Shown piece by piece: positions 1 through 64,000 of a DNA stretch of 64,000 bases. This DNA comes from a virus. The notes under the pieces were generated by a model, which was given only the letters and a program-made list of their open reading frames with translations, was not told the origin of the DNA and did not search any database. The first letter of the stretch is position 1; every line of letters starts with the position of its first letter. Both the position numbers and the translations under genes were made by a program. The DNA is taken from the IMG/VR virus record IMGVR_UViG_3300024255_001088; one strand, given 5' to 3'.

Positions 1-5
1 CATTA

Positions 6-722
6 TTGTCAAGTGTTAGAAGAACAGGAACTAATTCACCTGAAGATAATAATTTAGATTCAACATTTACATTACGCTCAAAGAATGAATTCATTACATT
101 AAATGACAATAACTATTTCGAAAGACCTAGTATTATCGCATCGAGTATTAATGAAGCAGAAGAACAGACTGGTGGCACAAATAATAAATCATTTGAATGT
201 AGATTACAGTTTACTAGTGCTAACCAGAACTTATCTCCAGTAATTGATATTGGTACGATTGGTTGTTTGGGTATCATGAATAGAATCAATGATATTGATT
301 CTGCTAATGACCTACCTGGTGGTTCAACTGGTTCTATGATTCATGTGCCTTCAACTGATCCAGATGGCGATAATAACGCCATGGTCTATATCACTAGAAA
401 AGTGAATCTTAAGAATCCTGCAACTACATTGAAAGTTATTGCAGACAACTATAGACCACCTGAATCTGATTTAAAATTCATGTTTAAGATATTAAAGAAT
501 GACGAGACAACACCTATCGATGACTTAGGGTTTGAATACTTCAATACGAATGGGGATCCAGATGTGGTGACCGAAAAAGATGCAAGAAACTTTAAAGAGT
601 ACGAATATACTGCTGAAGGTTTACCAGAGTTCACAGGTTTTGTAGTTAAGATTGTTGGTCAATCAAGTAATACTTCGATTGTACCACTAGTGACTGCATT
701 GAGGTGTATTGCTCTTGCGTAA
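6..722 (+). CDS. C-terminal part of a large baseplate/virion structural protein (gene begins before the window)
   Basis: Open frame from the window edge. C-terminal 'YITRKVNLKNPAT...FKEYEY...F.VKIV...LRCIALA' resembles the end of large marine T4-like structural proteins. Confidence 0.6.
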   Translation: MSSVRRTGTNSPEDNNLDSTFTLRSKNEFITLNDNNYFERPSIIASSINEAEEQTGGTNNKSFECRLQFTSANQNLSPVIDIGTIGCLGIMNRINDIDSANDLPGGSTGSMIHVPSTDPDGDNNAMVYITRKVNLKNPATTLKVIADNYRPPESDLKFMFKILKNDETTPIDDLGFEYFNTNGDPDVVTEKDARNFKEYEYTAEGLPEFTGFVVKIVGQSSNTSIVPLVTALRCIALA

Positions 723-930
723 GATAGTACATAAAGTGGAAGGATTTTCAGACCTAATTAGGGATGAATCCTCTCATGCCATTATCAATACTAACGAAGA
801 ACAGTATAGGTTGACAATGAAAAGAAGAGATTTTTTAAAAACTCAAAAGAATGAAATAAATACTCTTAAGAAAGAGGTAACAGAAATTAAAGACTTATTA
901 AAAGATATAGTAGAGAAATTACATGGCTAA
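709..930 (+). CDS. Small conserved coiled-coil protein (start may be TTG at 715)
   Basis: 'KVEG.SDLIRD..S.AIIN' followed by heptads. GAGGT at 701-705 fits a TTG start at 715. Confidence 0.6.
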   Translation: MLLRKIVHKVEGFSDLIRDESSHAIINTNEEQYRLTMKRRDFLKTQKNEINTLKKEVTEIKDLLKDIVEKLHG

Positions 931-3301
931 AACAGTAGACAACTTCGCAACAATTGAAGACTTTAGAACTACCTATAACGAACTCGCATATGATGTGGGT
1001 GAAGTTTCTGGTCTAAGGGAAGGATTAAAATCTGGAAACAACGGAACACTAGTTGATGCTGTCAATGTTTTAGAAGACAAACAGTTTTTCTTCCAAGAGT
1101 TCATATTCGTTGCATCAACAAACCAAACACTATTTACAGGTAACGATGAGTTTGTAAATAACTTAATTTTTGTAAAAGATAAGATTCAAGTATTTAAAAA
1201 CGAAAGACATTTGATAGAAGATGTAGATTTCATTATTTCTAATCCTACTGGTACAGGTTCGCATGAGGGTATCACACTAACAGGTACTTATGCATCTGGT
1301 CAAGCAAATGCAATGTCTACTAACGATAGACTTCATGTATACTCATACACTGGTGCATTTGTAGGAACAAATATTGCAAACTCAGTTGCATCATTCTTCC
1401 AGAAAACAGTTGAGAACACAATCTATAACACCAATGCAAACGGTGTTATTATAAATGGAGATAGTTCATCACCAACAACTCTACTAGAATCTGGATATAC
1501 AATACAACTTGCAGGCAAGACATTTGCAGAAGATGATATCTTACTCACAACAGGCAAGACACTAACTGCACCTACTATCACTGATTCTACAATGAGTATC
1601 AACAGTGGTTCTATAACAGGCGCAGTCAACGGAACATTCTCAGGATTCTTAGATATCGAAGGTAACATCGATGTAAATGGTACATCTAATTTAGATGTTG
1701 TAGACATTGATGGTACAGTAAATATGGCATCAACACTAACAGTTGATGGCAATACAGACTTAAATGCAAACCTTACAGTAGACGGAAACACAACATTAGG
1801 TAACGCCGCTTCTGATACAATCACATTTACAGGTTATGCAAACTCTCATTTAAGACCAGAAACAACTAATACATATTCATTGGGTTTAACATCAAAGAGA
1901 TGGTCAAATGTATATTCAAACTTATCAAATGTATCAGGAACTGCAACAGTAGGAACTCTAACAGATGGTACATTGAGTATCACTGGTGGCGACATTACAA
2001 GTGTCGATGATATAACAGGTGACACAAACTCAGTATTCAAATCAGGTAGTTCTGTAGTTAATAACATTAAAAACTTTGCTGGTACTCACACAATACTAGA
2101 TACAACATCTGACCACGACAGTAATGCAAACGCAGGTTCTTTGACTGGTACAGTTTCAAGTATTGCAAACCACACAACACAAAACTTAACAGAACATAGT
2201 TCTAATCTATATTATACAGATGCAAGAGCAGACGCTAGAATCGCATTAAAGAATATAGATTATCTTGCAAATGTAACCAATTCAGCGCTTGCAAATGATG
2301 ATGTTTTATTGTATAATGGTAGTGCATGGGTGAATACGCCAATGCAAGAGAGAGTTGAAGATATCGCTGGTGCAATGTTCGCTGGTAATACTGAAACAGG
2401 TCTATCAGTCACATACAACGATACTACAGGCAAAACAAATCTAGTAGTAGACAATTCAACTTTCACATTAACAGGTGGAGTCACAGGTACTGCTACTCAG
2501 ACTGCAAAGGGTAATTTGACAATTGCAACTACTCTTAGAGATTTGACAAAAGGAGATATTACTGATACTCAACTTGCTCTAAATGATTTATACGATGTTT
2601 CAGATGGAAACAATACTGATGACCAAATCTTAGTACAAGACACTAATGGTACATGGTCGAATGTCACACTCACCGAGAAAGTACAAGACATTTCTGGTGG
2701 AATGTTCACAGGCAATACTGAAACAGGTATTACTGCAACATATCAAGATTCAGATGGAACTGTTGACCTTGTAGTAGACAATTCAATTTTCACATTAACA
2801 GGCAAAGTCACTGGTACCCAGACTCAGACTGCAAAGGGTAATGTATCTATTTCCACCTCAGTCAATCTCGCATTATCAGACTTACCATCAATCGACTTAG
2901 AAGATTTAGCAAATGTCAATAGTGGTGCAAATACTGGTCAAGTATTAGTTTGGAGTGGTAGTGCTTGGAACCCTGCTGACCAAGCTGGTAGTACTAGTAA
3001 TTTAACTGAAGACGCTTCTGCTGTATTCTTTACAGACAACAGAGTTGCAGATGTCTTTAAGGTGAGTGATAATGTTGAACTAAATAAAGGTATAAAAATC
3101 ACCTACAATGATAATCCAGAAGGTGGTACTAATACAACTACAGATGGTGAGATAACATTCGAAGCTTCAGTTAGTAATGGTATCGCTCTAGATGGTAACG
3201 ACATAGAGTTAGATTATAGTGTGATAACAGACTCAGATTTATCTAGTGGTCTTCCGAGTGGTAGTGGAAAAGAGATTGGTCATCTTTTCTTTTTAATATA
3301 G
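923..3301 (+). CDS. Tail-fibre-like protein 1 (792 aa)
   Basis: T/G/D/S-rich beta repeats; duplicated 'E.V.DI.G.MF.GNTETG...TY.D' modules; C-terminal 'LPSGSGKEIGHLFFLI'. Confidence 0.7.
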   Translation: MAKTVDNFATIEDFRTTYNELAYDVGEVSGLREGLKSGNNGTLVDAVNVLEDKQFFFQEFIFVASTNQTLFTGNDEFVNNLIFVKDKIQVFKNERHLIEDVDFIISNPTGTGSHEGITLTGTYASGQANAMSTNDRLHVYSYTGAFVGTNIANSVASFFQKTVENTIYNTNANGVIINGDSSSPTTLLESGYTIQLAGKTFAEDDILLTTGKTLTAPTITDSTMSINSGSITGAVNGTFSGFLDIEGNIDVNGTSNLDVVDIDGTVNMASTLTVDGNTDLNANLTVDGNTTLGNAASDTITFTGYANSHLRPETTNTYSLGLTSKRWSNVYSNLSNVSGTATVGTLTDGTLSITGGDITSVDDITGDTNSVFKSGSSVVNNIKNFAGTHTILDTTSDHDSNANAGSLTGTVSSIANHTTQNLTEHSSNLYYTDARADARIALKNIDYLANVTNSALANDDVLLYNGSAWVNTPMQERVEDIAGAMFAGNTETGLSVTYNDTTGKTNLVVDNSTFTLTGGVTGTATQTAKGNLTIATTLRDLTKGDITDTQLALNDLYDVSDGNNTDDQILVQDTNGTWSNVTLTEKVQDISGGMFTGNTETGITATYQDSDGTVDLVVDNSIFTLTGKVTGTQTQTAKGNVSISTSVNLALSDLPSIDLEDLANVNSGANTGQVLVWSGSAWNPADQAGSTSNLTEDASAVFFTDNRVADVFKVSDNVELNKGIKITYNDNPEGGTNTTTDGEITFEASVSNGIALDGNDIELDYSVITDSDLSSGLPSGSGKEIGHLFFLI

Positions 3302-3311
3302 TGAACAAAAT

Positions 3312-4901
3312 ATGTCAGACGATATTTTTATAAAACATGATAAGAATGGTGGAACTTTTCAGCAACCCTTTTTAGCCAGAGTACCTGCAACCGGTCAACA
3401 ACCGAATATCGCACAAAGAATTTATCAGGTTACTACTCAAGGAACACAACCATTTACATATCAAAGTAGAACACCTACAAATGTTCAGACGCCTAGTAAT
3501 GCACAAAATCCAATAATTGCTCAAGGTATCGCACAAACAACTTATCAACATAGGTCGCCTGCTATATACACAAGTAGGGCGCCTTCAATATACAATATTC
3601 AAACACCTTCTACATATCAACATAGAAGTCCTTTGATATATCAACATAGGTCACCGTTTACTTATCAGTTAAATTATCAACATAGAGAACCTTCTACATA
3701 TCAACATAGAAGTCCTTTGATATATCGTACACCGACTCAGACTAGAACGCCTAGCATCTATACAAATAGACAACCTTTAACATATGAACATAGAAGTCCT
3801 TTTACATATGACCACAGAAGTCCTTTAACATATGACCACAGAAGTCCTTCTCGAACACCTTCTACATATCAAAATAGACAACCTTTAATATATGACCATA
3901 GGTCGCCTTATCAAAGTCCGTTTACTTATCAACATAGAAGTCCGTTGATATATGACCATAGGTCGCCTTCTACATACGATAATAGAGAACCTAGTATCTA
4001 TCAACATAGAAGTCCAGACACTTATCAGCATCAATCGCCGAGTACTTATCAGCATAGGTCACCGTCTCAGAGTCCGTTTACATACGACCATAGGTCACCA
4101 TTTACATATGACCATAGGTCACCGTCTCAGAGTCCGTTTACATACGACCATAGGTCACCATTTACATATGACCATAGGTCGCCTTATCAAAGTCCGTTTA
4201 CATACGACCATAGGTCACCATTTACATATGACCATAGGTCACCATTTACAACTCCAGTAATTGTTAATACACAAAGCTCAAGAAATGCACGAACACCGTT
4301 TATCTTTAGTGAATTACAACAGCAAAACATTGGTACTACGACTGCTCCATATGCTGAAGTTCATTGTGAGATGTCACTTATAGATTCTAGCGGTCGAGAA
4401 CCTTGGATTGTATTATATTGTGTTGAATCAAGTAATGATGTTAATGTATATGTTTATGCTTCAGCTGATGCATTTGGACTTCCTGATGCATATCTGAAAG
4501 AAACAAATACCGGCGGTACTCAAAATGGTCAGGATCAAAACATTGAAGAAAATAGTGATGTTCTTCTATACAAAATAGACGATGCTGGAACTAATTATTC
4601 TGTTGCTAGAAGTACCTCTACTCATGGTACCTTCAATGAGGGTACTCTGAGCGGAAACATTTCTGGAGGCACTGCAATAACTAGCACTTCTTGGACTTAT
4701 GGTACAACTAATGGTACTTTTACCAAGTGGAAATGTGATAATGCTAACTCTGGAGATGTTAAGGAGTACGAGACAACTAATACATTTACATTTACAAGTC
4801 CAGATGCTAATATGGGAACTCATACAATAACGCTAAAAGTGAATCTGTATTACGAAAACGAACAACCAGAAGAAGATGAAGAAGAAAATGACCAGGAGTA
4901 A
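3312..4901 (+). CDS. Zipper chain A1: xTYxHRSP repeat protein with a ~200-aa C-terminal domain
   Basis: Residues 20-329 are Pro-delimited repeats; residues 330-529 are non-repetitive with an acidic tail. Confidence 0.85.
   Translation: MSDDIFIKHDKNGGTFQQPFLARVPATGQQPNIAQRIYQVTTQGTQPFTYQSRTPTNVQTPSNAQNPIIAQGIAQTTYQHRSPAIYTSRAPSIYNIQTPSTYQHRSPLIYQHRSPFTYQLNYQHREPSTYQHRSPLIYRTPTQTRTPSIYTNRQPLTYEHRSPFTYDHRSPLTYDHRSPSRTPSTYQNRQPLIYDHRSPYQSPFTYQHRSPLIYDHRSPSTYDNREPSIYQHRSPDTYQHQSPSTYQHRSPSQSPFTYDHRSPFTYDHRSPSQSPFTYDHRSPFTYDHRSPYQSPFTYDHRSPFTYDHRSPFTTPVIVNTQSSRNARTPFIFSELQQQNIGTTTAPYAEVHCEMSLIDSSGREPWIVLYCVESSNDVNVYVYASADAFGLPDAYLKETNTGGTQNGQDQNIEENSDVLLYKIDDAGTNYSVARSTSTHGTFNEGTLSGNISGGTAITSTSWTYGTTNGTFTKWKCDNANSGDVKEYETTNTFTFTSPDANMGTHTITLKVNLYYENEQPEEDEEENDQE
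3369..4298 (+). repeat. Coding repeat array (HRSP type), 310 codons
   Basis: Units of even length (4-16 aa); near-perfect 60-bp tandem copies at ~4050-4250. Confidence 0.95.
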
Positions 4902-4907
4902 TGTGAT

Positions 4908-6002
4908 ATGCCAGTAGGACAACAACCATCCATATACCAACATCCTATTGCTACACAGGCGCAACAACCAGCGCAACAACCTAATATTAGAAACAAACAA
5001 CACCCTGTTATTAGAAACAAACAGGAAAGTAATCAAGAACCTAATATTAGAAACAAACAACACCCTGTTATTAGAAACAAACAGGAAAGTAATCAAAATC
5101 CTGTTATTAGAAACAAACAAGAACCTAATATTAGAAGCAAACAGGAAAGTAATCAAAATCCTGTTATTAGAAACAAACAACATCCGTTTATTAGAGACAG
5201 ACAAAATCCGGTTGAAAGAGCTCATCAAACTCCTTATACTGCAAATAAACAAAATCCTGTTATTAGAGACCAACAGGTGCCTAGTATAAGAAACGCCCAA
5301 CAGAATGCTCAAGAACCTAATATTAGAAGCGCTCAAAGTCCTTACATCGCAGATGCACAAGCGAATACGCAGAATCCTTTTATTAGAAATCAACAAGAAC
5401 CTAATATTAGAAGCAAACAGGAATCTGTTATAAGAAACAAACAGTCTGCTTATCAAGCGAGTAAACAAACTCCTTCTATAACAAGAACACCAGCGAGTCA
5501 ACAAGAACCTAATATTAGAAGCGCACAAACACCTTCTATTAGACAAGCGCTTAAAAATAAACAACAACCTAATATTAGAAGTCAACAAGAACCTAATATT
5601 AGAAATAAGAGAACACCTTCAGCACATAACGCACAATATCTTAATACTCACAATAGACAAGACCCTGTTATTAGAAGACAACCATTTACATATCCTTTCT
5701 CATATAGAAGTCCTTCTACTTACAGACATCCTACTATTGGTCAACAACCATATATTGCACAAGGTCAGGCTTCTTATAGTTTTCAACAAAACAGACAACA
5801 ACCATATGGATTCAGGTCTCCGTTTATATTTCAAGCAACAGAGAACTCTAATCGACCAATAACGCCAGTTGCAAAAGTGAAAGGAGTCTTTATAAAAGAT
5901 AGTGATGGTGTTGTAAAAGCTTCAACTAAAGTCTTTGTTAAGAAAGATAGTTCAACAGTTGAGAAAATTCATCAGGTACCTGCTTTGCCGTTTGACGAAT
6001 AG
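4908..6002 (+). CDS. Zipper chain B1: xIRxxQxP repeat protein
   Basis: Residues 8-317 are repeats mirroring A1; C-terminal 'VFIKDSDG...VFVKKD' hairpin motifs. Confidence 0.85.
   Translation: MPVGQQPSIYQHPIATQAQQPAQQPNIRNKQHPVIRNKQESNQEPNIRNKQHPVIRNKQESNQNPVIRNKQEPNIRSKQESNQNPVIRNKQHPFIRDRQNPVERAHQTPYTANKQNPVIRDQQVPSIRNAQQNAQEPNIRSAQSPYIADAQANTQNPFIRNQQEPNIRSKQESVIRNKQSAYQASKQTPSITRTPASQQEPNIRSAQTPSIRQALKNKQQPNIRSQQEPNIRNKRTPSAHNAQYLNTHNRQDPVIRRQPFTYPFSYRSPSTYRHPTIGQQPYIAQGQASYSFQQNRQQPYGFRSPFIFQATENSNRPITPVAKVKGVFIKDSDGVVKASTKVFVKKDSSTVEKIHQVPALPFDE
4929..5858 (+). repeat. Coding repeat array (EPNIR type), 310 codons
   Basis: Near-perfect 60-bp tandem copies at ~4975-5180. Confidence 0.95.
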
Positions 6003-6008
6003 GATGAC

Positions 6009-6014
6009 TAAATA
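6009..6014 (+). promoter_or_regulatory. T4-type late promoter core TAAATA
   Basis: TAAATA 5 nt before ATG 6020; same geometry at six other genes; gp55 is encoded in the window. Confidence 0.6.
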
Positions 6015-6019
6015 GTAAT

Positions 6020-6352
6020 ATGGCTATAATCGCAAATTTATTTATCGACCAGGGAACAGACTTTACAGTTGCTGTAGATGTTTCCGATGCAACAGGAAGC
6101 GTTTTAAATCTCTCTGGTTATTCATCAGCAGGACAAATAAGAAAGACATACGGTTCTTCAACCATATCTGCCACATTTGCTACCAGTAATGAGAACGCTA
6201 CAGGTAAAGTGACATTATCTTTGACTGATACTCAAACATCAGCATTAGAACCTGGAAGATATGTGTATGATATGAACATAACAAGTGCTGGTGGTATAAC
6301 AACAAGAGTTGTAGAAGGTCAAGCAATAGTCACACCAGGAGTAACCAGATAA
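6020..6352 (+). CDS. Small virion structural/adaptor protein
   Basis: 'IDQGTDF...GRYVYD...RVVEG...VTPGVT' pattern typical of marine T4-like fibre regions. Confidence 0.6.
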   Translation: MAIIANLFIDQGTDFTVAVDVSDATGSVLNLSGYSSAGQIRKTYGSSTISATFATSNENATGKVTLSLTDTQTSALEPGRYVYDMNITSAGGITTRVVEGQAIVTPGVTR

Positions 6353-6591
6353 TGGCAATAAAAGGCGTAGTATCAAGAGTCGCTACTATAGGTGGCGTAT
6401 TATCCAACACAACAAATCTAAGAGCAAAACAAGTGACTGTTGGTTCTCAATCCGGTACTGATATCAGTGCAAAATCTATCAACGAACTTTCAGATGTAAA
6501 TGCATCGGAAACAGATGATGGTCTTCTCTCATATGACCAGTCAACTGATAAGTGGACAACCACCACTACGATAGACGGCGGAACATTCTAA
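6352..6591 (+). CDS. Small fibre-associated protein ending IDGGTF
   Basis: 'ELSDV...DG.LL.YD...KW' repeat unit and C-terminal IDGGTF. Confidence 0.6.
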   Translation: MAIKGVVSRVATIGGVLSNTTNLRAKQVTVGSQSGTDISAKSINELSDVNASETDDGLLSYDQSTDKWTTTTTIDGGTF

Positions 6592-6733
6592 AACACTAAA
6601 TAATAGTACAAATCAAGGTTGTCGACCAGTGAGACAACGACCCTCATTGTGAGAGGACAGTTTTATATTATGTATTCACGACTCAGGAGTGCTGAGTCAC
6701 AACAATTAATTTAATTTTTATAGGAAAATAAAA

Positions 6734-8368
6734 ATGGCAACAGTAATTCAAATCAAAAGAAGTACAGGCGCATCTGCTCCGGCGATATCAGATTTATCGG
6801 AAGGTGAATTGGCGTATGTACAAGATAGAAGTAATTCTGGTGCATCTGCTAAACTATTCATCGAATCAGTAGATTCAGATAATTCTACAGCCCTAATCCA
6901 TGCGATTGGTGGTAAGTATTATACTGATATGCTTTCTGGTTCTTCAGCAACACCTGCTAACTTTAAAGTTGGTAATGGTTCTACTGCTGGTGCAACTTTA
7001 CAAATCATGGAAGATTCCGATAACGGAACAAACTTCGTTGGTCTTAAAGCTGCAGATACTCTTGGTTCTTCAGTAACCTTCACGCTGCCTACCGCAGACG
7101 GTTCTGCTAACCAAGTTATAGCAACAGATGGTTCAGGAAATCTTTCTTTCGCTTCAACAACTTCAACCCTTGCTGGTGGTAGTGATGTAAACATCACATC
7201 TGCTGCTGATGGTGCGATGTTATTATATGATACAGGAACATCAAAATGGATTGACAATGTAATGTCTGGTGACGCCACTATGGCCGACACAGGTGTTATG
7301 ACAATCGCAAACAACGCTATCAACGCTGCTAAATTAGCAGATGATGCAGTAGATACTGCAGCTATCTTAGATAGTAATGTGACATTAGATAAGATTAACT
7401 TCTTTGTAGACGAAGACAACATGGCTTCTAACTCAGCAGTTAAAGTTCCTTCTCAACAATCAGTAAAAGCATATGTAGACAGTAGTGTAACCGCTTCAGA
7501 CTTAGATATGGCTGGTGACAGTGGAACAGGTGCAGTAGACTTAGACTCTCAGTCACTAACAATCGCTGGTACAGCAAACGAGATTGAAACATCAATGTCA
7601 GGACAAACTTTAACAGTTGGTCTTCCAAACAATGTGACAGTCGCAAATAACTTAACAGTTTCAGGAAACTTAATATCAGACGATATTACAACTGCAACTT
7701 TAACAACATCTGGTAACTTAACAGTCACAGGAAACTTGGCAGTTAATGGTACTACAACAACAGTAAACTCAACAACAGTAAATATCGCTGACCCTGTATT
7801 CGAAATTGGTTCAGATAGTTCAGACGATAACCTAGACAGAGGTATTAAATTTAAGTACAACTCCGGTGGTGCTAAAATTGGTTTCTTTGGTATGGATGAT
7901 ACAGATGGTTCTTTTGTCGCTCTAACAAGTGCAACAGATAGTTCTTCAGTATTCTCTGGTACTGCAATGGCAGGTAAATTCGGTGACTTAACAGCTGCTG
8001 GTTTAGCAATGAGTGGAAGTATTTCTTCTTATGCAGGTTCAGCTCCTACAGATGGTCAAGTCTTAATTGGTGACACATCTTCAGGTTTAATGGACGCTGC
8101 TACTCTTACTGCTGGTGATGGTATTGATATCACTAATGGTGCAGGTGCAATTACGATTGCTGCTGAAGTATCAACTGCTTCTAACTTAGGTTCTGTAATT
8201 GTCGCTGCTGGCGAAGGTATGGATGTAGCGTACTCAGGTGGTACAGCAACCATTACTGGAGAAGATGCAACGACATCTAATAAAGGTATCGCTAGTTTTG
8301 CTAGTGCTAACTTTACAGTATCAAGTGGTGCAGTTACCATTACTGCTATTGACGGTGGAACATTTTAA
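6734..8368 (+). CDS. Tail-fibre-like protein (IQIKRS N-terminus, IDGGTF C-terminus)
   Basis: N-terminal 'IQIKRS...L.EGELA' motif, G/S/T/A-rich repeats, SD AGGA. Confidence 0.7.
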   Translation: MATVIQIKRSTGASAPAISDLSEGELAYVQDRSNSGASAKLFIESVDSDNSTALIHAIGGKYYTDMLSGSSATPANFKVGNGSTAGATLQIMEDSDNGTNFVGLKAADTLGSSVTFTLPTADGSANQVIATDGSGNLSFASTTSTLAGGSDVNITSAADGAMLLYDTGTSKWIDNVMSGDATMADTGVMTIANNAINAAKLADDAVDTAAILDSNVTLDKINFFVDEDNMASNSAVKVPSQQSVKAYVDSSVTASDLDMAGDSGTGAVDLDSQSLTIAGTANEIETSMSGQTLTVGLPNNVTVANNLTVSGNLISDDITTATLTTSGNLTVTGNLAVNGTTTTVNSTTVNIADPVFEIGSDSSDDNLDRGIKFKYNSGGAKIGFFGMDDTDGSFVALTSATDSSSVFSGTAMAGKFGDLTAAGLAMSGSISSYAGSAPTDGQVLIGDTSSGLMDAATLTAGDGIDITNGAGAITIAAEVSTASNLGSVIVAAGEGMDVAYSGGTATITGEDATTSNKGIASFASANFTVSSGAVTITAIDGGTF

Positions 8369-8405
8369 TTAATATTCTTTAACACACTTTCAATAGGAGA
8401 TAGAA

Positions 8406-9230
8406 ATGGCAACAGTTATACAGTTTAAAAGAAGTTCGACTCAGAACGCAGTTCCTAGTACTGGTGATTTATCACTAGGGGAACTGGCTGTCAATACTTA
8501 TCACGGTAGATTTTATACCGAGAAAAATGATGGTTCCGCTGCTGTTGTAGAGATTGGGTCTAACCCAAAAACTCTACAAATTAATGACGCTATAACATTT
8601 CCAACCAGTGATGGTTCAAATGGACAAGTTCTTCAGACCAATGGTTCAGGAATAGTTTCATTTGCAACTTTAGGTGGTTCAGGTGTTTCAATTTACAAAT
8701 ACACCGTTTCGGGTAACCAAACTGTATTTACAGGTAATGATGATGACAGTAATGCATTGTCTTACACTGTAGGTTCAGAACAAGTATTCCTTAATGGTGT
8801 TAAGTTAGTTGATGCTGGTGCAGATTATACTGCAACCAACACCACGACAATCACACTGGAAGAAAATGCAATTGCAGGTGATACAGTAGAAGTAGTAGCA
8901 GTTACCGCTGCTAATTTAGTACAAGGATACTATACAAATAGTGTCTTTAGTGCAACTACTGCTAATCAAGTATTATCAAGCAATGCAGTATCTAATAAAG
9001 GTATTAAATATGTTATTACTGCCACTCATGCGAGTGCAGGAACACATTCAGCCGAAGTATTATTAATCAATGATGGATCCAATGCATATTTCGTTCAATA
9101 TGGCGATATATTCAGTACTGCTTCATTATTTTCGTTGACAGCTGATGTTAATTCAGGAAACATGAGACTCTTATGTACACCTGCTAACACCAACACAACG
9201 GTTAATACTTTCCAAATAAGACAATCATAG
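8406..9230 (+). CDS. Fibre adaptor/structural protein
   Basis: 'IQFKRS...L.LGELA' N-terminus; C-terminal 'KY.I...H..EVL...DG...QYG' domain. Confidence 0.65.
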   Translation: MATVIQFKRSSTQNAVPSTGDLSLGELAVNTYHGRFYTEKNDGSAAVVEIGSNPKTLQINDAITFPTSDGSNGQVLQTNGSGIVSFATLGGSGVSIYKYTVSGNQTVFTGNDDDSNALSYTVGSEQVFLNGVKLVDAGADYTATNTTTITLEENAIAGDTVEVVAVTAANLVQGYYTNSVFSATTANQVLSSNAVSNKGIKYVITATHASAGTHSAEVLLINDGSNAYFVQYGDIFSTASLFSLTADVNSGNMRLLCTPANTNTTVNTFQIRQS

Positions 9231-9241
9231 GGGGATAGAAA

Positions 9242-9652
9242 ATGGCTATAACAAGAAGTTTTAAACTCGCTGAATTCATCCGTCACATGTCTTATAACTC
9301 TAGTACAGATAGAATAGAAACAGGTAAAGAGATTCAAGACGAGAATACAACAACAGGTGGTATCACTAAAACTGCTACTACTGAATTCTCACTTGATACC
9401 TTTGCTCATGCTACCTATAGAGCTGCGAGATATATCGTGGCGATGTCAGAGGGAAGTAATTTCCACTCAACAGAGATAATGTTAGTACATGACGGTTCTA
9501 CCGTGACATTAACACAATACGGAACGCTTAAAGATACTAACTTAGCGACATTTGATGCAGACATTAATGGAGACAATGTTAGACTACTATGTACACCGGC
9601 GGGTACAAACTCAACGGTTATTAAGTTTAACAGAACTACAGTCGAAGCTTAA
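9242..9652 (+). CDS. Fibre adaptor/structural protein
   Basis: Same 'A(R/K)Y...EI...HDG...QYG' domain as its neighbours. Confidence 0.65.
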   Translation: MAITRSFKLAEFIRHMSYNSSTDRIETGKEIQDENTTTGGITKTATTEFSLDTFAHATYRAARYIVAMSEGSNFHSTEIMLVHDGSTVTLTQYGTLKDTNLATFDADINGDNVRLLCTPAGTNSTVIKFNRTTVEA

Positions 9653-9670
9653 ATTCAGTAATATATTATG

Positions 9671-9701
9671 AAAAGGGGGACTTTAGAGTCCCCTTTTTTT
9701 T
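9671..9701 (+). terminator. Rho-independent terminator
   Basis: GGGGAC-TTTAGA-GTCCCC followed by T8. Confidence 0.85.
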
Positions 9702-9730
9702 GTCGGTAGATAAATTACATAAATAACACC

Positions 9731-10549
9731 ATGGCATCGAAAGTAAAATTTTTCGCAGATTTAGGTGTACAGTCAAAACTAAACACTCAAGTAGATGGCG
9801 ATTTAACAGTTGCAGGTGACTTAACGGTTACAGGGACAACTTTAACAGTCAATTCTACAACGACATCTGTTGGCGACTCAATGTTTGAGTTCGCAAATCA
9901 AAATACTAGTTCAGACCTAATCGATATTGGTTTCTACGGAAACTACAACGATGGTTTATCAGATGGTGGTGCATCTGAGTACACAGGTCTATTCAGAGAT
10001 GCATCGGATTCTACATGGACATTATTTGATGGTTTAGAGGTAGAACCAGGAACTACAGTTAATACTGGTGGTTCGGGTTACGCACTTGCTGATTTAAAAC
10101 TTGGAGATTTAACTTCTTCAACACTAACAGCAGGTGGATTATTATATCCAACTTCAGATGGTTCTAACAACCAAGTCTTAATGACTAATGGTTCTGGTAC
10201 TTTATCTTTCCAAGATGCTGGTTCAGGACTTACTTCTGGTACAGTGACTACAACATCGACTACTATCACAAATTTAGATACAATGGCGATTGCAAGTTAT
10301 AGAGGTGCAAAGTATACTATAACAGTCTCAGACGCTACTGGTGGTGATTATGAGATAACAGAGGTTCATGTAATACACGATGGTACTAACGCAAGTATAA
10401 CGCAGTTTGGTACAGTCCTACAAGGTACATCTAGTGAGTTAGGAAGTTTCTCAGTAGATATCAACTCAGGCAATCTCAGATTGAGAGTCACTTCTGCCAG
10501 TACAAACTCCACAGTTTATAATTTTAAGCGAATAGACCACGCTGTATAA
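9731..10549 (+). CDS. Fibre adaptor/structural protein
   Basis: 'GDLTV.G' repeats plus C-terminal 'AKY...EV...HDG...QFG' domain. Confidence 0.65.
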   Translation: MASKVKFFADLGVQSKLNTQVDGDLTVAGDLTVTGTTLTVNSTTTSVGDSMFEFANQNTSSDLIDIGFYGNYNDGLSDGGASEYTGLFRDASDSTWTLFDGLEVEPGTTVNTGGSGYALADLKLGDLTSSTLTAGGLLYPTSDGSNNQVLMTNGSGTLSFQDAGSGLTSGTVTTTSTTITNLDTMAIASYRGAKYTITVSDATGGDYEITEVHVIHDGTNASITQFGTVLQGTSSELGSFSVDINSGNLRLRVTSASTNSTVYNFKRIDHAV

Positions 10550-10658
10550 AATAGTTATAACTAATTGAATTTTATTAGGGAAAATGAGGTCTTTAGAACG
10601 ACACCAATCTATAAATAATAGTATTAATTACTAATACTTTTACAAAAGGACATAAGAA

Positions 10659-10877
10659 ATGGCAACAACACAAACATTTGTAATCGAGTATGGGTTATCA
10701 GTAGGGTCATCTGAAGTCATAAATTCAAGTGGAAAAATCGTACCAGGTGCGTTATCCAATGTGGATTCAGACGACATAACAGAAGGCTCAACTAATCTGT
10801 ATATGACTACTTCAAGATTCAACTCTGCATTTGATACGAGACTATCTAACGCCACTATTGATGGAGGCACTATCTAA
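10659..10877 (+). CDS. Small fibre-associated protein ending IDGGTI
   Basis: 'FVIEYGLSVG' N-terminus, 'DDITEGSTNLY' module, SD AAGGA. Confidence 0.6.
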   Translation: MATTQTFVIEYGLSVGSSEVINSSGKIVPGALSNVDSDDITEGSTNLYMTTSRFNSAFDTRLSNATIDGGTI

Positions 10878-13354
10878 TGACAAGTAAAAATTTCATAATC
10901 AAAAATGGTCTAACAGTAGGAACTACTGAGGTCATAACATCTGCTGGTTTAATTACTGGCGCAGCTGTCAACGAGGCAGTTGACGATAGAGTTGATTCTC
11001 TATTAACTGCTGGAACAGGTATCTCATTAACATATGATGACACTGCTGGCACACTAACAATTAACGGACAACAAGGTGACATCACAGGTGTGAACGCTGG
11101 TGCTGGTTTAACTGGTACTGCAAGTTCAGGTGATGCAACACTAAACATTGGTGCTGGTACAGGTATTACTGTAAATGCAGACGATATTGCAGTCAACTTC
11201 AAAGATGAAGATGACATGTCTTCAAACTCAGCAACTCATGCCGCTACTCAACAATCAATTAAAGCATATGTTGACGCTCAAGTTGCAACAGTTCCGACTG
11301 GAGACATAACAAGTGTAGTCTCAGGAACTGGTCTAACAGGTGGCGGAACAAGTGGCGATGTCACTGTAAATGTTGTTGCAGGTAATGGTCTTATCGCAAA
11401 CGCAGACGATGTGACAATCGATACTTCGATAACAGCAGATTTAACTACTGCACAAACTTTAACTAACAAAACATTAACGACTCCAATTCTAAATGGAACA
11501 ATTTCGGGTACTGCTGTCTTAGACCAAGACAACATGTCTTCTAATAGTAATACTCATCTTGCAACACAACAATCAATCAAGGCATATGTAGACTCTTCAG
11601 TTGCAGGTAAAGATAATACAGACGAGATTACAGAAGGTTCAAGTAACCTATACTTCACAAATGAAAGAGTAGACGATAGAGTAGATGCTCTACTAACTTC
11701 TGGTGTCAATGTCGCTATGACATATGACGATGCAAATGGAAGTTTAGAGATTAGAGTACCTTATGAGAATATACAAGATACAGTTGGCGCTCAGATTGCA
11801 ACCAATGGTTCACATACAGGTCTTACTGCAACATATGATGATGCAGGTGACGGCGCTGTAGACCTTGCAGTATCAACATCACATGTTAGGGGTTTAATAT
11901 CTGCTGGTGGTGACTTATCATACAACAGTTCAACAGGTGTAATTAGTTTCACAAACGATGCTGGTGATATCTCTTCAGTAGTTGCTGGAACTGGTATGAC
12001 TGGTGGGGGAACTTCTGGTGATGTGACAGTCAATGTTATTGGGGGAGACGGTATTACTGCAAACGCAAATGATATCGCATTGTCTTCTTCAGTCGCTGGT
12101 GATGGTCTTTCATTCTCAAGTGGTGTTCTTGCAGTAGGGGTTGACGATAGTTCTATAGAAACAAGTTCAGATACATTACAAGTGAAAGCACTTGGTGTCA
12201 CAAATGCCATGTTGGCAGGTTCAATTGCTGAAGGCAAACTTGCAGGTGGTATTTCAAACGCAAAACTTGCTAACTCATCCATAACAATAGACGGAAGTGC
12301 TGTTTCATTGGGTGGTTCAATAACTACTACAAATACACAACTTACACAAGAACAAGTCGAAGACTTTGTTGGTGGTATGTTAGATGGTACCGAAACAGGT
12401 ATCTCTGTATCATACGATGATACAAATGGTAATCTTGACTTTGTTATTGGCGCTGACGACATTACTAACGATATGTTGGCAGGGTCAATTAATCAATCCA
12501 AACTTGCAGGTTCAATTGCAAACGCAAAACTTGCTAATAGTACGATAACAATTGATGGACAATCAGTTGCATTGGGTGGTTCAGTCACAACAACTAACAC
12601 TCAATTATCAACAGAGAATGTACAAGATATCGCTGGGGCGATGTTCTCAAGTAATACTGAAAGTGGTATTACTGCAACATATCAAGATGCAGATGGTACA
12701 ATCGATTTGAATGTTAATGACCCAACAATATCCTTGACAGGCGATGTGACAGGTTCTGCTACAATGACCAATTTAGGTAATGTTAGTATCTCTACTACAG
12801 TCGCTGCTAACTCAGTCGCACTTGGAACAGATACAACAGGTAACTATGTCGCAGGTGTAAGTGCAGGAACTGGTGTCTCAGTAAGTGGTTCTGGAGAAGG
12901 TGCAACATCAACAGTATCTATTGGACAGGCAGTTGGAACATCAAGTAATGTTCAATTTGGAAACTTAGTTCTCACAGGCGACTTAACAGTTAATGGTTCA
13001 ACAGTAACCAACTCTTCAACAAATACAACTATCGAAGACCAACTTATAGAGTTAGGGACAGGTAATAGTGGTTCTGCTTCAGGCGATGCAGGTTTTGTTA
13101 TCGAAAGAGGAAGTGATGCCAATGTATTTATTGGTTGGGATGAAAGTGCTGATGCAGTCACATTCGGAACAGGAACATTTACAGGTGCATCAACAGGTGA
13201 TTTAACGATTACACCAAGTGCAGTAAACACTGGCGCATTGACAATTACAAATGCAACAAACAGTGGTGGCACAGCGAGAAACATACATCAGTCAACATCA
13301 GCTCCAGGCGGAAGTGATGGCGCAGTTGGCGATTTATGGGTTCTTTACTCTTAA
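10877..13354 (+). CDS. Tail-fibre-like protein 2 (825 aa)
   Basis: 'GDITSV.AG.GLTGGG.SGDVT' and 'E.V.D.V...TY.D..G' repeats; C-terminal 'STSAPGGSDGAVGDLWV'. Confidence 0.75.
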   Translation: MTSKNFIIKNGLTVGTTEVITSAGLITGAAVNEAVDDRVDSLLTAGTGISLTYDDTAGTLTINGQQGDITGVNAGAGLTGTASSGDATLNIGAGTGITVNADDIAVNFKDEDDMSSNSATHAATQQSIKAYVDAQVATVPTGDITSVVSGTGLTGGGTSGDVTVNVVAGNGLIANADDVTIDTSITADLTTAQTLTNKTLTTPILNGTISGTAVLDQDNMSSNSNTHLATQQSIKAYVDSSVAGKDNTDEITEGSSNLYFTNERVDDRVDALLTSGVNVAMTYDDANGSLEIRVPYENIQDTVGAQIATNGSHTGLTATYDDAGDGAVDLAVSTSHVRGLISAGGDLSYNSSTGVISFTNDAGDISSVVAGTGMTGGGTSGDVTVNVIGGDGITANANDIALSSSVAGDGLSFSSGVLAVGVDDSSIETSSDTLQVKALGVTNAMLAGSIAEGKLAGGISNAKLANSSITIDGSAVSLGGSITTTNTQLTQEQVEDFVGGMLDGTETGISVSYDDTNGNLDFVIGADDITNDMLAGSINQSKLAGSIANAKLANSTITIDGQSVALGGSVTTTNTQLSTENVQDIAGAMFSSNTESGITATYQDADGTIDLNVNDPTISLTGDVTGSATMTNLGNVSISTTVAANSVALGTDTTGNYVAGVSAGTGVSVSGSGEGATSTVSIGQAVGTSSNVQFGNLVLTGDLTVNGSTVTNSSTNTTIEDQLIELGTGNSGSASGDAGFVIERGSDANVFIGWDESADAVTFGTGTFTGASTGDLTITPSAVNTGALTITNATNSGGTARNIHQSTSAPGGSDGAVGDLWVLYS

Positions 13355-13386
13355 TAAATAGAATAGTATTTTAAGGACTATATAAT

Positions 13387-15489
13387 ATGGCGACAGGCTC
13401 ACAAAAGGTAAAAACACCAACAGGTTGGAATAGTACCCGAGGTGCATGGGTAAAAACAGACTCAGGCACATGGAAAGCTGCTGACCAGATTTATGTAAAA
13501 ACACCTACAGGTTGGAACAATGCTTCTGGACAACAGAGTGTTCAACAACCTTACCCTTATATCGCAAACGCACAAGAACCCAATATAAGAAACAAACAGA
13601 ATCCTTATCCTTATATTGCAAACGCACAAGAACCTAATATAAGAAACAAACAGAATCCTTATCCTTATATTGCTAATGCACAAGAACCTAATATTAGAGA
13701 TAGAAGACAACCTGCGATTTATCAAAATCCAGTAAATGCACAAGAACCTAATATTAGAAATCAACAAGAACCTAATATTAGGTCACAACAAGAACCTAAT
13801 ATTAGAGATGCTAGACAACCTGGTACATATCAACATAGGTCACCTAGTACATATAGAGACCCTCGTTCATATCAGAATCCTTCTACATATAATCATAGAA
13901 GTCCGTTGACATATCAACATAGAAGTCCGTTGACATATCAACATAGGTCACCATTTATATATCAACATAGGTCACCTTCTACATATAGTAATAGACAACC
14001 TAGTACATATCAACATAGGTCGCCTTATAGAAGTCCGTTTATCTATCAACATAGAAGTCCGTTGACATATGACCACAGGTCTCCTTTAATATATCGTAAT
14101 CCGTTTACTTATAATCACAGGTCTCCTTTAACATATGACCATAGGTCACCTTATCAAAGTCCATTTACTTACGACCATAGAAGTCCGTTGACATATCAAC
14201 ATAGGTCACCTTATAGAAGTCCGTTCACTTATCAACATAGAAGTCCGTTGACTTATCAACATCAGTCACCGAGTATTTACCAGAATCCAAGTACCTATCA
14301 GAACAGACAACCTAGTACTTATCAGCATCAGTCGCCAAGTATTTACCAGAATCCTAGTACTTACGACAATAGACAACCTAGTAGTTATCAGCATCAGTCG
14401 CCAAGTATTTACCAGAATCCGAGTACTTACAACAATAGACAACCTGGTACATATGACCATAGGTCACCTTATAGAAGTCCGTTCACTTATCAACATAGGT
14501 CACCATTTACATATGACCATAGGTCGCCGTTTACATATCGTAATCCGTTTACTTATAACCATAGGTCGCCTACTACATATAATCACAGGTCACCATATAC
14601 ATATGACCATAGGTCGCCTAGTACATACAATCACAGGTCACCTAGTACATATCAGGCAAGACAACCTAACGCTGCTAGAAACCCATTTAGTGCAAGACAA
14701 CCGTTCACTTATCAGGCAAGAGAACCTAATACATATAATCATAGGTCGCCTAGTACATACCAAGCAAGACAACCGAATAGTGCTAGACAACCATTTAGTG
14801 CGAGACAACCGTTCACTTATCAGGCAAGACAACCAAACTCTGCTAGAAACCCATTTAGTGGAAGAAATCCTTTCACTTATCAGGCAAGGTCGCCTTCGAT
14901 TGCAAACAATAGGTCTCCTGCAACTTATTCATTCAGAATGCCGTTTACCTTTGGTGGTGGAGGAGGAGGCGGAGGTTGCTTCGCTCCAGGTTCAATGATA
15001 TGGTTAGGCGATGGTTCACATGCACCTATCGAGTCATGTGTTGTTGGTCAATGGGTCATGTCTTGGAACGAAAGTACTAAATTACTTGAACCTAAGAGAA
15101 TACAACAAATTAATCCTCAGCCAATCAGTTCTATATGGGATATAACATTCTCAGATGGTAGAATTCTACAGATGACTGATACTCACCCATTGATGTTACC
15201 AAATGGTGAATGGGGTGCATTTGATATTGAGAAATCAGTAAAAGAACATTGGTGGATGGAAGATATAGAAACACATGAACTTAAAGTTGGAGATAGTATA
15301 TTCAGTATGTTAGATGGCATAATGTTTGATAGACAAGATGAAATGGGACTAGAGATAGTATCAATAGAAGAACACTCAGAAATGGAAGTTTATAACTTAA
15401 CTGGTATTGAAGATAACTCGAACTTCTTTGTTAATGGCATGTTAGCACATAACTTTAACAATCTACCTATTCCTGTAGGACAAAAATAA
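13387..15489 (+). CDS. Zipper chain A2: repeat protein with Gly8 linker and C-terminal Hint domain
   Basis: Three 'VKT..(.)G.W'-type motifs, 464-aa repeat array, G8, then a Hint domain. Confidence 0.85.
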   Translation: MATGSQKVKTPTGWNSTRGAWVKTDSGTWKAADQIYVKTPTGWNNASGQQSVQQPYPYIANAQEPNIRNKQNPYPYIANAQEPNIRNKQNPYPYIANAQEPNIRDRRQPAIYQNPVNAQEPNIRNQQEPNIRSQQEPNIRDARQPGTYQHRSPSTYRDPRSYQNPSTYNHRSPLTYQHRSPLTYQHRSPFIYQHRSPSTYSNRQPSTYQHRSPYRSPFIYQHRSPLTYDHRSPLIYRNPFTYNHRSPLTYDHRSPYQSPFTYDHRSPLTYQHRSPYRSPFTYQHRSPLTYQHQSPSIYQNPSTYQNRQPSTYQHQSPSIYQNPSTYDNRQPSSYQHQSPSIYQNPSTYNNRQPGTYDHRSPYRSPFTYQHRSPFTYDHRSPFTYRNPFTYNHRSPTTYNHRSPYTYDHRSPSTYNHRSPSTYQARQPNAARNPFSARQPFTYQAREPNTYNHRSPSTYQARQPNSARQPFSARQPFTYQARQPNSARNPFSGRNPFTYQARSPSIANNRSPATYSFRMPFTFGGGGGGGGCFAPGSMIWLGDGSHAPIESCVVGQWVMSWNESTKLLEPKRIQQINPQPISSIWDITFSDGRILQMTDTHPLMLPNGEWGAFDIEKSVKEHWWMEDIETHELKVGDSIFSMLDGIMFDRQDEMGLEIVSIEEHSEMEVYNLTGIEDNSNFFVNGMLAHNFNNLPIPVGQK
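13552..14943 (+). repeat. Coding repeat array (short EPNIR part, then long HRSP part), 464 codons
   Basis: 63 units of 4/6/8/10 aa. Confidence 0.95.
14977..15453 (+). other. Hint (intein-like/BIL) autoprocessing domain
   Basis: Block A CFAPGS, block B TDTHP, block F VYNL, block G NFFVNGMLAHN; +1 residue is Phe; no endonuclease. Confidence 0.9.
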
Positions 15490-15529
15490 TGAAGATGATA
15501 ATTAAATTAAGAGTAGGGAGTAAAATCTA

Positions 15530-16996
15530 ATGCCACAGCAACCTCTAATTGGACTTGCTCAATCGCCAAGTACTTCTAATGTGCAAACTCCGTATATTGC
15601 TAATGGCCAGCAACCTTATACTGGTCAACAACCATATACATATCAGTCGCCATATATTGCATCTGGTCAGACTCCTTATACTGGTCAGACTCCTTATACT
15701 TACCAGAGTCCTTATATTGCGAATAATCAACAACCCAATATTAGAAGTTATCAAAGTCCGTATATTGCGAATGGTCAGACTCCTTATACTGGTCAACAAC
15801 CTTATACTTTCCAGAGTCCATACATTGCGAATAATCAAGAACCTAATATAAGGAACAATCAGGAACCCAATATTAGAAGCATACAAGAACCTAATATTAG
15901 AAACCAACAAGAACCTAATATTAGAGATGCTCAGTCACCTAGTAATGCTCAGCAACCTACAATTAAGAACAAACAAGAACCTAATATTCGTTCAGCGCAA
16001 CAGTCAGCACAAGAACCAAATATCAGAAACTTTCAGACTCCTTACATTGCTAATGCACAAGGGGCTAGTGCAGCTCAAGAACCTAATATCAGAAATGCAC
16101 AAACACCTTATATTGCAAACAGACAAAACACTGCAAATGCACAAGAACCTAATATTAGAAACAGACAAACACCTTATATTGCAAACAGACAAACCACTTC
16201 AAATGCACAAGAACCAAACATAAGGTCACAACAAGAACCTAATATTCGTTCAGCGCAAGCGTCAGCACAAGAACCAAACATAAGGTCACAACAAGAACCT
16301 AATATTAGAAACAAACAGCAGAGTGCTCAACAACCTACTATTAAGAACCAACAGGAACCTAATATTAGAGATGCTCAGTCACCTAGTAATGCTCAGCAAC
16401 CTAATATTAGAAGTCAACAAGAACCTAATATTCGTTCAGGTCAAACGGTAACGCAAGAACCTAATATTAGAGACAGACAAACACCTTATATTGCTAATGC
16501 ACAAAATCCGTTTATTAGAAATGCTCAAGAACCAAACATAAGGTCACAACAAGAACCTAATATTAGAGCTCAACAAGAACCTAATATTAGAAACAGACAA
16601 ACAACAGCGAGCTATCAGAATCCTGTAAATGCTCAGAATCCGTTTATAAGAAATAATCAGACTCCATTTACATATGACCATAGAAGTCCGTTGACATATG
16701 ACCACAGGTCTCCTTTAACATATGACCATAGAAGTCCGTTTACTTACAGAAATCCTGCAAATAGTCAGACACCTCTTACATATCAACATCAGAGTCCTTC
16801 TACATATGCTAGACAAGGTCAAACACCAACGACTTATCAACATAGAAGTCCTTCTACATATGCTAGACAAGGTCAGACACCAACGACTTATCAACATAGG
16901 TCACCTAGTACATATGCTAGACAAGGTCAAACACCTGTTATCCGTTGGGATGGTTCATTGTCACAAACATGGCCAGGAACACCTGTTAATTCTTAA
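15530..16996 (+). CDS. Zipper chain B2: repeat protein (long EPNIR/YIAN part, then short HRSP part)
   Basis: 5 aa + 464-aa array + 19 aa; SD GGGAG. Confidence 0.85.
   Translation: MPQQPLIGLAQSPSTSNVQTPYIANGQQPYTGQQPYTYQSPYIASGQTPYTGQTPYTYQSPYIANNQQPNIRSYQSPYIANGQTPYTGQQPYTFQSPYIANNQEPNIRNNQEPNIRSIQEPNIRNQQEPNIRDAQSPSNAQQPTIKNKQEPNIRSAQQSAQEPNIRNFQTPYIANAQGASAAQEPNIRNAQTPYIANRQNTANAQEPNIRNRQTPYIANRQTTSNAQEPNIRSQQEPNIRSAQASAQEPNIRSQQEPNIRNKQQSAQQPTIKNQQEPNIRDAQSPSNAQQPNIRSQQEPNIRSGQTVTQEPNIRDRQTPYIANAQNPFIRNAQEPNIRSQQEPNIRAQQEPNIRNRQTTASYQNPVNAQNPFIRNNQTPFTYDHRSPLTYDHRSPLTYDHRSPFTYRNPANSQTPLTYQHQSPSTYARQGQTPTTYQHRSPSTYARQGQTPTTYQHRSPSTYARQGQTPVIRWDGSLSQTWPGTPVNS
15545..16936 (+). repeat. Coding repeat array mirroring 13552-14943, 464 codons
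   Basis: 63 units whose lengths are the reverse of those in A2. Confidence 0.95.
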
Positions 16997-17033
16997 TCAC
17001 TAAATATTAGTGTAGAAATTAAGGAACTATATT

Positions 17034-18581
17034 ATGAGCGTAAAATCAGACTCACTCGAGCACACAAAGGAACTTCTCAAAGATTGGGATCCAACAGATA
17101 AGAACACACATGTTCAGTTGGGTTCTTTTGATGTATCAAAAGATTATAAAGAAACAGAAGCATATAAATCTTTAAAATGGGTGACAGCGAACAAAACAGG
17201 AAAATTAAAACAGGTCAAATGGGGTGATATGACTAAGTTAATCAAGGAACAAAAGTTTCTTGGTTGGAACAAACTACAATCTCATTCATGGGCATATCAT
17301 TACTTTCTTTCTAAAGGATACACTGCACCACCCGAAAATCCAAAACCAGGAATTGCAGGTATGGATTTTAAAAATTCAAATGATGAATATCAAAAGATAG
17401 AAGAATTCACAGATACTAAGTTAAGCGAACAACAAGATTCTAGTCTTAATGCTGTATATTATCATGGTGCAAAGGCACATTGGTTAGTCGATAGTATCAG
17501 AAAAGAAGGTCTATGGAATGCAATTCAAGGCACTGTATCTACAGCAGGTATGAACTCCAGAGATGAACGAATGTATCAGTTATCTATACATCCAGGTTCT
17601 GTTCGTTCAGGTGTTTTCGAAACTATGAATGACCCAGACTTAGATTTATGGATATGGGATAACCACGATGCTATACCTCTTCCAGAAACACCTATAGATG
17701 AAATGATTGACGAAATGAAGTCGCAACTTGTAGAAAGAAATGCAGACCACTACTCAATGTCGTTTTCATTCACTCGTGGATATTTAGAAATACATAGTGA
17801 CTTATTGAAGATGAACTTCAGAGGAGATGTGACAGACTTCAATAAAAAAGTAAATAAACTTTCTGCTGGCAAACCCTTGACAATCTATGTCGGATATGAT
17901 AGTAGACACAAAGACATTGCAGAACTAAGTGCTAAATGTCTTAAGAGTAGTATATTATTTGGAGCAGGTCATGGTGATGTACATGATATATTAGGAGATT
18001 GGACTCCTGAGATAAAGTTTCTTGACATATCAAAGATTCCAGAGTATAATAGAGAGTATGCAGCTCAATCAACAGAGTTCACATATAGTAGATTCTTAAT
18101 TCCTTACTTAGAAAACTATGAAGGATTTAGTATTTTTATTGATGATGATATACTATTCAATGAAAGTATCTTACCAATGTTCTACTATTTAGATTTAGAT
18201 GATGCAGTTGCATGTGTTCAGTATGATTTTGATACTTATGCTGAAACAAAATTTAACGGTGAAAAGAATGTATCTTATCCTAAAAAACTTTGGTCATCAT
18301 TAATGATATTTAATAATGGTCACGAAGACTGTAAGAAACTTACGCCAGAAGTTATCAATACTGAAAGTGGTAAATATCTACATCAATTTGAATGGACAGA
18401 TAAGATATCAGAAATACCAGAATGGTATGTTATAACTGAGGGGCATGATACGCAAGAAGAAAAGTGGCGTGCTTGTGCTATACATTATACTAGAGGTGGT
18501 CCTTGGATTGAAGGCATGGATACTTCTGAAATAGAACACCTAAATATGTATGAAAGATTTAAAAATAAACATCAAAACTAG
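17034..18581 (+). CDS. Two-domain protein with C-terminal GT-A glycosyltransferase
   Basis: 'IYVGYDSR', 'STEFTYSRFLIPYL', DxD ('IDDD'), 'YPKKLWSSLMIFN', 'HYTRGGPW'. N-terminal domain not identified. Confidence 0.75.
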   Translation: MSVKSDSLEHTKELLKDWDPTDKNTHVQLGSFDVSKDYKETEAYKSLKWVTANKTGKLKQVKWGDMTKLIKEQKFLGWNKLQSHSWAYHYFLSKGYTAPPENPKPGIAGMDFKNSNDEYQKIEEFTDTKLSEQQDSSLNAVYYHGAKAHWLVDSIRKEGLWNAIQGTVSTAGMNSRDERMYQLSIHPGSVRSGVFETMNDPDLDLWIWDNHDAIPLPETPIDEMIDEMKSQLVERNADHYSMSFSFTRGYLEIHSDLLKMNFRGDVTDFNKKVNKLSAGKPLTIYVGYDSRHKDIAELSAKCLKSSILFGAGHGDVHDILGDWTPEIKFLDISKIPEYNREYAAQSTEFTYSRFLIPYLENYEGFSIFIDDDILFNESILPMFYYLDLDDAVACVQYDFDTYAETKFNGEKNVSYPKKLWSSLMIFNNGHEDCKKLTPEVINTESGKYLHQFEWTDKISEIPEWYVITEGHDTQEEKWRACAIHYTRGGPWIEGMDTSEIEHLNMYERFKNKHQN

Positions 18582-18595
18582 ATTATGGAGTTATT

Positions 18596-19147
18596 ATGAA
18601 TATGTTAATTTATTGTGAGAATGGTCATCTTACTATTAGAAAACCAAATGGCCTAGAATGGAGACATGATAATGTCGATAAACCTAATTTAGGGTTTGAG
18701 TATGATGTTCTTATCTATGATGACATCGAAGTCAAGATTATGGAATGGAAAGAAAATGTTCAGTTTGATGAACAAGAAAAAATTTCATTAACAGATGTTG
18801 AGTTAGATGCAATCGAAAACTACATTCAAAATTCTGTTCCACCTTCCGATGTGACATTATCCAATCAATACAGTCAACAAATTAATGATGTTGGTAAAGA
18901 TTACTTAGACCAACAAATTCAAACTTATGGATTTGAAAGTCTGGTAGATGTTATGGCTGCAGGTAGAGATGGTTCAAATCATCCTTTAAGGTCAGATGCA
19001 AGAAGAGTATTAGAATACTATGATGTGATGTGGAACATCTATGTAAATATTATGAATGATGTAAAATCAACTAGAGAAGATTTACTTCCAGATGTAGAAG
19101 AATATATTAATAGATTCCCACCGCCACAAAAAGCATTAATAGAGTAG
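18596..19147 (+). CDS. Hypothetical protein, possibly tail-fibre-assembly-like
   Basis: C-terminal helical pattern resembling fibre chaperones; lies after the fibre genes. Confidence 0.4.
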   Translation: MNMLIYCENGHLTIRKPNGLEWRHDNVDKPNLGFEYDVLIYDDIEVKIMEWKENVQFDEQEKISLTDVELDAIENYIQNSVPPSDVTLSNQYSQQINDVGKDYLDQQIQTYGFESLVDVMAAGRDGSNHPLRSDARRVLEYYDVMWNIYVNIMNDVKSTREDLLPDVEEYINRFPPPQKALIE

Positions 19148-19150
19148 TTT

Positions 19151-19885
19151 ATGTCCCTAGAAATAGTCAAGGTAGATAAACCTTTTACTATTAAAGACTT
19201 TCCTTTAGGAAATAAAGTCTATGTAATAGACAATTACTTAGAAACTTCTATACATCGATGGATTCATCGTAAAACTTCTGAGGGTCCTAGGTGGTCTAAA
19301 CAAAATCAAGTAAACGCACAACATCCCACAGGTTTACCTCATCATCAACTTTGGGGTGCATCATTCTTTAAAACAGATGATTATGGTAATCCAAAAATGG
19401 AATATGGGGAAACAAGCGACACTGTAGAACATGCTAAATGGTTGAACAGAAGAATATGTACAGACTTTGGTTTTAAATGGAAAAGATTTCAGTATATGGG
19501 AACCAATTCTCAAACTCATGGTCAACATGGTACAACTCATTGTGATTGTGATGAACAAGATGAATGGAACCTATCATTTCTATATTACTATAATAAATTC
19601 TGGAATCCTGCATGGGGTGGAGATTTAAGATTTTATGATAAAGGTGTTTATCAAGCCGGTTTAGATGGAAGAGAAGAACACATAGAAAAACATTCTATAG
19701 GAAGTATAGAGTTTAAACCAAACAGATTGTTAATGTTTGATGGAAGAATACCACATGGTGCAGATGCACCAACAGAACGAGCTCGATATGCAGATAGATG
19801 TTCTATCGTACTTAGGGGTGACGAGATAGAACTAGTAGATAAGGAAGAATTATATAATGCCAACGATAGATTTCACTACATTTAA
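19151..19885 (+). CDS. 2OG-Fe(II) oxygenase (prolyl-hydroxylase-like)
   Basis: HxD (HCD), 'W.P.WGG.L.F', 'PNRLLMFDG.IPH', distal Arg. Confidence 0.85.
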   Translation: MSLEIVKVDKPFTIKDFPLGNKVYVIDNYLETSIHRWIHRKTSEGPRWSKQNQVNAQHPTGLPHHQLWGASFFKTDDYGNPKMEYGETSDTVEHAKWLNRRICTDFGFKWKRFQYMGTNSQTHGQHGTTHCDCDEQDEWNLSFLYYYNKFWNPAWGGDLRFYDKGVYQAGLDGREEHIEKHSIGSIEFKPNRLLMFDGRIPHGADAPTERARYADRCSIVLRGDEIELVDKEELYNANDRFHYI

Positions 19886-20693
19886 CGAAGAGAGTCTTAG
19901 AGACTGGAAACCAGTTCTTGCTAAATCGTTAAGTCCTGATTGGTGGAAAAAAATGAAAGTCTTTCAACACGATAGAGGACAAAGAATACAGACTATTCGT
20001 GCTTGTCCGGCAATGGACGATTGGTTAAAATCTGGTTGGTACATTCTTGCAAATAGAGATATGGAAGTTGTTTTTGATAACGGCAAAACATATACTCAAG
20101 AATTTGGTAAAAAGGTGGCACAATCTCAAGCATCTCCTTCTCATCCTGCAGCTCAGTTTGCACACTCATTCAGTTATTTAGGAGAAGAAGGTCCAATTAA
20201 AGATGCATTTAAAATGAGAAATGCTTGGAATATAATAACGCCAAAGGGTTATTCTTGTTTCTATTTAGACCCCTTTTTATTTCAAAACAATCATTTTGCA
20301 ACATGGCAAGGTGTTATAGATACAGATGACTTTAATATCAATCAAGACAATTCACAAATTATTTTCTATCCTAAAGTTAGTCATTCGTTTGTTATACCAA
20401 AAGGAACTCCCCTAGTTCAAGTTATACCTTTTAAAAGAGAAGAATGGGTATCGACTTATCAGTTAAAAGACACTGCTGGATGGCACAAAGATAGAACCGA
20501 AGATAGAGTACAAGAACTTCCTAGCATGGACCAAGTAAACAGAGAGAAGTACGATAAACTATTAAAAGAGAAACCCAACAATATGGGTGCATATAGAAGT
20601 GAAGGACATTGGAAACAAAAAGGTAAGAATTTCAAAGAAATGGAACCTCCACCAGAGTGTCCATTTCATAAAGGAGAAATAGATGGCGATTAA
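19857..20693 (+). CDS. Conserved phage hypothetical protein
   Basis: 'TIRACPAM.D', 'W.I.TPKGYS', 'GVIDTD', 'GTPLVQVIPFKR' motifs, commonly found beside oxygenases in T4-like phages. Confidence 0.6.
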   Translation: MPTIDFTTFNEESLRDWKPVLAKSLSPDWWKKMKVFQHDRGQRIQTIRACPAMDDWLKSGWYILANRDMEVVFDNGKTYTQEFGKKVAQSQASPSHPAAQFAHSFSYLGEEGPIKDAFKMRNAWNIITPKGYSCFYLDPFLFQNNHFATWQGVIDTDDFNINQDNSQIIFYPKVSHSFVIPKGTPLVQVIPFKREEWVSTYQLKDTAGWHKDRTEDRVQELPSMDQVNREKYDKLLKEKPNNMGAYRSEGHWKQKGKNFKEMEPPPECPFHKGEIDGD

Positions 20694-21393
20694 ATTATTT
20701 AGTCCAGCAGTAATTTGTATTAGAGAATGGTTATATAATCCAGAAGACAAAGTAGAAGGATTGACGCCAGAGTATTTTCAAATGTTGAAGGATGAAATGG
20801 ATGCTATGAGAACTAGAGACCGTGAAGGTAGAAGCAGGTCTAATAAAGGTCTTGGTTGGCAATCAAACGATGGTATCGATAACAATCCCATATTCAATAA
20901 GTTGATGAGACAAATTAAAAGAACAGTGTCGGAAGAGATTATGGGTTATTGTGGATTCGAAAAAGGAACTGCTCAATGTGTTATGCATAACTCATGGGGA
21001 AACATAAACTATCCAGGTGGATATAATGCACCACATTTACATAATGGTTGTACTTATTCTGGTGCATGTTATATTAGGGCAGACGGAGACGAGGGAGATA
21101 TTAAGTTTATAGAAACAACTAAACACTATGTTGGAATGGCTCTATCTTCACCTAGAATGGAAGAATCTTGGGGTTGGCAACCAAAAACTGGAGACATACT
21201 TTTATTTCCTAGTGGCACCATGCATCTGGTTGAACCAAACACGACAGATAAAGATAGATATAGTATATCGTTTAATATAGAGATTTCTCAACCCAATGGA
21301 GAAATTCTTATTGAAGAGAATGGCGAAGAATGGCATAAAGAAAACATGGGTTTAGTATTCAGAACAGATAGATTTGGTAAGTTGATACAGTAG
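20683..21393 (+). CDS. Putative 2OG-Fe(II) oxygenase (TIGR02466-like)
   Basis: 'W.NIN..G.YN.PHLH...SG..Y', 'LFPS...H.V', 'R.SISFN'. Confidence 0.8.
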   Translation: MAIKLFSPAVICIREWLYNPEDKVEGLTPEYFQMLKDEMDAMRTRDREGRSRSNKGLGWQSNDGIDNNPIFNKLMRQIKRTVSEEIMGYCGFEKGTAQCVMHNSWGNINYPGGYNAPHLHNGCTYSGACYIRADGDEGDIKFIETTKHYVGMALSSPRMEESWGWQPKTGDILLFPSGTMHLVEPNTTDKDRYSISFNIEISQPNGEILIEENGEEWHKENMGLVFRTDRFGKLIQ

Positions 21394-21413
21394 TTAGTTT
21401 CATAAATAACACT

Positions 21414-21674
21414 ATGGATATAGTCATAGACCCACACTTACTTTGGAATATTGTTCTTACTGTTGTAGTAGTTCCTGTCGGATGGATGATTCGAGGAATC
21501 TTTGCTGAACAAAAGAGAATGGATATTCTTATCAATAAAACAAGAGAAGAAATCGCCAAGGATTATGTCACTAGAGAACAGATGGAGAAGTCTTTTCAGA
21601 GAATTATCGACTCTATAGAGCGTATAGATGAGAAGATAGATAGACTACAAACAAAAACTTTTTTCCAAGATTAG
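21414..21674 (+). CDS. Small membrane-anchored coiled-coil protein
   Basis: N-terminal hydrophobic helix followed by heptads. Confidence 0.6.
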   Translation: MDIVIDPHLLWNIVLTVVVVPVGWMIRGIFAEQKRMDILINKTREEIAKDYVTREQMEKSFQRIIDSIERIDEKIDRLQTKTFFQD

Positions 21675-21712
21675 AATTCATATAAATAGTAGTATAAACA
21701 GGAAATACTACT

Positions 21713-22528
21713 ATGGCAACTCCAAACAGCAAAGCAACATTTAAAGAGTACATCAAAAGAAAACTTGGTGCACCTGTTCTGGAAATCAACATCGATGAAG
21801 ACCAGTTTGATGATAGAATAGACGAAGCACTTCAATACTTCTACAATTATCATTACGATGGAACGATTAAATGTTATCTAAAACATCAAATGACCGCTAA
21901 CAAAAAAACTCAAATGAAGAGTGATGAATCATTCACTGAGAACGCAGCTGGTACTCACGCATATTCAGACGAACAATTCAAACAACAACAAAATTATATT
22001 GTTCTTCCAGAGTTTGTTATGGCAGTTATGAACATATTTCCATTCAATGATAAGTCAGCACTCAACATGTGGGACATTAGATATCAGTTAAGATTGAATG
22101 ATTTATATAGTATGAACGCTACTAACATGTTGCACTATGAAATGGTTCAACAACAGATTCAAACAATGAATCACATTCTTATTGGTAGAACACCAATTAA
22201 TTACAATCAACATCAAAACAGATTATACTTACACATGGATTCAAACTTTGTACATGAAGGTGAGTATATTGTTATTGAATGTTATAGAAAGATAGACCCA
22301 AATAACTTTACAGATGTGTACAACGACATGTGGTTAAAAAAATATGCAACAGCATTATGTAAATATCAGTGGGGAGAGAACTTATCTAAATTCTCAGGTA
22401 TCGCATTACCAGGTGGTGTGACACTAGATGGACAACAGATGAAACAAGAGGCACAAGAAGAAATAACAAGACTCGAAGAAGAGGCAAGACTAAATCATGA
22501 CATGTTACCCATGGACATGATGGGTTAA
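21713..22528 (+). CDS. gp13: Neck protein
   Basis: 'RKLGAPVLEINI', 'LPGGVTLDG'; synteny. Confidence 0.92.
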   Translation: MATPNSKATFKEYIKRKLGAPVLEINIDEDQFDDRIDEALQYFYNYHYDGTIKCYLKHQMTANKKTQMKSDESFTENAAGTHAYSDEQFKQQQNYIVLPEFVMAVMNIFPFNDKSALNMWDIRYQLRLNDLYSMNATNMLHYEMVQQQIQTMNHILIGRTPINYNQHQNRLYLHMDSNFVHEGEYIVIECYRKIDPNNFTDVYNDMWLKKYATALCKYQWGENLSKFSGIALPGGVTLDGQQMKQEAQEEITRLEEEARLNHDMLPMDMMG

Positions 22529-22534
22529 TAAATT

Positions 22535-23386
22535 ATGGCAACAAATGTATTTTTTAATCATGCAGTAAATTCTGAACAACATCTCTATGAAGATTTAGTT
22601 GTTGAGTCTTTAAGAATGTATGGTCACGAGACAATGTATCTACCTCGACAAGTTATCGAAGAGGATAGTATACTCAATGAAGATGTGCAATCTAAATTTG
22701 GTGATGCATACTCAGTTGAAATGTACATTGAAAATACAGATGGTTTCGAAGGCGAAGGCGACCTCATGTCTAAGTTTGGTTTACAGATTAGAGACCAGGC
22801 GACCTTTGTTGTATCATTAAGAAGTTGGGAAAGATTCATCTCACTAGACTCAAATCTCGCAACATCATTTAGACCAAACGAAGGAGATTTAATCTACTTC
22901 CCTCTTAGTGGTTCTATGTTTGAAATTAAATTTGTAGAACATGAAGACCCATTCTATCAAGTGGGTAAACTGTTTGTATTCAAACTAAGATGCGAACTAT
23001 TCGAATATAGTCAAGAAGATTTCGATACTGGAATTGGTGACATAGACTTGATAGAAGATGAACAAGCATACTCATTGAATATGACAATGAACAATGGTAA
23101 TGCAACAGACTATATTGCGAATGAAACTCTCGCACTCAATGGTACAGTTGTTGCAGAAGTTGTATCTTGGAATCAACCAACAAGTAAACTTCTCGCAAAA
23201 GATATCACAACAACACTACAAGTTGGCGATGTATTAAATGGTGCCAATGGCGCAACATTTACTATCTCATCTATAGACGATAGAATGACATTCAACAATG
23301 ATGCAGCCGCTCAGAACTTAGACTTTGAGAATAAAGATTCATCATACTTAGACTTATCAGAAACAAACCCATTTGGTGAACCATAA
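22535..23386 (+). CDS. gp14: Neck protein
   Basis: 'SKFGL', 'RPNEGDLIYFP', 'PFYQ.GK', 'E.NPFG'. Confidence 0.92.
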   Translation: MATNVFFNHAVNSEQHLYEDLVVESLRMYGHETMYLPRQVIEEDSILNEDVQSKFGDAYSVEMYIENTDGFEGEGDLMSKFGLQIRDQATFVVSLRSWERFISLDSNLATSFRPNEGDLIYFPLSGSMFEIKFVEHEDPFYQVGKLFVFKLRCELFEYSQEDFDTGIGDIDLIEDEQAYSLNMTMNNGNATDYIANETLALNGTVVAEVVSWNQPTSKLLAKDITTTLQVGDVLNGANGATFTISSIDDRMTFNNDAAAQNLDFENKDSSYLDLSETNPFGEP

Positions 23387-24423
23387 TGTTCGGTACATAT
23401 TTTTACAATGAAACTATTAAACGATGTGTATCAGTATTTGGCACGATGTTTAATAACATTCAGTTTAAGAAAGTTAAGGCAGACGGAACAGTCTTATCTT
23501 CTCCTATGGTGCCAATATCATATGGTCCTAAACAAAAGTTTTTAGATAGAATTGCTGAAGAGGCGAATCTATCAGATAGAAATAGGAGTGCAATATCGTT
23601 ACCAAGGATGGCATTTGAATTGACAGGTTTTGAATATGATGTTCAAAGACAACAGAACAAACTTATAAGGGCAGTCAAACCTGTAATGGAAACAAATGGC
23701 AAAAAGGGGTTTCAATATGCACCTGCACCTTATAATCTAAACTTTACATTATCTATTCTAACTAAGAATATGAATGATGCATTGCAAATCGTAGAACAGA
23801 TACTACCTTACTTTCAACCAGAATATACAGTCACCATGAAGATGGTTGATGATATGGCAGACCATAGAGATGTACCCATAATATTAAACTCAGTATCATT
23901 TCAAGATGACTATGAGGGTTCAATGGAAGATAGAAGAGTTATAGAATATACTTTAGACTTTACAATGAAGACATACTTCTTTGGTCCTATCTATACAGGC
24001 AATATCATTAAGAATGTTATTGAAAGAACTTATATTGGCGACAACTCTAATACATTCTCATCATCAACAATAGGTGCCTCAGGATTAGTCAAAGAGGTTA
24101 AACACTATGAACCTGCATTCCAAGAGTTATCAAATGCAGTAAGTAACCTAAACATAATCACCTTCCCTAGTGCAATAAATAGTAAGATAAGTGTAGGAGA
24201 TGAAGTATTTGGTACCAACTTAGATACCAATCCCACAATAACCACAATTGCAACTAACAGAGAACAAATAACAGTTTCGGCTGCTGTGAACATGACCGAT
24301 GCTAGTAATAAATTACTCTTTGTTGGTTCAGTCGATGCAGACGATACTTTCGTTGTTGCAGAGAATGTATCTTTCTATGACGATGGTGTCAAAGATGATT
24401 ATAGTGAAGAAGACAATAGTTAA
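23386..24423 (+). CDS. gp15: Tail sheath stabiliser/terminator
   Basis: 'FYNETI', 'VPISYGPKQKF', 'QIVEQILPYFQP'. Confidence 0.92.
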   Translation: MFGTYFYNETIKRCVSVFGTMFNNIQFKKVKADGTVLSSPMVPISYGPKQKFLDRIAEEANLSDRNRSAISLPRMAFELTGFEYDVQRQQNKLIRAVKPVMETNGKKGFQYAPAPYNLNFTLSILTKNMNDALQIVEQILPYFQPEYTVTMKMVDDMADHRDVPIILNSVSFQDDYEGSMEDRRVIEYTLDFTMKTYFFGPIYTGNIIKNVIERTYIGDNSNTFSSSTIGASGLVKEVKHYEPAFQELSNAVSNLNIITFPSAINSKISVGDEVFGTNLDTNPTITTIATNREQITVSAAVNMTDASNKLLFVGSVDADDTFVVAENVSFYDDGVKDDYSEEDNS

Positions 24424-24438
24424 TTATGAATGAAATAG

Positions 24439-24939
24439 ATGAAAATAATAGATAATGCATTAGACCAAAACTACTTTAATGAACTAGTAGATAAATTTAC
24501 CCATCCAAATTTTCCATATTTTTTAAATAAAGTCAATAGAGATAGTGATGAGATACAATTTATACATGCATTATACGCTGATAATCAACCTCAAAGTAAT
24601 GCATATGAATGGATTGAACCCATATTAGATGAGTTAAATGTTTGTTCTTTAATACGATGTAAACTTAATATGATGCCAAGAACTGATACAATTAAAGAAA
24701 ATGAATTTCATGTGGATATTCCGACTGCACCAAAAAATTTTAAAACTGCATTGTTATATCTAAATACAAATAATGGATACACTATGCTAAAAGAATCGAA
24801 TGAAATAGAAAATGTTAATAGTGTTGCAAATAGAATATTGATGTTTGATGGACATACACAACACACAGGTACAACCAATACATGTAGTAAAAAATATAGA
24901 CATGTACTGAATATAGACTATTTCGAGGCAATAACATGA
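24439..24939 (+). CDS. 2OG-Fe(II) oxygenase-like protein
   Basis: HVD, 'YLNTNNGYT', 'ANR...FDG...H', 'R.VLNI.Y'. Confidence 0.7.
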   Translation: MKIIDNALDQNYFNELVDKFTHPNFPYFLNKVNRDSDEIQFIHALYADNQPQSNAYEWIEPILDELNVCSLIRCKLNMMPRTDTIKENEFHVDIPTAPKNFKTALLYLNTNNGYTMLKESNEIENVNSVANRILMFDGHTQHTGTTNTCSKKYRHVLNIDYFEAIT

Positions 24940-25331
24940 ATGATATAGATGAAAAATTAGATGACCTTTTAAATATAGAATCGGACATCAAAGAAGAAAC
25001 AAAGATAGTTAAACTTCCTTCTCGACATGAGAACATGGAAACAGATTACAAATACGCTAGAGAAAATCTGTATGGACTCGTAGAAAGAGGACAAGATGCA
25101 ATCGAAGGCATACTACAATTATCAAAAGAAACAGAACACCCTCGTGCATACGAAGTTGCAGGTCAGTTAATTAAAACAGTAGGTGAAACAGCAGAGAAAC
25201 TTATAGATTTACAGAGTAAATTGAAGAAGTTAGAGGGCGAAGAACAACAGAAGATAGGACAACAACACAATCATTTGTATGTTGGGTCAACTTCTGAATT
25301 ACAAAAGTTCCTTAAGAAGAACAAAGACTAA
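24936..25331 (+). CDS. gp16: Terminase small subunit
   Basis: 'DY.YARENL', 'HPRAYEV', 'VGST.ELQK'. Confidence 0.9.
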   Translation: MNDIDEKLDDLLNIESDIKEETKIVKLPSRHENMETDYKYARENLYGLVERGQDAIEGILQLSKETEHPRAYEVAGQLIKTVGETAEKLIDLQSKLKKLEGEEQQKIGQQHNHLYVGSTSELQKFLKKNKD

Positions 25332-25334
25332 AAT

Positions 25335-26918
25335 ATGGTTCAAGCGAAGAACGAAGGTTACTTAGGTAACAATTTAATCAAAAGAGCAGGTGTAGAAACA
25401 AAGTATACACCAGAACAGATAGCAGAATATCAAAAATGTTCTGAGGATCCTTGTCACTTTATACAAAATTATTGTCAGATTATATCACTAGATGAAGGTC
25501 TAGTACCGTTTAAACTTCGTGGATATCAAGATAAACTCATAAATCATTTTAATGACAATAGATTTAGTGTCATTCTTGCCGCCAGACAGAGTGGTAAGTC
25601 TATAACATCTTGTGCATATCTTTTATGGTATCTATTGTTCACTCCAGAAGTCACCACAGCGATTCTGGCGAACAAAGGTGCGATTGCCAGAGAGATGGTG
25701 TCTCGTATTGTAACCATGTTGGAGACCGTGCCATTCTTCTTACAACCAGGCGTAAAGATTCTAAACAAAGGAAACATCGAGTTCGGCAATGATAGTAAAC
25801 TGGTCGCAGCTGCTACATCTTCATCGTCTATTCGTGGTATGTCAATTAACATGTTGTACCTTGATGAGTTTGCTTTCGTAGAAGATGCGGAGACATTTTA
25901 TACTGCTACATATCCTGTTGTCACATCTGGTAAAGATTCAAAAGTTATTATCACATCTACTGCAAATGGTGTGGGTAATATGTTTCATAAGATATACGAA
26001 AGTGCTATACATGGCCAATCAGAGTATAAATCATTCACTATTGGTTGGCAAGATGTACCAGGTCGTGATGAAGAGTGGAAGAAACAAACTATTGCAAACA
26101 CCTCAGAGGCACAGTTCGAACAAGAATATGGCAACAGTTTCTTAGGTACTGGTAACACTCTTATCAATGCAGATACATTATTGGGTATGAGAGCATTAGA
26201 TGGCGAATGGAAAAAAGATGGTTTAATAGTATATGATACGCCAAAAAAAGACCATAACTATGTTGTAACCGTTGATGTATCACAAGGCAGAGGGTTTGAC
26301 TATTCTACTTTTAGTATCTTTGATGTATCTCAAAGACCATTCAAACAGGTTTGTACATATAGGGATAACATGATTAGCCCCATGCTGTTTCCGGATTTAA
26401 TAAATAAGTACTGTAGTAGATATAATGAAGCACTTGTAATAATAGAAAACAATGCAGAGGGTTCAATGGTCGCTACACAATTGCACTATGACATAGAATA
26501 TCCAAATGTCTTTGTGCAAGGCATGACACATGCGAAAGATATCGGCATAACAATGTCGAGAAAGATTAAGAGAGTTGGTTGTTCCACTTTAAAGGAACTA
26601 CTAGAAGAAAACAGACTATCTGTAGTAGATAGAGCAACGATTACAGAACTTATGACATTTGTTAATAAAGGTTCTTCTTTCGAGGCAGACAGAGGTTATC
26701 ATGACGACATGGTAATGAATTGTGTACTCTTTGCGTGGTTTGTAACCACAGAGTTCTTCACACACCTAACAGACACCGCTGTTAAAGATTTATTGTATTC
26801 TGAACAACAGAAAATGATAGAAGATGACATGTTACCAGCGGGAGTATTTGGGGACCAAGATGGAGACGAATCATTTGTTGACGCTAGTGGCGACAGATGG
26901 TACTCTAAGGGTTCTTAG
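25335..26918 (+). CDS. gp17: Terminase large subunit
   Basis: 'RQSGKS' Walker A, 'YLDEFAF' Walker B, 'HDDMVM'. Confidence 0.97.
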   Translation: MVQAKNEGYLGNNLIKRAGVETKYTPEQIAEYQKCSEDPCHFIQNYCQIISLDEGLVPFKLRGYQDKLINHFNDNRFSVILAARQSGKSITSCAYLLWYLLFTPEVTTAILANKGAIAREMVSRIVTMLETVPFFLQPGVKILNKGNIEFGNDSKLVAAATSSSSIRGMSINMLYLDEFAFVEDAETFYTATYPVVTSGKDSKVIITSTANGVGNMFHKIYESAIHGQSEYKSFTIGWQDVPGRDEEWKKQTIANTSEAQFEQEYGNSFLGTGNTLINADTLLGMRALDGEWKKDGLIVYDTPKKDHNYVVTVDVSQGRGFDYSTFSIFDVSQRPFKQVCTYRDNMISPMLFPDLINKYCSRYNEALVIIENNAEGSMVATQLHYDIEYPNVFVQGMTHAKDIGITMSRKIKRVGCSTLKELLEENRLSVVDRATITELMTFVNKGSSFEADRGYHDDMVMNCVLFAWFVTTEFFTHLTDTAVKDLLYSEQQKMIEDDMLPAGVFGDQDGDESFVDASGDRWYSKGS

Positions 26919-26988
26919 ATATTATAAATATATAAATAAAAGTGTAAACAACTTTTACAATGTAAAAATACATTAACAGGAGAAAAGT

Positions 26989-28992
26989 ATGGCATTTCAA
27001 GTTTCACCAGGCGTTCAGGTCAAAGAGATTGACTTATCGAATGTTGTTCCAGCAGTATCCTCAACAAGAGGTGGATTCGCTGGCGTATTCCAATGGGGAC
27101 CTGTTGATGAAGTAAAAACAGTTTCAGATGGACAACAACTAGTTGAAGAATTCTACAAACCAGCAGACACAAACGCCTCTGTTGAAGACTTCTACACTGC
27201 CGAGTCTTTCCTGAGATATGGTTCTTCATTATCAGTAGTTAGAATTTCTAACACTGGTTTATTCAACGCAAACCAAACAGGAAACTCAGCAACATTATTA
27301 AAAAATTCAGACGACTATGTAAACACCTATAAATCAGGTGGGGCAGCAGGTACAGTCGGTAAGTGGGTTGCAAGACACGCTGGGGCTTTAGGTAATTCTA
27401 TTAAAGTTCACATGTGTGCTTCTTCAAACGCATATTTCAATGACGCTGCTACCGCAGTCAACAATGGGTCAGGCTACGCAATTGGTTCAACATCAGTTGT
27501 AGTAGATTCAGGCGCCGCTGTTATAATTGGCGACATCATTAAGTTCGCAAATCACACAACTCATTATCAAGTAGTTGGTATTTCAACAAATACATTGACA
27601 TTTAAGGCATTAAATCAACCCGCTGGGACTGGTCTTACAAGTGCTCTTGTTGATGATGAATCAGTTGATAGATATTGGGAACATTACGCATTATTCGACA
27701 AAGCACCAGGAACATCAGCAGGGGCCACATCAGTTGGCGCAGTAAATGATGAGATTCACCTTGTTGTTGAAGATGAAGATGGTCTATTCACAGGCACTAA
27801 AGGCGCTGTGTTAGAGTCATTCTCATTCGTATCACTAGGGTCAGATGCAAAGAATTCTACAGGTAATTCAAACTACTACAAAGATGTAATCGAAAGAGAA
27901 TCAAAGTATGTTTGGTGGTCAGGTCACTCAACTGCAACAGACTTAACAGTCTCAGAAAACAGAACATTACAGGCTTCAGTCGGTAATGTCTTCACAAGAC
28001 CTGCTCTTCCTGAAATCTCATCACTAACAGGTGGTGCAGATGGTCGTGCAAACCCAACAGTTGGTCAAAAGACCGATGCATGGGACAAACATTTCTCAGA
28101 TGCAGAAACAATAGATATGGCTTTCTTAGTCGTTGGGTCAACATCCAGTGACGCTGGGGGTGGTTCAGAGGGTGCTCAAGATACTCTTGCAGACCACAAT
28201 TCACTAGTAAACAGTGCAATACAAATTGCAGAATCAAGAAAAGACTGTTTAGTAGTTGCATCTCCAAGAAGAACTTCAGTAGTTGGCGTATCAAGTGAGT
28301 CAACACAATCAACAAATGTTAAGGCAGATTACGCATCATGCACATCTAGTTCTTACGCAGTATTCGACAGTGGTTGGACTTATCAATACGAGAAGTACAA
28401 TGACAAATATTGTTGGGTACCTGCATGTGGACACACTGCTGGAATTATGGCAAGAAGTGACTTACTTCAAGACCCATGGTTCTCGCCTGCTGGGTTCTCA
28501 AGAGGACAATACTTAGGTATCACTAAACTTGCTTTCAATCCGAAACAGTCAAGTAGAGATGACCTATATCGTGCAAGAATTAATCCAGTAGTTACCTTCC
28601 CAGGACAGGGAACAGTACTATTTGGAGATAAGACTGCATTAACATCACCTTCCGCATTTGATAGAATAAATGTACGAAGACTATTCATCACTTTAGAAAA
28701 GGCAATATCAACTGCCGCTAAGGCTCAATTGTTTGAATTTAACGATTCATTCACAAGGGCTCAGTTTAGGGCTGCTGTAGAACCTTTCTTAAGAGATGTT
28801 AAAAACAGAAGAGGATTAGTAGATTTCTCAGTCGTTTGTGACGAAACAAACAATACCGACTCAGTGCAAGATAGAAACGAATTTGTATGTTCTATCTTCT
28901 TGAAACCTTCTAAATCAATTAACTACATAACTTTAAACTTTGTTGCTGCTAGAAGTGGTGTTCAGTTTGAAGAAATTTACGGCGCAGTATAA
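26989..28992 (+). CDS. gp18: Tail sheath protein
   Basis: 'SPGVQVKEIDL', 'WFSPAG', 'FDRINVRRLF'. Confidence 0.97.
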   Translation: MAFQVSPGVQVKEIDLSNVVPAVSSTRGGFAGVFQWGPVDEVKTVSDGQQLVEEFYKPADTNASVEDFYTAESFLRYGSSLSVVRISNTGLFNANQTGNSATLLKNSDDYVNTYKSGGAAGTVGKWVARHAGALGNSIKVHMCASSNAYFNDAATAVNNGSGYAIGSTSVVVDSGAAVIIGDIIKFANHTTHYQVVGISTNTLTFKALNQPAGTGLTSALVDDESVDRYWEHYALFDKAPGTSAGATSVGAVNDEIHLVVEDEDGLFTGTKGAVLESFSFVSLGSDAKNSTGNSNYYKDVIERESKYVWWSGHSTATDLTVSENRTLQASVGNVFTRPALPEISSLTGGADGRANPTVGQKTDAWDKHFSDAETIDMAFLVVGSTSSDAGGGSEGAQDTLADHNSLVNSAIQIAESRKDCLVVASPRRTSVVGVSSESTQSTNVKADYASCTSSSYAVFDSGWTYQYEKYNDKYCWVPACGHTAGIMARSDLLQDPWFSPAGFSRGQYLGITKLAFNPKQSSRDDLYRARINPVVTFPGQGTVLFGDKTALTSPSAFDRINVRRLFITLEKAISTAAKAQLFEFNDSFTRAQFRAAVEPFLRDVKNRRGLVDFSVVCDETNNTDSVQDRNEFVCSIFLKPSKSINYITLNFVAARSGVQFEEIYGAV

Positions 28993-29003
28993 GGAGTAAT
29001 TAG

Positions 29004-29501
29004 ATGGCAAGTATAGACCAATTCAAAGCACAACTTCTAGGTGGTGGCCCAAGAGCTAACCGTTTTAGAGTTTTTATACCTAGAACAGGTAATAAGATTG
29101 AATTCTTATGTCAATCAGCACAGATTCCTGCTGCTACATTAGGTGTTGTTGAACAACAGTTCAGAGGACATGTTTTAAAACTCGCAGGAGATAGAACATT
29201 CGAACCTTGGACCGTGACAATTATTAATGATGTAGAATTCTCAGCAAGAACTGCACTAGAAGGATGGCAAACAGACATTCAAGAACTAGACAGTGGTGAA
29301 GGACAAACAAACCTTGACTACTTAGTAGACAGAGCATTTGTTGAACAATTAAACAAAGATGATTCCGTCCTTGCGAGATACGAATTCTTTAACATGTTTC
29401 CAACTAGTATTGGTGCGATTGACTTATCTTATGAGACAGTTGACACATTGGAGACATTTGATGTTGAATTCCAGTATTCGCATTGGGAAAGAGTCCTTTA
29501 A
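29004..29501 (+). CDS. gp19: Tail tube protein
   Basis: 'GG.R.NRF', 'AGDRTFEPW..T..ND'. Confidence 0.95.
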   Translation: MASIDQFKAQLLGGGPRANRFRVFIPRTGNKIEFLCQSAQIPAATLGVVEQQFRGHVLKLAGDRTFEPWTVTIINDVEFSARTALEGWQTDIQELDSGEGQTNLDYLVDRAFVEQLNKDDSVLARYEFFNMFPTSIGAIDLSYETVDTLETFDVEFQYSHWERVL

Positions 29502-29546
29502 AAATAAAGTGAAAATAGCACCATTTAGGGTGTTATAAATATAATT

Positions 29547-31079
29547 ATGGATATTTTTGGGTTTGAAATAAATCGTAAGGGGTTGAAAGACGAATTACGA
29601 GATGTAGATATACAGAAGAAGTCAGCGACTTCTTTTGTAGCACCGGCCGAGGATGATGGAACTCCCATTGTTCAACAGTCGCCAGGTGGTTTCATATCAG
29701 GTGGGGCATATGGTTCCTATGTTGATATGGAAGGAGGTATCAAGAATGAGGTCGCACTCATTAGAAGATACAGAGAGACATCTCTTGTGCCAGAATGTGA
29801 TATTGCTATCGAAGATATAGTAAATGAATGTATAGTTTCAGATACCCAAGATAGAGTAGTCTCATTAGATTTAAGAGATGTAGAATTGTCCGACAGCATC
29901 AAACAAAAGATGCACGAAGAATTCAAGGTGATTCTAACCTTGATGAAATTCCATCAAAATTCACATGAACTATTCCGTAAATGGTATGTTGATGGTCGTA
30001 TTTACTTTCATAAGATTGTAGATTCTAAAAGACCACAACAAGGCATGGTTGACATTAGAAATGTTGACCCATTAAAGATTAAGAAAGTTCGTAATGTCGA
30101 AAAAGAAAAAGACGCTAAAACGAAAATAGATATAATCAAAAAAGTTGAAGAATTCTATATGTTTAACGACAAAGGATTCGACAAAGGTGTCGCAAATGAA
30201 GGCGCCACAGTTAAGATTGCACCAGAGGCAGTAAGTTATACTACTTCTGGTATGTTAGATTACACAAAGAATGTTGTAATCGGATATTTGCATAAGGCAT
30301 TGAAGACTGCAAATCAGTTATCAATGATGGAAGATGCACTTGTTATTTACAGAATATCAAGGGCACCAGAAAGAAGAATCTTCTATATTGATGTTGGTAA
30401 TTTACCTAAAGTAAAGGCAGAACAATACCTTGCAGATACAATGAACAAGTATAGAAATAAACTTGTTTACAATGCAGACACAGGCGAAATCAAAGATGAT
30501 AGACGCCACATGTCAATGTTAGAAGACTTTTGGTTACCAAGAAGAGAAGGTGGTAGAGGAACAGAGATTACTACACTACCAGGTGGTCAGAACCTTGCAG
30601 AGATAGAAGATATAGAATACTTTAAAAAGAAACTATATCGTTCTCTCAATGTACCTACATCTAGACTTGAAGCAGATAATGGTTTCAACATGGGTAGGGC
30701 ATCAGAAATTAGTAGAGATGAACTTAAATTTAACAAGTTCACTAAGAGACTACAAACTAAGTTTGCAAGACTTTTTACTGATTTACTTAGAACACAAATG
30801 GTTCTAAAAAATATTGTATCAGGCGCTGAGTTTGATTCAATGAAAGATTTTATACATTATGATTTTGCAACAGACAATCACTTCCAAGAGTTAAAAGAGG
30901 GAGAGATTATCAGAGAAAGATTAGATATTCTTTCACAGGCAGAATCATTTATTGGTAAGTATTTTTCAGACGATTATGTCAGAAAACATATACTTCGTTT
31001 CTCAGAAGACGATATCGCTAGAATACAAGGCGAGATAGATTCAGAGGGACATGGTGAAGAAGAAGGAGAAGACTTTTAA
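29547..31079 (+). CDS. gp20: Portal protein
   Basis: 'WYVDGR', 'RAPERRIFYIDVGNLPK', 'EDFWLPRREGGRGTEI'. Confidence 0.98.
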   Translation: MDIFGFEINRKGLKDELRDVDIQKKSATSFVAPAEDDGTPIVQQSPGGFISGGAYGSYVDMEGGIKNEVALIRRYRETSLVPECDIAIEDIVNECIVSDTQDRVVSLDLRDVELSDSIKQKMHEEFKVILTLMKFHQNSHELFRKWYVDGRIYFHKIVDSKRPQQGMVDIRNVDPLKIKKVRNVEKEKDAKTKIDIIKKVEEFYMFNDKGFDKGVANEGATVKIAPEAVSYTTSGMLDYTKNVVIGYLHKALKTANQLSMMEDALVIYRISRAPERRIFYIDVGNLPKVKAEQYLADTMNKYRNKLVYNADTGEIKDDRRHMSMLEDFWLPRREGGRGTEITTLPGGQNLAEIEDIEYFKKKLYRSLNVPTSRLEADNGFNMGRASEISRDELKFNKFTKRLQTKFARLFTDLLRTQMVLKNIVSGAEFDSMKDFIHYDFATDNHFQELKEGEIIRERLDILSQAESFIGKYFSDDYVRKHILRFSEDDIARIQGEIDSEGHGEEEGEDF

Positions 31080-31261
31080 TGTCAGAAATAGCAAAAAACA
31101 TAGTGGACCAAATAGAGTCCGGTAAATTACAAGATGCTCAGGATTCTATTTTCCAGGGTATCAAACAAAAGGCTGCTGACCAGGTCGACATGAAAAGAGT
31201 CGAAATGTCAGTTGATTGGATGAATGGCGAAAACTTGGGACCAGATAACAACGATTCTTAA
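31079..31261 (+). CDS. Small prohead core protein (gp67-like position)
   Basis: Synteny between the portal and protease genes. Confidence 0.55.
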   Translation: MSEIAKNIVDQIESGKLQDAQDSIFQGIKQKAADQVDMKRVEMSVDWMNGENLGPDNNDS

Positions 31262-31532
31262 TGAGGCGAAGTTTAAACTTCCGTCAGAACAGAAAGAAGT
31301 TAAGAAGTCTACTGAAAAAGTAGGCAGTAAAACACTGGACATAAGATTCGGCGAAGATAAACGAGGCAAGATTCATGTTTATGTTAATACAGTCTCAATG
31401 GGAGACCCATACAGAAACATGAAAGAAGCTGAAAAAGAGATGAAGAATATTAAAATGGTAATGAAGCAAATGAATGAAGAAGACATCTCATTAGAAGAAA
31501 TTTTAGGAGTTATAAATGAAACTAATATCTGA
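31224..31532 (+). CDS. Prohead-associated protein (gp68-like position)
   Basis: Synteny; 'ILNE-A' resembles a gp21 cleavage site. Confidence 0.5.
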   Translation: MAKTWDQITTILNEAKFKLPSEQKEVKKSTEKVGSKTLDIRFGEDKRGKIHVYVNTVSMGDPYRNMKEAEKEMKNIKMVMKQMNEEDISLEEILGVINETNI

Positions 31533-32169
31533 ATTTGTTGATTACGCAATTGAACCAGTAATCGTAGAAGAAAACGAAAAGGGCGAGAAAGATTACTTCA
31601 TTGAAGGTGTATTCATGCAGGCCGACATTAAAAACAGAAACGGCAGAGTTTATCCAAAAGAAGTAATGAAAAAAGAAGTAGACCGCTACTGTAAAGAGTT
31701 CGTTGAAAAAGGACGAGCATTTGGTGAGTTAGGACATCCTGACGGACCAACAATCAATTTAGACAAAGTATCTCACATGATAACAAAATTAGAAGAAGAT
31801 GGTTCTAATTTCATGGGAAGAGCAAAAATTTTAAGCACCCCAAACGGTCAAATCGTAAGAAATTTGATTAATGATGGTGCAAAACTTGGCGTATCATCAA
31901 GAGGTTTGGGTTCGCTCGAACAAAGAGGTGGTGCCCAATATGTTAAAGGCGATTTTCAACTTGCAACCGCAGCTGATATCGTTGCAGACCCCTCCGCACC
32001 AGAAGCCTTCGTTGAAGGAATCATGGAAGGTGTAGAATGGGTCTATGAATCTGGTGTACTGAAAGCACAAGACATTGAAGTTATGCAGAACAAATTAAGG
32101 ACTGCAAAGATGAATAAACTTGAAGAAACCAAATTAAACATGTGGAAAAAGTTCGTAGAGAACCTATAA
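31516..32169 (+). CDS. gp21: Prohead protease
   Basis: 'NRNGRVYP', 'GELGHP', 'GVSSRGLGS', 'DIVADPSAP'. Confidence 0.96.
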   Translation: MKLISEFVDYAIEPVIVEENEKGEKDYFIEGVFMQADIKNRNGRVYPKEVMKKEVDRYCKEFVEKGRAFGELGHPDGPTINLDKVSHMITKLEEDGSNFMGRAKILSTPNGQIVRNLINDGAKLGVSSRGLGSLEQRGGAQYVKGDFQLATAADIVADPSAPEAFVEGIMEGVEWVYESGVLKAQDIEVMQNKLRTAKMNKLEETKLNMWKKFVENL

Positions 32170-32214
32170 TATATAAATAAAAGAGTTAAGCTAAAACTCA
32201 AACAGGAGAAAAAA

Positions 32215-33594
32215 ATGGCAGATTTAGAAAAAAACCTAGAACAGGCAATCGCAGAGGCTATGCAGCCAAATTCGAAAGCCGAAAAAGGTGACTCAAAACC
32301 TGTTAAGCAAGGTTCATCCGATGCCGCCAAAATAGACGGTGGTAAGGCTGAAGTCGTCAAACCAGAAGAAAATCCTGTTGACAAAGCAGTTGCATCAGTT
32401 AAGAGCGCAGAGAAAGGAACCAAAGAAGTTAGCGGTGACGCTCAACAGAAAGGTGAATCGCCTGCCGAGAAGCAACCTAAGTTGAAGAATGTTAAAGAAG
32501 AAGAAGTTTCCGAATCAGAGAAACCTTCTAAGATGCAAACTATCAAGGCTATGGTCAACGCAATGAAGGATATGAGTAAATCAGATTTATCAACAATGTA
32601 TTCAGAAATGAAGAAAGTTGACGATGAAGACGAAGACGAAGACTCAAAGAAGGTTGACGAATCCTTGACTAAAGCAGAGATTGCGAGAAACATCGTAGAA
32701 TTCTTAAAGAGTTCAGACGAAGAAACAGTCGAAGAAACTTACAATTCAATTATTGAAGCTAAGACTAAAGAAGAGAAAGAAGACGAAGAAGATGATGAAG
32801 ATGAAGATGATGAGGAAGAAGTAAAAGAATCCTCAGAAATTGATTCAGACCTCGTTGAAATGGAGATAGAGGACGACCTATCAAAAATTTCAGAAGCTCT
32901 AGACTTATCAGAAGAAAATTCTGAAAAGGCAAGAACTATCTTTAAGGCTGCTGTCACTTCAAAAGTTGCAGAAATAAAAGAAGAGTTAGAAACAACTTAT
33001 TCAGAAAATTTAAAAACCTCAGTAGAAACTGTCAAAGGCGACCTAACAGAAGCAGTTGATAAGTATCTATCGTATTGTGCAGAAGAGTGGACGAAAGAAA
33101 ACGAACTTGCTATAGAAAGGGGTTTGAGGTCAGAAATGACAGAAAACTTTATCGAAGGTATGAAAGCATTGTTCGTAGAACATTATGTTGAAATTCCTGA
33201 AGATAAGTACGATGTTATTGATGAACTCGCAAATCGTCTTGATGAGATGGAAGAGAAACTAGACAACGAAGTATCTAAAAATATGGAAGTTGTTGCAGAG
33301 AACGACCAACTCAAAAGAGGCACCGTGATTTCAGAGGCCTGTAAAGACCTATCTGAATCACAAACAGAGAAAATGGTTTCTCTTGCAGAAGGTGTAGATT
33401 TCGTTAGTGCTGAAGACTTTAGTGATAAAGTTGAAGAACTAAAGAACGCTTACTTTCCAAAAGAAGAAAACATTGCAGAAGAAACTGTAGTAGAAGAAGG
33501 AACTGGTGATTTCTCAGAAGAGAATGAAGTAAGACTTGACCCTACAATGAATCAGTACGCTTCTGCTATTAGTAAACTAAACCCTTTGGGATAA
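32215..33594 (+). CDS. gp22: Prohead core scaffold protein
   Basis: Acidic coiled coil; 'VDKYL.Y..EEW..EN.LA.E.G'. Confidence 0.92.
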   Translation: MADLEKNLEQAIAEAMQPNSKAEKGDSKPVKQGSSDAAKIDGGKAEVVKPEENPVDKAVASVKSAEKGTKEVSGDAQQKGESPAEKQPKLKNVKEEEVSESEKPSKMQTIKAMVNAMKDMSKSDLSTMYSEMKKVDDEDEDEDSKKVDESLTKAEIARNIVEFLKSSDEETVEETYNSIIEAKTKEEKEDEEDDEDEDDEEEVKESSEIDSDLVEMEIEDDLSKISEALDLSEENSEKARTIFKAAVTSKVAEIKEELETTYSENLKTSVETVKGDLTEAVDKYLSYCAEEWTKENELAIERGLRSEMTENFIEGMKALFVEHYVEIPEDKYDVIDELANRLDEMEEKLDNEVSKNMEVVAENDQLKRGTVISEACKDLSESQTEKMVSLAEGVDFVSAEDFSDKVEELKNAYFPKEENIAEETVVEEGTGDFSEENEVRLDPTMNQYASAISKLNPLG

Positions 33595-33622
33595 ACCCTA
33601 AGGGTATTTAAAGGAAATAAAA

Positions 33623-34936
33623 ATGTTTTTATCAGAAAACTTACAAGAAAAGTGGAGCCCTATTCTAGAACACTCCGATTTGCCAAAAATCGAAGACAAC
33701 TACAAAAGAGCAGTCACAGCAGTAATTCTTGAAAACCAAGAAAAAGCCCTAAACGAAGATAGAGCTGTTCTTTCAGAAGCTGCACCTTTAAATGCTACTG
33801 GTTCTGCCATATCTAACTGGGATCCAATCCTAATTAGTTTAGTGCGTAGAGCTATGCCAAATCTCGTTGCTTACGACATTTGCGGTGTTCAACCGATGAC
33901 TGGTCCTACAGGACTTATCTTCGCTATGAAAGCAAGATACCAAGATTACCCTACAGGTAGTACTAGACTTAATCAAACAGAAGCTATGGGAGTGAACGAA
34001 GTACAAGATGCTTCACACGACCATGGAAGAGTTGATGGTGAGTCTGGATTATACGCTGCTAGAGAGGGCGATCCATTTGCCGGTTCAAATGCATATAAAA
34101 ATGCAACTCCAACTGGTATGGACACAGATAAAGCTGAAGCATTAGGCGATTCCGCAACAAACGAATTCGCTGAAATGTCTTTCACAATTGAGAAATCAAC
34201 AGTGACAGCTGTATCCAGAGCATTAAAAGCAGAATATACACTCGAACTTGCACAAGACTTAAAAGCTATCCACGGTCTTGACGCTGAGTCTGAGTTAGCA
34301 AACATCTTATCTTCAGAAATACTTGCTGAAATTAACAGAGAAGTAGTAAGAAGTGTAAATGTACAAGCAAAAACTGGTGCTGAAGGCACTGCATCTGCTG
34401 GTACTTTTAACTTAGATGTTGACGCTAACGGAAGATGGTCAGTTGAAAAGTTCAAAGGTTTATTATTCCAAATCGAAAGAGAATCAAACAAGATTGCTAA
34501 AGAAACTCGTAGAGGTAAAGGTAACTTTATTCTATGTTCTAGTGATGTTGCATCTGCTCTTTCAATGGCAGGCGTATTAGATTACGCTCCAGCACTTTCA
34601 ACTTCTTTAAATGTTGATGACACAGGCAATACATTTGCTGGTGTTCTTAACGGAAGAGTTAAAGTATACATCGACCCATATGCTGGGTCAGACTACATGA
34701 CAGTAGGTTATAGAGGAAGTAACCCTTATGACGCTGGTATGTTCTATTGTCCGTATGTTCCATTACAAATGGTTCGTGCAGTTGGCGAGAACACATTCCA
34801 ACCGAAAATTGGTTTCAAAACACGATACGGTATGGTTGCAAATCCATTCGTAGGTGCTACTCCTACATCTACTTTAGCAAGTACTGCTGGTGTAAACCAA
34901 TACTACAGAAAGATTGCAGTTTCAAATATCCTGTAA
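33623..34936 (+). CDS. gp23: Major capsid protein
   Basis: 'GVQPMTGPTGLIFAM', 'ELAQDLKAIHGLDAE', 'FQPKIGFKTRYG'. Confidence 0.98.
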   Translation: MFLSENLQEKWSPILEHSDLPKIEDNYKRAVTAVILENQEKALNEDRAVLSEAAPLNATGSAISNWDPILISLVRRAMPNLVAYDICGVQPMTGPTGLIFAMKARYQDYPTGSTRLNQTEAMGVNEVQDASHDHGRVDGESGLYAAREGDPFAGSNAYKNATPTGMDTDKAEALGDSATNEFAEMSFTIEKSTVTAVSRALKAEYTLELAQDLKAIHGLDAESELANILSSEILAEINREVVRSVNVQAKTGAEGTASAGTFNLDVDANGRWSVEKFKGLLFQIERESNKIAKETRRGKGNFILCSSDVASALSMAGVLDYAPALSTSLNVDDTGNTFAGVLNGRVKVYIDPYAGSDYMTVGYRGSNPYDAGMFYCPYVPLQMVRAVGENTFQPKIGFKTRYGMVANPFVGATPTSTLASTAGVNQYYRKIAVSNIL

Positions 34937-34964
34937 ACTTAGTAGTTTCGATTTTAATCGAGTT

Positions 34965-34993
34965 AAAAAGGGTCTTTCGAGACCCTTTTTTTT
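34965..34993 (+). terminator. Rho-independent terminator after gp23
   Basis: AAAAAGGGTCT-TTCG-AGACCCTTTTTTTT. Confidence 0.9.
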
Positions 34994-35056
34994 AGCGCAC
35001 TAAATACTATTGTATCATAAAGATACAGTCATAAACACACACACACGGAGGAAAAT

Positions 35057-35275
35057 ATGGCAAATCAAGGAAAGAGCGGTTATGAAATAAGAGCCGATTT
35101 ACTAAGTATGGCGCAATCCATACTAATCGAAAACTTACAAAGGAAGATTGATGCGGTTTACTCGCACAACGATAATCATCCAGATGATAAGAAACCTTTA
35201 CCAACAAAATCAATCGATGCACAGGAGATAATTTCTGTTGCAAGTGAATTGAATGAGTTTGTAAACGAGAAGTAA
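35057..35275 (+). CDS. Small conserved hypothetical protein
   Basis: Strong SD GGAGG, upstream TAAATA, own terminator. Confidence 0.75.
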   Translation: MANQGKSGYEIRADLLSMAQSILIENLQRKIDAVYSHNDNHPDDKKPLPTKSIDAQEIISVASELNEFVNEK

Positions 35276-35281
35276 ACTTTT

Positions 35282-35301
35282 GGGGACTTCGGTCCCCTTT
35301 T
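35282..35301 (+). terminator. Rho-independent terminator
   Basis: GGGGAC-TTCG-GTCCCC-TTTT. Confidence 0.85.
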
Positions 35302-35316
35302 CGCATAAATAGTATT

Positions 35317-35862
35317 ATGGGTATAAAAACAGATATAAACAAGTCAATACTAAACAGAAATAACTTTAGACTACTCATAGATAAAGTTCCTACTGTAGAG
35401 TATTATGTTAGAACAGTAAACATACCAGGTGTTCAATTTGGCGAAACTGTTCAATCAGCAGGTGTTGGTCTAGATGCTTTCTTTCCAGGAGATAAGGCAT
35501 CATTTGATACATTAGAAGTATCATTCATTGTTGACGAAGACTTAGAGAACTTCTCAGAGATATACAATTGGATAGACTCTATAGTTCCTTTGAATGACCC
35601 AGCATTGTATGGCACATACACTGATACTGCTGTAAATAGAACTAACATACTTGCATCTATCGACAATGATAGAAATCAATACTCAGATATCACATTAGTG
35701 ATAAACACAAACAAAAATGTACCCAACAGGTACATAAGATTCCATGATGCATTTCCTGTATCATTGGGGTCAATTGAATTAGAATCTGGTGCAGATGCCG
35801 AACCGGCAATAGTTTCTGTATCGTTTAGATTCTCGTATTACGAAATTAAAACCACCTCGTAA
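35317..35862 (+). CDS. gp3: Tail tube terminator / tail completion protein
   Basis: 'VNIPG', 'F.VDEDL.N..EI.NW', 'F.DAFP.SL'. Confidence 0.85.
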   Translation: MGIKTDINKSILNRNNFRLLIDKVPTVEYYVRTVNIPGVQFGETVQSAGVGLDAFFPGDKASFDTLEVSFIVDEDLENFSEIYNWIDSIVPLNDPALYGTYTDTAVNRTNILASIDNDRNQYSDITLVINTNKNVPNRYIRFHDAFPVSLGSIELESGADAEPAIVSVSFRFSYYEIKTTS

Positions 35863-35893
35863 TTTTACGCCATATGGTGTATAATGGTATATT

Positions 35894-36337
35894 ATGAATT
35901 TAGAACAATTGAAAGAACAATGGGTGAAGGATTGTGAGATAGATGATATCGAATTAGATACAGCATCTTTACATGTTCCCAAACTACACGCAAAGTATTC
36001 CGACTTATTAACAAGTAAAATCTTACTGTTAAAGAAATACAACCAAGACTACAATCAACTACTTAAGTATAAGTGGATGTGGTTCAATGGAAAACTTGAC
36101 GATGATAAGATACAAGAACTTGGTTGGCAAACAGACCCATTCGATGGTCTTAAAATAATGAAGAACGATTTCAATTACTTTTTTAACGCTGATGAAGATT
36201 TAGTTAAACTTAAGGCAAAGATTGATTACTTAGAGGTGACTGTAGACTTTATAAAAAGATGCATGGATAATATCACTTGGAGACATCAAACTATTAAGAA
36301 TACAATCGAGTGGCGTAAATTTATGGCAGGTCAATAA
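35894..36337 (+). CDS. uvsY: Recombination mediator
   Basis: 'W.KD..ID', 'PKLHAKY', 'IKN.IEW.KF'. Confidence 0.9.
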   Translation: MNLEQLKEQWVKDCEIDDIELDTASLHVPKLHAKYSDLLTSKILLLKKYNQDYNQLLKYKWMWFNGKLDDDKIQELGWQTDPFDGLKIMKNDFNYFFNADEDLVKLKAKIDYLEVTVDFIKRCMDNITWRHQTIKNTIEWRKFMAGQ

Positions 36338-37026
36338 TGAATCTAAGAAACTATGCAATGATATATCCTAGTTATTTCACTGAACATGAGTGCGATAGAA
36401 TAGTTCAATTTGCAAATAGATATGAAGAAGTCATTGGCGGTGTAGGTCAAAGAACAGACGATTTAGATGCGCCAGATGTACAAGAACAAGGCACAATTGA
36501 TGATAGTATTAGACAATCAGATATCAGATGGTTAATACACGAAGAGTTTCCCGAAGATATTGCTACAAAAATTGAAGCTGGCATTAACATGGCATCAGTA
36601 GATGCAAATTGGATGCACCAATGGGATTATGTAGAACATCATCAATACACAACATACAGACATAGACCAGAAGCACGAGTACAAGGAGACTTCTATACAT
36701 GGCATACAGATTCAGGAGATTCAGAACAATCTCATGGTGGTCGTTATAGAAAATTAAGTTCAACAATTCAATTGTCTAGTCCAGATGATTATGAAGGTGG
36801 AAACTTTCAATGGATAGAACCAAAGGGTATGTTTGACATGTTAAGAAATAACAAAACTCTTCAGAATGTACCAGTAGACGATTATATTAAAACAGTACCC
36901 TTTAGTGGTAAAGAAAGAGGAACTCTAATTGTATTTCCGTCTTTCGTACATCATCAAGTCACACCAGTTACCAGAGGCACTAGAATATCTTTAGTTAGTT
37001 GGTTTCATGGCAATCCTTATGTCTAA
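36337..37026 (+). CDS. 2OG-Fe(II) oxygenase (PKHD-type)
   Basis: 'Y.WHTD', 'RKLS...QLS...YEGG', 'FPSF..H.V.PVT.G.R.SLV.W'. Confidence 0.88.
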   Translation: MNLRNYAMIYPSYFTEHECDRIVQFANRYEEVIGGVGQRTDDLDAPDVQEQGTIDDSIRQSDIRWLIHEEFPEDIATKIEAGINMASVDANWMHQWDYVEHHQYTTYRHRPEARVQGDFYTWHTDSGDSEQSHGGRYRKLSSTIQLSSPDDYEGGNFQWIEPKGMFDMLRNNKTLQNVPVDDYIKTVPFSGKERGTLIVFPSFVHHQVTPVTRGTRISLVSWFHGNPYV

Positions 37027-38425
37027 TCTAGTCACTGTTTCTAAAGTAGATGAATGTTTTCTCAAAGTAAATTGTGATAAAGGTCTAGCAAGAGACTTAT
37101 ACGACTTTTTCTCATTTACTGTACCTGGCGCCAAGTTCATGCCATCTTACAAAAACAAATGGTGGGATGGTAAAGTAAGACTCTTCTCTCTAAAAACTCA
37201 GAAGATATACATAGGTCTACTACCCTACATTGACGAGTTTTGTAGAGAAAGAGGATTTGATTTTGAGGGCATAGAAGATGTTATCGGACACAAACATAAA
37301 CTCAAAGATTGGAATGTAGAAGACTTAAACTTACCCTTTGCTCCTAGAGATTACCAACTCGAAGCATTCAAAGAGACAGTCAAGTATGGTAGACAACTTC
37401 TTTTGTCTCCTACGGCATCTGGCAAGAGCTTAATCATATATATGATAGCCAGATACTACAACATGAAAACAATTATAATTGTTCCCACTACATCGTTAGT
37501 AGAACAAATGACAAAAGATTTTCAGGAGTATGGATATGATAAACAAGTATGTAAAATTTATAGTGGTCAACCTGTATTTCCTGCTGACATTACGGTTACT
37601 ACATGGCAGAGTTTTGCTAAAGCACCTAAAGAGGTCATGCAATCGTTTGATGTAGTCATAGGAGATGAGGCACATCTATTCAAGGCACAAACACTCAAAG
37701 GTATCTTAGAGAAGATGAATACCACTGCAATTAGAGTTGGTCTTACAGGAACATTAGATGGTACAGAAGTTCATAGATTACAACTAGAAGGACTATTTGG
37801 TCCTGTTAAGAAAGTAGTATCTTCGGCACAACTTATGGAAGAAGGAACAATCGCAAATTTGAATATTGATTGTGTCATACTCCGTCATACTAAACAGAAA
37901 AAAATGTCGTATCAGGATGAGATGGACTACTTAGTATCAAATGAAAGTAGAAACGAATTTATATGTAATCTAGTATATTCGCTGAAAGGTAATACTTTAG
38001 TGTTGTTTCAGTATGTAGAGAAACATGGAGTCTTGCTACATAAAAAAATGTTCGATAGATTAGGAGATAAACTACATTATGTATATGGTGGTACAGATGT
38101 AGAAGATAGAGAGAATGTAAGAGAAGTCGTAGAAAAGGCAAGTGATAATGTCATACTGGCGTCATACGGAACATTCTCAACAGGAGTAAACATTAAAAGA
38201 ATAGATAATGTTGTCTTTGCATCTCCCTCTAAATCAAGAATAAGAAACTTACAGTCTATTGGTCGTGGTCTTCGTAAGGCAGAAGGTAAGACTGAGATGA
38301 GGTTATTTGATATTGCAGATGATTTACAATGTGAAAATCATACGCTAAACCACCTAAAGGAAAGGATAAATATATACAATGAAGAGAACTTTTCTTACGA
38401 ACTAAAACAATTTGACCTTAAATGA
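37019..38425 (+). CDS. uvsW: SF2 DNA helicase
   Basis: 'SPTASGKS', 'DEAH', 'QSIGRGLR'; start placed at ATG 37019. Confidence 0.95.
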   Translation: MSNLVTVSKVDECFLKVNCDKGLARDLYDFFSFTVPGAKFMPSYKNKWWDGKVRLFSLKTQKIYIGLLPYIDEFCRERGFDFEGIEDVIGHKHKLKDWNVEDLNLPFAPRDYQLEAFKETVKYGRQLLLSPTASGKSLIIYMIARYYNMKTIIIVPTTSLVEQMTKDFQEYGYDKQVCKIYSGQPVFPADITVTTWQSFAKAPKEVMQSFDVVIGDEAHLFKAQTLKGILEKMNTTAIRVGLTGTLDGTEVHRLQLEGLFGPVKKVVSSAQLMEEGTIANLNIDCVILRHTKQKKMSYQDEMDYLVSNESRNEFICNLVYSLKGNTLVLFQYVEKHGVLLHKKMFDRLGDKLHYVYGGTDVEDRENVREVVEKASDNVILASYGTFSTGVNIKRIDNVVFASPSKSRIRNLQSIGRGLRKAEGKTEMRLFDIADDLQCENHTLNHLKERINIYNEENFSYELKQFDLK

Positions 38426-38889
38426 CAAGACCAACAGATTTAACACCAAGTAGATACGAAGTTATAAGACTTAAAGACAGTACAGAACTTGTTGGTATGA
38501 CAAAGGATTGTGGTGATTACTTAGAAATAACTTTACCCATGATATGTCAATTATCTCTCATACCAGGAATTGCAAAAACAAATGCAGTTTTCTATCCATA
38601 CTCACCCTTGAGTTCAGATGAGAGAGTACAATTACCTAAGACTGAGGTTGTTCATAGAAATACTATGAACCCACAATTTATTCCCTATTATGATAATGCA
38701 TCAGCAAGATGGTTCGATATGATTGAAAATCAGAGTGTGCCACTTGCATCAGCAGAAGAGAATAAAATAAGAGATAACCTACAGAGAAAGATGCAAGAGA
38801 TGATGACTTCATATAGAGAAGACATTGCCTTTGAAGAAGAACTAGAAGATTTCGATGAAGACTTTGATATCGAAAAGACAATTCATTAG
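38422..38889 (+). CDS. Conserved hypothetical protein
   Basis: Overlaps the uvsW stop; usual position between uvsW and gp55. Confidence 0.6.
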   Translation: MTRPTDLTPSRYEVIRLKDSTELVGMTKDCGDYLEITLPMICQLSLIPGIAKTNAVFYPYSPLSSDERVQLPKTEVVHRNTMNPQFIPYYDNASARWFDMIENQSVPLASAEENKIRDNLQRKMQEMMTSYREDIAFEEELEDFDEDFDIEKTIH

Positions 38890-38986
38890 GTTTTCAATTT
38901 AACTAAATAAGTGCGTATGAAGATGTAATCATACATATTTATTATATACATTTATCATTATTATTAATATATAAACTGGAGAAACC

Positions 38987-39148
38987 ATGTCAACTGCAAT
39001 CAGAATTGCGAAGAGCATGGTGGGACGATTCGAAGACCTGAAAGAAATGCTACCCAGCATCATGGAAGGAATTGAGTTTATGACACTATTGACTCTTCCT
39101 ATTTTATTACCTTGGATAATCATATTCATGTCGAAAGGCATCATGTAA
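38987..39148 (+). CDS. Small membrane protein, 53 aa (not in ORF track)
   Basis: SD GGAG; MSTAIRIAKSMVGRFEDLKEMLPSIMEGIEFMTLLTLPILLPWIIIFMSKGIM. Confidence 0.65.
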   Translation: MSTAIRIAKSMVGRFEDLKEMLPSIMEGIEFMTLLTLPILLPWIIIFMSKGIM

Positions 39149-39150
39149 GA

Positions 39151-39249
39151 ATGTCAAAGAGAACCACAGAAAAACTTAAGGACGCAACAGAGGTGGCAAC
39201 ACTTCTGTTGGTCTTTATTATATCAATCGTATCACTAGTACCACAATGA
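39151..39249 (+). CDS. Small membrane protein, 32 aa (not in ORF track)
   Basis: MSKRTTEKLKDATEVATLLLVFIISIVSLVPQ; ATGA overlap with the next gene. Confidence 0.5.
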   Translation: MSKRTTEKLKDATEVATLLLVFIISIVSLVPQ

Positions 39250-39452
39250 GTTATCAACACCAACTTCCACTCGCACTAAATAAAAATAGAGATGCAACTC
39301 CTGAAGAAGTTCAGAAGTGGCATGAAGATGATTTCTTTATGAAAGGGGATTTTGATGTTATGAAACTTTTCGTAGTCATACCCGCCGTCATACAGATAGT
39401 CGTATTTGGAATGATGTTAGTTATGTTTTATGTCAATAGTATCGTATTTTAG
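39246..39452 (+). CDS. Small membrane protein, 68 aa
   Basis: C-terminal hydrophobic helix. Confidence 0.6.
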   Translation: MSYQHQLPLALNKNRDATPEEVQKWHEDDFFMKGDFDVMKLFVVIPAVIQIVVFGMMLVMFYVNSIVF

Positions 39453-39603
39453 AACAATTCTTAAACTTTTACTAGGGATAGGAAAAGAAGAAGAGTTTGT
39501 TGTAACCTATCTAAATGTATTAATAATTGCAATATTGGTAGGGAGTATCTTTACTGTTATACCTGGATTGTTTCTTATATGGATCCTGACCCTGGCGACA
39601 TAG
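39430..39603 (+). CDS. Small membrane protein, 57 aa (not in ORF track)
   Basis: MSIVSYFRTILKLLLGIGKEEEF followed by a long hydrophobic stretch. Confidence 0.5.
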   Translation: MSIVSYFRTILKLLLGIGKEEEFVVTYLNVLIIAILVGSIFTVIPGLFLIWILTLAT

Positions 39604-39718
39604 TTATCTTAACATACTATTCCTGATTCCCACAAGGGGGTTTTGAAATTAATTTAAAATTAATTAACTTAAAAAACCACTATCCTTACAACAACTAACC
39701 TAGTATAATAAGTACATC

Positions 39719-40261
39719 ATGGCAAAAAACGCAAAACAACAAGAACACTATGTTAATAACAAAGAGTTCACAGCCGCAGTCGCCGAGTTTAACGAGAAAG
39801 TAAAGCTCGCCCAGGCAGAAGGTAAAACACCTCCGCAAATGTCTAACTACATAGGAGAGTGCATCTATAAGATTGCTACTCGACTATCTACAAGACCAAA
39901 CTTCATAAACTACACTTACAGAGATGAAATGATATGTGATGGTATAGAGAATTGCATACAATATATCAAAAACTTCAATGTAGAAAAATCAAACAATGCT
40001 TTTGCTTATATAACGCAAATTTGTTATTATGCTTTCTTAAGAAGAATTCAGAAAGAAAAGAAACAAGTTTACATTAAGCAACAAGTCATATCAGACATAA
40101 CACAAGAAACACTGGATTCCATAGACGGCGATACAACTGGAATGGTCAATACCAATGTAGAGTGGATGCAAGACAACATGAATCATGTTGAGTATCAACC
40201 ACGAAAAACCAAAAGAGAAAAAACAAAGAAAGAAAAAGGTCTGGATAAATTTACTGAATGA
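39719..40261 (+). CDS. gp55: Late-transcription sigma factor
   Basis: 'HYVNNKEF', 'NF.NYTYRDEMI.DG.EN', 'FAY.TQI.YYAFLRRIQKEK'. Confidence 0.96.
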   Translation: MAKNAKQQEHYVNNKEFTAAVAEFNEKVKLAQAEGKTPPQMSNYIGECIYKIATRLSTRPNFINYTYRDEMICDGIENCIQYIKNFNVEKSNNAFAYITQICYYAFLRRIQKEKKQVYIKQQVISDITQETLDSIDGDTTGMVNTNVEWMQDNMNHVEYQPRKTKREKTKKEKGLDKFTE

Positions 40262-41325
40262 AAATAGCGATTCTTAACGACACACATGCTGGTGTTCGTG
40301 GCGATATGTTGGAGATGTCCAAATATCAAGGCAGATTTTATGAGGAAGTATTCTTCCCATACTTAGATGAACACGACATCAAACACATATTACACTTGGG
40401 CGATTACTTCGACAGAAGAAAGTTTGTAAACTTCGCCTCTCTAAAAGCAAATAGAGACCACTTCATCAAACCAATGCTAGAAAGAGGCATCTCTATGGAT
40501 TTGATATTGGGTAATCATGATGTCTACTATAAGAATACGAATGAAGTAAATGCACCAGAGTTATTACTATTCGAAAGTGATTCGATTAATATTATACATC
40601 ATCCCATTGTAAAAGAATTTGACGGAGTTAATCTCGCACTTGTTCCTTGGATTAATAATGAGAACTATGCTGATAGTATAGATTTTCTACTCAGTGCAAA
40701 TGCAGATACATGTATGGGTCACTTTGAAATTGAAGGTGCATTGATGATGCCAGGCATGACATGTCAACATGGTCTAGACCACACATATCTAAAACGATTT
40801 GACAAAGTTTATAGTGGTCACTTTCATCAAAAGTCTGAAGTTAAGAACATCAAGTATCTAGGTTCTCAAATGGAATTTACATGGTCAGATTATGGAGATA
40901 ACAAATACTTTCATATCTTTGACACTGAGACAAGAGAGATGATGCCAGTTCATAATCCTTTGACTATGTTTGAGAAAGTATTTTACGATGATAGTAAAGA
41001 AACATTTGAGACAATCAGTAATAAAGATTATTCAAAGTACACAGGTAAATTCTGTAAAGTTATCGTAGTAAACAAAGACAATCCATACTGGTTCGATTCG
41101 ATGGTCGATAAATTACATTCTGCTAATCCTTTGCATGTTGTAGTTGTAGATGACCACAAACATATGGACTTAATGGACGATGATGACATTGAGGGTGTAG
41201 AAGACACTCTTACAATATTAGAGAAGTATGTAGACGGTCTGGAAATACAAGGTCAGAAAAAACCACTTCTCGAATTGATGACTTCGTTGTATAATGAAGC
41301 ACTTGAAGAACATAATTACCTATGA
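40258..41325 (+). CDS. gp47: Recombination nuclease (Mre11-like)
   Basis: 'DTH.G', 'LGDYFDRR', 'GNHD', 'SGHFH'. Confidence 0.95.
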   Translation: MKIAILNDTHAGVRGDMLEMSKYQGRFYEEVFFPYLDEHDIKHILHLGDYFDRRKFVNFASLKANRDHFIKPMLERGISMDLILGNHDVYYKNTNEVNAPELLLFESDSINIIHHPIVKEFDGVNLALVPWINNENYADSIDFLLSANADTCMGHFEIEGALMMPGMTCQHGLDHTYLKRFDKVYSGHFHQKSEVKNIKYLGSQMEFTWSDYGDNKYFHIFDTETREMMPVHNPLTMFEKVFYDDSKETFETISNKDYSKYTGKFCKVIVVNKDNPYWFDSMVDKLHSANPLHVVVVDDHKHMDLMDDDDIEGVEDTLTILEKYVDGLEIQGQKKPLLELMTSLYNEALEEHNYL

Positions 41326-43040
41326 TTAATTTTAGCAAAATACGATACAAGAACTTGTTATCGTCTGGAAACACATTTACTAGTTTCGACCTAGACAGGT
41401 CGCAGACAACATTAATAGTTGGAGATAATGGTGCAGGCAAGTCCACACTGTTAGATGCATTGTGTTTTGTATTGTATGGTAAAGGTTTTCGTAATCTTAA
41501 AAAAGACTTATTGGTAAACTCTATCAACCAAAAAGACCTAGTAGTAGAGATAGAATTTACAGTTGGTAGAAAATCATACAAAGTTATAAGAGGTGCTAAA
41601 CCAAATAAGTTTGAGTTATATGTCAATGGTACAATGCTCAATCAAGATGCAACAGTTAGAGATTATCAAGAACACTTAGAGAAGAACATTCTTAAAATGT
41701 CCTTTCGTTCATTTACTCAAGTTGCAGTATTGGGTTCTGCTAACTTTACTCCCTTTATGCAATTAAAGTCAGTAGAAAGAAGAAGACTAGTAGAAGACTT
41801 ACTGGATATAAGTATCTTTTCTACCATGCAAGATATACTTAAGAAGAAAGTCACCCAACACAATATAGATGTCAGAGAAACTAAACACGAAACAGAATTA
41901 CTAGAAGAAAGAATTAGTGGTCTTAATGAACAGATGAGTCTACTACAAAAGAATCGTGACAAGAAGATTGCGAAGTATGAAAATACAATACAAGAAACTC
42001 AGAATAACATAACTTCTGTTATGAAAAGTATTGGTGTAAAACAAGACGAAGTAAAAGATAAACAAAGGTCTATATCAGATAGAGACCCACAAGGCGATAG
42101 ACTCAAAAAAGCATTAGATTTAGAGAAGAGACTTGAAGATTCTCAGAAGAAGGCACTTAAAGAAATTGAGTTCTATCAAAACAACGATGATTGTCCAGTA
42201 TGTAAACAAGGATTAGATGAAGACCACAAGACGAAATGCATTAAAGAAAAATCAGATAAGGTTGCAGAGCTCAAGACGGCAGTTCTTTCAATTGGAGAAA
42301 CCATCGAAGCATCCAGAAATAGAATGGCGGAAATACAAACCGTCATCGGAGAAATAGAAGAAATTCAGAGAAAGATTGGTTTACACCAAACAGAAGTTTT
42401 ATCTAATCAGAAATATGTAGAAAAACTCAATAGCGAAGTAAAAGACTTACAAAGTGAGATTAATGCTGACTCTGGTGTAAGTGATAGACTTACAAGTGCT
42501 GAAGATGATTTAGATAAATTACACACTAAGAAAGAAAGTTTAACAGATAGACAACATTACTTTGACCTTGCAACAACTCTATTAAGAGACCAAGGTGTAA
42601 GACAGAGAATCATCAAACAGTATGTACCAGTCATGAACAAGATGATTAACAAGTATCTTGCAAATTTAGAATTCTATGTTGGATTTGAATTGAATGAATC
42701 ATTCGAAGAAACAATCAAGTCCAGATTTAGAGATATATTTAAGTATGATAACTTCTCACAAGGAGAGAAGATGAGAATTGACCTTTCGTTGTTGTTCACA
42801 TGGAGAGCAGTCGCAAGAATCAAAAACTCAGTAAACACCAACATACTTATACTAGACGAGGTGTTTGATTCTTCTTTAGATTCACAAGGTACAGATGATT
42901 TCTTAAAATTACTGAACTCACTGAATGAGAAGACAAATGCATTTATTATCTCCCATAAAGGAGACCAACTATATGATAAGTTTGAAGAAGTGGTTCGATT
43001 TGAGAAACACAAGAACTTCAGCCGTATCGCAATTTCATAA
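41322..43040 (+). CDS. gp46: Recombination ATPase (Rad50-like)
   Basis: 'G.NGAGKST', CPVC zinc hook, 'FSQGE', 'LDEVFD'. Confidence 0.96.
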   Translation: MINFSKIRYKNLLSSGNTFTSFDLDRSQTTLIVGDNGAGKSTLLDALCFVLYGKGFRNLKKDLLVNSINQKDLVVEIEFTVGRKSYKVIRGAKPNKFELYVNGTMLNQDATVRDYQEHLEKNILKMSFRSFTQVAVLGSANFTPFMQLKSVERRRLVEDLLDISIFSTMQDILKKKVTQHNIDVRETKHETELLEERISGLNEQMSLLQKNRDKKIAKYENTIQETQNNITSVMKSIGVKQDEVKDKQRSISDRDPQGDRLKKALDLEKRLEDSQKKALKEIEFYQNNDDCPVCKQGLDEDHKTKCIKEKSDKVAELKTAVLSIGETIEASRNRMAEIQTVIGEIEEIQRKIGLHQTEVLSNQKYVEKLNSEVKDLQSEINADSGVSDRLTSAEDDLDKLHTKKESLTDRQHYFDLATTLLRDQGVRQRIIKQYVPVMNKMINKYLANLEFYVGFELNESFEETIKSRFRDIFKYDNFSQGEKMRIDLSLLFTWRAVARIKNSVNTNILILDEVFDSSLDSQGTDDFLKLLNSLNEKTNAFIISHKGDQLYDKFEEVVRFEKHKNFSRIAIS

Positions 43041-43048
43041 ATAAAACT

Positions 43049-43684
43049 ATGTATCAATTAATAGAAGAAGCATCACAAGTATTAAGAACTCCACCTCCGG
43101 AGTTTGACTTTGAAAATCCACCAGAAGACCCAATTGAAATTGCCAAGAACCTGGCAGAGGCAATGGACAAATTTGGGGGTTTAGGTCTATCGGCAAATCA
43201 AGTTGGTTTACCATATAGATTATTTGTTATGAGAACTATGCACGAGGGTGACGAAGAGTCTAAAGTTCTTCCTTATTTCAACCCTAAGTTGACTAGAGTA
43301 TCTCAAGAAACAGATTTAATGAAAGAGGGTTGTCTATCCTTTCCAGATTTATTCTTAATGATTAAAAGGTCTAAGACAATCGAATTTACATATCAAGATG
43401 AAACAGGTGAAGAGAAAAGTGCTGTACTAGAAGGCATAGGTGCAAGATGTGTGCAACACGAAATTGACCACCTGAACGGTATACTGTTTTTACAGAGAGC
43501 ATCTAGATTAAAACTTGAAAGAGCCCAAAAGGCAAGAGTAAAAGAAAGAAAGAAGAGGTTAGAGTATGAAAGAAGAATTGCACTGGCAAGATACTTCCAA
43601 GGAATGCAATCCACCAAAGATGATTCAGAATCTATTGACACCACAACAGTGTCAAGAGATGATAGAGTTTCACAAGAGTCATAA
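43049..43684 (+). CDS. def: Peptide deformylase
   Basis: GLGLSANQVG, EGCLS, QHEIDH. Confidence 0.93.
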   Translation: MYQLIEEASQVLRTPPPEFDFENPPEDPIEIAKNLAEAMDKFGGLGLSANQVGLPYRLFVMRTMHEGDEESKVLPYFNPKLTRVSQETDLMKEGCLSFPDLFLMIKRSKTIEFTYQDETGEEKSAVLEGIGARCVQHEIDHLNGILFLQRASRLKLERAQKARVKERKKRLEYERRIALARYFQGMQSTKDDSESIDTTTVSRDDRVSQES

Positions 43685-44201
43685 ACACTTAACAGCAATT
43701 GGTGATGGGTCTGATTACACAGGTATCAGACTTATGCATATTAAGAATAATTATATCAGAAAATGTATGGCCGAAGTTATGGTCAATCTTGTAGGCGAAA
43801 TAAGAAAGATATCAGACCAAGTTGTATTTCCTGAAATGGTGGGTCTTAATGAATGGCCAATAGGTGGTGTTCAAGAACCACATTTAGACACATACTCAAA
43901 TCAACAGATGAACGCCGGAACACACGAAGACAAACCTGCTAGAGAATGGACTTGTATTCTTTATCTCAATGATAATTTTAGAGGTGGTAGAACCTATATT
44001 CCAGATGGCGAAATCTATGAACCTGAAACAGGTTCTGGTCTTTTGTTTCAAGGTATTTACATACCACATGGTGTTCAAAAGGTTAGAAGACACCCACGAC
44101 ATACAATCTCAATGTGGTTCACCACAGACATCGATAGAGCCATGCCTATATATCCAGTCGATGACCTAAATCTAAACGAAGACACTATTCGAAATACCTA
44201 G
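43620..44201 (+). CDS. 2OG-Fe(II) oxygenase (prolyl 4-hydroxylase-like)
   Basis: HLD, 'ILYLNDNF.GG', 'HGV..V....R.T...W'; start placed at ATG 43620. Confidence 0.82.
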   Translation: MIQNLLTPQQCQEMIEFHKSHKHLTAIGDGSDYTGIRLMHIKNNYIRKCMAEVMVNLVGEIRKISDQVVFPEMVGLNEWPIGGVQEPHLDTYSNQQMNAGTHEDKPAREWTCILYLNDNFRGGRTYIPDGEIYEPETGSGLLFQGIYIPHGVQKVRRHPRHTISMWFTTDIDRAMPIYPVDDLNLNEDTIRNT

Positions 44202-44234
44202 GGGTTGACAGCGACCCTAACTTTTTGTTATCCT
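44200..44234 (+). promoter_or_regulatory. Early sigma70-like promoter, repeated element copy 1
   Basis: GGGGTTGACAGCGACCCTAACTTTTTGTTATCCT. Confidence 0.7.
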
Positions 44235-44260
44235 ACTCCTGAATCAAAAAAGGAGAAGAA

Positions 44261-44455
44261 ATGGGACACCCAACAGAAACACAAATCATGAATAAACTCA
44301 TAGAAATAGGAGATGAACTGGCGAGCCAGCTAAGTCAACTAGAATCTAATTTAGATAGTTTATCATCAAGTATAAGTTCATTAGAATCAGATATAGGTTC
44401 TATATCATCTGAAGTAAGTAATATTGAATCGATGGTCAATTCGCTCGAGGGTTGA
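44261..44455 (+). CDS. Small Ser-rich coiled-coil protein
   Basis: SD AAGGAG; L/I heptads. Confidence 0.65.
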   Translation: MGHPTETQIMNKLIEIGDELASQLSQLESNLDSLSSSISSLESDIGSISSEVSNIESMVNSLEG

Positions 44456-44481
44456 CAATGACCCTCACTTTTTGATAGGAT
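44448..44481 (+). promoter_or_regulatory. Early sigma70-like promoter, repeated element copy 2
   Basis: AGGGTTGACAATGACCCTCACTTTTTGATAGGAT. Confidence 0.75.
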
Positions 44482-44487
44482 ATAAAC

Positions 44488-46866
44488 ATGACAGAAAAAC
44501 TTAAAAACCAAAAAGACTCTCTCGCAAGATTAATGGCAACAGAAAATCTTACGATTGTACATAAAAAAATACCGACTGCATACTTTGATGTTAAGAATAG
44601 GGTACTTGCTTGTCCTACTTTCAAAGATGATATTTCTCCTGAACTATATGACTTGTTCATGGGACACGAAGTTGGCCACGCACTGAATACTCCTTACGAG
44701 GGACTTCACTCTACACTAACTGAGAATAGAACTCTTAAGGGTTATCTTAATGTTGTTGAAGATGTAAGAATCGAGAAGGCAATCAAACAAAAGTATCAAG
44801 GGTTGAGAACTTCTTTCTTTAAGGCATACAATGAACTTATGGAAAAAAACTTCTTCGGCATCGAGGGCAGAAACTTACAAGAACTTGCATTGATTGACAA
44901 AATCAATCTTATTACTAAGTGTGGTTCTAGAGTCAACATCAAACTAAATGAGACCGAACAAGAATTCTTAGACATGGCAGAATCATGTAAGACTTGGGAA
45001 GAAGTTGTCGAATGTGCAAATTCAATCTACGAATACTCTAAAGAAAATGAAGAGAGAGATGAAGAAGACGAAAAACTTTCTAAGATGCAAATGCCTGAAT
45101 CAGAAGATGATGATGAAGAAGACGAGACTGAATCATCTCCAATGAGTGGTGAAGAGTCAGATGATGAACCAGAGAGTGAAGAAGAAGAAGATAAATCAAA
45201 CGCTGAGGGCGACATAGAAGAAGAGGGTGATAAAGTTGAAGAGACTCTTGTAGAATCTGGCGCCAAGGGTGGCAAGTTCGATGGCAAATATGATGAATTA
45301 GATGGCGCTAGAGAATCAATCACTGAACACTATGCACATAATAATGAAGATGATTTTGTTGACGAAAAGGCAAACATCAAAACTAATATTGATTTGAGAA
45401 CTAGATTCAAAAGTACTGATATAGATGCAATGATTTATGACAACAAACAAATTACATCTGATTGGCAGAGTTGGTTTGCTGGTGTTGACTATGACAAGTT
45501 GATAAAAGAAGACCCAAGATACTACACTGAAGAGAGAAAACAAGAAACTGTCAACGAGAGAAGTAATACTTTAGTTCTTGGTAAACATTACAGAAAACAT
45601 CTTCAAAACAAAAACAAAAAGATTGTTGCCCATATGGCAAAAGAGTTTGAGTTAAGACAAAATGCACATAGAAGTGCAAAGGCATATACAGGCACTAGTG
45701 GTGACCTTGATATGAATAGACTTGCTAAGTATCAGATTGTAGATGATATCTTCAAAAGAGTCACTTACATTCCAGATGGCAAGAACCATGGTGTCAATGT
45801 TTTACTTGACTGGTCTGGTTCTATTCACAACGAAGCTGCTGACATGTTAGAACAATCAATTATACTTTCAGAGTTCTGTAGAAAAGTAAACATTCCTTAC
45901 AGAGTATATCTCTTCTCAGATTCTATTGTAAGACAAGACAGACTTGACTACTCAAGTGGCAAGGCAAAACTTGTTGAGATTATGTCTAACGAAATATCTA
46001 ATAGAAAATATTCAGAGATGCTAGATTACTTATCTTGTATCCTTGTTGGGTACATGCACAATGAACTTCATGATTGCTGGGGTGGTTCACCAAAGGGAAT
46101 AAAACTTGTTGAAGAATACAATTCAGTATTCAGTTCTATTCAAGAATGGGAATCAGGTAGTTCATATTGGGGTGATGCAAGATTCTCAAGATACTGCTGT
46201 CCTGAAAATTATAGATTGGGTGGTACACCACTTGACGAATGCCTAGTTGCTATGAGAAAATTCTTACCAGAGTTCAACAGACAGTATGGTATTGAGAAAT
46301 CAATTCTAACAATCATCACCGATGGGTTCAGTTTCAGAAGTGACTTCTTTGAAGAATCAGAAGTTGAGTCTGCTGACTATAAGGCTCAGGCAGGCGATGA
46401 TTACTACTGGTCTGCTCAGAGAGAGAGAAGTTTCATTGACCCATACATCAACAAGAACTTCCTTTACACGACTAATTCAAGATATGGTAGAAACGACTTC
46501 GAGAAAACTCAAAACATCTTAGAGTGGTTATCAGAAACTTGTAATGTGACCGTGACTGGTTACTTTGTCTTCACCAAGAAAAGAGACTTTCAACAAATGG
46601 GTGAATACATTATACCAAACTTTTGGGAAGAAGTTGATGGGTTGTGGAGAGATATGAGAAAATCAGGTGTAGTAGTTGACACCAAGGGTTACAACAAATT
46701 GTTCTTGACCACTGCATCTAATCTTGCTACGACAGGCGAAGATGAACTTGGCGAAGAGTTCATTGGTGCAAACAAAAACAGAGTGACTGCCGCTTTCAAA
46801 AGAAATCAGAAAGGCAAGTCAACATCAAGATTTCTAACTAACGAATTTATAAAGGAGATTGCATAA
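44488..46866 (+). CDS. HExxH metallopeptidase-like + VWA (MIDAS) domain protein (CobT-like partner of the AAA ATPase)
   Basis: HEVGH...EDVRIE, acidic linker, DWSGS, GGTP, ITDG. Confidence 0.8.
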   Translation: MTEKLKNQKDSLARLMATENLTIVHKKIPTAYFDVKNRVLACPTFKDDISPELYDLFMGHEVGHALNTPYEGLHSTLTENRTLKGYLNVVEDVRIEKAIKQKYQGLRTSFFKAYNELMEKNFFGIEGRNLQELALIDKINLITKCGSRVNIKLNETEQEFLDMAESCKTWEEVVECANSIYEYSKENEERDEEDEKLSKMQMPESEDDDEEDETESSPMSGEESDDEPESEEEEDKSNAEGDIEEEGDKVEETLVESGAKGGKFDGKYDELDGARESITEHYAHNNEDDFVDEKANIKTNIDLRTRFKSTDIDAMIYDNKQITSDWQSWFAGVDYDKLIKEDPRYYTEERKQETVNERSNTLVLGKHYRKHLQNKNKKIVAHMAKEFELRQNAHRSAKAYTGTSGDLDMNRLAKYQIVDDIFKRVTYIPDGKNHGVNVLLDWSGSIHNEAADMLEQSIILSEFCRKVNIPYRVYLFSDSIVRQDRLDYSSGKAKLVEIMSNEISNRKYSEMLDYLSCILVGYMHNELHDCWGGSPKGIKLVEEYNSVFSSIQEWESGSSYWGDARFSRYCCPENYRLGGTPLDECLVAMRKFLPEFNRQYGIEKSILTIITDGFSFRSDFFEESEVESADYKAQAGDDYYWSAQRERSFIDPYINKNFLYTTNSRYGRNDFEKTQNILEWLSETCNVTVTGYFVFTKKRDFQQMGEYIIPNFWEEVDGLWRDMRKSGVVVDTKGYNKLFLTTASNLATTGEDELGEEFIGANKNRVTAAFKRNQKGKSTSRFLTNEFIKEIA

Positions 46867-47099
46867 TGGAAATGATAGGTACTATTAATATTGATAAATT
46901 TCAAGACGCCATACAACAGGTCGGTAAAGGACCTTGCGTAAAGTTTGATTGCCCTAGGCAAAAGGCTTGTGGCGAAGAAGAGGTTGAATGTAAGGCATTT
47001 AGGTTTTGGGTTAACAACGACTCATACACCACAATGAGAAAAGGTCAGAAGACCTCTATTGCAATTGACATGGAAAGATTACTAAAAGAAATTGAATAG
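46866..47099 (+). CDS. Small Cys-containing protein
   Basis: Four Cys ('PC...DC....AC......C.AF..W'). Confidence 0.55.
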   Translation: MEMIGTINIDKFQDAIQQVGKGPCVKFDCPRQKACGEEEVECKAFRFWVNNDSYTTMRKGQKTSIAIDMERLLKEIE

Positions 47100-47131
47100 G
47101 GTTGACAATGACCCTAACTTTTTGATAGGAT
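47098..47131 (+). promoter_or_regulatory. Early sigma70-like promoter, repeated element copy 3
   Basis: AGGGTTGACAATGACCCTAACTTTTTGATAGGAT. Confidence 0.75.
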
Positions 47132-47173
47132 AATAACTGATGAGAAATAAAACTACTTTAACGGAGACAAATT

Positions 47174-48406
47174 ATGAGTAAGTGGACATACGACCCAACA
47201 GAGTCGATAAATCTGGGAGATAAAAATTTCCACCTGACACCTGACAGGAAAGAATTCATTCAGGCATTAAAGGAGAAATATCCGAATCAATTGCAATTCT
47301 CGAAAGAGCAGTTCAATTCATTGGGCCATTTTCCATACTGGTTGAAATCAAACAGGTACAATTTTAAAGATGGTGCTGTTTTCAATCTAACACCAATCCT
47401 TGCGATTGATAATAACGGTACGACTGTTGCAGTTTCTAAACCAGAACCTTTAACAGTTCCAAAAGTTGCACCTCAAGTTCAACAAATGCCAGTTGCCGCT
47501 GCTACTGCTTCGGTCAACATGATTGATGATAATGTAAAAATCATTCCAGAAAAAATGCCAAACTATGTACCGTTTGGTCATGCTAAAGATGTCAAGAACA
47601 TAATCAACTCTAAAATGTTCTTCCCTTTCTTTGTGACTGGTCTTTCAGGTAATGGTAAAACATTAATGATTGAACAAACTTGTGCTCAATTGAAGAGAGA
47701 ACTCTTCAGAGTCAATATCACTATTGAGACAGACGAAGACGACCTAATGGGTGGTCACACTTTGCAGAATGGCAACATCATCTTCAGAGAAGGTCCAGTT
47801 ATCAAGGCAATGAGAAAAGGCGCTGTATTACTTCTTGACGAAGTAGACTTAGGGTCTAACAAAATGATGTGTCTACAATCAGTTCTTGAGGGCAAAGGTT
47901 ACCTTATCAAGAAAACTGGTGAGTGGGTCACACCGACACCAGGGTTTACTGTTGTCGCTACTGCCAACACCAAGGGCCAAGGGTCTGAAGATGGCAAGTT
48001 CATTGGTACTCAAATCATGAATGAGGCGATGCTTGAAAGATTCGCTATCACGATGCAACAAGAATATCCACCAGTGACTACTGAGAGAAATATTCTGAAA
48101 CAAGAAATGGCTTTGACTGGCGATGTCGATGAAGACTTCGTTAAGAAACTAGTTGATTGGGCTGACATAATCAGAAAAACTTATTATGAAGGCGCCATTG
48201 ATGATGTGATTACAACAAGAAGACTTGTTCACATTGTCAGTGCTTACAAGATGTTTGGTGACAAACTCAAGGCGATTACAATGTGCATATCTAGATTCGA
48301 TGAAGAAACTAGAAATGCTGTTCTAGACCTCTACACCAAAGTTGACGATGGTGTTCATTTAGAAAACTCTATTGACGATTCAGAGTCTTCAGAGTATAAT
48401 GATTAA
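47174..48406 (+). CDS. cobS: MoxR/CobS-like AAA+ ATPase
   Basis: GLSGNGKT, LLLDEVD, 'ATANTKG.G', 'A.LERF', 'TRRLVH'. Confidence 0.85.
   Translation: MSKWTYDPTESINLGDKNFHLTPDRKEFIQALKEKYPNQLQFSKEQFNSLGHFPYWLKSNRYNFKDGAVFNLTPILAIDNNGTTVAVSKPEPLTVPKVAPQVQQMPVAAATASVNMIDDNVKIIPEKMPNYVPFGHAKDVKNIINSKMFFPFFVTGLSGNGKTLMIEQTCAQLKRELFRVNITIETDEDDLMGGHTLQNGNIIFREGPVIKAMRKGAVLLLDEVDLGSNKMMCLQSVLEGKGYLIKKTGEWVTPTPGFTVVATANTKGQGSEDGKFIGTQIMNEAMLERFAITMQQEYPPVTTERNILKQEMALTGDVDEDFVKKLVDWADIIRKTYYEGAIDDVITTRRLVHIVSAYKMFGDKLKAITMCISRFDEETRNAVLDLYTKVDDGVHLENSIDDSESSEYND
48372..48400 (+). promoter_or_regulatory. sigma70-like promoter
   Basis: TTGACG-N17-TATAAT. Confidence 0.7.
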
Positions 48407-48407
48407 T

Positions 48408-48743
48408 ATGGGTTTATTTACTAAGTCAACTAATACCAAAAGTGGTATTGACTACAAATACAATGAGGGAGAACTTCTAAAGGAGTTCTCTTCTTATGTA
48501 GACTCAACATATGACCAACACTACAGTCTGAACAAATATCAGGCAACTGAATTCATTATGGATGCAGGACACGGTGAAGGTTTCTGTATTGGGAATATTT
48601 TAAAGTATGCCCAACGATACGGCAAAAAAGGTGGGAAAAATCGTGCCGACCTTTTAAAGGTAATTCATTATGGATTCCTTGCATTGAACAATCACGATAA
48701 ATTAATGCTTGAAGAATCAGGCTATAAAGGAGACAAGAAATGA
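48408..48743 (+). CDS. DUF3310-like conserved phage protein
   Basis: 'TY.QHY', 'GFC.GNI.KYAQRYGKK', 'DL.K..HY'; start placed at ATG 48408, downstream of the promoter. Confidence 0.75.
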   Translation: MGLFTKSTNTKSGIDYKYNEGELLKEFSSYVDSTYDQHYSLNKYQATEFIMDAGHGEGFCIGNILKYAQRYGKKGGKNRADLLKVIHYGFLALNNHDKLMLEESGYKGDKK

Positions 48744-49405
48744 AAATTTCAAGTGAAACAAAGGCGATATTAAAAAACTTCGCTACTATTAATTCAGGTA
48801 TCAAAGTTGATTCAGGTAATCAACTTAAGACGATATCTAACATGAAGAATATTCTGGCAGTCGCAACGATACCAGAAACATTCGACAAGTCATTTAGTAT
48901 CTACAATCTAGTAGAATTTCTAGGTGCAACAAGTCTAATGGAGAATCCAGACTTCAACTTCAACGAAGCTTCGTTGGCGATTGCAGATGCTGATACATCT
49001 CTAACATATTTCTATGCCTCAGAGGGTATGGTCACTTCACCAGAGAAGATGATTACCATGCCAGATGCAGAGATTAGTATTGACTTAACTTCTACACTTC
49101 TAACTGAATTGCAAAAGGCAGCTTCAGTATTGGGTGTAAATGATTTAGTTCTTACATCCGATGGTACTAAAATCGAGATGCAAGTGACTGATAAAAAGAA
49201 CACAACTTCAAATACATTCAGTAGAACTGTAGGCGAAGGCAATGGTGCAACATTCACAATGAACTTCAAGATTGAGAACTTGAAAGTTTTAGATGGCAAC
49301 TATACAGTTGCAGTATCTTCTAAAGGCATCTCACACTTTAAGAATAAAGATGTAGATTTAGAGTACTTTATTGCTTTAGAACCAGATAGTTCTTACAGCG
49401 CTTAA
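48740..49405 (+). CDS. gp45: Sliding clamp
   Basis: 'LKNFA.IN', 'IY.L.EFL', 'FK.ENLK', 'YFIALE'. Confidence 0.95.
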   Translation: MKISSETKAILKNFATINSGIKVDSGNQLKTISNMKNILAVATIPETFDKSFSIYNLVEFLGATSLMENPDFNFNEASLAIADADTSLTYFYASEGMVTSPEKMITMPDAEISIDLTSTLLTELQKAASVLGVNDLVLTSDGTKIEMQVTDKKNTTSNTFSRTVGEGNGATFTMNFKIENLKVLDGNYTVAVSSKGISHFKNKDVDLEYFIALEPDSSYSA

Positions 49406-49519
49406 CATATATATTATGTGTGAAACAGCGCCAGTCTCCGCTACTTTCATGGGAGTATTAGAATCTCATCATCAATGGTCTAATACACGAACACTCGGAG
49501 GGGTTTGTTCTCTTTAATT

Positions 49520-50464
49520 ATGAATACAAATGAATTTTTATATGTAGAAAAGTATCGTCCTACTATCATTGACGATACTATACTACCAAAAGGCGTCAAG
49601 AAAACATTCAAAGAGTTTGTTTCCAATAACGAAATACCAAATCTGATGCTCTGTGGTTCACAGGGAACAGGCAAAACAACCGTCGCTAAGGCACTCTGTA
49701 ATGAGTTAGGCGCTGATTTCATTGTTATCAATGGCAGTGACGAAGGCCGACTTATCGACACTTTGCGAACTAAAATCAAAAACTTTGCATCTACTGTATC
49801 TCTTGCCGGTGGTCCTAAAGTTGTCATTCTTGATGAGGCAGATTATATATCTGCTGATTCAGTTCAACCGGCATTGAGAAACTTCATAGAAGAGTTCTCA
49901 AGTAATTGTAGATTTATCTTTACATGTAATTACAAGAATAGAATCATTGCACCTCTACATAGTAGATGTACTGTAATCGATTTTTCTATACCTAAGAGTG
50001 AGAAACAAAAACTCGCAATGGGTGGTCTTGATAGATTAAAATCTATATGTGACAATGAGGGTATCAAGTATGATGAAAAGGTATTAGTAGAACTTATACT
50101 AAAGTTCTTTCCAGATTTCAGACGATGCATTAATGAAGTACAACGATATGGTGCAAGTGGTGTAATCGATAGTGGTCTACTAGCGACATTATCAGAAGAA
50201 AAACTTACACCTCTCATTGATATGATTGAAAAGAAAAACTGGACTGCCATGAGAAAATGGGTTGCTCAGAATTCTGATAATGATTTCAATGGTTTATATC
50301 GTAAAGTTTTCGATGCACTTGAACAAAGATTAGAACCAAGTTCTATACCTGCAGCTGTTTTGTTCATTGCTGATTATCAATACAAGGCTGCATTTGCAAT
50401 GGACTCAGAAATCAACTTCACTGCATGTCTCACCGAGATTATGTCAGAGTGTAGATTCAAATAA
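49520..50464 (+). CDS. gp44: Clamp loader large subunit
   Basis: 'VEKYRP', 'G.GKTT', 'LDEAD', 'SRC'; start placed at ATG 49520. Confidence 0.96.
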   Translation: MNTNEFLYVEKYRPTIIDDTILPKGVKKTFKEFVSNNEIPNLMLCGSQGTGKTTVAKALCNELGADFIVINGSDEGRLIDTLRTKIKNFASTVSLAGGPKVVILDEADYISADSVQPALRNFIEEFSSNCRFIFTCNYKNRIIAPLHSRCTVIDFSIPKSEKQKLAMGGLDRLKSICDNEGIKYDEKVLVELILKFFPDFRRCINEVQRYGASGVIDSGLLATLSEEKLTPLIDMIEKKNWTAMRKWVAQNSDNDFNGLYRKVFDALEQRLEPSSIPAAVLFIADYQYKAAFAMDSEINFTACLTEIMSECRFK

Positions 50465-50646
50465 TGGCAATATCAGATGAAATGAGAGAACAACTTGAAA
50501 TGGTTATCCAATACGGTGACCAAGTAAAGGCAATGTTCAAAGAACAAGATAGCGTTGACTATGAGATTAGTGACTACGATGAACCTATCACACAACTGTT
50601 AGGTCATATGAATGAAGTAATGGAAACCATTGACGGTGGTTGGTAG
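50464..50646 (+). CDS. Hypothetical protein
   Basis: TAATG coupling to gp44. Confidence 0.55.
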   Translation: MAISDEMREQLEMVIQYGDQVKAMFKEQDSVDYEISDYDEPITQLLGHMNEVMETIDGGW

Positions 50647-50762
50647 TGGGTAAACTAAGACAATGGTTAGCAAGATGGTTTGATTACCACTTAGAGAAAA
50701 GTTTACAAAGACAAGCCGATAAAATATGGCGGGAGAGTAGAGACAATGACACAATACAATGA
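50646..50762 (+). CDS. Possible 38-aa protein (not in ORF track)
   Basis: GTG overlaps the previous stop; fills the gap; MGKLRQWLARWFDYHLEKSLQRQADKIW... Confidence 0.4.
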   Translation: MGKLRQWLARWFDYHLEKSLQRQADKIWRESRDNDTIQ

Positions 50763-51006
50763 AACAGTAGAACGACAAAGACTGTTATTAGAAGCAGAGA
50801 AATGGTCAAATGGTGTTAAATCTATTCATGCACATTCTTTTACTTCAATGTGGTACGACAACAGAAACAATGATGGTTCAGTGATGGACATTGAATATAA
50901 CAACGGTGTCGTGCAAAGAACAATAAAGTCAAGTGGTGAGATTATTTACTTTGGTGAAGCTCTCACTGGTCAAGCACTAGTTGACTCTTACATAAGAAAC
51001 ACTTAA
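50746..51006 (+). CDS. Hypothetical protein
   Basis: SD-like GGAG; fills the gap before gp62. Confidence 0.55.
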   Translation: MTQYNETVERQRLLLEAEKWSNGVKSIHAHSFTSMWYDNRNNDGSVMDIEYNNGVVQRTIKSSGEIIYFGEALTGQALVDSYIRNT

Positions 51007-51399
51007 GTGGCAAAACGAAATCCATTCGACTTCGTTAAGTCGGTCTCTTACGACAAAAAAGATATCATGGTTGATGATATCGAAGAGAAAGCATATCAAC
51101 CTTTCCTAATCAATAAGGCATTATCTTACCACCAAGATGCAGTCTTTCTAGTAAACGAGATGAACACCAGACATTCGACTGAGGGTCGTCTTCAATACTT
51201 GTTTTTCATAAATACTCTTAGAAAAAGGCAGAGATTTTCGAAATGGCATAAACCTTACGAGAGTAAGAAATTAGATACAGTGAAGAACGCCTTTGGTGTA
51301 TCCTCACAACGAGCCAAAGAATATCTAGAACTTTTAAATGATAAACAGTATCGTGACTTGAAAGATAGTATGAAAATTGGTGGAAAGAATAATGGATGA
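51007..51399 (+). CDS. gp62: Clamp loader small subunit
   Basis: 'Y.PF.IN.ALS...D', 'EMN', 'RKR.RFSKW'. Confidence 0.92.
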   Translation: MAKRNPFDFVKSVSYDKKDIMVDDIEEKAYQPFLINKALSYHQDAVFLVNEMNTRHSTEGRLQYLFFINTLRKRQRFSKWHKPYESKKLDTVKNAFGVSSQRAKEYLELLNDKQYRDLKDSMKIGGKNNG

Positions 51400-51802
51400 C
51401 ATTTTAGAATCAGTAAAAGATTTAGTAGAAATAACATTTCCTGAAAAGGACGACTTCTTAAAGATAAGAGAAACCTTATCTAGAATTGGCGTAGCGTCAA
51501 GAAAAGAAAAAGAACTTTTTCAGTCATGTCACATACTACACAAAAGGGGCAAGTATTACATTGTCCACTTCAAAGAGTTATTCAAACTCGATGGTAAACA
51601 ATCAAACTTTGACGAATCAGATGTTGCAAGGCGCAACACCATAATCGATTTATTGAGACAATGGAGTCTTGTCAAGGTACTTGACCCAAAGAGAATTGAA
51701 GAACCTAGAGCACCACTTTCTCAGATTAAGGTTATACCTTACAAAGAGAAACAACAGTGGAAACTCACACAAAAGTACTCAATAGGCACTAACATATCAT
51801 AA
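51392..51802 (+). CDS. regA: Translational repressor
   Basis: 'DDFLKIRETL.RIG', 'QSCHILHKRG.YYIVHFKELF'; start placed at ATG 51392. Confidence 0.95.
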   Translation: MDDILESVKDLVEITFPEKDDFLKIRETLSRIGVASRKEKELFQSCHILHKRGKYYIVHFKELFKLDGKQSNFDESDVARRNTIIDLLRQWSLVKVLDPKRIEEPRAPLSQIKVIPYKEKQQWKLTQKYSIGTNIS

Positions 51803-51841
51803 ATACCTCTGTTATAAATCAATTAATAACAGGAGTATTAT

Positions 51842-52015
51842 ATGTTGGAATTTCTTCAATGGATAATTGCTTGGGTACAAGTGTTACCCTGGTTAGTAAT
51901 GGGTGCATCATTAATTGCAGCTCTTACACCTACACCAGTTGATGATGGCATAGTCAAGAAAGCTTACAAAGTACTTGATTGGGTCGCATTAAATGTTGGT
52001 AAAGCAAAGGACTAA
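51842..52015 (+). CDS. Small membrane protein, 57 aa, TPTP.DD type, possible holin (not in ORF track)
   Basis: SD AGGAG; MLEFLQWIIAWVQVLPWLVMGASLIAALTPTPVDDGIVKKAYKVLDWVALNVGKAKD. Confidence 0.7.
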   Translation: MLEFLQWIIAWVQVLPWLVMGASLIAALTPTPVDDGIVKKAYKVLDWVALNVGKAKD

Positions 52016-52034
52016 AAAGTTCTATAAAACCCCC

Positions 52035-52063
52035 TAGACAAATACACGAAACTTCGATATACT
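52035..52063 (+). promoter_or_regulatory. sigma70-like promoter
   Basis: TAGACA-N17-TATACT. Confidence 0.65.
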
Positions 52064-52092
52064 GGAGTCTCATAATTTGATAGGAGTATATT

Positions 52093-52425
52093 ATGGAATA
52101 CGCAATTGCAATTGTAGTGTTATTTGTTATTGTTTACGCTTACCTCAATAGAGATAGTGAAACATCAACAACATCAACGCCGACTCCTGCACCGGTTTCA
52201 AAACCAAAAGCAGTAAAGAAGGCGCCTGTTGTCGATAAAAACAATAACGGTGTTACATCTAAGGCTGAACTTAAGACATTAACTAAAGTTCAACTATTAG
52301 AACTTGCTGATAAAAAATCACTGAAAGTAAAAAGAAGTGGTTCGAAAGCAGCTGTAATTACCGAAATACACTCGCAACTGAAAAATAATAATGATTCTGA
52401 TGGTGATGATACCGAAGAAGAATAA
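52093..52425 (+). CDS. Membrane-anchored protein with Rho-N/HeH-like C-terminal domain
   Basis: N-terminal TM helix, P/T/K linker, 'L..LTK.QL.ELA......K...I'. Confidence 0.6.
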   Translation: MEYAIAIVVLFVIVYAYLNRDSETSTTSTPTPAPVSKPKAVKKAPVVDKNNNGVTSKAELKTLTKVQLLELADKKSLKVKRSGSKAAVITEIHSQLKNNNDSDGDDTEEE

Positions 52426-52448
52426 TTATTAGTCCTACCAGGACACTT

Positions 52449-52476
52449 AAAGGGACTCATTGAGTCCCTTTTTTTT
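52449..52476 (+). terminator. Rho-independent terminator
   Basis: AAAGGGACTC-ATT-GAGTCCCTTTTTTTT. Confidence 0.85.
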
Positions 52477-52511
52477 AGCCCCCATGAAAGTCTATTTGTA
52501 TAAATAACTGT

Positions 52512-52808
52512 ATGGAAGAGATTTTTAATCTAATAGGTGAAGTGGGTGCTCCAATTGCTGGTTCAGTAATCATGGGGTTCTTCATATTCATAGTTATTAA
52601 ACAGATACTTGAGGGTGTAGTTGATTCTATTTCCACACTTACAATGTTCTGTAAATCTTTAGAAAATCGAGCAAGAACAATGTCTAATGAAATGATTAAG
52701 ATAGATTTACTTGTATCAAGTGCTTTAGAACTAAGACCAGACATAGAGCGAATTGCAAGAGCTGAAAACTTCATAGAAGATGATAAGCTCGATGTCAGAA
52801 GAGACTAA
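52512..52808 (+). CDS. Small membrane protein at the head of the curli-like operon
   Basis: 'I.EVG.PIA...MG.FI' TM segment; similar to the next gene. Confidence 0.65.
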   Translation: MEEIFNLIGEVGAPIAGSVIMGFFIFIVIKQILEGVVDSISTLTMFCKSLENRARTMSNEMIKIDLLVSSALELRPDIERIARAENFIEDDKLDVRRD

Positions 52809-53062
52809 TGGACATTGCACAATTAATTTCCGATTTCGGATTTCCCATTGTGATGGCAGTAGGACTCGGTTACTTCATATATTACATTTGGTGGTTTGTA
52901 GGTGAAAAACTAGAACCCGAAATTGAAAAAATGCACTTTCAATTAATTAAAGTAATAGACCAAACAAGAATGTTAGACCAAGATTTGATACGACTACAAC
53001 AAAAAGTAGATGTAGTTTTAGAAATGAAAGAAAACATTAAAAAGAAAGAGGTGAAGAAGTAA
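52808..53062 (+). CDS. Small membrane protein
   Basis: 'I.DFGFPIV.A.G.GYFI' TM segment plus coiled coil. Confidence 0.65.
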   Translation: MDIAQLISDFGFPIVMAVGLGYFIYYIWWFVGEKLEPEIEKMHFQLIKVIDQTRMLDQDLIRLQQKVDVVLEMKENIKKKEVKK

Positions 53063-53542
53063 ATGAAATTATTATTATCATTTTTAGTTATAATTTTCAG
53101 TATGGGTGTTCATGCTGATATAAAACACAAATTTAAGAACCCTAGTTTCAGTGGAATAGGTACAGCATCACATTACCTAACCGTTGAGAACCAAGAGTTC
53201 ACAAGAAAAAAAGAAATAGAAGATGCACTTGAATCTGCTAGAAAGGCAGCTGAAAGGGCAGAAGACAATACAACCATGGCTAAATTTATTCGGAATCTAG
53301 AATCACGAATTTATGCACAAATGGCTAAACAATTAGTTGAGTCTATGTTTTCGAATGACGGTTCAGTTAGATTTGGTTCATTCAGTTTAGAAGGCAATGT
53401 TGTCACATATGAAGTGATAACTAATGAAGATGGTTCAGAATTTATACGAATGACAATTGTTGATTCCGATGGAACAGAAACAATTTTAGAAATACCAATC
53501 GGAACAGGAAACTTTGGGCAAGACTCAGATGGAACTGGTTAA
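53063..53542 (+). CDS. csgF: Curli assembly component CsgF-like
   Basis: Signal peptide then 'FKNPSFSG', 'F...LESRI.AQ', 'T.LEIP'; directly upstream of csgG. Confidence 0.8.
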   Translation: MKLLLSFLVIIFSMGVHADIKHKFKNPSFSGIGTASHYLTVENQEFTRKKEIEDALESARKAAERAEDNTTMAKFIRNLESRIYAQMAKQLVESMFSNDGSVRFGSFSLEGNVVTYEVITNEDGSEFIRMTIVDSDGTETILEIPIGTGNFGQDSDGTG

Positions 53543-54497
53543 ATATTTACTCACCGGCGTAATTTTACTATCTGGATGTGCATCTGTTCCAAAGTGGTCA
53601 GACAACCCAGCAGATTGTGCCTATGAGACAGGAAGATTTGATGAGGGTTTCGGTAGAGATGTTGTCACAGGTGTAGCAAAGGCCTGGTCTAGAAATTACA
53701 TATGTGTAGAGAATGCTACTGTAATTAATCTACCTTCACATTTAGAACTACTGAATTTGCCTAAGGCAAAAGATAGACCTACTGTTGCAGTTTATAACTT
53801 TGTGGACAAAACAGGACAGAGAAAATCAGAAGATAACCTTGCATCATTCTCTACTGCTGTGACACAAGGTGCAACCGAAATGGTTATTGATGCACTTAAA
53901 ACGGCAGGTAAAGGAACATGGTTCAGAGTTGTTGAAAGACATGGCATAGACAACTTGGTAAGAGAGAGACAAATTATTCGTTCTGCTAGACAAGACTTTG
54001 CTAAACAACAAGGCGAAGAGAAGTTTCAAAATTTACAACCCTTACTATTCGCAGGTATGATAATAGAGGGTGGTATAATAGGTTATGATTCCAATTTATT
54101 AACTGGTGGTCGAGGCGCAAGGACCCTAGGAATTGGAGTTAGTAGACAGTATCGTCAAGATGCTGTCACGGTTAGTATGAGAGCTGTTTCAGTTCTAACA
54201 GGCGAAGTATTATTGAATGTCCAAACAAGAAAGACTATCCTTTCTTATGGTTCAGGCGGCGATGTATTCCGATTCATTGAAGAAGGAACACAATTGCTAG
54301 AGTTCGAGGACGGAGTGGGTAATAATGAGTCAGTGACATATGCAGTACGAACAGCTATCGAGGCTGCCGTACTGGAATTAATCTACCAAGGACATGATAG
54401 GGGTTTTTGGAAAATCGAGGAAAATCATAGACACCCACACAATAGTGATGGTGTAAATGATTTACACTCATTAAAAGGAGAAGAAGAAAATGAATAA
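53529..54497 (+). CDS. csgG: Curli secretion channel CsgG-like lipoprotein
   Basis: Lipobox LSGC, 'VAVY.F.DKTGQRK', 'FSTAVTQG', 'WF.VVER....L..ERQIIR', 'EGGIIGYD'. Confidence 0.92.
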   Translation: MELVKYLLTGVILLSGCASVPKWSDNPADCAYETGRFDEGFGRDVVTGVAKAWSRNYICVENATVINLPSHLELLNLPKAKDRPTVAVYNFVDKTGQRKSEDNLASFSTAVTQGATEMVIDALKTAGKGTWFRVVERHGIDNLVRERQIIRSARQDFAKQQGEEKFQNLQPLLFAGMIIEGGIIGYDSNLLTGGRGARTLGIGVSRQYRQDAVTVSMRAVSVLTGEVLLNVQTRKTILSYGSGGDVFRFIEEGTQLLEFEDGVGNNESVTYAVRTAIEAAVLELIYQGHDRGFWKIEENHRHPHNSDGVNDLHSLKGEEENE

Positions 54498-55224
54498 AAT
54501 TTTAAGTATTTTATTACTAATGTCGACACCATTCGTTTTCGCAGCTGCAACTGATGATAATGAGATTATGATTACACAAGTTGGTGATACTCTAAAATTA
54601 TATGTTGACCAAGTTGGTTTTGGTAACAAAGTAGGACTAAACGACTTTTCAAGTGGTTCTGGTTCAAACATGACCATTACTGGTGTGACTTTGGATTTCA
54701 ACATAGATATGATAGGTAACAAGAACTTGTTATTCGGACCTCTCGTTGCCGATACATCTAACTATACTTTATTGATGACTGGTGATTCTAACTCTATTGA
54801 CTGGAACATAGGTTCTACAGGTAGTTCAGACGATTCAGATATCAATTTCAACATGACCGGCGATTCGAATACATTCGATATCGAACAAGGTGCTGTTGCA
54901 AGTGCAGAGAGATTAAATGCGGATTTAGTTCTTGTTGGTAGTAGTAATGTTTTTGATATTGATTGGGAAGCAGATGATGTCACATGGAATTTCGATGTGA
55001 CTGGTTCTAGTTCTAATTTCAACACATTGCAGAAAGATGGTTCACAAACACTTAATTTTGATTTTACAGGAGACAGCGCTGATGTTGATATCACTCAGAT
55101 ATCAGGCACATGTGCAGCTTCTGGTAATGGGTGTGCAACACCTAATGCAAATGTCAATCTTAATGTAAACAGTGACAATGCGATTATTCAGATTACACAA
55201 AAAGATTCAGCTGGCGACAGTTAG
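54490..55224 (+). CDS. Secreted curlin-like beta-solenoid protein
   Basis: Signal peptide; 'N...I.Q.G' and 'G.SN' repeats. Confidence 0.65.
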   Translation: MNKILSILLLMSTPFVFAAATDDNEIMITQVGDTLKLYVDQVGFGNKVGLNDFSSGSGSNMTITGVTLDFNIDMIGNKNLLFGPLVADTSNYTLLMTGDSNSIDWNIGSTGSSDDSDINFNMTGDSNTFDIEQGAVASAERLNADLVLVGSSNVFDIDWEADDVTWNFDVTGSSSNFNTLQKDGSQTLNFDFTGDSADVDITQISGTCAASGNGCATPNANVNLNVNSDNAIIQITQKDSAGDS

Positions 55225-56329
55225 TTTCTTTTTACTATTCGCTAGTGGGGTCAGTTCTGCTGAACCCATTGGCGGTGTAATTGAATCTACAGGTGTCACA
55301 TCTGTAAAAAGAGAGCAGGACAGAATTCTAACAGATGTCGGTACAGACATCAACATGTATGATGAAGCAGAGACTGCCAATGGTCGTATGCTCATACAAT
55401 TTTTAGATAATGAAAAATTGAGTTTAACAGAAAACTCACTCGTTTACATAGACGAGGCATATTACGACCCCGACCCAAGTTTATCCAAAATGTCAATACG
55501 AATGGCACGAGGCACAGCACGATTCGCCTCGGGTGGTGGTTCAAGAATTAAAAAACAAAATGTAGATGTATCTACTCCTACAGCCAATATCACAATGAGA
55601 GGGACAGATTTTACAACCACCATTGATGAGTTGGGAAGGACTATGGTAATCTTACTTCCGGATGAAGAGACAGGTGAATCATCTGGAGAAATACTAGTTT
55701 ATAATGACGGTGGTGAAACCGTTTTAAATCAACCATATCAGGCAACTACTGTTGCATCGTATGATTCACCACCAACTACAGCAGTCACGGTTCAAGGTAT
55801 TACGCCGAATCTGATTGACAATATGTTTATCGTAAATCCACCTTCGGAAATACGACAAGCGATGGAAGAATCCTATCAAGATGAAAATTATGATGACCAG
55901 GGTTTATTAGATGTAGACTTCTTAGAGTTCAATGAACTTGAGGGAGATGCTCTGGCCGATACGACTGAAGATTTATCATTTTCAGAGTTGGACATAGATT
56001 ATTTGGATGTGGATTTTTTACAAGACTTATTAGATGTTATAGAAGAATTAGAGAAAACCACGGTATCGTTAGATTCCAAAGGTGGTTCAAGTACTGAATT
56101 AGCTGGGTTTGCACTTAAAGGTGCATCACCAGGTTTCAACAAAGATTCTCAGTTTAATGTTTTCGAACAAGACGGAGACCTAGTTTTCTTTCGTGATGTC
56201 CAAGGAGTCATAAATATAATTATAACAAGTGGTGGTTCGGGCATTGTAGATGCCGAAGTTCCAGGATACTCAGGTGTCATGACATTTGGAGATGGAGATG
56301 GAATTACAATTGTTATACGACAAGATTAA
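55178..56329 (+). CDS. Secreted FecR-domain protein
   Basis: Signal peptide; 'T.NG...I.F.D...L.L.ENS', 'G.ARF.SG', 'TPTA.I..RGTDF'. Confidence 0.8.
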   Translation: MRLFRLHKKIQLATVSFFLLFASGVSSAEPIGGVIESTGVTSVKREQDRILTDVGTDINMYDEAETANGRMLIQFLDNEKLSLTENSLVYIDEAYYDPDPSLSKMSIRMARGTARFASGGGSRIKKQNVDVSTPTANITMRGTDFTTTIDELGRTMVILLPDEETGESSGEILVYNDGGETVLNQPYQATTVASYDSPPTTAVTVQGITPNLIDNMFIVNPPSEIRQAMEESYQDENYDDQGLLDVDFLEFNELEGDALADTTEDLSFSELDIDYLDVDFLQDLLDVIEELEKTTVSLDSKGGSSTELAGFALKGASPGFNKDSQFNVFEQDGDLVFFRDVQGVINIIITSGGSGIVDAEVPGYSGVMTFGDGDGITIVIRQD

Positions 56330-56339
56330 GGAGAGATTT

Positions 56340-56495
56340 ATGAGCATAAATATTGACTTTACTAAACTAAGACAATGGCATGAAAACCTAACATGGGAAG
56401 TTGCCGACTATTTTGGTTTAGATGAATATGAAATGTTATGGGTGTCATACACCGAGGGATTAATTTTAGGATTATTATTATGGTGGATTTTTTAA
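56340..56495 (+). CDS. Small membrane protein
   Basis: SD GGAG before ATG 56340; hydrophobic C-terminus. Confidence 0.5.
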   Translation: MSINIDFTKLRQWHENLTWEVADYFGLDEYEMLWVSYTEGLILGLLLWWIF

Positions 56496-57142
56496 AAAGA
56501 ACATTTATTGTAGGGGCATTTATTCTGATAAGTGGCCTTACTTTTGCTGACGACAATCATGTCCATGTTGAACAAGTATCTAGTGGAGATAACTTAGATT
56601 TAAACATAACACAAATAGGTTATGATAACGAAGTAAACTTCACTGTATCTCATTCTGGTAATGTATTCAACTTAATTCAAAACGGTAATGGAAACTATAT
56701 TGGTTGGGTATCCTTTTGGGGTTCAGGTAAAGCATGGGGTGGTGATATTGATGGAACAGATAATACTGAAAACATAGAACAATGGAATGGTGCAACATAT
56801 GGCCGTCACATATGGGGAAATAATAATGAAGTAGATGTCTATCAGAATGGTTCACATACTCATTGGTTAGATATACATATAGATGATGCTGACCATAATG
56901 CACATCAATCTGGAACAGGAAGTCATTACGCACATACATATTACTATGGTACTCAAGACGGTTCTGTTGCTAGCATTATGCAGAAAGATACAGGAAGTCA
57001 TAACGCACAAATAACACTTACAGGTAGTCAACCAACAACACTTAATTTATTACAACAAGGCGCAACCAATAAGTCTTACAATCTAACTCAAAATTGTATG
57101 ACTGTTGGAGGGTGTACAGTATCGGTGACTCAAAGTGACTGA
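56480..57142 (+). CDS. Second secreted curlin-like protein
   Basis: Signal peptide; 'Q.G..N' and 'Q.G..SH.A' repeats; start uncertain. Confidence 0.65.
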   Translation: MVDFLKRTFIVGAFILISGLTFADDNHVHVEQVSSGDNLDLNITQIGYDNEVNFTVSHSGNVFNLIQNGNGNYIGWVSFWGSGKAWGGDIDGTDNTENIEQWNGATYGRHIWGNNNEVDVYQNGSHTHWLDIHIDDADHNAHQSGTGSHYAHTYYYGTQDGSVASIMQKDTGSHNAQITLTGSQPTTLNLLQQGATNKSYNLTQNCMTVGGCTVSVTQSD

Positions 57143-57392
57143 ATGTCCACCAGAGTTTAATGAATGTCTCACCGAAGAAGAATACGATGAGATTTTAGAC
57201 ATCTTTGAAGAGAATGAAATCGCAATGCCTGAGGCACTAGGCGATGTAGAAGCTGCATCTGATTTTGTCTGGCAAGTTCTTTTTCTCACACCAATAGAAC
57301 TAGTTTACATAGGTTTTACAATGACTGTTCTCGCTACTTACGGACTGTCTATATACTATATCTATAAAAAAATACAGAAGAAATTTTCATAA
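57135..57392 (+). CDS. Small membrane protein
   Basis: Acidic N-terminus, hydrophobic C-terminus. Confidence 0.55.
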   Translation: MTECPPEFNECLTEEEYDEILDIFEENEIAMPEALGDVEAASDFVWQVLFLTPIELVYIGFTMTVLATYGLSIYYIYKKIQKKFS

Positions 57393-57574
57393 TGAACGAA
57401 GCGAATCCATTTTCAAAAAAATCAAGAGAAAGGACCATCGCAATGGTTAACGAATATCGTAAAAAGAAAAAACAACAGTGGTGGTCAAGTTTCTGGTCAA
57501 CAGTTCTTGCAATTGCACTCATTGGTGTTTGTCTATACATATTCTTTTTTGCGTGGCCTACAATTGAACAGTGA
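57392..57574 (+). CDS. Small membrane protein
   Basis: Basic stretch followed by a TM helix. Confidence 0.55.
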   Translation: MNEANPFSKKSRERTIAMVNEYRKKKKQQWWSSFWSTVLAIALIGVCLYIFFFAWPTIEQ

Positions 57575-57637
57575 TACTCAACAGATATCGAAAGTATCGA
57601 CTTATCGAGTGGAAGAAAGGTAATCTCGTAGATATCT

Positions 57638-59476
57638 ATGTATAGTTGGAAAACAGTTTTAATAACCATAGTCGCCCTTGTGGGTATAAAGATATGGTCA
57701 CCCTATCTAATAGATAATGTTAGATGGTCTTACTTCGATGTTCTACATCAACAAAAAGAAAATGTGATAGTAGATAACATACTACTGGTCAACATAGATG
57801 AAAAGGCAATAGAGAAGTACGGTCAGTATCCTTTTCCTAGAAATGTGTATGCAGATACATTATGGGAAACACATCACTCAAACACTCATGTATTCAATAT
57901 ACTATTCGCAGAAGAAGATAGATTCGGTGGTGATGAAGTCTTTGCAGAGGCACTAGAAAACAGATTAACGATATTATCATCAGCACCAACAATTCAAAAA
58001 GAATCAGGCAACGCACCATTCGTAAACACCTCAGTATTTGGCGATGGTGATATACAAGACCATGTGTGGAATTTTCCAGGTTTAGTATCGCCAATCCCGG
58101 AACTACAAAACAGTGCTTGGGGTATGGGCGTGACAGTTGCCACACCACCTGTGGCGAATACCCCAAATTTTGACGGAACAAACAGAGCGGTTCCGCTAGT
58201 CATCCAGGCAAATGGTCAATTATATCCAAGTTTAGGATTCGAAGTTCTCAGAGCATACTATGACCAACCCAATTATCAAACTAGGGTAACTGCTGATGCA
58301 GGTATTGAATGGGTTAAAATGGGAAGAGACAAACCAATAGAGACCACATCAAGTGCAGACTTGATGATTTCGTATTGGAACGAATTCGAATCTATCTCAT
58401 TTGCAGACTTGCAAGATTCTGATATAGAAGGAAAGATTCTAGTCTATGGACTAACCGCTGAGGGGTTATCTATTCCAGTTTCAACCCCAATGGGTGTAAT
58501 GTATCCTCACGAAGTTCAAGCACACCTAATCCAAACCGTCTCGTCAGGAGTTCAAATACATGTATCCGAGACTCTTGAAATGCTCGAGACTTTTCTTCTT
58601 CTGTTAGTCCTTCTAGGAATACTGGTATCGGTCTACAAACTTCCCACAGCCTTCTCGGCGATAGTCTCTGTAGGGTTCGTTTTACTTCAGGTGGGGTTAA
58701 GTCACTATTTGTGGTTTTACAATCTCGTTCTTTTCGATATCTTCTGGTCATCGTTAAGCTCCGTTGTTGTTTTCGGACACGCTTCTTTTAACCAATACTA
58801 TACTACTTACCAACTCAAAGAACAAATTAAGAAGCAGTTCCAAAAGTATTTATCTCCTGACATGATTGAAGAACTACAAAAAGACCCAAGTAAACTTAGA
58901 CTTGGCGGAGATAGAAGAGAGATGACTTTCATGTTTATGGACATAATCGGATTCACTCCCATAAGCGAACACTATATGCAGAAAGATGATCCAGAAGGTT
59001 TAGTAGAACTCATTAATAAGTTTTTAGATATGCAAACTAAAATCATACTAAATAATAGTGGAACCATAGATAAGTATATGGGGGATTGCATAATGAGTTT
59101 TTGGAATGCACCACTTGATTGTGAAAACCACGCAGACCTTGCCGTAAAGTCAGCACTAGAAGTTTTAGATGCTACAAAGGAATTAAATGAAGAACTTAAA
59201 CCTCTTAACCTGCCTCCTATTAATGTGGGCATCGGTATCAGTTCAGGCGAATGTATTGTCGGAAACATGGGTTCCGAACTTAGATTCGACTATTCCGTCA
59301 TCGGAGATGCCGTCAACTTGGGCGCTAGACTCGAAGGACAAACAAGAAATTATAATGGGGTTGACTTGTTGTTATCGGAAAGAACTTATCAACTATGTCC
59401 AGACAGAGCATTCACTAGAGTTGATAGAATTACAGTTAAAGGAAAATCAGAACAGGTTACAATTTACACTTGTTGA
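57638..59476 (+). CDS. CHASE2-domain class III adenylate cyclase
   Basis: CHASE2 ('IDEK....YGQYPFPR', 'F.E.DR'), three TM helices, 'FMDIIGFT', 'IDKYMGDCIM', 'DYSVIGDAVNLGARLE'. Confidence 0.92.
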   Translation: MYSWKTVLITIVALVGIKIWSPYLIDNVRWSYFDVLHQQKENVIVDNILLVNIDEKAIEKYGQYPFPRNVYADTLWETHHSNTHVFNILFAEEDRFGGDEVFAEALENRLTILSSAPTIQKESGNAPFVNTSVFGDGDIQDHVWNFPGLVSPIPELQNSAWGMGVTVATPPVANTPNFDGTNRAVPLVIQANGQLYPSLGFEVLRAYYDQPNYQTRVTADAGIEWVKMGRDKPIETTSSADLMISYWNEFESISFADLQDSDIEGKILVYGLTAEGLSIPVSTPMGVMYPHEVQAHLIQTVSSGVQIHVSETLEMLETFLLLLVLLGILVSVYKLPTAFSAIVSVGFVLLQVGLSHYLWFYNLVLFDIFWSSLSSVVVFGHASFNQYYTTYQLKEQIKKQFQKYLSPDMIEELQKDPSKLRLGGDRREMTFMFMDIIGFTPISEHYMQKDDPEGLVELINKFLDMQTKIILNNSGTIDKYMGDCIMSFWNAPLDCENHADLAVKSALEVLDATKELNEELKPLNLPPINVGIGISSGECIVGNMGSELRFDYSVIGDAVNLGARLEGQTRNYNGVDLLLSERTYQLCPDRAFTRVDRITVKGKSEQVTIYTC

Positions 59477-59780
59477 ACCAATCTCAACTAAGCAGTGGAT
59501 TACATTTACCACACTACAACTTGCAGATATCTATACAACTTATCGTGGACTTAAATACAATTGTGTTTATGAGATGAATCCAATTGTTGGTGAACAACCA
59601 TCAGTACCACAAATGTTTCTTGTTAAAACACTTGTTCTCTTGCCTGCAATCGAATCCGATATGAAACGACAAACTCTCGAACCACAAACTATGGATAATA
59701 TAAATCTTCTAATGGCATTAGTTGTAGGAAATAACTACAATGTATGGCACAGAGCAGAAAAAAACTGTGGAAGAAGATGA
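59187..59780 (+). CDS. Putative exported/membrane protein overlapping the cyclase 3' end
   Basis: SD AAGGA, signal-peptide-like N-terminus, C-terminal 'D..TT..GL....E.NP' motif. Confidence 0.6.
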   Translation: MKNLNLLTCLLLMWASVSVQANVLSETWVPNLDSTIPSSEMPSTWALDSKDKQEIIMGLTCCYRKELINYVQTEHSLELIELQLKENQNRLQFTLVEPISTKQWITFTTLQLADIYTTYRGLKYNCVYEMNPIVGEQPSVPQMFLVKTLVLLPAIESDMKRQTLEPQTMDNINLLMALVVGNNYNVWHRAEKNCGRR

Positions 59781-60544
59781 TAATAATAACTGGTACAAAA
59801 AAAGATAACAGAGTATCTTTTCTTGTATACAATGATAATTTTGAACTACAATTGGTCAAACCCTACACTCCTGAATTAGATGACTTGTCAGTTGAAGGAA
59901 TGAAATCAGGCAAAAAAACCAGACCAACCTTTAGACCCTTTGGCATAACTTATGATGAAGATAATATTTACATTGCAAATCATACTAAAATAGGTATCTA
60001 TGATATCAATGATTACACATTCAAAGGTCTATTACCTATTACTAGTTTTTTTAACACGCATCAAATATTAAAGAAAGACAATATCATGTATGTTGCGAAT
60101 ACACACGAAAACTCAATTGGTATACATAATTTAGATGACGGCAGTTCATTCTTTAAAGTTCTTCCTAAAAAATCTCATTGCAACAGTCTATTTTTTAAAG
60201 ATGAGTTATACTATGTATTTCACAATAAAAATCTAAAACCATCTGAGTTTTATAGAGGAGATACTAAGATAAAGGAATTAGGAAGAAAATGTCATAACAT
60301 AATTGTTGATGAACATTTCTATACTATTGATACAGGTGCCTATGAACTAGTCATTGATGACGATAGATATTTCATTAATAAGGGTTTCTGTAGAGGTTTA
60401 GCAAAAAGAAATGGAAAACTTTTAGTTGGCAATAACGAAGGAGATGTTGCGTCTGTTTTTGTTTTTGATATAGAAAATAGAGTATTTAATAATCAAATAA
60501 ATATAGAACACCTAGATAAAATTACAGATATAAAATGCATTTAG
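59777..60544 (+). CDS. Beta-propeller-like protein
   Basis: Repeated short beta blades ('FGIT', 'HQI', 'HCNSL', 'HNI', 'RGLA'); ATGA coupling at 59777. Confidence 0.55.
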   Translation: MIIITGTKKDNRVSFLVYNDNFELQLVKPYTPELDDLSVEGMKSGKKTRPTFRPFGITYDEDNIYIANHTKIGIYDINDYTFKGLLPITSFFNTHQILKKDNIMYVANTHENSIGIHNLDDGSSFFKVLPKKSHCNSLFFKDELYYVFHNKNLKPSEFYRGDTKIKELGRKCHNIIVDEHFYTIDTGAYELVIDDDRYFINKGFCRGLAKRNGKLLVGNNEGDVASVFVFDIENRVFNNQINIEHLDKITDIKCI

Positions 60545-61173
60545 ATAAAATATTTTACACTCCTTTTCTGAGTCATAAATTTCCAGATAACACTGAGTTA
60601 AACAAAAACTTGATTGATGAAATTGAACAAGAAAAACTCCTTGCGCCAGATGGTGACACACGAAGTTTTGCTTCTACACCCAATAACACTTGGCAATCGA
60701 ACACTAAGATGCAACATACTTATCATAGTTTTAGAGCTTTAACTCGTCAGATAGACGATTTACTCCTAGAAGAAGAGATGCAAGTATCAACCTGTTGGGC
60801 TAATCTTATACATGGAGCTGGTGGATTTTCTTTTCCACATACTCATAACAGTAAAAAAAACGAAATAAGGGGTTCGGTTTCTACCAAAATGACTGCTGTA
60901 TATTTTCCAAAGGGTCTAGTAGAAAAAGATAATTTCATGAAAAGTAGATATAGTAAAGACGAGGGAGATTTAATTCTCTTTTCTCCAAACTTTGCATATA
61001 AAAATTCTCATACTGATGTTTTAAGTATAAGTGTAGTAGAATCTTTATTGGTTGTATTTCCCAATAATATAACACATATGGTTAAACCTATGCAGACAAA
61101 TACAAAAAGATATTCTATAGTTTGTACATTTTCTACACCTAAACAAAAGGGAAAATATGAATCGCTTTTCTAA
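60535..61173 (+). CDS. Putative 2OG-Fe(II) oxygenase (TIGR02466-like)
   Basis: 'WAN....G....PHTH', 'FP....H.V.P', 'R.SI'. Confidence 0.7.
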   Translation: MHLDKIFYTPFLSHKFPDNTELNKNLIDEIEQEKLLAPDGDTRSFASTPNNTWQSNTKMQHTYHSFRALTRQIDDLLLEEEMQVSTCWANLIHGAGGFSFPHTHNSKKNEIRGSVSTKMTAVYFPKGLVEKDNFMKSRYSKDEGDLILFSPNFAYKNSHTDVLSISVVESLLVVFPNNITHMVKPMQTNTKRYSIVCTFSTPKQKGKYESLF

Positions 61174-61849
61174 AAATACTTCAGAAATAGATGCCGTTGT
61201 TGCATTTTCTGGCGGAGTGGAATCTACATCACTTCTACAATATCTTTGTGATAACAAATTAAAAGTGGCTGCAATATACAGTCATTATCCTGCAAGAAAA
61301 AAAACAATTCAAGCTAATCGTCTTCCCAATCATTTAGAACTAATATGTAAACTACTTGATGTTGACTTTATAACACATACTCATGAACATTATACCAAAT
61401 ATCGTGATGTCGAAACTTCTTTTTATTCTACAAGACATTGGTTATTAGCAATGTGTAATGCATCATTGAGATTTTCAAAAGTTAAAAATTTCTATTGGGG
61501 AGCAAATAGTGGTATGTTAGAGTTCAATGATGGATTAGGAGACTGTTCTATAGTCGACCCTACAAAGTATCAGGTTCAAAATGTATTTGAGGCATTACAG
61601 AACATACCCCAAAAAGTAAAAGGATATCATGATGCAGATGCAAAACATCATGATGGAAGTTATAAACATTCTTTTGATTGGCCAATCAAACAAACAATAT
61701 CAGCACCACTAATAGGTTGGACAAAAAAACAGCAATGGGATTATATAAGAGATGATATAAAACCATTAGTTCAAAGTTGTATACATTTTACTAATTGTGG
61801 TAAATGTATGAAATGCGAAGAATTTGAATTATTAAATGTCACTAAATAA
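61157..61849 (+). CDS. QueC-like PP-loop ATPase
   Basis: 'AFSGGVES' PP-loop; C-terminal 'SC....CGKC.KC' zinc motif. Confidence 0.7.
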   Translation: MNRFSKNTSEIDAVVAFSGGVESTSLLQYLCDNKLKVAAIYSHYPARKKTIQANRLPNHLELICKLLDVDFITHTHEHYTKYRDVETSFYSTRHWLLAMCNASLRFSKVKNFYWGANSGMLEFNDGLGDCSIVDPTKYQVQNVFEALQNIPQKVKGYHDADAKHHDGSYKHSFDWPIKQTISAPLIGWTKKQQWDYIRDDIKPLVQSCIHFTNCGKCMKCEEFELLNVTK

Positions 61850-61863
61850 TAAAAAAGGAGATT

Positions 61864-62073
61864 ATGATGCCAGTGAAATTCGGTAAAACTTCTATACAAA
61901 TAGATAGAAATACAAAAAAGAAAACTATAGTTCATGACTATATGAAATGCAAATCTAATGCAGAGTTGATAGATGCGTATAACAAACCAGTTATACCTAA
62001 ACTCAGACAAAAGGTTAAAAATGAAATGGTCAGAAGAAACATAAAGGGTCTTGCAAATATAACCTTTAGCTAG
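61864..62073 (+). CDS. Small basic conserved protein
   Basis: TAAATA and SD AAGGAG upstream. Confidence 0.65.
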   Translation: MMPVKFGKTSIQIDRNTKKKTIVHDYMKCKSNAELIDAYNKPVIPKLRQKVKNEMVRRNIKGLANITFS

Positions 62074-62197
62074 TATAATTACTAAATACTATTGTGACAC
62101 ACAATTGTCACAAAACAGAAACAATTACGATACAAAGAGTAAGTAGCGAAAGCGAAGTCCAGTTGTCAGATAGTTTCTAACATAACAGGAGATAACA

Positions 62198-62308
62198 ATG
62201 CGATATTATGCATCATTGTCTGCCGAGTATCTAAAGACGCAAGCAGACAAACTACACAACCTTATGAAATGCGGAAGATTACAGAATGTAATCAGAGACA
62301 TTTATTAG
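62198..62308 (+). CDS. Possible 36-aa protein (not in ORF track)
   Basis: SD AGGAG; MRYYASLSAEYLKTQADKLHNLMKCGRLQNVIRDIY. Confidence 0.5.
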   Translation: MRYYASLSAEYLKTQADKLHNLMKCGRLQNVIRDIY

Positions 62309-62327
62309 GTTTTTTTTAAAAACCCCC

Positions 62328-62357
62328 TTGAAAAATCTGTAAAAAGACATATATAAT
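62328..62357 (+). promoter_or_regulatory. Promoter upstream of the hsp20 leader
   Basis: TTGAAA-N18-TATAAT, preceded by AAAACCCCC. Confidence 0.55.
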
Positions 62358-62358
62358 A

Positions 62359-62459
62359 GTAGTACGAGAACTTCAAAAGAGCTCGGATTTGGAACTAGGA
62401 TTGGCCAACGCCGACATCTAGTGACCCCAAGTCTTCAAAAGAGCTCGGTTCTCTACTAC
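62359..62459 (+). ncRNA. Candidate structured RNA with two-fold internal repeat
   Basis: Closing stem GTAGTA-C-GAGAAC / GTTCTC-TACTAC enclosing two copies of CTTCAAAAGAGCTCGG. Confidence 0.5.
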
Positions 62460-62512
62460 CCTAATGCTCAATAGAGGTTAGGTAACATAACTTGCTTTAA
62501 ATAGGAGAAAAT
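62460..62512 (+). promoter_or_regulatory. ROSE-like RNA thermometer
   Basis: CTTGCT-TTAAAT-AGGAG pairs UUGCU against the SD; upstream hairpin; precedes a small heat-shock gene. Confidence 0.6.
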
Positions 62513-62920
62513 ATGACAGCAATAGATAACTTTGGTCAGTTCAGACCATTCACAATAGGATTCGATAAACTCTTTTCAGACATGGAGAGAATCTCGAATA
62601 TTAACGATAACTTCCCACCTTACAATGTAATTAAGTCTTCTGAAGAGTCTTACATCATTGAACTTGCAGTAGCAGGATTTAGTAAAGATGAATTATTCAT
62701 TGAGTTTAAAGATTCAGTTCTTAAAGTCGATGGTAAGAAAGAGACTAGGGAGATTGACTTTGCACATAAAGGTATTTCTGAGAGAAACTTTGCAAGAAGT
62801 TGGACTCTTGGTGAATATGTAAAAGTAAAGGGTGCAGAAGTTAAAGATGGTATGCTCATCATCTCACTCTTAAAAGAGATTCCAGAAGAAGAGAAACCTC
62901 AAGTAATTAAAATTAAATAA
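62513..62920 (+). CDS. hsp20: Small heat shock protein (IbpA-like)
   Basis: 'IGFD', 'FPPYN', 'ELAVAGF', 'HKGI..R.F', 'A...DGML.I.L...IPEE.KP..I.I'. Confidence 0.95.
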   Translation: MTAIDNFGQFRPFTIGFDKLFSDMERISNINDNFPPYNVIKSSEESYIIELAVAGFSKDELFIEFKDSVLKVDGKKETREIDFAHKGISERNFARSWTLGEYVKVKGAEVKDGMLIISLLKEIPEEEKPQVIKIK

Positions 62921-62934
62921 TTTTAAAAACCCCC

Positions 62935-62963
62935 TTGAAAAGTATGCAGTCTTTTAGTATACT
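62935..62963 (+). promoter_or_regulatory. sigma70-like promoter for the tRNA
   Basis: TTGAAA-N17-TATACT, 8 nt upstream of the tRNA. Confidence 0.7.
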
Positions 62964-62971
62964 GTATACAT

Positions 62972-63044
62972 GCGGAGTTAGTTTAAAGTAAAACACTTTA
63001 CTTCCAGTTAAGAGATTCTAGTGCAATTCTAGAACTCCGCTCCA
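62972..63044 (+). tRNA. tRNA-Gly(TCC), atypical D and T loops
   Basis: Acceptor GCGGAGT/ACTCCGC, discriminator T plus CCA, D stem GTTT/AAAC, anticodon loop CT-TCC-AG, T stem TCTAG/CTAGA. Confidence 0.88.
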
Positions 63045-63064
63045 ACTTTATTATGGAGAACGAT

Positions 63065-63610
63065 ATGTCTTACCCTTATAACAACGGCATGCTTTGTGTC
63101 GGAGATGAATTTCCTTCCTTTGAATTACAAGGAGTTAATTCTAACAATGAGATTGTACCGGTCTCAGTAGAAGAGAGTTATACACCACATAAACATGATT
63201 GGTCAGTAATTTACTTCTACCCTAAAGACTTTACATTTATTTGTCCTACCGAAATTTCTGCAATGGATATTTTGACAAGTGAGGCAAATGTGATAGGTAT
63301 ATCTGGCGATAATGAGTTTTGTAAACTTGCATGGAAACAAAGTAATGAGTTGATTGGAAACATTCAACATACATTAGCTGCAGACTGTGGTCTGTATCTT
63401 TCAGAATCTTTGGGCATTATCAACCAAGAAGAAGGAGTCTGTTATAGGGCAACTTTCATTGTTGATAAACAAAGAGTCGTACAACATGTATCAGTAAATG
63501 CACTAGATACAGGTAGAAATGCAAACGAAGTTTTAAGAACCTTACAGGCACTTAAGGCGGGTGGTCTAACTGGATGTTCATGGCAACCAGAAGATGATTT
63601 TGTAGCATAA
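63065..63610 (+). CDS. ahpC: 2-Cys peroxiredoxin (AhpC family)
   Basis: 'FYPKDFTFICPTE', 'GRN..E.LR...AL', C-terminal Cys; SD GGAG before ATG 63065. Confidence 0.9.
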   Translation: MSYPYNNGMLCVGDEFPSFELQGVNSNNEIVPVSVEESYTPHKHDWSVIYFYPKDFTFICPTEISAMDILTSEANVIGISGDNEFCKLAWKQSNELIGNIQHTLAADCGLYLSESLGIINQEEGVCYRATFIVDKQRVVQHVSVNALDTGRNANEVLRTLQALKAGGLTGCSWQPEDDFVA

Positions 63611-63623
63611 CACAAAAACTCAC

Positions 63624-63667
63624 TAGACAGGAACCCAAGTTCATCGTATAATGGACTTGGGTTTTTT
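63624..63667 (+). promoter_or_regulatory. sigma70-like promoter overlapping a terminator-like hairpin
   Basis: TAGACA-N17-TATAAT, with the -10 inside the loop of AACCCAAGT...ACTTGGGTT-TTTT. Confidence 0.6.
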
Positions 63668-63670
63668 ATT

Positions 63671-64000
63671 ATGTTAATACTTTCAAAACAAGATGCTGAA
63701 TATGTAGGTCAAATTTTTATTGACTACTATTCCAATTTCGATAGAATAGATGATTATCTTCGCAAAGTCAAATTAGAAAAGATGGCAGAAAGACCTGCAT
63801 CTTTATTTGGTATGGGACCAGAAGATGATATGTTTCAAGACTTTACTATGCACCCAAATGATATGGAGTTTGTTTGCAGAGAGATGCCAATCTATGATGA
63901 TTACATTGACATAGTTGCATCTCAAATGATACAAAAGTCTATACCAGGCAAAACTTTAAAGTGGGTAGTTTATGAAAAGAATACGAATAAGATTGTGGGA
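63671..64000 (+). CDS. Conserved T4-like hypothetical protein (runs off the window)
   Basis: Open frame MLILSKQDAEY...RIDDYLRKVK...HPNDM to the window end. Confidence 0.65.
   Translation, partial: MLILSKQDAEYVGQIFIDYYSNFDRIDDYLRKVKLEKMAERPASLFGMGPEDDMFQDFTMHPNDMEFVCREMPIYDDYIDIVASQMIQKSIPGKTLKWVVYEKNTNKIVG

What the first reader, a model, noticed from the sequence alone, without database searches (positions are those of the whole stretch)
14944..15545. Hint domain behind a Gly8 linker at the predicted zipper tip
Seen: FTF-G8-C...TDTH...AHN-FNNLPIPVGQK. All catalytic motifs are present but the +1 residue is Phe. Established: Hint domains lacking a +1 Cys/Ser/Thr do not splice canonically but can cleave, or transfer the N-terminal part to a nucleophile. 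In the mirror model the Gly-Cys junction lies next to the B2 N-terminus (MPQQP). The A2 tail 'PVGQK' resembles the B1 start 'MPVGQQP'. Inference: the domain may be a self-removing assembly aid, may join A2 to B2 to close a hairpin, or may attach the tip to another molecule.
Basis: partly seen in the sequence, partly recalled or inferred. Interest (0 to 1): 0.72.

Follow-up and report, generated by a model that had tools for sequence, protein, structure and literature searches.

The report
Self-processing Hint cap on phage fibre
A repeat-rich fibre-like protein of an uncultured marine T4-like phage ends in eight glycines, a complete intein-like (Hint) self-cutting domain and a short tail with one conserved lysine; the domain most likely cuts itself off the fibre tip after translation, a layout I found in no paper.

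Summary
ORF 13387-15489 (700 aa) ends in Gly523-530, Cys531, block-B TDTH (597-600), His688-Asn689 and an 11-residue tail starting with Phe.

The 159-aa stretch is a real Hint domain. The AF2 model has pLDDT 87.7, and Foldseek matches the NpuDnaB mini-intein and the Tetrahymena BIL2 domain at E about 4e-10.

It fits type-A bacterial intein-like (BIL) domains by definition: terminal His-Asn, no +1 nucleophile, and a variable host protein. It is not an intein.

About 40 metagenomic orthologue clusters keep Gly(-1), Cys1, the block-B His and the terminal HN. This holds even where Hint identity drops to 22-30%. 'PVGQK' itself is not conserved.

The geometric claim holds. A2 and B2 prolines coincide in an antiparallel register (56 of 59), and the mirror axis falls at the poly-Gly start in six lineages.

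Most likely the domain is a self-contained, self-removing cap. A Gly530-Cys531 thioester would be resolved by water or by the tail lysine, as in BIL2. Ligation to B2 is not excluded, but nothing specifically supports it.

This scan has already reported similar Hint caps on phage fibres in other genomes.

The parts
13387..15489 (+). Gene A2 (700 aa): conserved N-terminal region, Pro-punctuated repeat array, Gly8, Hint domain, Lys-ended tail
   Evidence: ORF list and translation. Orthologues in about 40 clusters from metagenomes and 14 IMG/VR loci.
13387..13551 (+). Conserved N-terminal region (aa 1-55, MATGSQKVKTP...), probably the base or attachment end
   Evidence: It stays 75-100% identical across the family while the Hint falls to 22-30%.
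13549..14952 (+). Repeat array (aa 55-522; EPNIR, HRSPxTYx and ARQP units) that mirrors the B2 array
   Evidence: Motif scan. Antiparallel Pro register 56 of 59 at i+j=524.
14953..14976 (+). Gly8 linker (aa 523-530). Gly530 is the -1 residue of the predicted scissile bond
   Evidence: Orthologues have 1-11 Gly directly before Cys1, always with Gly at -1. The count is 9 versus 11 in the near-identical loci L017 and L016.
14977..15453 (+). Hint domain, 159 aa, Cys531 to Asn689 (type-A BIL-like)
   Evidence: Pfam, AF2 model, Foldseek against PDB, profile searches against PDB.
14977..14979 (+). Cys531, the predicted nucleophile for the N-S acyl shift
   Evidence: Invariant in the 11 aligned orthologues and present in every Hint-bearing family member.
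15175..15186 (+). Block B TDTH (Thr597, His600)
   Evidence: His is invariant and Thr is at least 90% conserved. A [TS]xxH motif is found in all 29 further Hint-bearing members parsed.
15418..15420 (+). Ser678 at block-F position 13, where most orthologues have His
   Evidence: The window clade reads DNSN, ENNN or DNNN; other clades read DNH[TN].
15448..15453 (+). His688-Asn689, the terminal His-Asn (site of Asn cyclisation in inteins and type-A BILs)
   Evidence: Invariant.
15454..15486 (+). Tail FNNLPIPVGQK: +1 is Phe, and Lys700 is the last residue
   Evidence: Of 24 distinct tails (4-13 aa), 23 have Lys in the last two residues, and there are 25 Lys in all. The tail has low confidence in the model (residues 174-178 below pLDDT 50).
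15530..16996 (+). Gene B2 (488 aa), the mirror-register partner. Its residue 1 faces the start of Gly8
   Evidence: The gene is syntenic in all loci.

Best explanation
The last 178 residues of A2 form a self-contained autoprocessing cassette of the type-A BIL kind: a Gly run, a Hint domain, and a short tail ending in Lys. After the precursor folds, Cys531 would attack the Gly530 carbonyl, assisted by Thr597 and His600, to give a Gly-thioester. The cassette then leaves the fibre. The thioester would be resolved in cis, either by water or by the epsilon-amine of tail Lys700. Asn689 cyclisation would free the Hint domain, as in the isopeptide-forming splicing of Tetrahymena BIL2. The mature A2 would then end at the poly-Gly at the distal tip, bare or carrying the 11-residue tail on a lysine branch, next to the N-terminus of B2. 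What is shown: the fold, the motifs, their conservation, the conserved lysine and the tip geometry. What is inferred: that cleavage happens, which nucleophile resolves the thioester, and what the removal is for. The purpose could be a temporary cap or folding aid that keeps the tip of the A2/B2 pair in register.
For: 1. The Hint fold is real, and its nearest structures are mini-inteins and BIL domains: 4o1r E 3.8e-10; BIL2 6y75/6tmm E 4.4e-10, TM 0.72; 2lwy.
2. The catalytic set is under strong selection. Gly(-1), Cys1-Phe2, the block-B His and the terminal His-Asn are kept in every Hint-bearing orthologue, although Hint identity to the window falls to 22-30% while the N-terminal region stays 75-100% identical.
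3. The +1 residue is F, G, M or L in 23 of 24 distinct tails, so canonical splicing is excluded.
4. The tails are 4-13 aa and otherwise variable, yet 23 of 24 carry one Lys in the last two residues.
5. In 178 related domains from 117 other proteins, +1 is Lys in 101 and Arg in 23. Forty of them lie within 15 aa of the C-terminus, often as HN-K-stop. The module is therefore portable and does not depend on B2.
6. There are experimental precedents. Type-A BILs mainly cleave at both ends (PMC4031507, PMC7664689). BIL2 joins a Gly-ended N-extein to a lysine side chain without ATP (PMC8616854, section 2.4).
7. Gly at -1 is also the Hedgehog (G|CF) and ubiquitin-BIL (LRLRGG|CF; P0069, P0071, P0087) arrangement.
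Against: There is no experimental evidence of cleavage for this family. Block-F assisting residues are non-canonical here (Asn670, Ser678), so C-terminal cleavage may be slow or absent in this copy. No orthologue was found that naturally ends at the poly-Gly, a form that would show a Hint-less mature protein is functional. In five full-length clusters and one shorter one, the same position carries a retained globular domain, so the tip can host a permanent domain. The role proposed for the lysine rests on analogy with BIL2 only. Two tails (P0172, P0224) lack the C-terminal Lys.
Confidence: 0.55

Rival explanations
1. Hairpin closure. The Gly530 thioester is attacked by the alpha-amine of B2's N-terminus (Pro2 after Met removal). 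This would join A2 and B2 into one chain, with the poly-Gly as the loop.
For: The mirror axis of the A2/B2 proline register falls within 2 residues of the first Gly in six lineages with arrays of 248-523 residues. This places B2 residue 1 at the junction. All six distinct B partners of Hint-type A proteins start with Met-Pro. B2 has no Lys in its first 145 residues, and A2 has none between 89 and 564, so the alpha-amine would be the only partner amine near the tip. Type-A BILs can ligate through a free alpha-amine (PMC4031507).
Against: The Hint-plus-Lys cassette is found on many proteins without such partners. The A1/B1 pair in this window has the same mirror geometry (31 of 39 at c=336) and an 'MP' start, but a non-Hint tip, so neither feature is specific to ligation. 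No fused A-Gly-B single-chain form was seen among 46 full-length relatives. A secondary amine (Pro) is a hindered acceptor. The conserved tail Lys would compete with it.
Confidence: 0.12
2. Transfer to a third molecule. The thioester acylates a lysine of another virion protein, or an amine or hydroxyl on the host surface or on a small molecule. This would fix the fibre tip covalently, in the manner of Hedgehog or BIL2.
For: BIL2 conjugates its N-extein to several substrates (PMC8616854). Hedgehog transfers to cholesterol (PMC7664689). The domain sits at the distal tip, in the host-recognition region of pelagimyophage-like genomes (PMC7029224). In relatives the same position carries a globular, possibly binding, domain.
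Against: No acceptor is identified. There is no sterol-recognition-like region: the tail is 11 aa. A thioester would not survive long in a free virion. The conserved in-cis lysine suggests an internal acceptor.
Confidence: 0.13
3. A retained, non-cleaving tip domain. The Hint fold would be kept as a structural or binding knob, and the motifs would be relics.
For: Other family members carry permanent globular tips. Block-F assisting residues are degenerate in this clade. Pfam scores are below the gathering thresholds.
Against: Cys1, Gly(-1), the block-B His and the terminal HN are invariant across Hint versions that share only 22-30% identity. Relics would not be kept this way.
Confidence: 0.1
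4. A decaying selfish mini-intein that landed near the 3' end of the gene and has no role for the phage.
For: The phage-only profile is as close to DnaB mini-inteins as to BILs. The closest matches in deposited phages are inteins in Vibrio phage helicases.
Against: It is not inserted in a conserved host motif. The 'C-extein' is 4-13 variable residues and there is no homing endonuclease. It is present in about 40 orthologue clusters with a conserved Gly run and tail Lys.
Confidence: 0.04

Closest known systems
Type-A bacterial intein-like (BIL) domains (Amitai 2003; Dassa 2004; Clostridium thermocellum BIL, PDB 2lwy), as summarised in PMC4031507 and PMC7664689
   Same: Hint fold; Cys1; block-B T..H; C-terminal His-Asn; no +1 nucleophile; located in a variable, non-essential protein. 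Foldseek matches 2lwy at E 2.9e-7. The broad family profile matches 2lwy at E 4.7e-22.
   Different: The host is a phage structural-region protein, and the domain lies at the extreme C-terminus. It has a poly-Gly -1 flank and a 4-13 aa tail ending in Lys. The phage-only profile is equally close to DnaB mini-inteins. Activity is untested.
BIL2 of the Tetrahymena thermophila BUBL1 polyubiquitin-like locus (PDB 6y75, 6tmm; PMC8616854 section 2.4, citing Chiarini 2021)
   Same: It is the second-best structural match after the NpuDnaB intein (E 4.4e-10, TM 0.72). The N-extein ends in Gly-Gly before Cys-Phe. A downstream lysine is the acceptor in a splicing-like reaction that makes an isopeptide bond. 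Ubiquitin-Hint fusions are among the sequence relatives.
   Different: There the flanks are ubiquitin-like domains and the acceptor Lys lies in a folded C-extein. Here the N-extein is a 520-aa repeat fibre and the Lys is the last residue of an apparently unstructured 11-aa tail. Sequence identity is about 22%.
Hedgehog C-terminal autoprocessing (Hog) domain
   Same: A C-terminal Hint domain that cleaves at a Gly|Cys-Phe junction through a thioester and passes the N-terminal part to a nucleophile. Foldseek matches 6tyy and 1at0.
   Different: There is no sterol-recognition region. A terminal His-Asn is present, which Hedgehog lacks. The match is much weaker (E 1e-6, TM 0.52-0.59).
C-terminal intramolecular chaperone domains of phage fibres and tailspikes (endosialidase / T5 pb1 type, peptidase S74). 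From my own knowledge, not tested here.
   Same: By analogy only: a C-terminal domain on a phage fibre that is thought to help assembly and then cut itself off.
   Different: The fold and chemistry are unrelated (a Ser-Lys dyad in a trimer). No Pfam match to that family was found here.

Membership tests
Hint (Hedgehog/intein) superfamily | Hint fold | tested here: met
   AF2 model pLDDT 87.7. Foldseek PDB: 61 hits at E<=1e-3, and the listed ones are Hint-fold proteins; the top hits are 4o1r and 6y75.
Hint (Hedgehog/intein) superfamily | N-terminal nucleophile plus block-B Thr/His | tested here: met
   Cys531, Thr597 and His600. They are invariant or nearly invariant in orthologues.
Type-A BIL domain | C-terminal His-Asn | tested here: met
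   His688-Asn689, invariant.
Type-A BIL domain | No Cys/Ser/Thr at +1 | tested here: met
   Phe690. Across 24 distinct tails, +1 is F 11, G 8, M 3, L 1, S 1.
Type-A BIL domain | Sits in a variable, non-conserved protein rather than in a conserved site of an essential protein | tested here: met
   Array length varies, with Cys1 at residues 253-531. The Hint is replaced by other domains in some orthologues.
Type-A BIL domain | Sequence closer to BIL motifs than to inteins | tested here: inconclusive
   Broad profile A1: BIL2 4.7e-24 and 2lwy 4.7e-22, against inteins at 1e-14. Phage-only profile A2: 4o1r 5.1e-7, BIL2 6.3e-7, 2lwy 8.3e-6.
Type-A BIL domain | Autocleavage at the N- and/or C-terminal junction | not testable with these tools
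   This needs expression of the wild type and of C531A and N689A mutants.
Canonical (class 1) intein | +1 Cys/Ser/Thr and a functional C-extein rejoined to the N-extein | tested here: not met
   +1 is Phe. The 'C-extein' is 11 variable residues.
Hedgehog Hog domain | Sterol-recognition region after the Hint module, and no terminal Asn | tested here: not met
   Only 11 residues follow, and a terminal HN is present.
Pre-toxin HINT (PF07591) of polymorphic toxins | Hint domain followed by a C-terminal toxin domain that it releases | tested here: not met
   No domain follows. PF07591 is not among the Pfam hits of the window protein. It is seen only on distant relatives.
BIL2-type isopeptide-forming splicing | Gly-ended N-extein and an acceptor lysine downstream of the Hint | tested here: met
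   Gly530 and Lys700. 23 of 24 tails have Lys in the last two residues. These are sequence features only.
BIL2-type isopeptide-forming splicing | Formation of a Gly-(epsilon)Lys isopeptide bond | not testable with these tools
   This needs MS of the processed product and a K700 mutant.

The most novel reading that the evidence does not exclude
The Hint domain could be a natural protein ligase for virion assembly. It would convert A2's poly-Gly end into a thioester exactly where B2's N-terminus lies. This would join the two gene products into one covalently closed antiparallel hairpin fibre, or fix the tip to another protein. It would be a two-gene, post-translationally stitched structural protein.
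Probability: 0.12. Interest if true: 0.85.

Novelty: new variant of a known kind. Interest (0 to 1): 0.58.

Why it matters
BIL-type Hint domains are known from bacterial surface and toxin proteins and from ciliate ubiquitin-like loci. I found no paper describing them as C-terminal caps of phage fibre proteins. No deposited cultured phage carries this one.

Here the cap sits at a precisely defined place, the fold-back point of a matched two-gene antiparallel repeat pair, and it carries a conserved lysine tail. This gives a clean, small system for two questions: what BIL domains with a Lys flank actually do (cleave, lariat-splice or ligate), and how an abundant group of marine myophages builds its appendages. 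If ligation occurs, it would also be a natural, ATP-free protein-joining module with an unhindered Gly junction.

Tried and rejected
- Complex prediction of A2 447-700 with B2 1-78 gave no verdict (score 0.00, controls not run). It is not used as evidence either way.
- Megablast of the locus against deposited phages found nothing.
- tblastn of the repeat region found only one low-complexity match, in a Vibrio phage.
- tblastn of the Hint found only helicase inteins of Vibrio phages at 25-28% identity.
- PHROGs has no family for A2 or B2.
- NCBIfam gives only weak intein-end matches.
- The window's own assembly is not held. The nearest virus record, G001, has a single Hint locus, and the other matches there were repeat noise.
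- I searched for orthologues that end at the poly-Gly, or for fused A-B chains. None were found; the short hits are contig-end fragments or frameshifted reads.
- PubMed id 15150275 (Dassa 2004) is not held, so its content is cited through PMC4031507.
- The idea that 'PVGQK' echoes B1's 'MPVGQQP' was rejected because it is not conserved.
- A lysine of B2 as acceptor near the tip was rejected, because the first Lys of B2 is at residue 146.
Full report
WHAT IS THERE

The window is the structural region of an uncultured marine T4-like myophage. All large ORFs lie on the + strand. Terminase and tail sheath are recognisable. The tail sheath is 52% identical to Pelagibacter phage Mosig and 49% to HTVC008M.

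ORF 13387-15489 (A2, 700 aa) has five parts:
- a conserved N-terminal region (aa 1-55);
- about 470 residues of short proline-punctuated repeats (EPNIR, HRSPxTYx and ARQP units);
- Gly523-Gly530;
- a 159-residue domain from Cys531 to Asn689;
- the tail FNNLPIPVGQK.

IS IT A HINT DOMAIN?

Yes.
- Pfam gives Intein_splicing at E 2.5e-7 and Hint at 2.8e-4, both under the gathering scores.
- An exhaustive HMMER search of 1.84 billion representatives found 2026 proteins at E<=1e-3 and 281 at E<=1e-10.
- AlphaFold2 with a 30-sequence alignment gave pLDDT 87.7 and pTM 0.84. Only the Gly run and the tail were disordered.
- Foldseek against the PDB ranked the NpuDnaB mini-intein first (E 3.8e-10). The BIL2 domain of the Tetrahymena BUBL1 locus came next (E 4.4e-10, TM 0.72). 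Further down were the Ssp DnaB intein, the C. thermocellum BIL domain (2lwy) and Hedgehog.

By sequence, a profile of phage orthologues alone is equidistant from DnaB mini-inteins and BIL domains (5.1e-7, 6.3e-7, 8.3e-6). A broader profile of the family and its remote relatives is much closer to BILs (1e-22 to 1e-24) than to inteins (1e-14).

By definition (PMC4031507) it fits type-A BILs, not inteins. It has a terminal His-Asn and no +1 nucleophile, it sits in a variable protein, and it has no real C-extein.

CONSERVATION

The first word-index search found 13 close orthologues. IMG/VR gave 14 loci. A search with the N-terminal 62 residues gave 46 full-length clusters.

The N-terminal region stays 75-100% identical across the family. 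The Hint's identity to the window copy falls to 22-30% in many members. In five full-length clusters (plus one shorter one) the Hint is replaced by an unrelated globular domain.

Every Hint-bearing member nevertheless keeps the following:
- a Gly-rich lead-in (1-11 Gly directly before Cys1), with Gly at -1;
- Cys-Phe at positions 1-2;
- the block-B His;
- the terminal His-Asn.

Relics are not conserved in this way.

Two details modify 'all catalytic motifs present'. Block-F position 4 is Asn, not Asp, in the close orthologues. Block-F position 13 is Ser678 in the window clade, where other clades have His. PMC4031507 names both as assisting positions for the later steps. N-terminal chemistry therefore looks better preserved than C-terminal cleavage in this copy. 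That last point is inference.

THE TAIL

The tails are 4-13 residues long and otherwise unalike. In 23 of 24 distinct tails there is one lysine within the last two residues, and there are 25 Lys in all 24 tails. P0172 and the shorter P0224 are exceptions.

Only the Lys is kept.

The same theme runs through the wider family. I examined 178 complete Cys1...His-Asn domains in 117 non-orthologous proteins:
- +1 is Lys in 101, Arg in 23, and Ser/Thr/Cys in only 15;
- -1 is most often Gly (48);
- 40 lie within 15 residues of the C-terminus, often as HN-K-stop;
- 49 proteins have tandem arrays;
- some are ubiquitin-Hint fusions of the BUBL type (LRLRGG|CF).

There is a direct experimental precedent for a lysine acceptor. 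BIL2 joins its Gly-ended N-extein to a lysine side chain, without ATP, in a splicing-like reaction (PMC8616854, section 2.4, citing Chiarini et al. 2021).

THE 'TIP' CLAIM

I tested the mirror model because the finding depends on it. Mapping A2 residue i onto B2 residue 524-i makes 56 of B2's 59 prolines coincide with A2 prolines. The best parallel shift gives 32. With B2's repeat units shuffled, the maximum over 200 shuffles is 31.

The same holds in relatives with different array lengths. The table lists the mirror constant c (i+j at the best antiparallel register) against the position of the first Gly of the run.

| Locus | Mirror constant c | First Gly |
|---|---|---|
| L001 | 248 | 248 |
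| L018 | 478 | 478 |
| L016 / L017 | 508 | 509 |
| L012 | 525 | 523 |
| L026 (distant, different repeats, Hint about 28% identical) | 272 | 270 |

L002 is unclear (c = 340 against first Gly 308).

The position of Cys1 in A2 and the length of B2 also rise together across loci: 531/488, 520/472, 483/442, 315/322, 253/246.

This geometry is not special to Hint-type pairs. A1/B1 in this window shows it too (31 of 39 at c=336), and A1 carries a non-Hint globular C-terminal domain.

MECHANISM

I rank the readings as follows.

(a) A self-contained, self-removing cap (0.55). A thioester at Gly530-Cys531 would be resolved by water or by Lys700, with Asn689 cyclisation releasing the domain. The main arguments are:
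- the cassette is portable and occurs on many proteins without partners;
- it carries its own conserved amine;
- BILs are known mainly to cleave (PMC7664689, PMC4031507).

(b) Transfer to a third molecule (0.13).

(c) Ligation to B2's N-terminal amine, closing a hairpin with poly-Gly as the loop (0.12). The geometry favours it. All six distinct B partners of Hint-type A proteins start Met-Pro. B2 has no lysine in its first 145 residues, so only the alpha-amine is available. Against it:
- B1 of the non-Hint pair also starts MP;
- a non-Hint relative's partner starts MA;
- no fused A-B chain exists among the 46 relatives;
- a Pro amine is hindered.

(d) A retained, non-cleaving knob (0.10).

(e) A decaying intein (0.04).

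None of these can be separated without an expression experiment.

CONTEXT

Synteny is conserved in all loci where the flanks are held: fibre gene, A2, B2, a ~505-515-aa protein with a weak GT8 match, a 183-aa protein, two 2OG-Fe(II) oxygenases, then gp13/gp14/gp15. This lies within the variable 'host recognition cluster' described for pelagimyophages between VrlC and gp14 (PMC7029224).

NOVELTY

Hint and BIL chemistry is well known. I found no paper describing Hint caps on phage fibre-like proteins, and no deposited cultured phage with this protein.

Within this scan the same kind of cap, including the conserved lysine, has been reported several times on other phage genomes. Two first-reader notes concern orthologues of this very protein in another genome. 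I reached the BIL2/lysine reading before reading those notes.

What this locus adds is the defined position of the cap at the mirror axis of a two-gene pair. I therefore file it as a new variant of a known kind.

Noticed in passing
window 13549-14952 and 15530-16996; also L001, L012, L016-L018, L026: The A2 and B2 repeat arrays share an antiparallel proline register: 56 of 59 prolines coincide, the shuffled-unit maximum is 31, and the best parallel register gives 32. The lengths of the two genes rise together across relatives (A2 Cys1 position / B2 length: 531/488, 520/472, 483/442, 315/322, 253/246).
   Followed up: partly
window 3312-4901 (A1) and 4908-6002 (B1): A second mirror pair (31 of 39 at c=336). 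A1 ends in a globular domain of about 190 aa with no family match instead of a Hint. B1 starts MPVGQQP.
   Followed up: partly
P0166, P0167, P0168, P0182, P0183, P0209; L025:1490-2704: Orthologues with the same N-terminal region as A2 carry a beta-rich globular C-terminal domain in place of Gly-run plus Hint. In L025 an extra 94-aa gene lies between A and its partner, which starts MAIGNARQP. Tip modules therefore appear to be exchangeable.
   Followed up: partly
P0016, P0021, P0022, P0031, P0043: Proteins with up to seven complete tandem Hint domains (as many as ten matched stretches in P0042), joined by 1-6 residue linkers such as HN-K-GG-CF. If all were active, they would cut themselves into Hint units and tiny peptides. 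Their purpose is unknown.
   Followed up: no
P0014 (L005:225-2495), P0041, P0044, P0062, P0076, P0088 and others: A family of about 750-790 aa proteins. Each has a ~460-aa N-terminal domain followed by two tandem Hint domains and a final HN-K. In P0014 the two Hints are joined by FKYGGGGG.
   Followed up: no
window 17034-21393; L001-L004, L026: A ~505-515-aa protein with a weak GT8 match (E 2.4e-5), a 183-aa protein and two 2OG-Fe(II) oxygenase-like genes always follow B2. They may modify the Pro/Ser/Thr/Tyr-rich arrays.
   Followed up: partly
L016:5971-6003 versus L017 (same position): The poly-Gly tract is 11 residues in one locus and 9 in the other, though the two are otherwise near-identical. 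In the window it is encoded by mixed GGT/GGA/GGC codons, including (GGA)3. The linker length seems free to drift (3-11 across the close orthologues).
   Followed up: partly
P0198 (202 aa): A protein with the A2-type N-terminal region, a short array, and the C-terminal motif of B1 (…VFIKD…VFVKKDSS…PALPFDE). This may be a natural chimera of the two pair types.
   Followed up: no
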